Shown: piece by piece, positions 1 through 62,526 of the stretch
How positions within the stretch are numbered: position 1 is the first letter of the stretch
How the letters are laid out: every line of letters begins with the position of its first letter
Assembly: GCF_003704095.1 (NCBI RefSeq)
Contig: NW_020846117.1
Coordinates: 1-62,526 of the forward strand
DNA: 62,526 nucleotides
Source: Pocillopora damicornis
Taxonomy: Eukaryota
Direction of reading: 5' to 3'
The notes under the pieces: model-generated
Databases searched by the model: none
What the model saw: the letters and a program-made list of their open reading frames with translations, nothing else
Told to the model about the DNA's origin: nothing
Position numbers and translations under genes: made by a program

Positions 1-769
1 GGCAAGTAGACTCACAAGCTTGGTAAGCGTGAATAGACACAAGCGTTCCAATAAAGTCTGTCATAAAAAAAGATGGTTTCGACCAAAAAGAGAGAAAGCA
101 CCTGCGTGCAAAAAGAGCGAGCGTGGGGGATGCATTCGGTCTGTGGTAGAAATGGGTTGGGTTGGGTTGTTTTCTCAGTTTTTCTCGAAATTCTGTGGCA
201 CCGTTGTTGGACAAGTTTCAAGGGACATTTTTTGATGTAACACTCCCTGGATTGTCCCCGTGTGTCACCCTTTTATTGATGTACTTGGTTTTGTTGCTTT
301 AGTACTCAGGAAGTTCTTCCAGTGAGGATAGTCATCCAATAGTTGACTATACTCCGCCATCTTACATCACCCTGCTGTTCACAGATCTTGGAGTTCTAAC
401 GCCTTCTGCTGTCAGTGATGAGCTGATTAAACTTTATTTATGACTAGAAAAACCTTCTTTAAACAAATGAACTTAGCCATGGAGAACAGTGAAAACACCT
501 AAAGGCCGCTTGTTGTCTGTACTGCAATCAGGTCCCTATGGACAAGTCGGAAACTATTACGGGATTTGCGTTGCCTAGCAATGCTATAGTCGAGTGAACC
601 ACATCGTGGGCTCAGTTTTGTGAGTTGCAGTACTCTAGTTGCTGCGGTTCATGGATTTCTTATCACTTATAAGTCACCAAGAAAATGGAAAAAATGACAT
701 GAGCGATGTTTCATAAATCAGCATGGATTATCCTCATAGGATTTGCCTTTGTATTATTTAATCCATCTG

Positions 770-918
770 ACCCTGGTGGCTCAAAAAGGGTGGAAAACGC
801 TATCCGCCGGATAAATCTCCATCCGGTGAATGGCATAGTACGTTTTGTTAACACTCCTCCGTTGCATAGCGATTTATCCGTTGGTTAACTGTATCTGCCC
901 AATGAAAATCTGGGCCCT
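770..918. mobile_element. Short degenerate MITE-like palindromic repeat
   Basis: Imperfect inverted symmetry (…aaacgctatccgccggataaatc… / …gatttatccgttggttaac…). No ORF of note. Confidence 0.45.
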
Positions 919-1059
919 GATTTCTCGCCCTCGTCTTTGGTTATGACAGTGTATGTTCTTTAGTTTAAGAGACGCAAGGACACTTTATTTTGAGCTGTAT
1001 GCTCATTTCTTTACCTACCTTTTTAAACATTTACATCATAACGGGTACAGATTAATGAG

Positions 1060-2420
1060 TTTTTAGGGACATCGTGCCAACCCTGATTCAAGAGTCCCAT
1101 TTTGCTCATCATCACAAAATTATTTTATTTTGTTTGCACACAATCGACAGCTAATCAAGCTTTCATATAAATTGGTTTAGGAGCTTTTGTCGACCTTGAG
1201 CCAACCCTAGTTCAACAGGTCTATTTAGAAATTGGTTGATGAGCATTTGGGGACCTCGAGCTAACCCTGTATTTGCTTATTAACAAAATTCTTCTGTTTA
1301 AATATTCAGCAGGGATCTTCTCGTTCCCAAAACAAGAGCAGTGACTCTGAAACTTGGTCGCAATCGACAGCTAATCGAGCTTTTTCTGATACACCATGAA
1401 CTGTCCGGGAAATCCTCATTTTGCCAGAGATATCGGCCCATGAATATTTAAACAAAAGAAATTGGCTGATGGACGTTTGGGGATCTTGAGGTAACCCTGT
1501 TTTAAAAATCTTTATTTGCTTATTAACATAACTCTTTTGTTTAAATATTTAGCATGGATTTTCTCGTTCCAAAAAGAAGCTGCGACTCTGAAACTTGCTC
1601 GCAATCGACAGCTAATCAAACCTTTTCTGATACACTATGAATTCTCCGGAAAATCCTCATTTTGCCAGAGATATCAGTCCATGAATATCTAAACAATAGA
1701 AATTGGTTAATTAGTTTTTGTGGACCTTAAGCAAACCCTTCTTCAACAGGTCTATTTTTACTCATTAACAAAATTCTTTTGTCTTAATATTCGGCGCGTA
1801 TTTTCTCGTTCCAAGAAAGAGCTGTGAATTTAGGACTTGCACGCAATAAACAGCTAATCAAGCTTTTTCTGATACACTATAAATTGTCCGGGAAATCTTC
1901 ATTTTACCATGGATATCAGTCCAGGAATATTTAAACAATGGAAATTGGTTAATTATTTTTTGTGGACCTTGAGCAAGCCCTTGTCTAACAGGTCTATTTT
2001 TGCTCATTAACAAAACTATTTTGTTTTAATATTCAGCGGGGTTTTTCTCGTTCCAAAAAAGAGCTTTAACTTTAAAACTTGCAAACAATCGACACGCAAT
2101 CAAGCTCTTTCGAACAAAATATGAATTTTTTGCGAAATCTTCATTTTGCCAGAGATACGAGCTCATGAATATTTAAACAATAGAAATTGGCAAATAAGCA
2201 TTTGGGGACCTCAAGTCAACCCTGGTTTAACAATTTATATTTGCTTATAAAACAAACCTTTTTTTTTTGTTTTAATATCCACTTGCAAACAATCGAAAGG
2301 TTAAAAAGTTATTTATAACGCACTATGAAAGGTTCGGGAAGTCCTCTTAACGGATGTGAAATAAACTCATGAACATTTAAGCGATAGACATTCGTTGATG
2401 ACTTTTAGGAGGCTTACGTC
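1060..2420. repeat. Tandem array, ~240-bp unit, 5-6 diverging copies
   Basis: The motif caatcgacagctaatcaagc (with variants) recurs at ~1141, 1361, 1602, 1844, 2086 and 2290. Shared blocks such as ttctcgttccaa, cattttgccagagata and aaattggt recur in each unit. Confidence 0.9.
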
Positions 2421-3101
2421 CATACCCAAGTACTTGCAGTCGAGTTTGTTCTAAATTATTTTGTTTCGACAGACAGAGGTGCTCTTTAAAGCCCACACAG
2501 GATTTTTATTTTTGATTCTTTTACACAATAGGGAATTAAGTATTCTGCTCTTCTGGAAATGTCTCGTCGTCTTAATTATACAAAAGACATTTCTGTTGAA
2601 AACAAATAAAATTGATCCCTAATAAAATTTATACCCTACAACATCCAAGATAAAAGTGAAATATCTTCCACATTAATAGTAGTTGAGCTAACGATGGGGG
2701 TGTATAATTTCACGGTATAGTCAAAATTAATAATTTTAAAACAATTTAAACGCTTAATTTGAAAAACAAGATATAATTAAAATATAATTACAAATAAAAA
2801 GAGATATAAAATTGAGAGATTCAAAATTACAGGTAAGAAAAAATTTGAAGAATTTTAGCAAAACACAATATCAAAACAATTACTTGTGTAATTGTGCCAA
2901 CTACTTCATACTGTATCTAACCGTATATCTTTGGCTTGATGCGTTGTGCGAACTATAGAAAGTGTATAATAAATAACCTCATATAAACCTTATAACAACA
3001 AAATGAAGGCTAAAAAAAGGATGTTTTTAGCTCCATTACATAATTTCAAGTCTGATGATCTATGTAATTTGTTGAATTCAAGCAGTGCGATTGATACATC
3101 T

Positions 3102-3540
3102 ATTACATCCATTTTGAAATCACTGATGATGATCTTAGCAATCTGACTGGCTCTCGTTGGTGCTTTTATTCAAGAATCGCACCATATTTTACTCTACATC
3201 GCGTCTTTTTACAACAACCTATCAGATTTCAAGGCTTATTTAAAGAGACCAGTTATATTCGAGGAAAATGAAAGAAAACTTTTGCAACTTTTTACTAACC
3301 ATTTCAGTATTGAATCAATAAATCATTTCTACGCACTAAAAAATCCATATTTGAGCGAATGAATTTTGCAATTTCAGAATGTATACAATAAAGTGTAAAA
3401 TGAACTTACTGTAGTGCAATTTTGGTCTGAAATCATTGTTGTGATTTCAAATCAAACTTGCGCTGCGTGCTCGTCTAATTTTATATAACTCTATGATTAC
3501 AGACCAAATTCCACCCCACCCAATTAAGTTACCATTATAG
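3102..3540. mobile_element. Interspersed repeat, same family as the MITE at 22913-23184
   Basis: Begins ttacatccattttgaaatcactg…atctgactggctct…gaatcgcaccat, matching the sequence from 22914 onward. Confidence 0.65.
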
Positions 3541-3792
3541 ATCGCACTTAACTAAACACGATAACCAATGACCATAGTAACCCATTCCAAGCTCTGGATT
3601 GTTAACAATGGCATGCGAACAAAGTAAGAGAGCCTGTCTCTCCCCAGCCTCCGCACTTGCATGCCGACAACCGCTGAAGGCCTGGAAAAGGTTACCTTGA
3701 ATTACAAAACACTGTACAATTGTTTTACCTTTGTCATCATGTTCCTTCTTTAAAATTAAATATGATTCAAATCAAACATTGACTATGTTCTG

Positions 3793-6205
3793 TCAAGTAA
3801 TCAATGGAGCATTGTCCACGGTATCATCATCATCACCGTCACTGTCCTCCCCAACTTGAACCCCCTCGTTGGAAACAACACGCACATGTGCAGCGCCTGG
3901 AGACCTGAGTCTAAACAGAAAAACGTTACTTAAAATTCATTCACTTTTTCTTGCTGTTTTCACTTGATTCTCACTGAATCACACGCCACACTCAGTATGA
4001 GGCTTTAACTCCCATGAGTGACCACCACTGAATTTCTCCCTACAATATCCATACAATTTATAGCAAACAGGTGATGAGAATAGAGAGAAATATCAATTAA
4101 GGATTAACAGTTGATCCAGTCACAAATTCTCAGAACTAAAATCATAAGAACTGTACAGTAGTCAGTAAGGAGAATTGCTAATAAGATCTTGGGAGTGAAA
4201 GTGTTAAGGGACCAGTCAATATTTATCATCGGGAGGGGGGGCGATGAGGTCAGAGGATTATGGCTATGTCACAATAAAATCTACCTGATCCCCCACTGAC
4301 GCTCTGTGTTATCCTAGTGATCCCCCGTTATTGGTAGTTACCTATTGATCCCCCCTTTGTCCTCGCTGAGAACCATGTGATCCCCCCGGAAAAATCCTCA
4401 GACTACCCCTCCCCCCATTGCCAAACCGGTGTCTCACCTTGAAAATGAAAATGGAATATTAACACGTCTCTCCATCCATATAAACCCATAATATTCATTT
4501 TGTCGATTTGTTTCGTCCAACGTCTGACACATGTTTGAGTTGAGAGTCTCTGGAAGCCAAAGTATCACTAGGCCAGCGGTTAAAGCTAATGCTCCAAAGA
4601 CAACCATCGGAAAAATAACACTGAGTCCGGGTAACTGCGACTGCGAGATGGAAAAAAATTACACGTTTAAAATACACTTTGATGCAAATGACTTAAAATT
4701 CAATCATCTACAGATTCATGGTAGGAACGTGGTGAGTCCGTTTTTTCGATCCAGCCTTCATTCTCTGGACTTTGTCAGTGTATCATTGTAATTTTTACCA
4801 TTGATATTCAGCTCCCCAACGTGGTCCATAAGCACATATTACTTACCAGCATAACAATATAGGAGGCCAAAATAAAACCAAGGCGAGCAATAGTTGAACA
4901 AGTCCCAACAGCAAGGTTCCTATTGAGAGTAATTCACACAGGAAAGATATGCCGGATGCTATTTTGATATTTAAAACAGCGGACAGGGCAGGGAACAAGG
5001 TAGAACATAAATCTTAACCAACTTAATCAAGCAACAGAATGCACATTGCTGAAACAAAAAGAAACAATGTGTTGTGCATAACTACCGAACATTTAAACAC
5101 AAACACATACATAACGTTAATTACTTGTGCAAAAATGAGAAAGGAGAAAGGAGCGAATGCAAACTGCTAACGTGACAATCAAGAAAATATCAGGGTGAGA
5201 GTAAGAATAGATCCATTTGCGCTAATGCACCAACCTAACTAAACACAAACACACAGAAACAACTGCAATGAAGAGAGCAACATAACATAGCTTCCATGAA
5301 CCAAATAAACTGAATTGGATTTCACTCGATCACTAAGCATCTCATCAGAATAAGAGAATCAGTCTTTTTTTGTCTCACCTAATGGAAGTAGGGTACAGTT
5401 CACTGCTATACAGATATAAGATTGAAAATGACATCGTAACAAAGCCGCGTCCAATAAAAGCGAGAATTCTGATGAATCGTTCTTCGTCTGTAAAAATTTA
5501 ATTATTACAAAATGATAAATTTCTACTGAAACTCACATCACTTTCATTCCTCAATATCTTTAACTTCACCCCCTGTAACCGTCTCCGAGACGAAATCTTA
5601 CTCCTCCCCAATCCCCTCTCTGACATAACCCCTCTCACACCATAAAATCACCATATGATGTATCATTCGTCCCAACCATTAGATGTGTATCAAGGCAGGG
5701 TCGAAAGCGTACAATATTTCTTACATATAGAAGTAAAGAAAGTTAACCCTTTCACCCCTAACAGTGATTTACAGCTAATTTCTCCTTACAGAATCACTAC
5801 TGAATCACATATTAAGGTCATGAGAATAAAAGAAATCATCGCCTTTAGAAGCCTTTGATTGTTAAATAAATTCTCCTTGTCAGTGTGATAGGAAATGTGT
5901 AGAGAACAGTATGAAGAATACACGCACTGATGTTGAGGTGTTAACTAAGATGGATACTTCATTACACAATTAACTACTCTGTTAACTACTATGGAATAGT
6001 CACGTGACGCGAAATGGCTTTAACCAATAACAAAGCTACTTCAAAAGTAGCAAGTAAAAAGAGGTCGAGAATGCTATGACGTTGCGAACTGGAAATCAAA
6101 TTCAGTCAATAAGTTAGAAGCATACCTTTAGGAACAATAAGAACAAGAAGACACGCAACTCCACCGATGATCATGAAGACACAAAAAGGCACACGACGGC
6201 CAAAT
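3793..6205 (-). CDS. SLC22-family (organic cation/anion, MFS) transporter, paralogue A; 3' exons only
   Basis: Exons 6205-6126 (FGRRVPFC…), 5487-5379 (…YSSELYPTSIR), 4919-4847 (NLAVGTCSTIAR), 4640-4438 (…WLPETL…) and 3910-3793 (stop TGA). All are GT-AG and in frame, with intron positions matching paralogue C. The 5' exons are not present. Confidence 0.9.
4003..4207. mobile_element. ~200-bp MITE-like family with ttaaccct(t)…(a)agggttaa termini
   Basis: Shared core atttctcc(c/t)tacaatatc…gtgatgagaata…aaattctc…gatcttgggagtgaaa. Related copies at ~5743-5945, 37123-37330, 52690-52890, 52890-53090, 56015-56220, 58272-58480 and 62220-62318. Confidence 0.75.
5743..5945. mobile_element. MITE-like element (ttaaccct family)
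   Basis: Runs ttaaccctttcacccct…tgttgaggtgttaa. Closely similar to 52890-53090. Confidence 0.7.
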
Positions 6206-6729
6206 CTGAAAAAAAAGGTAAAGTTATTGGAAAGAAAAACGAGTAAAATAAGGCGATTTCGAGATATAAACACATGATAAAAACACATGAATCTACTGAA
6301 CAAAGCATACGGCAACACAGAGCGCAACTGAGGTAACAATCAGACTGAACACAACTATGCTGAGAATGGGCGGGATACTACTAATAATCAAACAGAATAA
6401 TGAAAAACCAAAACAGTTGCGTACTAGAAACTTAACAATTAAACAAAACACATAAAAAAAAATGCGTGGGAGACATTAGCGCGAAAAAAAAACAGAAATC
6501 ATAGCGCGAGTCGAAACAGAACACAGGAAAAACAGTGCGCGGGACGCAGAAGTAACAAGTAATCAAACAGAGCAGAGAGAATACGAACGTAGCAAACAAT
6601 CAAAGAGATCACAGGAAGAACAGTGGGCGNNNNNNNNNNNNNNNNNNNNNNNNNNNNNNNNNNNNNNNNNNNNNNNNNNNNNNNNNNNNNNNNNNNNNNN
6701 NNNNNNNNNNNNNNNNNNNNNNNNNNNNN

Positions 6730-6860
6730 AATACCCATTTATTCCCCTGGGTTAAGAGAGACACTGTGATAGAAAAAAAGGAACACAACACAACACATTG
6801 ACCTGGCCGCAACCCAGACCTCTCAACCCCAAGTCCAGTGTTCTTACCAATAGGCCACTA
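6730..6860 (-). mobile_element. tRNA-derived SINE fragment
   Basis: The reverse complement resembles the head and core of the SINE at 14090-14230 (…cacagtgtctctcttaacccagggg…aatgggta). Confidence 0.5.
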
Positions 6861-7171
6861 CATTATTATCCACAGGTCCCCCCTGGGGAGCTATCTAATT
6901 TTATTTGGCTTCCAGACAAGGGCCTTCAACGATACTAAATGACTGCCAAAATGCAAGTCAATATTTTCATTCTGAATTGTTTGTTCAAAATGGAAACTAC
7001 AGTAAACTGTAATACATGTTTTAAAGTGCAATGTTCACCACAGAGACTCTGATCTCAACAAGGCTAATGCCTGTTACTACTATACTAAGTTCTTCCATTT
7101 TTGGCCACTTAAGCTCTATAGCAATTTTCAGGTATTTTATATAATAAAATTAATTGCAAACTACACTGTAC

Positions 7172-9064
7172 CCAGATTTATCAGGAGCTGACTCTGTTAC
7201 ATAAACATTAAAGCGCTTCTTCTGTTCAGTAGCCACTTTCAAAATTTCCAGCACAACTCTGGATCGGGAGTGAGTAAGAATTGTCTGAAAAAATTTAAAG
7301 ACCATGCAATCACACACTTTGAATAAAATCACTGAAAAGAAAACCAACTTTACCGTTTGGAGCCTCAGTGAAGAGTGGAGACATTGAATCAGTAACTTGC
7401 TGACCTGGCTGAAAGTTATGCATCTCAGAAAAAATATGATAGATAGCAAAAAATAATCCAAATGTTGTTTTGTTATTGTCAACATAAATTAGTACAACAT
7501 GGTGCTTACTGCTCCATCTTTAATGAATGCATCACAAAGTTTGGCAATTCTATTCCTGGCTGAGGCAGCTCTTTTCAGGTACAGCTGACCTGGTTAGAAG
7601 AAAAAAAAATCAAACTAATCCACACTGTGGTAAATGATGCAAATGCATTGTTAAGTTAAAAAAAAAAAAAAAAAAAAACATTGAAGACCAGGGAAGGAAT
7701 ATCCCTTCTTATTTATGAGACATCACCTCTTTCAACCAGAACTCTTTTACATTCTTGAAAATCCTTATGAGGAAAAAAAAAGAGAACAAAATCACCTAAG
7801 TATAAGGACACTCTAAAAAGGGGAATTTTTTTTCCCATAAAACACAAGAAAGCAGGAGTTTTCAAAGTACAATATTGCAACATTCTCACCATTTTAAATT
7901 TATAACTATATGAAAAAAAGATGGTTTGAAAAAATATTGCATCCATAAATAGACCAGTTCATCACTTATCAAGGTTCCAGTTTTTTACTGTCGCCATAAC
8001 CCTTCCTTCCTACCCGGCAAACTGGCATTTTTTGTCAGATTTTCCTGACTATTTGTTTTTCCAAGCCCCCACTAAATTCTCCAATACAAATTCTGATGTA
8101 CCAACATTCACTCAATCATCCCGTCAGATCACCCCTCCTAGAAGACAGTGTCACTGACAAAGAAAAATCACCGACTGATTTAGGAGAAATCTCCAATCGC
8201 AGAACAAGCTGCCATTAAAATTAATGAAAATGTCTTGTATCAGGTAGATTTCTTTGAGAAACTGGGAAACAATAGCTGTAAACAAATAAAAGCAAAAGTG
8301 ATGCTTGTATTTCCTGGAAGGTGTCATTTTAAATTGTATGATTATCATAGTAAACAGTTGTCACTGTGATCATCAGACAGTAGCTCTTCAGTTTGCATGG
8401 GTTCCCATAGGTTCATGCAGATACCAGTGGCAACCATAACATATCATACATTCAACAAGGTGACACACACAGAATTTCAGTTTGAAAACAGGTGATAACT
8501 GTTTTAGTTTTTTCTTGCACTNNNNNNNNNNNNNNNNNNNNNNNNNNNNNNNNNNNNNNNNNNNNNNNNNNNNNNNNNNNNNNNNNNNNNNNNNNNNNNN
8601 NNNNNNNNNNNNNNNNNNNNNCCCAGCTGATTGCCATATCTCCTGAATATCATCCTCAGACCAATAACCTTATCTGATCGTACATGTACATCTTATATGT
8701 GCAAACGAACATATTGAAATTACGAAGAGAAATTGATAACTTCTGAGACAAAGAGGGATAAATAAAATTTCGGGGAAACCCTTCCTCGCATATTCCCACT
8801 CTCATTCCCTTCCTCAATTGAAGAGTCACAATTATTAAACAGCATGGTAAAATTGAAAAGTCTTACCCGAGTTTTGATTCATAACTTCTAACAGAGTTTG
8901 TATAGCAGCTACAGCCGTCGACATGCCTGGGTCGTCCACCATACATTTTTTGAAGAACGCTACAGCCTCTGTGATTTAAAACCAAATTGATGTTATGAAT
9001 TACAATCAAGTTAGAACTGTGGAAAATTTTATTCAGTAAGCTTGACTGTACCTTCGTTGTCCAT
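7172..9064 (-). CDS. EIF2B1: Translation initiation factor eIF-2B subunit alpha, 5' part
   Basis: Exons 9064-9052 (MDNE), 8968-8867 (…[17 protein letters not shown]…), 7763-7727 ([12 protein letters not shown]), 7589-7510 (…[16 protein letters not shown]) and 7284-7172 ([11 protein letters not shown]…[12 protein letters not shown]) match eIF2B-alpha. One internal exon (probably in gap 8522-8621) and the 3' half are missing. Confidence 0.92.
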
Positions 9065-10329
9065 CTTTCTCTTCGATACATGCTTCATGTATGCGATACA
9101 TAGTGCATTGCGAGTGTCTTTTCAAAAGTAGCGCCGCTGGTCAGTAGATAGCTCACTAATTAACAAATACATAGCAAAATGTTTTCATAAATACTTTATT
9201 TTAAAAACGATAATAGCGATAATAATAACAATAATATTATGAACAATAGTAATAATATTAATATTATTAATAATGGACGAAATTTTATGTGATTCGGCCC
9301 CTTTATTAAAGCTTTGGTTTGCTACTAGTGATACATCTTTCAGCTTTAGCAAAATCTCATACAAAGACCTTCCACGCCCAAGCATTTCTCTTTTCTCTTG
9401 CCGAGATTTAATTGTGTATCATGGCTAAAACCGCGGAAAAAATCAATAAATGTAAAGCGTTCTACGATATACATAGTGTGCATGGGAAAGAGTCCACGTG
9501 CTCTTCAATGCTGCATGTATCTGTCTATCTCTCAATAAAAATCTCGAAAATTGATAAAATTGCATCTAGATTTGGGTGTGGTTGAGATTTTCAGGGGCCC
9601 TGAGGCTTTACACATGGTCAATTTCAGAGATCATAAAATTAATGTCGTTCCAGAGGCCCTTTTCTAATTAGCCTAAGAAGATGGAATCAAACATTCTCAT
9701 GGCAGTTGCTTGCAGATGAGTGACTGTCTAGGGAGCTCGAAAATGCTCTTCACATGTTGATGATGAGATCTAACTAAGAGAAAAACGTCTCCGATTTAAA
9801 AAACATATCTATATCTATAAGACCTTACTAAATTTACTTGATAGCACCATATATGTGTTTCTATGTAGCTGACGGCATGCATTTTGCTATGGTCGGTGAA
9901 AAAGAAATCGAAAATTTTCGTACCTAATGTAGATCAGATTTATTTCTGAAGTTGAGGCGCATTTGATCGTTTTTAATCCCACCAAACGCATTGAATTATT
10001 ATATACCATAGTGGTCGAGAAAAACTCCTTGCAAATGATGCAGTTTTCTAATATCTGCTTTGTGTTTCGTACCAAGATTTAATAAGCCACAAGTTACATA
10101 AAATTATCACTTTGCCGATAACAACATCATTGTTCTCCTTTATCAAAGACTAAAAGCCGATACATTAAAAAGCTAGAATAGAGGATATGAATGAGATACA
10201 CTACAGCTCGATAATCAGCTGAATTTCCTGTCAAATCCCGATTATCAGCAGATATATTAGCTGAATGTCAGCAGTAAATCTAACTCCCATTCATCTACTG
10301 CCTCAGGCACTCACTAACTATGTGATGAT

Positions 10330-13300
10330 CTAAACAACCGTGTCGTATTTCTCCTTATAAGGCGGTGTTTCTGTCGTAATTGAGCTGTCATTTTCGTCTC
10401 CTTCTTTCTCGTCCATCAAAACAATGTTTCCATCTTCCATCCTTAAGCTATGATGCTTACAGCAGTATATCTTGTAGTCCTCTTTCCAGGCCTCCACTTG
10501 TTCCACCGTCTGAGCCATGGGACAGTAACGTGTCTCTGGCAGCCAAAGAGCCATCACGCCCGCGATAACTCCAAAAACACCAAATATGACCAACGGAAGA
10601 GTCTTGCTCATGTTCGGAAGATCCGCCTGATTAAAGACAAACAAATTAATCAATTCGGAGTATAATCGATATTCCTTCGTTCTCTCGGCAGTTTGTGCGT
10701 CATTTATGGTGCGTTGGTTCGACCTTTATTTCGCATTCGTTCGTCAGTTCTTTCGCACTTTTTATTCGTTCGATTATTTTTTTCGCCGTACAGCGAGAGT
10801 CTGTCACTAAGAAATGAATAAAGCATCAAAGAAAAGTTATTGTTATGAAGTTCTTAACTTATTGGCTACATTACGCTGTTATACCCAAGGATTAGTTCCA
10901 ACACAAATATATTACACACAAAACGCTGCGAATTCGTCTGTTGGTAGGTAATTGGTAACTACCATTGACAATGGAATACAAATACGAACCAGTAACACGA
11001 TGTAAGGTGTTAAAATGCTGCCAACGCGAGCCATCATTGAACACACTCCAATGCCAGTGTTCCTGCAATGGAGAAAAATGATTATTATTAAAAATCTTCC
11101 TTTTACCTCTCCCTAACATTTGTTTGGTTTTTTGCACAAAGATAAGTTTGTAAAATCGAATTTCTGTTTGCACCATCATCGCCACTCATACCAACCTGAT
11201 AATTGTGGGATAGAGTTCCACAGTGTAAATATAAATTCCAAGGAAAGTCGCCAAGATGCAAGCTTTACCAATAACAGCTAAGATTGTAATAACAACTTTA
11301 TACTCTGGAGAGAAAAAATATCGATTTAAGATACGATTCCAGACAACCATATAAAAAACATTTTCCAGTCATTTTTGATCCGTTCATTAAGAGCCAAAAA
11401 TAAAGCTACTCCCCCCTCATGAGATGGTAGCTCACTGCAACTTCTCTCTCCCAGCCCCCTTTCGAGATATTATTTGAGCTCCGCCAGGCAAATCGCCAGT
11501 GCTGTTTTATACTTTAGGGCAGAGAGGGAGACTATCAGTATTAAATCTGAATCCCTAAATCCCGAGTCCAGCGTGCAGCCTAAACCCTTCAGGTCACTGG
11601 GTAGGTCATGTAAGCTTTCATAAAACATCCCATCGTTCACTCCGCATAAATGCAACATATAGTTTTGTAACAATATGAGTAGTTTCTGTTTGAAATCAGC
11701 ACCACTTGAAAACTTAACTTACCATCACCAGATGGAACGGCCAGCACCAACATTTCTGCAGCGCCTCCAATGATCATGAACGAGGCGTAAGGAATACGCC
11801 GGCCAAATCTTAAAAGGATGAAGAATGTCACAGATATTCAATTATTGTAAATGGTTTGCCAATTGTTGATCACTACAAAGCATCTGACTAAGATCTACTA
11901 ACTCGGCTTCCAATAATGAGGAAATCAGCCAGAAGTTTTACTAGTACCGTATTTCAAAAGTGATTGTAACGAAAACTCAGAAACTGCTCTTACTGGTTTG
12001 TTAACAAGGGGATTACCGTGCATAGAAAAACCACAGTGCTAATGCTCCAGGAATTTCCACGATGCAGAGGAAAAAAAAGTTCAGGTACATGTTTCCCGCC
12101 AGATTCCCGACATTCAAACTGATCCCAAAGTAAACTAAAGCATTCACAAACCTAAAAGAAAAAGATTGTCACAGAAGTTGTGAGGACACTTTCGTTATTG
12201 TGCCCAAACCGTTATATAAAATATGTGACTTGTATATCATAGAGAGTCTCATGAGAGCGATCAAAGAATTCCCCATCCCTTTTCTTCAGGAGTGTTGTGC
12301 TTCTCTGTGATTCTTATCCAGGGAGGGAAGTGCTAGTGTCTAAAGGCTTTAAATTGTATTCAGTTTCAACTGCTACGTCGTAAAAGTCTCAAGCGATTTT
12401 TTTTTCAAGANNNNNNNNNNNNNNNNNNNNNNNNNNNNNNNNNNNNNNNNNNNNNNNNNNNNNNNNNNNNNNNNNNNNNNNNNNNNNNNNNNNNNNNNNN
12501 NNNNNNNNNNNNNNNNNNNNNNNNNNNNNNNNNNNNNNNNNNNNNNNNNNNNNNNNNNNNNNNNNNNNNNNNNNNNNNNNNNNNNNNNNNNNNNNNNNNN
12601 NNNNNNNNNNNNNNNNNNNNNNNNNNNNNNNNNNNNNNNNNNNNNNNNNNNNNNNNNNNNNNNNNNNNNNNNNNNNNNNNNNNNNNNNNNNNNNNNNNNN
12701 NNNNNNNNNNNNNNNNNNNNNNNNNNNNNNNNNNNNNNNNNNNNNNNNNNNNNNNNNNNNNNNNNNNNNNNNNNNNNNNNNNNNNNNNNNNNNNNNNNNN
12801 NNNNNNNNNNNNNNNNNNNNNNNNNNNNNNNNNNNNNNNNNNNNNNNNNNNNNNNNNNNNNNNNNNNNNNNNNNNNNNNNNNNAATAACTGACCCTTAAG
12901 CTGTCTCAGCTCGTGAAATGCAAGGCAATATATCTCATTGCAATTATCAACATCGTGCAAACGAAACTCACCAATTAAATCCACAGATTATGGTTCTCTT
13001 CCTCAGCTTTGGTGTTCTAACCATGTCCAGGATTCCGTAGGTCTTCTTGCTCTCACTCCTGTTTCTTTCTTCTTCCTTCTTAAATTCTTGTATGACATGT
13101 TTGAGTTGGGTGGATTCAACAGTGACACGATTCCTCTTGGCATACTTCATGAGCAGCTCGTGAGCCTCGTCAAGGCGATCTTTGGCAATTAACCACCGGG
13201 GAGACTCTGGGATCATCCTCCGAACAAAATTGACGAAACAGATTTAATAACTAGATTATCAGCTCGAGATTTCTATCGCGTGATTGTAGATGAGTGTGTG

Positions 13301-16300
13301 GCCCGAATCAATTACTGTATCACGCATAGAAATCGAGATTAAGTCCAAAAAAGTTTTTTTTTGTTTTGCAGCCGCACCTTTTTGGGCTTCTCTGTCCATT
13401 TTCTATCTATCACAGAACAGATGGCGATTAGCAAAGCTAATCAGATTGGATTATAGCATTAACGGTCATGGAACGTTTGTAGATTTCATCTGACTGAAGT
13501 GGAGGTAACTTGAACGTTCAAACTAATGACCCTTAACATCAACATGTAACTGATTGCGAAGACTAGACCAAAGAGCGAATGTAGGAATGACGCTTTTGCA
13601 ATCGGGATGACTAATTCCACTACTGTTATAATTCGAATTGGTAAAAAACGAAAGTCAGTCCAAAATCTTCAGCAAACACTAAGTCAGGTACATCGCGAAG
13701 AACATTAAAATTTTTCTTACCAGTAACAGAGCAGTAATGGTGCTGCAGGCAGAGAGACAATCAGCATTAGATGTCTCCAGTCACGAATTAAGTAACCAAG
13801 CAGAGAAAGCGTAGAAAAACCAATGCTAACGAAAATATTATTCACCATTCCTGCTGCGGTGCGATTGTTTATGTGGATGATCTCCATACAGTAGACAAAC
13901 CGAACGAGAAGACAGCCTGCTGTGGCCGCTCCAGCTCCAAACCGAAACAAGGCGAACAAGGAAAGACAGTCGGAGACAGCAGATACTGTTCCACATGCAG
14001 CCTGAAGGACAACTTCCTGGTTAGACTTAATTGGAACGAGCTAAGACTAAATTTCATTTGACTACTCGCTAAGTTAATGAGTCCAGGCAAGAAGTGGTGA
14101 CCCAAAGGTTACCGTGCTGGGTTGTAGGCCGAGAGGCCCGGGTTCGAGTGTTGCGTCTTGCTCTTGGGTAAGACATTTCATAGTCACAGTTCCTCTCTCC
14201 ATCCGGAAGCATGAAGGGGTACCAGTAAACCGAGGGTCTTTTGGGGTTAACCGTTAGCTGTAAAACTGCCAAAACATTTATCCCTTAGGCGTAAAATTTG
14301 CCAAATTTGAACGGTTAGTCGTAAACTAAAAATTAACCGTAAACCTCTGTTCTCGTGACCACAGTGGAAAGATATTTACCGTGAGCGTAAATTGGCCAAA
14401 ACATTTTAACCGTTAACCGAAAAAGCCATCACCACATTGACACCCTCCAAACTGTCAGGCAAGCCCGACAGACTGCTGGGGTGGGGTGGGGTAACCTGTG
14501 ACAGAGGAGCATCTCATCCATGGGGTGGGTAACAATACTCTTCTTAATCACGCCATGCTGCGGAAACCGGGATAAGCTCCGCATTAATGGCACGTGGCTT
14601 GAAGAAGACTTAACCGTTAAGTTATATGCGTTCCACTTCGGTAAAATCTCACTTTACTCACCATGAGAAAAATACTGAGGAAGACGCTGATTTTACGGCC
14701 AAAGTGGTCGGACAGGCTACTAAAGGCAACAGAACCCACCAACAGACCTGCCATGTAAACTGACTGTGTCATGGCCTTGAGAGGACGTCTGTCACATATC
14801 AGGTTCCACTGTCACAAGATGAATCAGGAAAAAAAGAGCGAAAAAAATACAGAACCCATTAACCACTCGAATGAGAAACGCTTCAGTCTAAGAGGAGTTT
14901 ATTTGAGCATCCCTGTAATAATCCAAAATGACGCTAGTAAAAAAAATTAAAACCCATGAAGCAACCACAGACAGACCATAGTATGTGTTTGTGGTTAATA
15001 ATTGTTTACATGGCACTAACATAATCTCTGACGGTTATTGATGAAGCTCTGAAAATTGCATATCTATATTTATATTACATCTCGGTCTGAATATCTCAGT
15101 AAGGTTAAATGAAATGTTACTCGACGCGTTTGTGATATTTTTTAGCCCTCATAGGCCGTTTACGAAATTACTTTTTGGCCAGAGGTATCATTTCAGCATC
15201 GATTTTCTCGGAAAATGTCGAAGGGATGAAACTCAAATTTGCCGAAGAGATGGAGTAAGATCTCATCGATAAACAAACGTTGCCAGTTTGGAGAGATTTT
15301 TAGTAGTTTGGCGTTAATTCCAGTTTGAAGTGGAGGCGGTCACGGCTGGTGGGCAACAAATTGCGAGCATTGTCTCCCTTTCCTCTCTAACGGCCTCAGG
15401 CCAAAAGTAATTTCGTAAAAAGACGCTTCAAACGGCTAATGAGGGCGAAAAAATGCGACAGATGAGTTGATTAACATTTTGTTTAACTTTATTGAGATAT
15501 TCAGACTGAGATGTGATTTAGATATGTAATTTTCAGAGCTTTATTCATAACCCTCAGCGATTTTGTTCATCTCATGTCAACAATATTGTCAACCACGAAC
15601 ACATAGAGTCGTCTGCCTGTGAAGCAATAAGTTAGGACTCGACAATATTCAAATGCAGATAACATCTTAATTACCGAGGGACGGAAAGATCAACGTCTAG
15701 AAATTGTAGATTTTTCTCCTAATCGTTTCCGCAGGATAGCACCGCACGTTATCACGGAATAAAGGTTCCTTTCTCGGTTCTTTGTTTTGCTACTAATTTA
15801 AAAATTCATGCAAATTACGTAATGGGCTGTTCAATTGGTATTGATGAATAACAAATCCTTGCAATGCAAACTTTAAAGAGGACGTGTCAATAAACAGAGA
15901 CCTCAATGGGTCCATGGGAGTCCGAAAAGTGATAAGGACTGAAGAAAGTGATGAAATTGTCTAGCAGCCAGCCTCTAGGAAAATTTGAAAAAGTAAAATT
16001 TACTTTTTTAGGTCATTGCTTATTATTCACACAAGATTTTCTATTTATGGAGGAACAATCACTTTTTCTAAATAATTATTACCTCTGTCACAGCACTCGT
16101 CAGCCCTGCCTGAAACTCATATTTTTCGCAGTTGTTGCAGCATTCCGAACATGTATTGTTGCTCGGCGACGAATACGAAACACAGGAATATTTCGGAGTT
16201 GCAGCGTAAAAGACTTGTACAAGTTGCTGGAGGCCGATTGGCACAGACATGATGCACATGAAAGCATATAGCGCTAAGCTGTAACGGCCAAATCCGCCAA

Positions 16301-16382
16301 CCATGTCTAAAATATCGTCAAACTCGCATGATTTCTTTGATTTTGATCTTTCCATCTTTGAATTCACATTCGGACCAGACAT
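10330..16382 (-). CDS. SLC22-family transporter, paralogue B (9 coding exons)
   Basis: Exons 16382-16083, 14808-14662, 14001-13721, 13217-12972, 12151-12017, 11808-11723, 11304-11196, 11062-10990 and 10626-10330. Motifs: FDDIL..VG.FG, EWNLICD, SDHFGRK, PESPRWL, FGRR, ELYPTIIR, LPET. Confidence 0.93.
14090..14615 (+). mobile_element. tRNA-derived SINE interrupted by a MITE
   Basis: B-box-like gggttcgagt near 14140, then the core cttgggtaagacatttc…ctctctccatcc…ggtaccagtaaac. The element resumes at ~14449 (aaactgtcaggcaagcc…ggaaaccgggataagctcc). Confidence 0.6.
14232..14446. mobile_element. MITE nested in the SINE
   Basis: Termini gagggt…accctc with internal inverted ttaaccgtta/aacggtta motifs. 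The sequence aaac occurs on both flanks. Confidence 0.55.
14966..15621. mobile_element. Non-autonomous foldback DNA transposon with ~210-bp inverted arms
   Basis: 14966-15180 is the imperfect reverse complement of ~15400-15621. Termini are cacagacagac…gtctgcctgtg, flanked by aagcaac/aagcaat (a 7-bp TSD with one mismatch). Confidence 0.85.
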
Positions 16383-16829
16383 AATGTCACCGAACGCTTT
16401 TGGACGACAAGCAGAAACTCTCGAATCTTTCACAACTTGGAAAGCAGTTTAGACAAGATCCAGTTTGTTTTCGTGTAAACAACGTCAAACCGCTTATAAA
16501 TATGCATTGTACGTGAGATATGCAGATGAAAGATGACCTCACCTTTGACAGAATATTCAGTTACAAGAAAAAAACTTAAGTTAAATCTTAAGTTTTTGTG
16601 ACTCAGCCAAAGGAAGTGACATATGAGTGACAGCTTATAACCACTCCTTTGCATTGCGTGGTATACGAAAAAATAATTTCCCAAACGTTCCTAGCCCGAA
16701 AGATTGTCTAAGATAAAAGAGAAGCGAGACTTTGCTATTAAATTTCAATAAATTCTTCATATTCTGAATATATCTGGGAATTCATGCGCCCTTTCTACCT
16801 GGGGTGAGTATTTCCCGCATTTAGTGCTC

Positions 16830-17102
16830 AGTGACAGACCCTCGATAAACGTCGGGAAAAAAATCAAAGAAAGAAATAAATGAATAAATGAACGAAAGAA
16901 TCAACACGAATCAAGCCAAAGAACCGAACGAAGACGCGCACGGACTGACGAAAGAACGACGGGGTATATTATTATTTATTTTCCATATGGATTCATTCAG
17001 ACGGATCTTTCAAGCATGAACAAGTTCTTGCGCCTGGTCATGTTTGGTGACTGTTTTTTTACTTATCGCGTGATGGCTCTTTGGCTGGCAGAGACACGTT
17101 GT
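16830..17102 (+). pseudogene. Inverted, degenerate copy of the last intron end and last exon start of SLC22 paralogue B
   Basis: Reads cag|TDLSSMNKFLRLVMFG…VMALWLAETR versus cag|ADLPNMSKTLPLVIFG…VMALWLPETR at 10626-10528 (-). Upstream intron blocks also match (agtgacagac.ctcg; gcac..actg.cga.agaacga.gg). Confidence 0.85.
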
Positions 17103-17991
17103 CGAAAACGTGAAAGAGCTGTATCACGCTTCNNNNNNNNNNNNNNNNNNNNNNNNNNNNNNNNNNNNNNNNNNNNNNNNNNNNNNNNNNNNNNNNNNNN
17201 NNNNNNNNNNNNNNNNNNNNNNNNNNNNNNNNNNNNNNNNNNNNNNNNNNNNNNNNNNNNNNNNNNNNNNNNNNNNNNNNNNNNNNNNNNNNNNNNNNNN
17301 NNNNNNNNNNNNNNNNNNNNNNNNNNNNNNNNNNNNNNNNNNNNNNNNNNNNNNNNNNNNNNNNNNNNNNNNNNNNNNNNNNNNNNNNNNNNNNNNNNNN
17401 NNNNNNNNNNNNNNNNNNNNNNNNNNNNNNNNNNNNNNNNNNNNNNNNNNNNNNNNNNNNNNNNNNNNNNNNNNNNNNNNNNNNNNNNNNNNNNNNNNNN
17501 NNNNNNNNNNNNNNNNNTTAAAATTCAGGGCGTGTGGTAAGGTTAAGACGAACAAATGCACCTCAACTCCAGACATAAATCTGATTTATTCTTACTTCAG
17601 CATATTTCAATTTCCTTTCATTAACCGTTACAAGTGCATATTTCTAGCTAACTATTACAGATTCAAAAGACACGTGGTGCAATAAATGCAGTTAGGCCTA
17701 GGAGCCCATTGGTGTATTGTAATGGGCTCTGTTAGGCCTTATTCCAAAATATAAGGATATATTTCTTAGAGGGGATACCTTTTCTCCTTGCTAAAATATT
17801 GTTGGGATATATGCGATTAAATTTCAAAGGACTAAGAAAATTCTGATATGTGGTTATAACTGTATTGAAATTGCTAACTACTTGCTTTTACTTCTAATTT
17901 ACGGCACCATTCGTGATGCTTCATGACAATTGTTTTGGTATTAACGACAACCGTCGAATACTTCATTCCAACAACACCTCCATTTTACGCT

Positions 17992-20900
17992 TTAGATGTT
18001 TTCCTGGTCATTTTCGTTGTCCATTGGAACCTTCAAGGGTGCTGAGCTAGCCTCGTTATCAGGCCCTTCAGAGCTGAAAGATAAGAAAAAGGTTTGCTTG
18101 TAAAATGTTAAATAGTCCGCATGATGAACGTAAATTGTCATCCCGAAATTTGAATTTCGATCATCGTAGGCTTTGTTTAAATTCCCTTAAAAAATTGACA
18201 TTTAAACAAGCTTGATTACGATGTGTTGTGCTCTTGCATCGAAATTTTTTTGGGGACAGGGGAGGGGGATGGGAATGCAAACCTCGACGATTTTCCTTTT
18301 CCACAAACCGCATAAGGCAACTCGTTCCTTCATTCATCTGCTGACCACGAGGTGCGTATGGGAGAATATTGAGCAGGCTCTCTCTGGAAATACTCTTGAG
18401 AACTGAAAAACTTCATACTTCTGAGAAACCTTAACCACGCCTCACTTTGAATTTGACAGATTTTAAGAACTGTAAAGGAGATGGATAAATACCTGCAGCA
18501 AGGACAAGGAAGAGGACATGGACGAGGTTTCCCCATGTACACCATACCGTAGAACTCCTTATCTTTGTCGATTTCTTCCACGGTTTGAGCCATGTTGCTC
18601 ATCAAAGTCTCGGGAAGAAGCAGTGACAGGAGGCCGGCGGCTACAGTCAGCGAGCCAAAAATGACCATGGGAAGGGTAGCGCTCAATCCCGGCAACTGTG
18701 CCTGGGATTTTAAAGATGAATTTTTCCGTTATTATTTTAGTAAATTTGCTATGAAATATCGCTAGAGAGTAAAGATATCCTTTTCCAACCATTTAATGTC
18801 ATTCTGCTGAAAGTTATCCAAAATCCTGAGAAGGAATGAAGAGATTAGTTTCCAAAGAAACTGTTGTACTTGGAAAGAATTAACCAACTTTACTATCTAT
18901 CATGTAAATGAAGCTAACCTTTAATTAAGAATTCTGTATAAGATTGGAATTGAGTCACGGAAACCTACCAGCATGACAATGTAAGGTGCAATAATGGATC
19001 CCACACGAGCACTAGTGGAACATACACCAATTCCTTGGTTCCTGTTGATGGGACACAAAAATGGCTCATAATCAGGANNNNNNNNNNNNNNNNNNNNNNN
19101 NNNNNNNNNNNNNNNNNNNNNNNNNNNNNNNNNNNNNNNNNNNNNNNNNNNNNNNNNNNNNNNNNNNNNNNNNNNNNNNNNNNNNNNNNNNNNNNNNNNN
19201 NNNNNNNNNNNNNNNNNNNNNNNNNNNNNNNNNNNNNNNNNNNNNNNNNNNNNNNNNNNNNNNNNNNNNNNNNNNNNNNNNNNNNNNNNNNNNNNNNNNN
19301 NNNNNNNNNNNNNNNNNNNNNNNNNNNNNNNNNNNNNNNNNNNNNNNNNNNNNNNNNNNNNNNNNNNNNNNNNNNNNNNNNNNNNNNNNNNNNNNNNNNN
19401 NNNNNNNNNNNNNNNNNNNNNNNNNNNNNNNNNNNNNNNNNNNNNNNNNNNNNNNNNNNNNNTGGCTCTTACCTCAGTATGGTGGGATAGAGTTCAGTCG
19501 AAAACAGGTAAATGTTGGAGAATGATCCACTTGCCATGAAACGACCGATGAACGCCAAAGCTGTTACAGCACCTTTCTGTTCTAAAAAANNNNNNNNNNN
19601 NNNNNNNNNNNNNNNNNNNNNNNNNNNNNNNNNNNNNNNNNNNNNNNNNNNNNNNNNNNNNNNNNNNNNNNNNNNNNNNNNNNNNNNNNNNNNNNNNNNN
19701 NNNNNNNNNNNNNNNNNNNNNNNNNNNNNNNNNNNNNNNNNNNNNNNNNNNNNNNNNNNNNNNNNNNNNNNNNNNNNNNNNNNNNNNNNNNNNNNNNNNN
19801 NNNNNNNNNNNNNNNNNNNNNNNNNNNNNNNNNNNNNNNNNNNNNNNNNNNNNNNNNNNNNNNNNNNNNNNNNNNNNNNNNNNNNNNNNNNNNNNNNNNN
19901 NNNNNNNNNNNNNNNNNNNNNNNNNTAAACTGTGTTTAGTTACCTTCAGGAACAGCCAGGACAAAAAGGCAGAATAAACCTCCAGTCACCATTATCGCCG
20001 AGTGAGGAACGCGGCGTCCAAATCTATTAATAGCAAGGAAACAAAATAAGATGATCAATTCAAAGTGGCCTGATATATATTTCAATCTGTTTTTTAGGTT
20101 TATTCCAAGAAGATTCTTTATGAAGAAGTTTGTCCCTGTTTTCCGAGTTGTTAGTTCAAGTGCTCTACCCATACCAAGTGAAAGTTGACAAGAGATCATA
20201 TTCAAGATATGTACTAAGCGGTGAAGGCACCTTAGAGACTACAATTCGACGAATTGATCAACTTAAAACAATCTAAATCGACTTAGAGAACAAAACGATA
20301 TGGTTAACTTTATCATCAGATCTGATAACACGATCACTTCGGACAGAATGCAGTTGATTCGCACAGCCAACGTAAAAATCGCGATTACAATTGACCAATT
20401 AGTTTCAATTTCTTGAAAAACCTTGCTACACTTGTCGGTAACAATAACAAAAATTCATTAACACAGAGTTCGGGTCAAAGTATTAGAGGCTTACTTCTGC
20501 ACGATCACCCAGTTGATAAGGTGTGTTGGCACGTCTGAGAGGTACATAAGGAACAAGTTCAGATATGGACTACCGGCCAAACGAGTGACGTACAGCAAGA
20601 ATCCATAGTACACCATGCTTATAACCATCCTGGATAAAGCAGCACAAAAAGGTTTGAATATTTTTTTTTTTCGAAAGTATCTCCACGGATCGAAATCTTA
20701 AGTCTTCGAATAGGATTAGCTTATCAATCACAATACGAACAACCGTCCAGACTTTTTTTCGCGCCAGCAGAAAAAGGAAAGTCGCTCTGTGCAAGAGCGA
20801 CAAACTTATCCATTATCCTCCCAACAACATAAGGGGGTTATTAGGCCGGTGAACCGATAGGAAATGCAGTCTACTGCTTACAATTGAATCTGCTCGTGGT

Positions 20901-23780
20901 TAGTTGAAATTTTCTCTCAATGTCGAATTTGCGTCAAGTAAAATACTTCGCGATGCCCAATTTTTGCGTTGCTGCACACAACTTCTACTATTTCCAATTA
21001 AATATGTTTCTGCAACTCACCAGTTGAAGCTAAGGATGATGGTCCTCTTCCTCAACCGGGGGGAACGAATCAGCTCCAGATAGGACTGATTCTTAGTCAA
21101 GTAAGCAATCGTTTTTGACTCCACCTCACCCTGGTGATACTCAGTCAGCTTGTGTTTCAAGGCATCTGAGTCTACTGGTGAGGACTTTTTGCTAGCGAAC
21201 TTCATCAAAACATCATGCGCTTGAGTCAGGTGACCTTTTGCCGCCAACCATCGCGCAGATTCTGGGAGGATACTGTGGAGTCAAGCAAATTATGATGTTT
21301 TCTCAGGTCTGTATTTAAAGAAATGTTTGTATTTGTATGTTTTTTTTTACCAAATGGCTAATCGGTCAGCGGTTCATTCTGAAAATAACAGCATCAAGTT
21401 AAAGTGGGAATTCGTAGCAGTGTTTTTATGTCAAGGCTTTCCTTAGTTGAAACTAAGTCTATGGGTAGCTGTGTGGTTGTTGTGTTATTTTGCAGTTGTA
21501 TTGTTTACATAAGCTACGTGTCAGGGTGATACTATTTGTAAGGGGATTCACGTGTCCTGCTCGGGGGAACTACACGTGTTTTGAAGTTCGGAATAAAAGT
21601 TGGTCTCTTTTGAACACAGGACTGGAGTTTGCTTCAATTCTCATCAGCCAAGTTATTCGATAGGGCTCATTAACTTGTCCTACGTTTTGTTTTATTGAAA
21701 ACAAAAGCTTTTTGTCATCGTTATCATTGTCATCATTGTCATCATTATTCCAGAGAAGAGTACGAAGTTTGTGTGACAGGCAAAATATCTCTGTGAGCAA
21801 TTGTATGCAATGAAAATAACTGCTCAGTTAGAGTTAAAAGTTGTTGCAGTTAAAAAGCAAATGATTTAAATTGCCTACTAGAATCTATCTGACAATCTGA
21901 TCATTTTTTCATGAGTAGGTTGATAACCGGAAAACAATGATACCGTAGTTTATACGTGTAACTCACGTGCAAATCAAAAAGATCAGAAGCGGCGGGAAAC
22001 TGCAGATAATCAGCAGGGTTCTCCAGTGCGGTATAAGGTAACCAAGTAATGCGATCAACCCCGCCCCTATACACCAAAACAAACTCTGGACTTTGTCAGA
22101 AAGAGTCCGGTGACGAGGGCCAACCAGTTCAAGAACATAGATGTAGTGGGCGACGAAGAAGCCAACGGCAAAAGCTGCGGCGAAGAAACGGAGAAAGGCA
22201 AAGAATGACAAACAGTCGACGACTCCTGACCCAAGGCTGGAAATGGCCTGTGGAGGGAGAGTATGGCAGATGAATTATATCTGAGCAGAAATCAAATGGC
22301 ACACCTTGCCAGAACTATGATCCAGGTTTTCGCTACATGAAGTAATTCCTTGAATTTCTAACTCCCCTTGACTGGATGCAACCCAGGACTGGGTTACCAA
22401 AAGTATAGTTTCCCTAACAGTTTGGTCATAAATAGTAGACTTCCGTGGGGAGAGAGGCCTGGTGAGACCAAATTGCCGTGTCGGTAAGCTCAACTAAGAA
22501 CCTGGAACCCAAACCTTTTCACGCGTAAGGCCACAACTTATCCGCCTGCGAAATAAATATTAAGTTTACCAAATGAGCGCAGGACCATCATGGATGAGGC
22601 AATTGATAAAAGAAGGGAATCATACCAATAATGCAGCACATATATATATACAGAACCGACGCCCAAAGAAATCCGAAGTTACTCCGAACACGAGAGAGCC
22701 GACGAGCATTCCAGCTGAGAAGACCGCCTGGACATTGGCGCCAACATAAGCCTTGTCACAAATCAGGTTCCACTGGAAAAAGAAACATTTTGAACTTAGA
22801 TAAATTCGATAGACAGACAATTTTCTTTCGTTCGGTATAGAACACATACTTTAGGAAGAAAAATGGTTTCAAATGCGATCATGCGATTCTACGTAGGTAA
22901 ATAAATAAACTTATTACATCCATTTTGAAATCACTGGTGGTCCCTATAATCTGATTGGCTCTAATTGGTGCGATTTATTCACGAATCGCACCATTTTTTG
23001 CTTTAAATCGCATTTTTTCCCAGCCAATGAGGAGGCTACACTAAAAACAAAACAACCAATCAGATTTCAAGGCTTTTTTAAAGTAACATGGATTAATTTA
23101 ATTTCAAACCGGCTACGTACTGCATCAATAAAATATTTGAACTGACCAAGTCCTGTATTTGGGCGATTTCAAAATGGATGTAATTTTAAATTGTTTGCAA
23201 TCTTCAGCTTTCATTGGTTGGTAACGAACTGGTTATTTTCGCAATCAATCACCGCTTTACGGAATAAATGCCCCTTTCTAACAGTGATCGAGGTCCACAC
23301 TGAAGCAATTAATCTAATTGTCCCAAAATGCTTACGAGGTCATCATCTATATCCGAGCCAGAGGCTCTTGTTTTAAATACATGACAATAAATAGAAATTA
23401 TTATTAATTGACAAAAAAATATATTTTATCAAGGATAAAAAAAATTCAGGTATATGACCAAGGAAAATGTGACTTAACCATATCACAGAAGACATGCATC
23501 ATTCCAAGCTCACCTCACTGACGCTACTTGTGAAAGGACCATCAAACACATAATCAGTACAGTTCGTGCAACATTTGCTGTCTGCGCATGTCACGTTGGG
23601 AGTTACACAATGGAACCTCGGTGTACCAGCAAAGAACACAAGTCCTATCACTTGTAACGTGGAAGGAATAATCACAAGACAACAAGTCGCCACGTAAATT
23701 ATTTTCTGCCAGTATCCAAAGGAACTCACACTTGTCAGGACGTCGTCGAAATTTGAAATCGATGGTCTTTCTCCAGACAT
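17992..23780 (-). CDS. SLC22-family transporter, paralogue C (10 coding exons)
   Basis: Exons 23780-23514, 22772-22626, 22247-21967, 21272-21021, 20629-20495, 20023-19944, 19581-19473, 19041-18969, 18701-18493 and 18073-17992. Motifs: FDDVL…FG.WQ, EWNLICD, SDFFGRR, PESARWL, FGRR, ELYPTILR, LPET. Confidence 0.92.
22913..23184. mobile_element. MITE with ~20-bp terminal inverted repeats
   Basis: Termini attacatccattttgaaatc … gatttcaaaatggatgtaat. Lies in intron 1 of paralogue C. Confidence 0.8.
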
Positions 23781-24284
23781 GGCTGATTGATTTCGCGTCT
23801 GAAATTCAGTGAAAGAGCGTTGATTACACAAATATTTTCAAAGAAGCGAGTAACCGCAAAAACGAATTCATAAGAACAAAAATTCATATCGTAATTAGTT
23901 TAATCTTGTAGTCTGGTCATCCGGGCTAGAGTGGTTTTAGATAAATACTACCCGTTTAACGCCACAAAATGAATACACAGCTAAAATTATTTGCTAGATA
24001 GACGTTTATTTAAATGTAAAGATGTGTAGATGTGATTCGACTGAAAATAAATACAAATATCTAAGTACAAAGGTAAGCTACACAAAAAAAAACGAACTTA
24101 CAATTTGTGGCGTAACCAGGTCTGGCAGTTGATTCTTAAACAAAAGCCACACGGCGCTAACAAAAGCTAACGAGCGGCTGACTTCATTGAAATCAGACAA
24201 CGCCTCTACTAGCGAGAAATTAATAAATCATCACAGGCGTTACGTTACATAACCGTTACATAATACTTACCGTTACCTATTACT

Positions 24285-24900
24285 TACATAACCTCACGCG
24301 AACACGCGAACTTATAGAAACAAAACTTCACAATAGTGGTACAATTGAAAGAAAATAATATAAAATCATTTCGCAGTTGCTTGACAGTAAATAGAAATGT
24401 AAATCCTAGTTGCTACAGTGATCCTGAGAAGTATTGTTGTCGGTATAAGTGACTCAAGTGATGCTTCGACAACGTGAGCGGAAGTCATCATCGGAGTCAA
24501 ACGGAGTCAGTTTCATCAAAGTCACTTCCGCTGACAAGTGACTTCCGTTAGGCTGACGAAACGTCAGTCACTATAACTGATAACAGTGCTTCTGAAGAGC
24601 ACTTAATGCGGAGCAGCACATTACATTGTAAAATACAAAAAGTTATTTTTCAAAGTAAAGCGTTGCTGAATAGAATTGTTGGATAAAATGCATGCTTTAG
24701 AAAATTTTTCACCGTTCGTGATTCAAATCTGCCGCTAGTTTTTTACAACTTCATGATTCAAACCGTTTCGACCTCGTATAGTCACATTTCAATCAGCATG
24801 GATTGAGAAGGGAGGCCGAAAACTTTGAAAGATTTTTTTAAAACCAAAGAATGCTTTTTAACGAAATGTTTTACACAAAAACAGTCCGCTGCCAATATGT
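24285..24900 (+). repeat. ~620-bp direct repeat, copy 1 (copy 2 at 26658-27327)
   Basis: Both copies start tacataacctcacgcgaa and end aaacagtccgctg.caatatgt, and are colinear between. Confidence 0.9.
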
Positions 24901-24954
24901 ATCACATCAATACGTATCACATCAATATGTATCACATCAATATGTATCACATCA
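24893..24954 (+). repeat. 15-bp minisatellite (caatatgtatcacat) x4
   Basis: Read directly from the sequence. It produces the spurious QYVSH repeat in ORF 24851-25144. Confidence 0.95.
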
Positions 24955-26370
24955 GTCTACTCACCGTAAAGTGAAATGGTTAAGCGTGACGACAAATGGT
25001 TTAGTAAAAAACCGAAATGGTTTAGTGCTACAGCAGTTGGTTTACGCCGTAACCGCCAAAAATACAAAAGTGAAATGGACAATTCAAGCTGGAAATGGAA
25101 CAGTCTATGTGGGGCCACAACCCTATAGTTTTTATAGTTTTTAGATGCCCTTTAGTTGTAGTTTCGTCGTTTTAAAACAATGAATCGCTTTATCACGTTT
25201 CCTAGCAATGGTTCTGACTGTCTAGACTATAAGTGTGCTATCGCTTAAAATGATGCTTTTTATCAGTATTGTTGTCGTTCCTTTTGTTTCAGATTCTTAT
25301 TTTATCTTGAGGCAGTAAAATGGGGAATTCTTACCATGGTCACGCGTAACCATCGTAAGAATTTTCCATTTAAAGTACAGCAGTTTTCACTATAAATTAT
25401 TTATAACTATATAGTTTTTAACTATATAGTTTTTGTGGTTTTAGGCGCCCTTTAGTTGTAGTTTCGTCGTCTTAGAACAATGAATCGCTTTATCACGTTT
25501 CCAAGCAATGGTTCTGACTGTCTAGACTGTAAGTGTGTTATCGCGTGCATTTTTCAAAGTGTCATTCCTTCTGTTTCGGGTTCCTATTTTATCTTGAGGT
25601 AGTAAAATGAAGAATTCTTACCATGGCTAAGCGTAACCATCGTAAGAATTCTCCATTTAAAGAGCAGCAGTTTTCACTTTAAGAAACTGAAAAGAACAAA
25701 AGAACAATATGAAACTGGCTAATAGCAATTTGAACTCCCAACATGGTTAAGCCTCAACAATTAGAAATTTTACGACCTCAAGATAAAACTTCTAATAGTT
25801 GCGGCTTAACTTAGTTTTAACAAACTATTAAAATTGGAGATTAAAAAATATATGGTTTGAAACGATCGGAAAATAAATTATTGTGAAATATAAGCTTGTG
25901 ACTAAGTGATTATTATGCTACTGAACGTTCAGCTGCTCGATAAAAACGGTTTCATCTAAAATGTCATTTACTTAATTGCGGCAAGATGATAAGGGTATAA
26001 ATTTATTCGCTAACGAGCGAAAATAGGCAAACATAAATAATGATTATTACTGGAATAAGGCTTGCTGAGTCTAGTAGACGAGACTACAGAAATAATTTCT
26101 TCTTGTGTTGAACGTCGAGTGGAAGAACCTCGTGAACGCGAACGTCCTGGCGAATTTCGCGTCAAATTCGATCTGAACGAAGTAAGGGTTGTGACGTAAC
26201 ACCCCACATAGATTGTTCCATTTCAAGCTTGACTTGTACATTTCACTTTTGTATTTTTGCCGGTTACAGCGTAAACCAACTGCTGTAACACTGAACTATT
26301 TCGGTTTTTACTAAACCATTTGTGGTCACACTTAACCATTTCACTTTACGGTGAGTAGATTGATGCGATA
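24945..26370. repeat. ~170-bp inverted repeat pair (24945-25115 and 26201-26370)
   Basis: tctactcaccgtaaagtgaaatggttaag…tggaacagtctatgtgggg is the reverse complement of ccccacatagattgttcca…cttaaccatttcactttacggtgagtaga. Confidence 0.9.
25123..25680 (+). repeat. ~300-bp tandem duplication (two copies)
   Basis: gccctttagttgtagtttcgtcgt…cagcagttttcact occurs at ~25147-25391 and ~25447-25678. Confidence 0.9.
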
Positions 26371-26657
26371 GTATACCATTGCGGCTTACGATTAACTATT
26401 TGCCGATAACTTAAGTCATTTCAAACTACTCTGAATCGTTTATCATTTGAACCAAAGTACAGTTAGCTCAACCGTTTGTCATTTCGACACTGAACCATTT
26501 CAGTTAACACTTAGCCAATCATGTTTTTATTGAATCAGTTCAACAAGGGTGGTAACACAGCTTCTGAATTGTATAAACCATTTTTTGTTTGAATATTTCA
26601 CTTCACCAAAGGCGACTTGTCCATTTGTATTTTAAATACGGTGGTGACAGCTGCTCA

Positions 26658-27327
26658 TACATAACCTCACGCGAAAACGCGAATTTCATTGAATAGAAAC
26701 AAAACTTCAAAATTGTGGTACAATTGAAAGAAAATAATATAAATAATTTCGCAGTTGCTTGACAATAAATAGAAACGTAAATCCTAGTTCCCACAGTGGT
26801 CCTGAGAAGTACTGTTGTCGGTAGAACTCAATTGATGCTTGGACGACGTGAGCGGAAGTCATCACCAGAGTCAAGCGAAGTTTTCATTAAAGTCACTTCC
26901 GCTGATAAGTGACTTCCGTTAGGTTGTTGAAACGTCAGTTACTATTGTTGACAACAGTCCTTCTCAATAATACTTTAATGCAGACAAGCAAATTACACGG
27001 TAAAATTAAAAAAAGTTATCTTTCAAAGTAAAGATTCGCTGAATAGAATTACTGAATAAGATGCATGCTTTAGACAATTTTTCATTGTTCGTGATTCAAA
27101 TATGCCGCCAATTTTTCACTACTCACGATTCAAACATTTTCGACCTCGTATAGTCACAAAGGTAATCTATTGTTTGCACTATTGTTTTCTTCAAACAAAG
27201 GACTGTATGCATAATGAAGTATGGGGCTGTGCGGAAACTTTGCCCCGAAAACTTTAGAAGATTTTTTTCTTAACCAAAGAATGCTTTTCAACGATTTTGT
27301 CACAGAAACAGTCCGCTGTCAATATGT
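26658..27327 (+). repeat. ~620-bp direct repeat, copy 2 (with a different internal patch at ~27158-27245)
   Basis: Colinear with 24285-24900. Confidence 0.9.
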
Positions 27328-28332
27328 TTTGACTCTCTGACCAGAGAGTCAAAACATGAACATAAAATCTTCAAGGAACCAATCACCGTAACAAAGGAAC
27401 AACTTGATTTTAAAACATTTGAAAATGTTAAACATAAAACATTTTGATATCCATAGTAATATTCGAGATGAAATTAGAGCAGTCTATTCTAAGTGAAATT
27501 AGCCATGGTCCAGTATTTGCAACCAAACAAAATTATATTTGTTCCTCAGCTATAAGTAATAAGATAACATGTTTGCAATTCCTCCATCTCATTAAAAAAA
27601 GGGAGAGGTCTTTGCGAAAGCTTATATTAAAGGATGTTCGTTGACTGTTGTTCGTCGGTAGCATTTTAGATAATTAAACTGACAAAAGATTAAATAAGGC
27701 CTTAAACAGCTGTAACATTGATAATAAAATCTTTTTAAAAAAAGAAGCTTTTGCCAATCAATGGAATCATCAGGGACGAGAAGAAATATTCAGTGTAAGC
27801 AGGAATTAATTACTTAATAGTAATTAATAGTAATGGGGCTCCTGGCGTAAGGCTTGGAGGGAGTCTGGTTTCATTTTGAGCACAAATTTGTGGAAGATTG
27901 TAAAGCACATTAAACTCCAGCGATTTAATTTATCTTCATAAAATTGTGTGTGCACATAGACTAACTCACAACCTAATGTGGCATATAGTTTGCATACCAT
28001 AATATGCAAATTTATGGTTAAACATCAACCAATTTCTTTCTGGAGGCATTTTTTTATTAATTTTAACCCCACCTATTTTTTTCCAATACAAATGTAAATT
28101 AAAAGCGTGTGAAAAGCCAAAGAATGCAGGGAGTAGAATGTATAAATAATGAGGCACACATCTTTTTTAATATGATCACGCCAAGCTAAAGTTCGTGAAA
28201 ATTTCAATAATGGGTCGCATTGCAAGACGAATAAAGCTACCGAGCTAAATATTTGCGAAAGGTTATCTTTTAATAACCTGGTTTGGATAAACTTTTAGAT
28301 TTCGAAAGATTTCATTCCGATACCGAGTGCTT

Positions 28333-28597
28333 CAAATGCCTAGCGGCATCTATGAAGGTAAATAACCTGTTGAGAGGTTTTTTTCTATTAAAACTGCTCT
28401 TCTTGTAAAACTGAGGTTTTAAAAATAAGTTGACAGCGACTGACAACTTAACTTCTTCAAAGGAAATAAATATCACTTCGCAAACTACAAATATTTTCCA
28501 TCCAAGAATCTAGACTTCTACCAACCATCTTTCTTACTCAGGATAGAATAAGAGCACCCTTTCCGACTTTTCAAACCTGGAGTGTGGCGTGATTTAA

Positions 28598-28633
<36 letters not shown>

Positions 28634-29580
28634 GAAAAGAAAATAAATAGCTGTCGCGCCAGTTGGACAATTTGAACAAACTCACGCGGCATTCAAGCGA
28701 AGCGGATGTTTTTTTAGGTCGCTACGCGTAGTGACTTTGCGAAGCGCAAATGAATTGAGAGGGCGAGCCTTTATAACGGTCCCAAACGACTGTAAAATAC
28801 CGAAAAATAGATCATAGAACATAAATTGATACCTGATACTTTGCTCAACTTTCTTTCCACCGCACACCCAAACAGGCTAGCTTCCCCAACTCCGTGCAGC
28901 TACAAAGTGAACATCAAATTTATGTAAGACCTATTTCATAAGCTCTAGCCAAATAGCAGTTATTCAAATGCAAATGCGCAGCGGCATCTATGAAGGAAAA
29001 CAACCTGTTGGGACTTTTTTTTCTTTTATAAACTGCTCTTAAGTTGACGAGCGACTGCAACTTAAGTTCTTTAAAGGCAATAGACATCAATTCGCAAACT
29101 ACAAATATTTTCCATTCGAGAATTTGGACTCCTACCAGCCATCTTTACTACACAGGATAGAATAAGAGCACCCTTTCCGACTTTTCAGACTTGGAGTGTG
29201 GCGGGATTTAAAAAAATAATAATGATAACGGAAAGAAAATAAATAGCTGTCACGCCAGTTGGACAATTTGAACAAACTCACGCGACATGCAAGCGAAGCG
29301 GATGATTTCCTAGGTCGCTACACTCAGTGACTTAAGTGTGTGAGCGAAGCGCAAATGAATTGAGAGGGCGAGCCTTAATAACAGTCCCAAACGACTGTAA
29401 AATACCGAAAAATAGAACATAGAACATAAACTGATACCTGATACTTTGCTCAACTTTCTTTCCACAGCACACCCAAACAAGTTAGCTTCCTCGACTCCGT
29501 GCAGCTACAAAGTGAACATCAAACTTATGTAAGACCTATTGCATAAGTTCAAGACAAATAGCAGTTGTTCAAATGCAAAT
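28333..29580 (+). repeat. ~620-bp tandem duplication (28333-28970 / 28971-29580)
   Basis: Both units start …aaatgc..agcggcatctatgaagg and end aaatagcagtt.ttcaaatgcaaat. The (AAT)n run is expanded in copy 1 (~28598-28632). Confidence 0.92.
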
Positions 29581-30343
29581 TTTGAATAAAAGAGTTCGTA
29601 ATGTAAACAATACGGGAGTAAACGACGTCTTGATACACTTCTAATGCGTCGTGTTGCAAATCATCCTCTTCGGCCCCAAAAACGTCCTTGAAAGAGGATT
29701 AGTTTTCAAAAATGTTTGTGAATTCCACTTGAGGGCAATTACAGGTCACACGAAAAAAGCAAGGAACCAGGCACAAATAAAAATTAAACTATCAAATTTG
29801 AATTCTAATTCAACCCACAGATGCGCATAAAAAATCACCAATCAGTACGTGACAAAGGAAAATAATGCTAGCTGATAATCACTGTATTCCTTAAGGTTCT
29901 TCTTTACATGAGAATAGCTCGCGTCATATCTGATCCTCTGTCTGTTTTGAGTAATGCCACGATAATTGTAACTTCACAACTCCGCGCATGGATTTGCAAG
30001 AAGACCTTTCTAGAAAGAATCTTACACTTAACAAAGACTCCTTCCGAAGGATACGCTCAAATTCAAATATTAAAAATTGTGGAATATTCAGGAAAATGTT
30101 ATGACGGTATTTTGAAGTAACGGTGGATATATGATATTTGCAGGATGTTGTGCATAGGCAAAGCACGAAATTGCGATACGGCCCAAACTAGAACAGCATG
30201 GGTCTGAGTTAGAAAAATTTCAGAACATCTAGCCCCTGGGTTAGTCGAAGTAAAACAGAAAAGACTAATAAAGAAAAAAATCCGTTTTAGCTGATCGCGA
30301 CAGAGAAAAATAAGCAAAGGAGCTTATCTCGCATTTTACGAGG

Positions 30344-30478
30344 TAAAATTTTGGCATAGCCCCATCCTACATTATGCGTTCAGTTCTTGGATAGAGAAAA
30401 CAATGACAAACACAATACATTGCTATTAGGAAAACAGATTTGTTTTACAATAGTATGGGGCTGTGAGGAAATTTTACT
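30344..30478. mobile_element. Short MITE-like inverted-repeat element
   Basis: Inverted ends aaaattttggcatagccccat … atggggctgtgaggaaatttt. A similar end (gtatggggctgtgcggaaac) is at ~27219. Confidence 0.55.
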
Positions 30479-33400
30479 TTTTGCGATCGATGACTTCATT
30501 TGTGTTTAGTCTGTGAACACTAAAGAACAGGAAACTGGCGAGACCTAGTAATCCACAAAGAAGAAGCCATCTTAAGGTCGAGCACTGAGAACCAAAACGA
30601 CGACGTTCAAGGAACCTCCAACGTTCTCCAAAGTTTTCTAACGAGTTTAACCCGGTTTATCATAACTGAAGAATAAATAATTTACATTACCTTCGCCTTA
30701 CTCAGCACGCCTTGTTTTCCACTACGATCTCCAGACCATACAGGTCAGACTGATCAGTTGCAATGCTCAGTGACGCTTATCTTCGTATTGCGGTCGGAAG
30801 GTAAACAATAAAAGACCTGAAATGAAAGATGGGTAGGAAAGACAACTCATTAATAATCATTTTCAAAATTACGGAATAATTAAACAAGGTCAGTAGGGGG
30901 ATCATGACAAAACTCATCACGGAAAAGCCTCTAACAACAGCTCTTACCGGCCGAACACTTTCAGAGTGTCACTGTTTTCTTAATATATTAACCTTCTTCC
31001 ATAACGGATTATTTTGTTTTTTGGCAAGACTTTACCCGAGGAAGCGGGTTGTGGGGTGCAATTCACGGTATAAGCTATGTAGGTGTTTGCCATCCTAAAG
31101 GGTGTGTTTTTTTAAAGCTGGTTTTTCAATGAATATTTTAATCATAGTGGCACTAAACTGGGAACGGTTTCAAAGAAACTACTTTGATAAGTTTGAAAAG
31201 GCCACGACTTAAGTGAAATCCTACAAATGAAGTGAACATCTAAAATCATCCAAACTCTAAATTTAAAAAGAGGCGTATAGGGAAGCTCATGGCCAAGAGA
31301 AGGCGGTACAAAATTGCCTCCATTTTGCTGCAAGGTAATAGGTAATTTGCAGCAAGGAAATAGAACGGGTGTTCTCGAACTGATCAGTTAGGGACGTAAT
31401 CAGTCTATATGTAACCTAATCCGTTCTGAGCACACGGAGGTTAGGAGAATGTACAACAGCTAACCCAGACGCAAGACGCTCTCTTGCTATTGCATCTGTG
31501 AGATGTTTTACTAATATACAAGCGAATCTGGAACGACAGAAACCGTGTTCACATATCCGCATCTAGGCACATCCATCGATCGATGAGAGCGCTCGTAAGT
31601 ATCGCAGTTATTTTATAAATTCGGTTGACAGTCGCCTCTTCACCCTTCAATCACAGCCTTTGTTTGTTTGTCGGAGAGGCTCATATTTCTGGGCCTGGAG
31701 CCGTGTCCTATTTGAAAGGCAAGGGTCGTTGGATCAGCGGAAGGAAACCGATTTGTGAGTTTTTGTGCAGCTGTAGCTTGGAGTCGTTTTCTTCTCCTGT
31801 AACGGGTACGTGAACTACAAAGTTTTTTGTAATTCCGTTCGGGCAAGGGTGTAAACAAGCAGAACAAACCGCATAACCATCGTACCATGCAGATCGCTTC
31901 AATATCGTGACCTTGGATTGTGGATAGCTTTGTATCTAATAACTTTTTGGAATTGTGAATAGTGTAGTCTCTTTTTCCGCTGAATCTTCGCTTGATTTAC
32001 CTACTCTATGAGTAAGGAAACAAGAGATCCCGCATAGGAAACCTCTGGGAATAACTCAGCCGCGCGTGGCGATCCACATTCATGGAACTCGATATTACAA
32101 GGGTCAAATGGCTTTGATTTATTTCAGGTGAATTTTGAAGCTTTTTTGAATTTGCAAAATTCTTTTAGAATTAAAAAAAAATTAATTAGTCTTTAAACAG
32201 AAGTCAAATTTACAGTAAGCTTCAGTTTAGGTTTTTTATTAAATCGAACCTCAATCTTCGCTAAGCGGACTCTGCAAACCGTCTGCAAAATGGCTAATAT
32301 GGTCAGCTCAGACTGATAACAAACACTGCAGTTGGGATCTCGTGACGTTCGTTCATACTATTTTATTGCGTGTGAGCCATTAAGGGGATCTTCGCTGCGA
32401 GCTAGCCTACGCTCGAACACGCAACAGCGAATTGTGGACACGATATAGTAATGAGGCAAAAAAAATAAACAATTGCTCTTCGTCGCCCGATCATCGCTCG
32501 TATTTTGTTAGCGAGTTGAGGTTAATATTTCACTCTGCTAATATCAATGGTTGATTTACCGATAGATAAATCCATTAAAACTGTTTTCCCGAGAAAAGTT
32601 CATCAATCTGTCCGGCTGTGTAGGATGCTTTAGCTTCAACTTTGTCGAACATGAGACTTTCCGATTTGAGTTTCACATTTTAGCCACTGTCGCTAGCCTT
32701 TGTAACATTCAGAAGGTTTACACAGCCTAAATAATATCCACTCAGCAAGATTCCCTGTTTAGCATTCGTAATTAGAAAGTTTTATTGTTATTTTACACAA
32801 AAGCATTCTTTTCGTCGATCTTTGTCGCACAATTGGTTCGAATTTCAAGCGCGGTGAGCTTATAGCAGAGATAAGGAAGAAAATCGGGTGCTCAGTGTCT
32901 GTTGTCTGTTGCGCAATTGATACCAATCAGCTTTTATCATTATGCAAAGATACAATCCATCAAACCGAGGAGGCGGATAGCTTCAAATTGATCAGTAGTT
33001 ACGCTGATTACTAGTAGAGTAACATTGGTAGTAATAAACTTATAAAAATAAACCAAAGCACTTATCCTGGGGGGGTTTGCGTATCAGTTGCACTATTATG
33101 AGTGGTGTGTCTACGCGTCCGTAAGTAATTATTGTGAGCCAGTGTTTGCACTATTTTAGACACATTGTCTGACAAGCAGAATTTTGATCGCTGAGTGAAT
33201 TCATTTTCTAAGTAACTGATCAAAATCTAAGTTTGACTCCAAATTGTTTATGCGTAATTTTCAAATCTTTGCTTTACGTCGGAAGCGTTTGAGTAGGTAA
33301 ACGCACAGCAAGGTTTTTTCAGAACTCAATCTTCATCGGTCAACTCTCATTTTCCTTCCCTTTCCCTTCCTTTTCTTTTTCCTTTCTTTTACTTTGCTTT

Positions 33401-33589
33401 TTGCCCTTTGCTTTTCTCCTCTATTCTTGTCTTTTCTTTCCTTTTCTTTTCTTCTGTTTTCTCATTATTCTTACACCAAAATGATGTCCTTACCTGGACG
33501 TTAACACAGCACGAACGGCTGTTGCCTGTGGGCTCAAATCATTTACTTCATTCATTCTGTTTTGTCGCATATTACTAGGGAGCGAGACA

Positions 33590-36290
33590 ATGGAGAAAGA
33601 GACTGATTTAATTGCAGCCAACCACAATGAAGAGCATCTGACGCCTGAGCAACGAAAGAGAGAGAAACGAAAGATCACCAAGAATGTTTACATCATCAGT
33701 CTCGGGTTTTTGTTCCTCTTTACCGCCTTTCAGTCACTTCAGAACTTGCAGAGCAGTTTGAACAAGGTTGAAGGACTGGGTTTCTGGTCGCTATGCGTTA
33801 TATACGCCGCCTTGATACTGTCCTGTATTTTAGTCCCTCCCTTCGCGATTGGAAGACTCGGCTGTAAGTGGACGTTGGTGTTCTCAATGACAGGTTACGT
33901 GCTGTATACAGTGGCTAACTATTACGCGCGATGGTGGACTTTGATTCCTGCCTCTTTTATAATCGGTAAATGGATTGTTCTTTTGCAATCTTGATTTTTG
34001 ACTCAGTTTACAAGGACCAACATGGACTGACCGTAGTTTTGAAATCTTCTTTATGTCGAGTTGAATGTATCGCCGATCGGGACGTTAAATAATATATAGT
34101 CCTATGTCGTGAATCAACACGCTGCAAATTTAGCATCTATCTTTTACCGTTAACCAACGTTTCAATTCTCTTTTTAAAGGAATGTGTGCAGCACCTCTTT
34201 GGTCTTCAAAATGCGCTTACTTGACCACCACAGGAATCCGTTACGCTGAGCTCAACCATGAAACCCAGGACGCGGTCGTGACGCGCTATTTTGGAATATT
34301 TTTCCTGATCTTTCAGAGCGGCCAGATTATCGGGAACCTCATCTCTTCGCTTGTCCTTCAGCAGGGAATGGGGGACACCTTCCGTGAAAACGCCCGAGAC
34401 GTCTGTGGCGTGAACTTCTGCAAGCCATTGCCAGCGACCGGAAATAAAACAGACGAGTACGATCACAAGCTTGTTATCAGACTTCTTAGTATTTATGTTG
34501 GTACAGGAGTATTAGCTGTCGTGCTGGTGATCGTACTGCTCGACCGGCTTACCGGAAGCCTGGACCGGCGAAAGAAGCAGGAATCTGGCCTTAATCTATT
34601 GGTTGCCACTGTGAAACACTTGAAGGACTGGCGCATGCTTCTGGTGTTACCGCTGACCATGTTCAGTGGGCTAGAACAGGCCTTCACGTTCGGAGATTTC
34701 ACACAGGTAAAATGTTCTCATCTGTCAAAATCAGGTCAATACAATATCTCTAAAGGGTTTCCTTTTGGATCCTAAACTGCATTAATTTCCATACTTACTG
34801 TTTTTAGAAAATATTTTTCGCTGAGTAGATGCCACAAGTGATGTATTAAGCAGGACAGTTCTGATCTAAGAAATTCTCCCTATATTGAGAACTGTCTGGC
34901 AACCCAGTTTCAACGTGTGCGTGTGTGATTTAGATTTCAAGGGGAACGCAGCGGGGGGTAAATCGTCGCACAGAGTTTAAAGGGGGGACTATTGAACGTT
35001 GACTGTCGATGAGGGGGATCATTAGACTACTACAGGGCCTTAGGAGGGGATCAGTTAAATATCATTTTGATACAGCCAAAATCTCCTTCCCCCCTTAGGC
35101 GATGTATAACAACCGGTTCCTTAGCGCCTTTATTACTGATATATTACACAGGCATTCGTCACTTGTTCGCTCGGAATCCATCGTGTTGGTTTTGTTATGA
35201 TCTGCTTCGGTGCCACCGACGCGTTCTTCTCGCTGACTCTGGGCCGTCTTACTAAGTACACTGGGAGAATTCCAATTTTCATCAGTGGTGCGGTAATACA
35301 CTATGCTACCATTATAGTTATGCTGATCTGGAAGCCCGACTATCATATGGTGTGGGTGTTTTATGTCATTGCTGCTCTATTGGGATACTGTGACGCAGTT
35401 TGGCAAACCCAGATTAATGGTAAGGCATCACAGGGACACCAAACGTTATCGTAATGAGGCTAGCTAAGTTTGGTTTTTCGTTAGATGGATTGAAAGCTTA
35501 AAGGAAATCATTGAGTAATATACGGAACGATAGACTGACGGGCGGCAGGACGGACGGACTAAGAGGTCAACTGACAGTCTAACTGACCAACTGTCGGAAA
35601 GAATGTCGGTCTGACAGAGGGACTAATGGGCTAACGGACGACTGTTGGACTTACCGACGCACCGACTGGCTTGCTCAACTTACCTACTGATGAATTGATA
35701 TATTGAGTCTGCTGTTATTTACTTTATTTGATCTTTGTGGTCAGTTTATTCAAATTTGTTTCATTAATACTCGACATGAAAAAGAATCATGAACTTGATC
35801 CTTTGTTTTTCAGGTTCAATCACAATGTTTCCAATTCTATTTGATCCCCTGTTTTATCTCTGTTATTACACTGGGAAATTCAATCACGTTTTTGTTAAAA
35901 AAAATACCTTAGCCAGGCTGAGTTTTTTTTTTTTTCACTAAAAACAGAATCCTCTTAAGTATTGGCATGTTATGTCTCAGTTAAGGTCCAAGTTTGATCA
36001 CTTTGAATGTCATTTTTCTCAATACAGCCATGTACGGCGTGTTCTTTCATGACAACCAGGAGCCAGCGTTTTCTAACTACCGTCTGTGGGAATCACTTGG
36101 CTTCGTGATTGCTTTTGCATACGCCAACTACCTGTGTATCATTAGCAAGTTAATCATCCTCTTGGTAGTTTTAACCCTGAGCTTGGTCGGGTATTTCCTC
36201 GCCGAATATGTGCACAAGATTCAAATCGACCAAGAGTACTCTCTCGCAGACGGCATGGTGTTAGAAGAAGCCAGCCAAACGAGATCTTAA
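33590..36290 (+). CDS. UNC93A: Protein unc-93 homolog A-like (MFS)
   Basis: Exons 33590-33965, 34180-34706, 35152-35419 and 36028-36290. UNC-93 motifs: FLFLFTAFQSLQNLQSSLN, AAPLWSSKCAYLT, YFGIFFLIFQ, DAVWQTQIN, AFSNYRLWESLGF. Confidence 0.93.
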
Positions 36291-37537
36291 CTGAAGAAGG
36301 AATCAGTACTATGTTGTTTTTTTATGAAGCAGCTTAAACTTTGGCCAGTTATTATCGTGGTTTTGTATATGATTCATCTATTATGGTGTTTAGGTTAATA
36401 TGTATAGCGGGTTTCACTCAAAAAAGGAATAATTTTCTTTGGTTTCAGCCCTTTTCAAGTTCACTTTTCTACAGGCGAACACAAAGTCAAACTTTTGTTC
36501 AGAAAAATCACCCTTTTTGTCTCAAGACTGGGGAAAAAATCGTTCCTATACTTTCTTTGATTTCTATGGCAGATACCGCTGTTGTCAATTTATCGACCAC
36601 AGAACGCAATAGAATCCTGCTTTTAGCGCCGTACTTCTTCATACATACTCTAAGGAAATTCAGCAAACAAATGTTTCCCTTCATCATACCGACGGTAAAA
36701 AATTTAGTTATGTGAAATTTATGTGAACGGAGAATTGAAATACTAATAAGGCAGAAATTAGTCTCTTACCCAGATCTTCCACGGCCGGCGGATCCTACAA
36801 TGCAGTTACATGGTAAGATCTGGGTATGAGATCAGATGGAACTGATCAACATGTTATATATATATATATATTTTTTTTTTTGTTTGTTTTTTTGGCAAGG
36901 TATTGAATTGAGAAACTCATATATTGGAGGCTCATTGAAGTTTTAACATTGGAGGGTCCATAAATAAAGATATACTTATCGACGCTGATCGTGTTGGACC
37001 TGCATTTAGCGAACCACATATTAAGTGGAAACTCTGTGTTAAGCGGACACCGACTGAGGTTTCTATTTTGTCCTCTCACCATTATAAAAGGAACCTTTAT
37101 TCAGCGGACACACCTCAATAGACCCTTAAACTCCCAGAGTAATGAACATGTGATTTTTCCCTACAGTATCCATAGATTATCCAGCAAACAGGTAATGAGA
37201 ATACTCAAACTTATCAGTTAGAAGTCGTTATCTTGATCTAACACCAAATTCTCCTAACTAGGTTACAAGGAAATGTATAGCAGCTAGAAGGGTGAATTAA
37301 AAACCAGATCTTGGGAGTCAAAGGGTTAAGCAAACTCGGTCACTACCATTGAGCCTTTTTGTGACCCACAGCGAAGTAGAAAAAGCCAGAGGAGTGTAAC
37401 CGGAGTTCACAACATACAAAATTTCTTCATTATCCTTAATTATTTCTGATTTAAAAGGGAAGAAATACACTCTACGAGAAAAGGAAATGATGACTCTTTG
37501 CACGGAAGTAGCGAGAGTCTATTTCGCGATGTCTGAC

Positions 37538-40500
37538 CTAACTATCTTGTAATATTTTCACTTCAAACGTATGAGGCTCAGCAGTTTTCATCACTGCTTG
37601 TGCAGGTGATTCGTTGGTTGTTAACTTGATCATTTCATCGGAGGGTAAATCATCAAAGTCTTCACACTCAGCCAGACTAGGAACACTCTCTGATCTTTCC
37701 ATACTACCGGGTCTATTCCAGGACGCTTGAAGATGTTCCTGATCAGAAGGAACGTCATTCGTAGGCGCGAACTTGACCTCGCTGGGTTCTTGGCTTTTTC
37801 TCAGACAAACCCCACTCTCAGGATTACATTCGTAGTCATCAAATGTGCAAGTAAAAACCTCGTTATTGTCTTCTTTTGCCTCAAGAGGTGCCTTGATACC
37901 CTCGATATCTAAGTCTTCTGCGTCAATTAGACTGGTGTCCTGTTCTTTACCCTTTTGGAGATATTTCCAAAATCTCTCTTCTACACAAATATCTTGCGCC
38001 ATCTTGAGGACTTTGGGTGATTTGGGCGGCCGTATTGGTATCACCTCAATTACATTTTCAACATGTGACTCGGTAACAGTTTCCATCCGACCAGTTTTTA
38101 AACTTTGAACTTTCTCTAGGAAATTTGACGGTGCCCAACCTACAGAATGACTTGAAGTGCGCACTAGCCACCAGCCCCCCTCCGATTCTTCTAGAAGTTC
38201 AACCTCAGCATTCTCTTGCAGATTTACTTCCTGTTCGCCCTCTTTTTCGTAGGATCCCATGGCTAAGAATCTGTTATTCACCAGCTCCGGCATATTTTCG
38301 GTATATTCTTCGCCTTCTTTCTCGTCTTCGTCTTGCACATCAGGTTGTTGGTTTTCATCACTATGTGAATCGATGACAGGGTTTTCAGGGCTAGATCCGT
38401 GTACGGTTTCCTCGTCCTCAACCGGAAACTCCGAATCCTCTTTTGTTTCCTCCTCCGGGAGTTTAATCGGGCGGAAGTGATAACGTTCGTCGGAAGAGGG
38501 AGGTGGGGTATTTGAGTTGTTGGAACTCTGAGCTAGCAACGGGCTCGGGATGGGACTCGTCCCGCGGGAAACAGTTTCCAGATCCTCTTCTTCCACCATT
38601 GATAAAGGCCTGGGCTTCAATAAGCCATTAATCTGCACATCGTTAACTGAATTTTCAGAGTTGACCTCAAGGATGCTCTTTGATTCTCCGTTTAATCTGC
38701 ATCCTGCTCTTACTTCATTGGGGTCTTGTTTCTGCCGCGGATTCCGTCTTCCTTGAGGCTTCTTCGTGACTTGATGAAACTCCAGATTTACGTAGGATCT
38801 GACAGGCTTTGTGTTGAAACTGTTCTCTTTTCTAGCAGAGCTGGATACGGCTTGGTTTTCGTTCCTCCTCTTCGGGTGAAATATAGATTTTAAGAAGAAA
38901 CAAAATTAATAAAGATGGTCATTTCATATTCTTTAAAAGGTGTCAAAAAAAATTCGTACCACACTCTTTTTCCTGGCTGGTGGGTCCCATGTTTGTCTTC
39001 TTCCTGGAGGAAAGGAAACAAAAAGATTTTGTAAACAGCCAGATGGGGACAAAAGAGTTTAAAAGAAGTATATGGGGATGGACAGACGGACCAGAGAATT
39101 GTGACTTAAGTGAATCTACTCGTGTGGGAATTCTATTTTTCTTACCAGCAAGGACAGAAATGCTATTCAAACGCGTATCTCTGATCATAGCTCTGACTGC
39201 AGCATGTTTTCCTTTCTGTCTTGCGTTGTACTGGGACGAGGCCACCTCTCTCAGATACATTGATGGTGCCCAGCCTTCTTTCTCTTCAAACCTGTCGCGA
39301 GTAAAGTAATCTTGTTGCGAATTATGTTGCTGGTAGATATCAGTCAATATACTTTCGAAATTTCCAGTTGTTAGACTTAAATCCAAGCAATAATCATTTA
39401 AGTTTGGTTCCTCTAAAAACTATCACAACTTACTTGACAAACCACCATCCGTCCAGATTTTTCTGAATGACCTTGACGACTTTTCCCATTTCAAACCCAA
39501 CCTCGTCGTCAAGTTGAGGCTCATAGGCAGCCATGGAAATGTATGTTTCCTCTGTGTGTCAAGAAAGACGAAATCAGAGCACGGCAGTTTTTTTCAATTT
39601 TTATTTGTACAAAGTGAGCAATGAGCCCGCAAACAACCCTTATCTGATCGGAAAAAATTTAGGCATGTCAAATTGGCATCATAAGCGGGGGAGGGGGGGG
39701 GGGGTAATGAGACCGTACATTGGCCGCATTTAGGGGAATGGGAGCCTATATTTGCCGTCACCCAAGTTTATAATTCACCGGCTTGTTTACACAGAAAGTG
39801 ACCAATTCAACAGAAATGTGTGAATTCTCGACCGAAGGGAGGGTTCATGCGAAAAAAAGGTCAATAAGCTGGCTATTGGGGAGCGGCAGTGTACTTCATA
39901 CATACATTAAAGAGGTGACTGGATCGCACGTAGCAGAGTACCTTACCCTCTCCTTCCTCAAAAGTCTCCAACACCTGATCATCCATGCTGCCGTCCCGGG
40001 GTTCAAGGTAAGATGCTGGTACCCAGCCCACCTCACTGTCAAGGTCCACAAACCACCAACCTTCAATGAGAAGCGTAAACAAAAAATATTTCAGAGAAAG
40101 TTGAAAGACACAATTTATTGAAATGTAATCAGCTCAAGATCTGAAGCTAATTGCGTAGTGAAAGTAACCTAATCCTGATGCAGTGAAACGAAGATGAAAA
40201 TCACGCTATGAAAAAGTAAACTTCAATAGTTTGCAATTTACAAATAGCTGCCGCTCTGGTTATCGTTGAAAGAAGTCATTACATCGTGATGGAAAAAGGG
40301 AATTTAGTTGTGTCAAAGCAAATGTAATCGGTCAGGTTGCTAAGCAAAATTCAAAATGGCGGCGTACGCAGTAAGATTACGTTACGTTACTCTTTGGATT
40401 TCGGTGTCCTACTAAAAAATCATGGCGGAGCTTGCTGCGCGCGCAGAGATACCAATAATTATAAAAAAAAATGTTAATAAAGATAACCCATCTAGTCGAG

Positions 40501-53090: not shown

Positions 53091-54352
53091 ATGGTTTTTC
53101 ACAGGGCTTGTAAAGGTTTGAATGAAATTTGCTAGAAACAAGCCAATGTGGGAACATAGCAAAATCCAAGAATGTTTCTTTAAATGATTCTAGTCATTAC
53201 CGTTGAGTGTAAACATGGGTTACACATTGCAATAAAATAGGTCTGTTTTGAAAAAACCATTATCAGCTATATTTGAAACCGCTCCTTTCAACAAAGAACA
53301 AAAATATTTTTACATTTTGTCAAACCTGTATTAGTTCATTTTAATCTTTTTTTTTTAATTTTTCATAAAAATTAGCCAATAACAAAAACAGTGTAATACC
53401 AAAGAAGGGTATTCTTGAAACCTTAAAATACTGGTCTCCAGTACAATTTTGTTTGAAATAACTGCTATGGTTTATTCAGTAACATCAATGCTGTAATGAC
53501 TCATCCTTTTGCAAATATATGATCAATTTATATATTGAATGTTGCTCAATAAATCCTCATGTAACTTTCCAATTATGATGTTCCCCAGATTAGAAGATGG
53601 GTAGATAATAATGATGTCCTTATATGTAAAATAATTTGTAAAAAAGTTAGGATTTTAATTAAGGAGATGAGTGTAAGGAGAGAGTGTAAGAAAAGTAAAG
53701 TTGAGATAGAGGTCATGAAAACTGAATCCTGTAAATAACATTTATGGATTGTTGACATTTCAGTACTGAATTATTTGTATTTGCCACAAATATTTAAGAA
53801 ACTTCTGTAATAAATTTCTATGATATTTTATACACTTTTCTCTGAGTTGCATTGAGTAAGTTTGAGTCTGTACTACAGGCAAGTTGTCTATATGTGACAG
53901 TGCAAAATTTTGTCATCTTTTGGTTAAGGAGTTACAGGTATCTTATGCATTCCAAAGATCTTTGAAAGGTGTCCATAATGGTTGTAGGTGTTACATCTTA
54001 CAGTGAGAAAGGGAGGGTGAAGGGCAAAGTGTGTTCAAAAATGAAAATGGTTTCCAAGCAAAGTCTTTTTTTTAATTGGTAAACTATCACTACATCATCT
54101 TTGAACTTGATTATTACATCCAAATTTTCAGTCAAAAACCAATACCTTTACCAGCCTCAAGTTTCTAGAACAACAGACTTCTCATGGTGACAACATTTTG
54201 TCCATCAAAAACCACAAAATTATCACTTACAAGAGCTCAGACAATGGTTGTTAGTGACATTGGTGAATTTCTGGACAACTATACACCATGTTAAACCCAA
54301 TACAGCAATTAATAACATTCATGCTGTAGGATAAAGCTTGATAACTGAAAAT

Positions 54353-57300
54353 CTACAGCTTGGCTGAGGGGTTGTCAAGAAGTTCATATGCTGGCAATGT
54401 CAAAAACTCTTCAAACTCTTCAGAGAGTACCAACTTATCCAAAAGGTGAGATGCCTGTGCCAAACGGCTTTTGGATGGACCTCCAAGTTTCTCAAGCTCT
54501 TCTTTGTGCAAAGTTTTGTAAAACTCTGGGGTGAGGGGGCGTCCATCCTCAAGTCGCACACCATGACGCAACCATTGCCATAGTTGTGCTCGTGAAATTT
54601 CTGCGGTGGCTGCATCTTCCATCAAATTGTGTATGGCAACAGCTCCAATTCCCTGTTAAAGGAAAGATAGAAATGAGCCCTACTAACAACAAGACTTTCT
54701 GGATAGCACTTAATTTGAACAGTCATACATAGAAGGTGATTGTTTAGAATACATATTCTTGTGACCTTTATGTTTGAATCAGGAGTGATATTGTTAGGAG
54801 AAATTAGATGACAGTCACTTTAAGGGGTTAAAAGGGTTATGGTTTCTTTTATGTCAGTGCTGATTCATCTCAAGAGTTGTTCAAATTGTACTTTTTAAAT
54901 GCAAAAAGTGAAAATTATAGATCAATAAAGATACCAGTAAATTTGTGCTTATGTACAGTTAGCTGAATGGGTTTTGAAGAAAAAGAAGTATATAAAGGAT
55001 ATGGGACTGTCAAAGAATCCAAAAAAGAGAAACAACAAACATTACCGACAGCCAGCTGCTCAGATACTGAAGAGCAACACCAATATTAACTCGCACTCCT
55101 TCCTCAGTGATCTTTCCCCCTGGCACAGAAACTGACAAGATCTCTTCAACCTTGACATTTACTTCCTCTCGAAGGCGATGTTTTTGATGGGAGGCACCAT
55201 GCAAGCCCTACAAACAAAAAAAAATTTGCTATAAAGTTGAGTGTCAAAGAATGGACAAACTACCTAGGCATGGAAGCATTTAGTGCTGGAGATTATATTT
55301 TTGAAAGGAAATTCAAAATAAAATATTGTGAACACTTTTTACAGCCTGAGCAGAGCTCAAAGTTTTTTAGATGATCACTACTCTTTTGCCAACTTTTAAG
55401 ACTTGATACATCTCTGGGAAATAATCTTGTCGACTAGCTCACAAAAAGCTGCACTAATTAAGTCCTATGTATTGTTTGTCTGATGATGCTTTTGGTTCTG
55501 ATGTGGATGATGATGTTTCAAGTGCATAATGATAGTCCTCTTTAAGCAATGAGGTTAATGGGTCAAGTGTCACCTTTTGAATCAATATGCTCTGGTGTGA
55601 TTGAACCATCTCGATGACCAGTTCCCTCATACAGAAAGCTTGCAGGTAAATAAATAGTTCTCACTTAAACTTAGGAGATTTCAAATTTTCCAGCTATAAA
55701 ACAAAACTCCAAATCAATTCCCACCTTCATAAAGATCCCCTTTGCAAAAGGCACAAGGTCAGGATGTGCAACCCAGGTGCCATCAAATCCATCAGCCACT
55801 TCCCGTTCCTTATCCTGACGGACCTTTTCAAATGCCATCTTATTGACATTTTCATCTCTTCTACTTGGAATAAAAGCTGCCATTCCACCCATGGCATGAG
55901 CTCCACGCTGATGGCACACCTGAACAAGACGTTCTGTGTATGCTCGCATGAATGGTACTGTCATTGATATCTGCAAATCAAAAACAATTGTGCATCTACT
56001 TGCTAGACTTAAAGCTTTACCATTCAACTCTCATGAATGACCAAGAAAAAATATCTCCTTACAATATCAATGCAACATTAACCAGACAAGTGATGAGAAT
56101 AAAGAAAAATATTATTTGGGGATTATCAGTTGATCCAATACCAATATCTGAACTAACATCATAAGAATTGTACCACAGACAGCAAGGAGAAGTAATGATG
56201 AGATCTTGAATGAAAGGGCTAATTACCTCTTGTAAGAACTTTGTGCAAAACTCTTAAAGAAATTATCTAAATCGCAATTCTGGTGAACCTCTAATACTTG
56301 TTGCAAGAAAGACGCAGGTGTAATTGACTTTTTGGGGAGTGGGGCGTGGGGGTGTTTGACCATGAGGACATCAACACTAACAGAAAGCTTAACAAGATGT
56401 AAACATCATAGTTTAAAATAATGACTAATTCTGATAGATGTAACTCAAACAGGGAAGAATGCAAATCAATCTAGAATAAAATCATCGTGACCTGAAATCT
56501 ACTCCCAACTGAGCATGTCTACATAATCAATTGAAGTAACACTTATTTACTGTTTTCTTAAAAAATAAAAACCCTTGCAAAACATATATTCCGTCATATC
56601 TACTGTATACAATGCAAGTTTGATTTTTTGTATGTTTTACCTGCTTACGATCTGGTAGTACACAATCAGGTTTTCTGGAGAATCTTTTAATTGCTGAAAA
56701 AATGTAGTCCCACCTTCCAGCATTCATGGCACAGCAGTGCTCTCTTATCTCATAAAGCATTTCTTCCATGTTCACTCCTGCTAGCAGAGTCTCTAACATA
56801 ACAGTTGCTCGTATGGTTCCTGGTGAACAGGAAAGAATATCATAGATTCAGTTAGTTGTCTGTGACACAAACTCTATCACTGAAAAATGACAGCAGTTAC
56901 ATTGCAGTTTGTACATTACTAAAATCTTTGAAAAAATTTTCCCCATTACATTAATAGCAATTCATAAAAAATCTTCCCTATCTTTCAAGACCTTTGATCC
57001 TCCTTGGCTGATTAATTCTTGATTGGTATTTCTCTGTCTAGCTGATCATAACCAAAACTCTCTGTACAATTCAACAAAGAAAAAAGTTGTCTACAATTAG
57101 GAGAGTTAGCTACCAGGTCTAACCTTGAGGAACTTTCATGTAATCCTGAGCAGATTTAAACACGTCATTCCAAAGCCTTGTTTCCAAATGAGTCTCCATT
57201 TTAGGAAGATAATAGTATGGAGCAGAGCCATTGGCAAGCCTAATGTGGACGTTATGAAAAAAGTAAAGTCCAAAATCTACCAGTGCACCACTCATGGGTT

Positions 57301-58603
57301 CTCCATCACAAAGGATGTGTTTCTCATCTAGGTGCAAGCCACGGGTGCGAACCAACAAGCAGGCTGTTTTGTCCTTCAAACGTCGCTCTGATCCTAACAG
57401 TTTGATAATAGAAATAAAAGCATCTGTTAATTGAGGCAGCAATAATGATTGTAGAAATGATTTAAGTGCATTGTTGTAGGCCTTTCTACTGGCCAAGTGC
57501 TGTGAAAAATGGTGATCATTTCCACTTTTCTCATGACCTTTTGATTTAAGGTTAATACCATAAGAAAAAATATGAAGCCAGTCACTCTAGGGGGTTAAGT
57601 AAATATGCAGTCAAACCTACCATCTGCATTGATGAAATTAATGGTCCCCCTGTTTGCATTTAAGAGGTTTATTTGTCCTTCAACAATATTTTTCCAGGAG
57701 GGAGTCAGTGAGTCTTCAAAATCAGCCATGTACATGTCTGCCCCACTGTTCAGGGCATTAATTACCATCTTACAGTCTGTTGGTCCTGTGATCTCCACAT
57801 GTCGCATCTGCAGATCATGTGGGACAGGTGCCACTTTCCAATCCTTCTCATGGTGAGCTTCAGGATATTTAATTTGCTTCCCACTGTTTATTTCTGCTTG
57901 GATTTCCTGTCGTTTTCTTAGCAGCTTTTTCCTCTGGTAGTTAAAACTGCGATGCAAATCAGCAAGAAACTCCAGGGCTTCATGTGATAGAATTTCACTG
58001 TATTCTGGCTTGATTTCACCAGTTATTTCAACACCTAGTTAGGGAGAGTAAAAAGAGATTAAATGATTTCAAAGGCAGAATTAAGTAAACTTTTTGCTCT
58101 TATCCTTGGATAAACATATGAAAAGTCCTCTTATAAAATTTTGTTGTTTGCCTCGGTTAACCCAATGCAAATATAATGCCAATAAAATGTACGTGTTGAT
58201 TCGCATAAATTTCTTTATCAAAATCAAGTCATAAACAAAGTTACTATTTTTAACTTCTATTTCCTTTTCTCTTAACCCTTTTACTCCCATAAGTGACCAA
58301 GAAAGAATTTCTCCTTACAGTATCAGTACAATATCAAGCAGACAAGTGATGAGAATAAAGAAAAATATCAATTAGGGATTATAAGTTGATCCAATACCAA
58401 ATTCTCCAAACTAACCTCACAAGAACTGAATGGCAGACAGTTAGAAGAATTACTGAGGAGATCTTGGGAGTTAATGGGTTAAACAGACAAACAACAATAA
58501 AACAAGCACCTATCCCTCAAACTCCCAAGATCCAATCAGTAAATATTTCAATATCCTCCTGTACTTTATATGACAAGATAAACTCACCCTTTGGACACCA
58601 CAT
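54353..58603 (-). CDS. Malate synthase (MSA/AceB type) with C-terminal PTS1 (-AKL)
   Basis: Exons 58603-58588, 58034-57621, 57393-57124, 56819-56641, 55970-55725, 55207-55046 and 54652-54353. Motifs: [76 protein letters not shown]. Confidence 0.97.
58272..58480. mobile_element. MITE-like element (ttaaccct family)
   Basis: Termini ttaacccttttactcccat … ttgggagttaatgggttaa. Near-copy of 56015-56220. Confidence 0.75.
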
Positions 58604-59095
58604 GGCTTTGTTTTCAGGAACCTATAATGAAAAAACACCATCAATCAGTCTTTAGAACAAGATGCTAAGCATAACCTTCTTCACAGGAAACTTTCCAACA
58701 AGTAAGCCATCCTCTGTTTATTTTCCTGTTCAAGAAGGAGAATTTCTAGAATAGCTGATTTCGAAAGAACAAATACCTAAGAAAACCTGTGATCTTCCAT
58801 GATTTGCAACCCTCAGCAAGAAAATGAATATCCCCTTCCCATGACATCCCTGAGAACTGGATTAGTGTTGTTTTAACAGTAGGGGAGGGTTTTAAGAGAC
58901 AAAGATCACAGCTGTGGAAGCTATTTATTATTCTTGTTATTGTTTAACAAAATCTGTTTATTAGAAACAACACAGATGCAATATAAATCAAAATGTTTGA
59001 GTCACGTCTGAATATATTTTAAATAGGTAAGGAGGTTGGGCAACCAATATCCCATACAAATCTTCTGAATGATCTCGCTGAAATAGCCTACTCAC

Positions 59096-59104
59096 GATTA
59101 CAGC
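59096..59104 (-). other. Candidate 9-nt microexon upstream of the malate synthase ATG
   Basis: The minus strand reads ctccttctctctttcag|GCTGTAATC|gtgagtag, a strong acceptor and donor 9 nt apart. Confidence 0.6.
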
Positions 59105-59357
59105 CTGAAAGAGAGAAGGAGACTGACAGAATTTGTCTCTGATCGACTTTGCCTTGCAATCAATGGGTCCAAAGTAACAATTAAAGAAAAAAGTAGTTTA
59201 CAATCAGGGGGGTACGTTATTACGTTTCGTGACGTTCAGTGACTTGAAGTTAAGTTTATTCAAGTAAATATAATAAGAACTTCCCTAAATTTCTCATTTT
59301 ACTCTGGAGAAGTGTATAAGTTGATTAATTTGTTAGAAGTTTGAGGTTCTATTTTAC

Positions 59358-60374
59358 CTGAATGAAATGCAAGTAAAATTACACAGCCGAATTAGATGAC
59401 ACGTGACAGTTTGTGACCCGTGGAACAAAGTGATAGAGGAGAAGTTTAAGATGCCTCCAATTGCGGAAAAATTTGAACTGTCTTTCATACTTACAGATGG
59501 ATTAAGAGTTCTGATAAGGAGAAAACTCGCGTTCAAACCCAGTTTTTGGCCGGACAGCACACTAATAGACTTTTCGTGAATAATGTCTCGCCCTCGTCTC
59601 GTCCTTAGATCCCATTAGCCTCAGCGCGCAGTTCAAGGTCCAACGTAGGGTGACCAGGGGGGCGGGGACAAAGGACATCAGGAGGTGTGCCGTGGGTTTT
59701 CCTAGTTATGTCAGGGGGTGGGGAAGGGGGTAAGTAACGCATAGTATTTTCATCTGGTATGTCGTTGTTTTCTTCGTTTAAGCCTGTAAAAATACTATAT
59801 ACTGGTACTATATGTAATATTCGTATTGATTTCTATCGATTTGCGAGTTGTTTCATATTTATAGTCCTTAGCAACACGAGAATTGCAATCCTTGGTAATA
59901 TTGCGTCAGATCCACGATAAACACAGTCACGAAATTGACTGCGATCATGGCAGCGAATCTTTGTCTTTTCCGATGTAGAATTGTCGTACGACTTGAAAAA
60001 GGTAACTCTGAACATAAATACAGAAGTGAAAGTATGAAAGATAAGTATGAAAGATAATTATGAAAGATAGGTATGAAAATACTTATGCAATTTACAATCC
60101 GTTTGGTCATGCCCACATGACTTTTTATCCTAGCGTGAGGCGTCTCTCATTATGCCTCCACCAATCAAATCCCCCAGTGAGACAATAGAGAAATTTTTTA
60201 CCAATGATGACGTCCGTAAGAAAATCGATCAAAGTTCATGTATAATTTTACTACAAAACGCTCGAAAAATTGGCCAAGATTCTCACTTAGTAAATTTACG
60301 GAGAAGCTTCTCTTGAAGTAAAGATATCCCAGTTGATCAGAGCCCAGTGTTAAGTTTCAACCGTCCTGCTCACA
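59358..60374. promoter_or_regulatory. Divergent promoter region between malate synthase and isocitrate lyase
   Basis: Minus-strand donor at 59358 (candidate malate synthase first exon); E-box cacgtg at 59400; GC box ggggcgggg at ~59660; CCAAT at 60161 and 60201; tgacgtc at 60208. Confidence 0.55.
60031..60081 (+). repeat. 13-bp tandem repeat (agtatgaaagata) x4
   Basis: Read directly from the sequence. Confidence 0.85.
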
Positions 60375-62526
60375 ATGTTTTCCAAACATCAGCGATTTCA
60401 AGGAATCAAGAGAAACTACAGCCCAGAGACTGTAGAAAAGCTTCGCGGTTCGTTCAAAATCGATTACTCTTTGTCGAAGCGAGGAGCCATGAAACTCTGG
60501 GAACTTTTGACTCGCGGAGGGAATTCTTACGTGAATGCTTTAGGAGCTCTCACGGGTAAGTAACCGTTCTGTACGAAGTTGTATGTGAAACAGAGCATTT
60601 TCAGCTAACTATTTTAATGTTAGACTTTGTCTCCACGTGCAAGACACTCTTTTCCCAAATATGGTAGATAAGGATTTTACAAATATGGTGAATATAATAC
60701 GTGGCGGGCAATTTGCCTGACACTTGGCTGCCAATCGTTTCTATATGAATCTACACTCCTAAAAGTTTCTTTTTGTCATATTAGTTAAAAGAGACGCAAA
60801 AAAAATTCGGATCTGACTTATTCTTGGCCACGTCAACCCAAGAAATTTTAATGACGTGGAAATGTGGCGGAACGCGAACTTTGGACTCGGACATGAATGA
60901 GCGATTGAGAATTGTGACTCGACAATTTTTCTATTCGATTTCCGTTTAAAAGTCAAGAACTAACGTAACACTTAAACCGCGAAACAATATTCCTTATGTA
61001 GCGTACAAAGATCGTCTTCATGGGAGGAGAATGACGCAGGACAATCTGGTTTCTACGTCGTATCAAGGCATCGACGTCAATTGATGTACCCGGAAAATTT
61101 TCTAACGCAAAATTTACTGACATTCGGATATCCCTCAAGAAAAACATTTCACCAGCGTTTTTTTTTTTTTTTAATCGAGATCAAAAAATAAAATGAGACA
61201 AACGGAGAATATGTTAGCATATTAGCATATAGTTTATTGTTTTTGCTTGAATAATACTTTCTTATCATGTATTTATTTTAAACCTGCTTGTGATTTCAGG
61301 TGGACAGGCCGTTCAGATGGCCAAGGCCGGTTTAAAAGCCATCTATCTAAGTGGATGGCAAGTTGCCGGTGATAACAATTTAGCTGGGCAGACTTATCCT
61401 GATCAAAGCCTGTATCCTGCAAACTCTGCTCCAAAACTTGTAGAGCGTATTAATAATGCGTTTATCAGGGCAGACCAGATTGCGCACATGGAAGGCACAG
61501 ACAAACACATTGACTACTTTTTGCCAATCGTTGCTGATTGTGAAGCTGGATTTGGAGGCCCATTGAATGCATTTGAACTCACCAAGTCCATGGTAATTTT
61601 CTGATTTGCATGTTAAGAACTTGTAGATAGTTTTTATCCATTGTTATTTCCAATTTTTCCTTTCTGTTTCAACACACTGCCCACTCAAGGCCTCTGTTGT
61701 GAAGTAAAACAAAAAAGTTGATAAGCTAGAGGTCAGAAGAAGGCTAACCTTGGAGCTATTGTTTATGTGACACACCACAGTCTAAGATAATTTGGAGATC
61801 ATGAGTATATAAATAATTTTTCTCTGTGTCAACTATTTTGACATGAAAATATTAATGTTGGGATAAAATGTAGGCTAGATTGGAGATGGATTAGATTGCT
61901 GTTTTGATAAAACAAAGGTTAATTTTGTTTCAACAAATGACCTCAAGGGTTTCACGAGGGCCCCAGGTACTAAATGGATAACACATTGTTGAAAAGGTCA
62001 GTGGTAGTTAAGGAAACTTTTTTTCAAACTGATGAAAAACCAAAATACATCAGGAGAAAAAAGCGAGAAATAGTTTTCCAAAATAAAGCCCTGAGAGACT
62101 TGCTGTTGCTATTTCAACATTTACTTCTCCCTCTGTTTCTGAAGGGAATGTAGGAAAATTTGGAAAGGGAATATAGCAATTCATCAGAGGTCACTTTAAG
62201 CTCTTCTCCAGGTACTTGTGAGTTGATTCAATATCAAATTCTCAGAACTAATGTCATAGGAAATGTATGATAAATAGTACAGAGAATTGCTGCTAAGATC
62301 TTGGGAGTGAAGGGCTTAAGTAGAATTTTGGTGTTAATGCTGATGTTTAATGGCTTCTTTCCTGACTAGATTGCAGCAGGTGCAGCTGCTGTTCATTTTG
62401 AAGACCAGTTGGCTTCGGAAAAGAAATGTGGTCACATGGGAGGAAAAGTGTTAGTACCCACACAACAATTTGTGAAGGTCCTCAATGCTGCACGATTGGC
62501 TGCTGATGTTCTGGATGTCCCTATTG
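60375..62526 (+). CDS. Isocitrate lyase (AceA-like), 5' part; continues past the window end
   Basis: Exons 60375-60555, 61300-61592 and 62370->62526. Motifs: [51 protein letters not shown] and the catalytic KKCGH (62421-62435). Confidence 0.97.

Follow-up and report, generated by a model that had tools for sequence, protein, structure and literature searches.

The malate synthase gene MS1 (minus strand) and the isocitrate lyase gene ICL1 (plus strand) were found head to head on a 62.5-kb contig of Pocillopora damicornis, which was taken whole as the window of analysis. The pair is probably an anthozoan locus transcribed outward from a region of less than 0.9 kb, in which two modules would be read by HNF4 and NF-Y, with products predicted to be peroxisomal. 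The head-to-head arrangement itself is already known, from a sea anemone in 2006 and a coral in 2014; what appears to be new is a conserved HNF4-type DR1 site with CCAAT boxes between the two genes. The ICL-MS pair is textbook-level in cnidarian genomics, and few examples show as clearly that animals can make metabolic genes of bacterial type entirely their own. Coral studies often invoke the glyoxylate cycle (in larvae, bleaching and disease) without knowing its control, and a short, precisely placed HNF4-type site with a CCAAT pair offers a testable idea for joint switching-on.

Gene models of MS1 and ICL1

Within the reach of the assembly both genes were intact; both are spliced and expressed. 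An earlier note on this DNA had described two separate spliced genes, MS on the minus and ICL on the plus strand, and these were confirmed by Pfam matches and by splice joints in RNA (Table 1), the latter taken from unstranded assembled contigs of four runs of four studies. The MS_N, MS_TIM-barrel and MS_C domains were matched by Pfam in order on the MS1 exons in one uninterrupted frame, the seven coding exons contained no stop codon, and six tblastn blocks corresponded to positions 14-534 of a 534-aa malate synthase. The MS1 product of 528 aa had the same length as the annotated P. verrucosa and Porites proteins. It was assigned to isoform A over G, the only solved matches of E3 being 3cux (528 aa) and 3cuz ("Malate synthase A", 532 aa); 3cux is the malate synthase A of Bacillus anthracis. 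Canonical RNA joints defined MS introns at 57394-57620, 58035-58587 and 58622-59494, and a minor alternative intron at 58622-58776. The donor of the MS first exon, formerly placed at 59358, was moved by the RNA joint to 59495, and the exon is non-coding. A second, unlinked MS gene (MS2) was present in the P. damicornis genome.

ICL1 was incomplete because the contig ends inside its third exon; residues 1-210 lay in the window and residues ~333-382 on the small contig C1105, followed by Ns. PF00463 matched exons 1-3, two of them above the cut-off in a whole-genome search, and the introns 60556-61299 and 61593-62369 were delimited by canonical RNA joints. The KKCGH catalytic loop, an established ICL signature, was found in the translation of exon 3. 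Exon 2 matched solved ICLs of 428-439 aa at E ~1e-39 and fungal-type structures at E 1e-9 to 1e-6. The P. verrucosa ortholog measured 426 aa, by the yardstick of ~425-430 aa for a prokaryote-type ICL without the ~100-aa insert of fungal and plant ICLs, and transcript contigs encoded it in full. The ICL protein was ~70-72% identical to Bacillaceae ICL. Both MS1 and ICL1 are under purifying selection; compared with P. verrucosa, 19 synonymous vs 5 non-synonymous codon differences were counted in 525 codons of MS, and 4 vs 1 in 209 codons of ICL.

Table 1. Features of the MS1-ICL1 locus, in positions of the window
Feature	Position	Strand	Evidence or remark
Guanylate_cyc_2 (PF09778) gene	50454..52547	+	neighbour of the pair; same left-hand neighbour in Nematostella, Actinia and P. 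verrucosa
MS1 E8 (last exon)	54353..54652	-	Pfam MS_C, E 4e-24; frame and acceptor read from sequence
MS1 stop codon	54353-54355	-	in E8
MS1 C-terminal -AKL, PTS1-type peroxisomal signal	54356-54364	-	in E8
MS1 E7	55046..55207	-	tblastn to full-length malate synthases; splice sites
MS1 E6 (TIM barrel)	55725..55970	-	Pfam PF01274, E 1e-33; splice sites
MS1 E5 (TIM barrel)	56641..56819	-	Pfam; splice sites
MS1 E4 (TIM barrel start)	57124..57393	-	RNA contigs 57123-57394, joint 57392/57620; donor site
MS1 E3 (MS_N domain)	57621..58034	-	RNA joints; best solved structures 3cux, 3cuz
MS1 E2, 34 nt, start codon 58603-58601	58588..58621	-	RNA joints on both sides; frame
MS1 E1, non-coding first exon, donor 59495	59495..~59565	-	joint 58619/59493 in three runs
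Distal DR1 AGTTCAAGGTCCA	59630..59642	+	one base off HNF4-specific CAAAGTCCA; orthologous site exact in other anthozoans
GC box GGGGCGGGG	59659..59667	+	within GC peak of 0.52-0.60 over 59550-59750; between X1 contig ends 59565/59717
Twin CCAAT boxes, 40 bp apart	60161..60205 (60161-60165, 60201-60205)	+	sequence comparison
Proximal DR1 CGATCAAAGTTCA (60226-60238), then TATA-like TATAAT (60241-60246)	60226..60246	+	sequence
ICL1 exon 1, coding part, ATG 60375	60375..60555	+	Pfam ICL; RNA joint 60554/61299
ICL1 exon 2	61300..61592	+	RNA contig 61299-61592 in 4/4 runs; prokaryote-type ICL structures, E ~1e-39
ICL1 exon 3, first 157 nt, catalytic KKCGH loop	62370..62526	+	cut by contig end; continues on C1105

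Start sites in the intergenic spacer

The two ATGs (58603 on the minus strand and 60375) lay 1,772 bp apart, in agreement with the ~1.8 kb given before. That no gene lies between them also held, as no inter-ATG ORF had a Pfam match; no Rfam match was found within 54000-62526. The first exons had been thought to be ~0.9-1 kb apart. RNA contigs bridged 59493-60557 unbroken in several runs, covering the whole spacer, and the first exons are therefore separated by at most ~150 bp or overlap. X1, the run of greatest depth, had an MS exon-1 contig ending at 59565 and an ICL exon-1 contig beginning at 59717; the contigs of other runs carried MS1 E1 to 60057 or beyond and ICL1 exon 1 upstream to 59493, where contigs L037 and L038 begin. 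Full ICL1 transcript contigs held 871 nt ahead of the ATG. The MS1 and ICL1 transcripts may overlap, or a long ICL1 leader may begin beside the MS1 promoter.

Bounded by the E1 donor (59495) on one side and by the ICL ATG (60375) on the other, the start sites lie less than 881 bp apart. Animal bidirectional promoters join head-to-head genes with start sites less than 1 kb apart and are often rich in CCAAT boxes and NF-Y sites. Judged from the exon bounds, the Pocillopora pair falls within this distance, and it resembles such promoters in its divergent genes, CCAAT boxes and GC-rich patch; unlike them, its spacer appears to consist of two modules, one with a TATA-like box, and carries RNA throughout, the start sites being deduced. 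Co-regulation of ICL1 and MS1 is plausible but unproven, and a single shared promoter is likewise unproven.

Conserved elements between the two genes

When k-mers were counted without bias in seven intergenic regions, TCAAAGTCCA came out as the top common 10-mer, present in 6/7 species; among 300 dinucleotide shuffles, six reached four species and none reached more. TCAAAGTCCA is an HNF4-type DR1 site, always on the ICL strand and beside twin CCAAT boxes; relative to the ICL ATG it occurs near -600 to -740 and again near -120 to -160. Across 10.9 kb of spacer, the ICL strand alone carried exact CAAAGTCCA, nine times; the ~190 kb of flanks had 11 copies with both strands summed. The exact sites of held-out Actinia were at -634 and -119, and those of Nematostella at -634 and -121. 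The spacer surrounding the conserved 10-mer did not align across deeply split lineages.

Two conserved promoter-like modules about 600 bp apart were delineated. The distal module, a GC-rich patch with a DR1, adjoins the MS1 first exon; the proximal module, CCAAT-CCAAT-DR1-TATA-like, stands about 100-230 bp before the ICL1 ATG and is the most conserved spacer architecture in hexacorals. Its DR1 and TATA-like block is likely the ICL1 core promoter. The CCAAT pair with 40-bp spacing was also found in Acropora, Porites, Nematostella, Xenia, Dendronephthya and Paramuricea, and with 28-bp spacing in Actinia. In held-out Paramuricea, no DR1 within one mismatch was present at the expected place, and the proximal DR1 was absent in octocorals and Exaiptasia.

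Exact CAAAGTCCA in DR1 context was absent from the P. damicornis spacer, which has CAAGGTCCA at 59634 and CAAAGTTCA at 60230 with one substitution each; it was exact at the orthologous positions of Acropora, Porites, Nematostella, Actinia, Exaiptasia, Xenia and Dendronephthya. The distal substitution falls at a position called tolerated (Fang et al. 2012, PMC3384313). The proximal Pocillopora DR1 reads as a generic AGTTCA half-site, which RXR or COUP-type receptors could bind.

HNF4 as a candidate regulator

CAAAGTCCA is the published HNF4-specific motif (H4-SBM), specified by Asp69 and Arg76 (Fang et al. 2012, PMC3384313). One HNF4 was found in the genome: among 16 DNA-binding domains of nuclear receptors recovered there, the one encoded at C3895:255560-255766 reads CDGCKGFFRRSVRKNH. 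Its best solved match was the human HNF4-alpha domain 3cbb (E 8e-39). The coral HNF4 appears to retain the Asp and Arg that specify CAAAGTCCA, the two residues being presumably those placed on the CDGCKGFFRRSVRKNH stretch by the human numbering. In C. elegans, an HNF4-like receptor, NHR-49, influences two genes of the glyoxylate pathway (PMC547972). Compared with known HNF4 target promoters (Fang et al. 2012, PMC3384313), the anthozoan locus is alike in carrying the exact motif at orthologous positions; it differs in that the Pocillopora sites are each one base off and the cnidarian sites are predicted from sequence.

Peroxisomal tails and the ICL2 paralog

A PTS1 was defined as the C-terminal tripeptide (S/A/C)-(K/R/H)-(L/M), and -AKL, such a tripeptide, ended both MS1 and the Xenia MS. 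ICL1 orthologs ended in SKL, AKL or HKL and, in two sea anemones, in SSL, a weaker form; Ns mask the ICL1 tail of P. damicornis in the assembly, and its PTS1 is predicted from these orthologs. The ICL1 and MS1 products would work in peroxisomes, converting acetyl-CoA from beta-oxidation into succinate and malate.

ICL2 is an unlinked paralog of a second ICL lineage, without a peroxisomal tail. Its basic N-terminal extension is possibly mitochondrial. The ICL2 promoter lacked the CCAAT pair and DR1 and was of CRE/TATA type instead; the vocabulary is therefore tied to the ICL1-MS1 locus and not to ICL genes generally.

Conservation of the pair and comparison with known systems

Adjacent MS(-)/ICL(+) genes were found in 10 assemblies across stony corals (A. 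digitifera, P. verrucosa, Porites evermanni), sea anemones and soft corals (N. vectensis in two assemblies, Xenia, Exaiptasia, Dendronephthya, Actinia, Paramuricea), plus one further eukaryote. Hexacorallia and Octocorallia alike have kept the pair in this orientation, and linkage, which the earlier note had proposed to check, was retained in every related genome examined. The interpretation in that note stands as far as two divergent spliced host genes with close start sites are concerned. The novelty of the arrangement does not: a 5'-5' ICL/MS pair was noted in Nematostella (Kondrashov et al. 2006, PMC1630690), and a head-to-head arrangement of ICL and MS1, in conserved synteny, was reported for A. 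digitifera (Shoguchi et al. 2014, PMC4083563). The Pocillopora locus is the ortholog of these, with no essential difference: the genes are orthologous and divergent, the ICL has three exons and is bacterial-type, a second MS gene likewise lies elsewhere in the genome, and the flanks are shared, Guanylate_cyc_2 on one side and, in P. verrucosa, YdjC and PIG-S on the other. Added to the known pair are the RNA-supported exon models, the non-coding MS first exon, the extension to Octocorallia, the conserved DR1/CCAAT elements, the PTS1 tails and the ICL2 lineage; one ICL gene was described in A. digitifera, and ICL2 was not reported (PMC4083563).

The nematode ICL-MS (C. elegans icl-1/gei-7; a 967-aa protein in Strongyloides), probably of bacterial ancestry, likewise combines the two activities in an animal for conversion of lipid to carbohydrate. 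It is one fused polypeptide from one strand, whereas Pocillopora has two genes on opposite strands. The nematode ICL was set apart from the anthozoan and Bacillaceae ICLs by a very long branch, consistent with the separate origin concluded in PMC1630690 and PMC4083563. In the bacterial aceB-aceA (ace) operon, the same two enzymes are adjacent, and the anthozoan ICL has its close Bacillaceae likeness; the operon genes are co-directional and co-transcribed, whereas the Pocillopora pair is divergent and monocistronic, with spliceosomal introns and with C-terminal PTS1 tails added, that of ICL1 being predicted.

Alternative explanations of the locus

Unrelated neighbours (YdjC, PIG-S, a Rieske/Pyr_redox gene and Guanylate_cyc_2) also keep their order from soft to stony corals, and conserved linkage is therefore not specific evidence for co-regulation. 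The adjacency could be a relic, either of a bacterial aceB-aceA type cluster or of chance juxtaposition, with independent promoters, separate regulation and slow decay of anthozoan microsynteny; the DR1 and CCAAT words would then be general vocabulary of metabolic-gene promoters without coupling. Besides the flanking genes, the separation of the two modules, the TATA-like box of the ICL one and discordant published ICL/MS expression contrasts agree with this, and an operon origin with one gene inverted was raised by Kondrashov et al. (PMC1630690). The same 10-mer at both modules, in one orientation and kept across deep splits amid unalignable spacer, argues against it, as does the unlinked ICL2 without the CCAAT pair and DR1; a relic was judged rather improbable, at roughly a one-in-five level of belief. 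One compact classical bidirectional promoter at ~59566-59716, comprising the DR1, GC box and GC peak, is a still less likely driver of both genes. It would start MS1 near 59565 and ICL1 near 59717 with a leader of ~660 nt, leaving the proximal CCAAT/DR1 block as an internal enhancer or minor alternative promoter. The X1 contig gap, with the DR1 and GC box in its middle, and the 871 nt preceding the ICL1 ATG suggest such a promoter; however, contig ends are graph break points and not RNA ends, the gap is spanned by contigs of other runs, several upstream ATGs would make a ~660-nt leader a poor template, and the block near the ICL1 ATG has a core-promoter layout.

The likeness to Bacillaceae ICL, and a short contig ending within ICL, could also suggest a symbiont, a bacterium or another contaminant as the source. 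This origin was refuted and its probability is negligible: GT-AG introns were confirmed by poly(A) RNA, the GC content of about 37-38% did not depart from that of the remaining window, the neighbours are animal genes (UNC-93, SH3, IF-2B, Guanylate_cyc_2), NCBI lists the ICL2 from this genome under P. damicornis, 12.2 kb were collinear at 96.5% identity with a 20-Mb P. verrucosa chromosome, and Nematostella, which to our knowledge has no dinoflagellate symbionts, has the same gene order. Origin from the animal host, on which the earlier note had made its claim depend, was thus established.

Under the preferred reading of two modules read by HNF4 and NF-Y, each module would be the core promoter of the nearer gene, the coral's single HNF4-type receptor would read both, and NF-Y would act on the CCAAT boxes. 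With HNF4 reading both modules, ICL1 and MS1 would therefore tend toward joint induction during lipid burning, yet could vary independently. We tentatively consider a broader and rather less than even possibility, that an HNF4-type receptor controls ICL1 and MS1, of bacterial ancestry, through DR1 sites predating the hexacoral/octocoral split, as a kept divergent peroxisomal unit that ICL2 left. If true, two genes that came from bacteria were brought under a regulator of lipid metabolism that is ancient in animals. In published contrasts, ICL was up 3.9-fold in symbiotic Aiptasia with MS unchanged, and MS was reported up without ICL in A. hyacinthus; paralogs may confound both. Published coral "ICL" and "MS" changes may mix genes (ICL1/ICL2, MS1/MS2) that differ in targeting and promoters. 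The exit of stony-coral ICL2, if true, would split glyoxylate metabolism between compartments and signals.

Conservation of the head-to-head MS/ICL pair in Anthozoa

The window locus is the Pocillopora ortholog of a known head-to-head pair, formed by the malate synthase gene MS1 and the isocitrate lyase gene ICL1. The earlier note observed the divergent arrangement correctly and the genes are real, but the arrangement, which it did not know to be described, had already been reported twice. In Nematostella, ICL and MS form a tandem pair on opposite strands, oriented 5'-5'; both contain introns, are represented by ESTs and group with bacteria (Kondrashov et al. 2006, PMC1630690). In A. digitifera, one ICL and two MS genes were found, with ICL/MS1 head to head and in synteny shared with Nematostella (Shoguchi et al. 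2014, PMC4083563). The adjacency and orientation proposed for comparison in related genomes were recovered in all listed assemblies: MS(-)/ICL(+) was present in stony corals (A. digitifera, P. verrucosa and Porites evermanni), sea anemones (N. vectensis in two assemblies, Exaiptasia and Actinia) and soft corals (Xenia, Dendronephthya and Paramuricea), and the annotated coding regions of the pair were mostly 1.0-2.4 kb apart. In Dendronephthya, an additional ICL-like gene of 327 aa was found just past the MS 3' end on the strand of the main ICL (locus L042, 3000-4694).

MS(-)/ICL(+) was also detected on ctg35536, a 1.59-Mb eukaryotic metagenome contig (ENA ERZ25067901, locus L043). Its ICL had three exons and an -SKL end, and fell within a nine-sequence clade sister to the anthozoan ICLs. 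Because ctg35536 carries the pair and its ICL clade is sister to that of the anthozoans, the pair may be older than Anthozoa. The neighbours Guanylate_cyc_2, YdjC, PIG-S and a Rieske/Pyr_redox gene were conserved as well. This can be read in two directions: it marks the locus as an old one, yet linkage alone is no proof of selected co-regulation.

Gene structure of MS1 and ICL1

Gene models were based on Pfam matches in the window and on assembled RNA contigs from four runs of four studies, placed on 57000-62526. MS_C, MS_TIM-barrel and MS_N were assigned to minus-strand ORFs at 54353-57957, and the ICL domain to plus-strand ORFs from 60375 rightward. RNA joints defined canonical introns at 57394-57620, 58035-58587 and 58622-59494 in MS1, with a minor alternative at 58622-58776, and at 60556-61299 and 61593-62369 in ICL1. 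Exons were searched singly, and the only local joins were the exon 2/3 translation for the MS start and the summed per-exon codon counts. MS1 comprised 528 codons, the length also annotated for its counterparts in P. verrucosa and Porites; among sequence representatives, MS exon 3 matched mainly ORF fragments of exon plus intron. The start codons were separated by 1,772 bp (58603 to 60375), and no Pfam or Rfam match was found between them, so that both the start-codon spacing and the gene-free stretch claimed previously were confirmed.

Features of the MS1-ICL1 locus (window coordinates)
Feature	Position	Strand	Evidence or remark
MS1 exon, last	54353-54652	-	frame, splice sites, tblastn to full-length malate synthases
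MS1 exon	55046-55207	-	frame, splice sites, tblastn to full-length malate synthases
MS1 exon	55725-55970	-	frame, splice sites, tblastn to full-length malate synthases
MS1 exon	56641-56819	-	frame, splice sites, tblastn to full-length malate synthases
MS1 exon	57124-57393	-	frame, splice sites, tblastn to full-length malate synthases
MS1 exon	57621-58034	-	frame, splice sites, tblastn to full-length malate synthases
MS1 exon 2, 34 nt, start codon at 58603	58588-58621	-	RNA joints and sequence
MS1 exon 1, non-coding	donor 59495	-	RNA joints and sequence
Distal DR1	59630-59642	+	AGTTCAAGGTCCA, one base from exact motif
Twin CCAAT boxes, 40 bp apart	60161, 60201		upstream of proximal DR1
Proximal DR1	60226-60238	+	CGATCAAAGTTCA, one base from exact motif
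ICL1 ATG	60375	+	Pfam, RNA joints, sequence

ICL1 stopped in the window at residue 210, which is the contig end. The N-rich 3.9-kb contig C1105 (3,915 bp) carried ICL1 residues ~333-382 at its start, followed by Ns. Since one database ORF, P0039, matched both the exon-3 piece of the window and the C1105 piece at 100%, the two pieces were assigned to one ICL1 exon (exon 3); P0039 served only as the link between contigs and the Ns were kept as such. Full ICL1 is probably missing from the annotated P. damicornis gene set, with the gene split between C1105 and C2752, the contig that the window covers in full (62,526 bp; one of 4,393 contigs in a 234-Mb assembly).

Host origin and enzyme type

A contaminant or symbiont source of the contig was considered and rejected, because the introns of MS1 and ICL1 were spliced in poly(A) RNA, the base composition of the pair was the same as that of the remaining window, UNC-93, SH3, IF-2B and Guanylate_cyc_2 genes lay on the same contig, and the final 12 kb of the window aligned with a 20-Mb P. 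verrucosa chromosome at 96.5% identity. Over 525 MS1 codons, P. damicornis and P. verrucosa showed 19 synonymous and 5 non-synonymous differences; over 209 ICL1 codons the counts were 4 synonymous and 1 non-synonymous, and no stops were found in either gene. The spliced introns, base composition, neighbour genes and synonymous excess without stops point to MS1 and ICL1 as working host genes. The second ICL match in the genome, on contig C2744, was likewise rejected as a haplotig or allele, as its resemblance to the window was confined to exons at ~77% nucleotide identity, which identified it as a paralog.

The KKCGH loop was present in ICL1 exon 3. Against solved structures, ICL1 exon 2 matched prokaryote-type ICL at ~1e-39 and fungal ICL at 1e-9 or weaker, and malate synthase A structures were the sole structure matches of MS1 exon 3. 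The C-terminal tail of MS1 was -AKL and those of ICL1 orthologs were SKL, AKL, HKL or SSL; given these tails, a peroxisomal location of the pair, as in plants and fungi, is most likely.

Transcripts in the MS1-ICL1 spacer

The MS1 donor lies at 59495 and the ICL1 ATG at 60375, which places the two start sites less than 881 bp apart. In X1, the deepest of the four RNA runs, the MS exon-1 contig reached 59565 and that of ICL exon 1 began at 59717; in the gap (59565-59717), GC content peaked at 0.52-0.60 and a GGGGCGGGG box was present. In another run, one contig connected the MS exon-2 junction with 59493-60057; a further contig from the runs other than X1 spanned 59531-60535, and two full ICL1 transcript contigs started precisely at 59493. 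Because the contigs carry no strand information and stop at break points of the assembly graph rather than at RNA ends, they do not fix the start sites, and the MS1 and ICL1 transcripts may overlap. An Acropora transcript contig began 459 nt upstream of the ATG, where no recognisable splice site was found. A long ICL1 leader (59717-60374), if real, would contain several upstream ATGs and short ORFs (e.g. 59759-59920 and 60152-60316), and translation would then depend on the start site used.

One X1 contig ran from MS exon 1 at 59565 into 30 letters that matched C2744:253078-253107 exactly and uniquely in the genome, ~4 kb upstream of the paralog ICL2. No canonical splice sites were found at the junction and the two regions had no shared homology. 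The junction may be a chimera, a colony-specific rearrangement or a trans event, and was treated as unexplained or chimeric.

Conserved DR1 and CCAAT elements

The spacers of seven species were compared by a strand-specific k-mer count, with Actinia and Paramuricea held out. In this unbiased count TCAAAGTCCA ranked top, being exact in 6 of 7 species, while 300 dinucleotide shuffles reached 4 species in 6 cases and never more. Exact CAAAGTCCA occurred at 9 sites in 10.9 kb of spacer, all on the ICL strand, versus 11 in ~190 kb of flanks with both strands combined. The sites occupied two positions relative to the ICL ATG, at about -600 to -740 and -120 to -160, and the core of DR1, the nuclear-receptor-type element, was the sole invariant block in the distal-region alignment. 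A TATA-like box follows the proximal DR1 in Pocillopora, and the order CCAAT-CCAAT-DR1-TATA-like was also found in Acropora, Porites and Nematostella; octocorals retained the CCAAT pair. The outcome in the two held-out species was mixed. Actinia had exact sites at -634 and -119 together with a CCAAT pair. Paramuricea had the CCAAT pair, but no DR1 was found at the corresponding position with up to one mismatch allowed. The DR1 and CCAAT elements of the spacer are new in this analysis. As other candidate shared elements, a CRE-like TGACGTC at 60208 was not conserved, and matches to ERRE, NRF1, canonical TATA and GC-box were not common across species.

The earlier note had placed both genes on a single 1-kb promoter. 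A description as two conserved promoter-like modules, lying within less than 0.9 kb and with a common vocabulary of DR1 and CCAAT, suits the region better. The HNF4-specific motif in the literature is CAAAGTCCA, for which Asp69 and Arg76 are the reading residues (PMC3384313). Among 16 nuclear-receptor DNA-binding domains found in the genome, one reads CDGCKGFFRRSVRKNH, and its best match was the human HNF4-alpha DBD (E 8e-39). In C. elegans, two glyoxylate-pathway genes are affected by the HNF4-like NHR-49 (PMC547972), and our literature search found no report tying HNF4 to cnidarian glyoxylate genes. Co-regulation of MS1 and ICL1 by HNF4 would be a reasonable and testable reading of these motifs, not a result. 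Strict coupling of the two genes is argued against, because published contrasts show ICL or MS changing alone.

Paralogs ICL2 and MS2

ICL2 (C2744:246497-249079, minus strand; locus L016, 498-3080) encodes 442 aa in three exons like ICL1, and no MS adjoined it. It had a basic N-terminal extension and a C-terminus without the peroxisomal tail PTS1, and may act in mitochondria or in the cytosol. In its promoter the CCAAT pair and DR1 were both absent, and a TATAAA box and a CRE in exact form (TGACGTCA) were present. Orthologs were observed in P. verrucosa, P. meandrina, Stylophora (two tandem copies), Oculina and Montipora. Located 2 kb downstream of ICL2, an ICL fragment (C2744:244126-244565, minus strand; residues ~267-417, with an internal stop) is probably the remnant of a tandem copy still intact in Stylophora. 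The second Stylophora copy (locus L024) retained GCCTCGTTT...TCAAAGTCCA ~250 bp before its ATG (10001), resembling the distal spacer module between ICL1 and MS1, which suggests that the original duplication took along part of this spacer.

In the ICL tree, anthozoan sequences formed one clade (support 99/98) with four groups, namely stony-coral ICL1, sea anemones, octocorals and stony-coral ICL2, for which the tree gives no firm branching order. Outward from the anthozoans came a further eukaryote clade and then Bacillaceae, with nematodes far off. MS2 (C2496:384701-391169, plus strand; loci L014/L017), a second malate synthase, was more divergent, with at least six small exons and no MS_C match found. 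Its presence agrees with the earlier report of two MS genes in Acropora.

A ~210-bp repeat family was also observed in the window (58270-58490, 4005-4207, 52685-52892, 56020-56225 and 62232-62324), with more copies on C2496 and no Rfam match. The copy in MS intron 2 reached an X1 contig depth of ~58,000, well above every exon, such depths being unfit to rank expression. The family is an abundant, transcribed, interspersed repeat.
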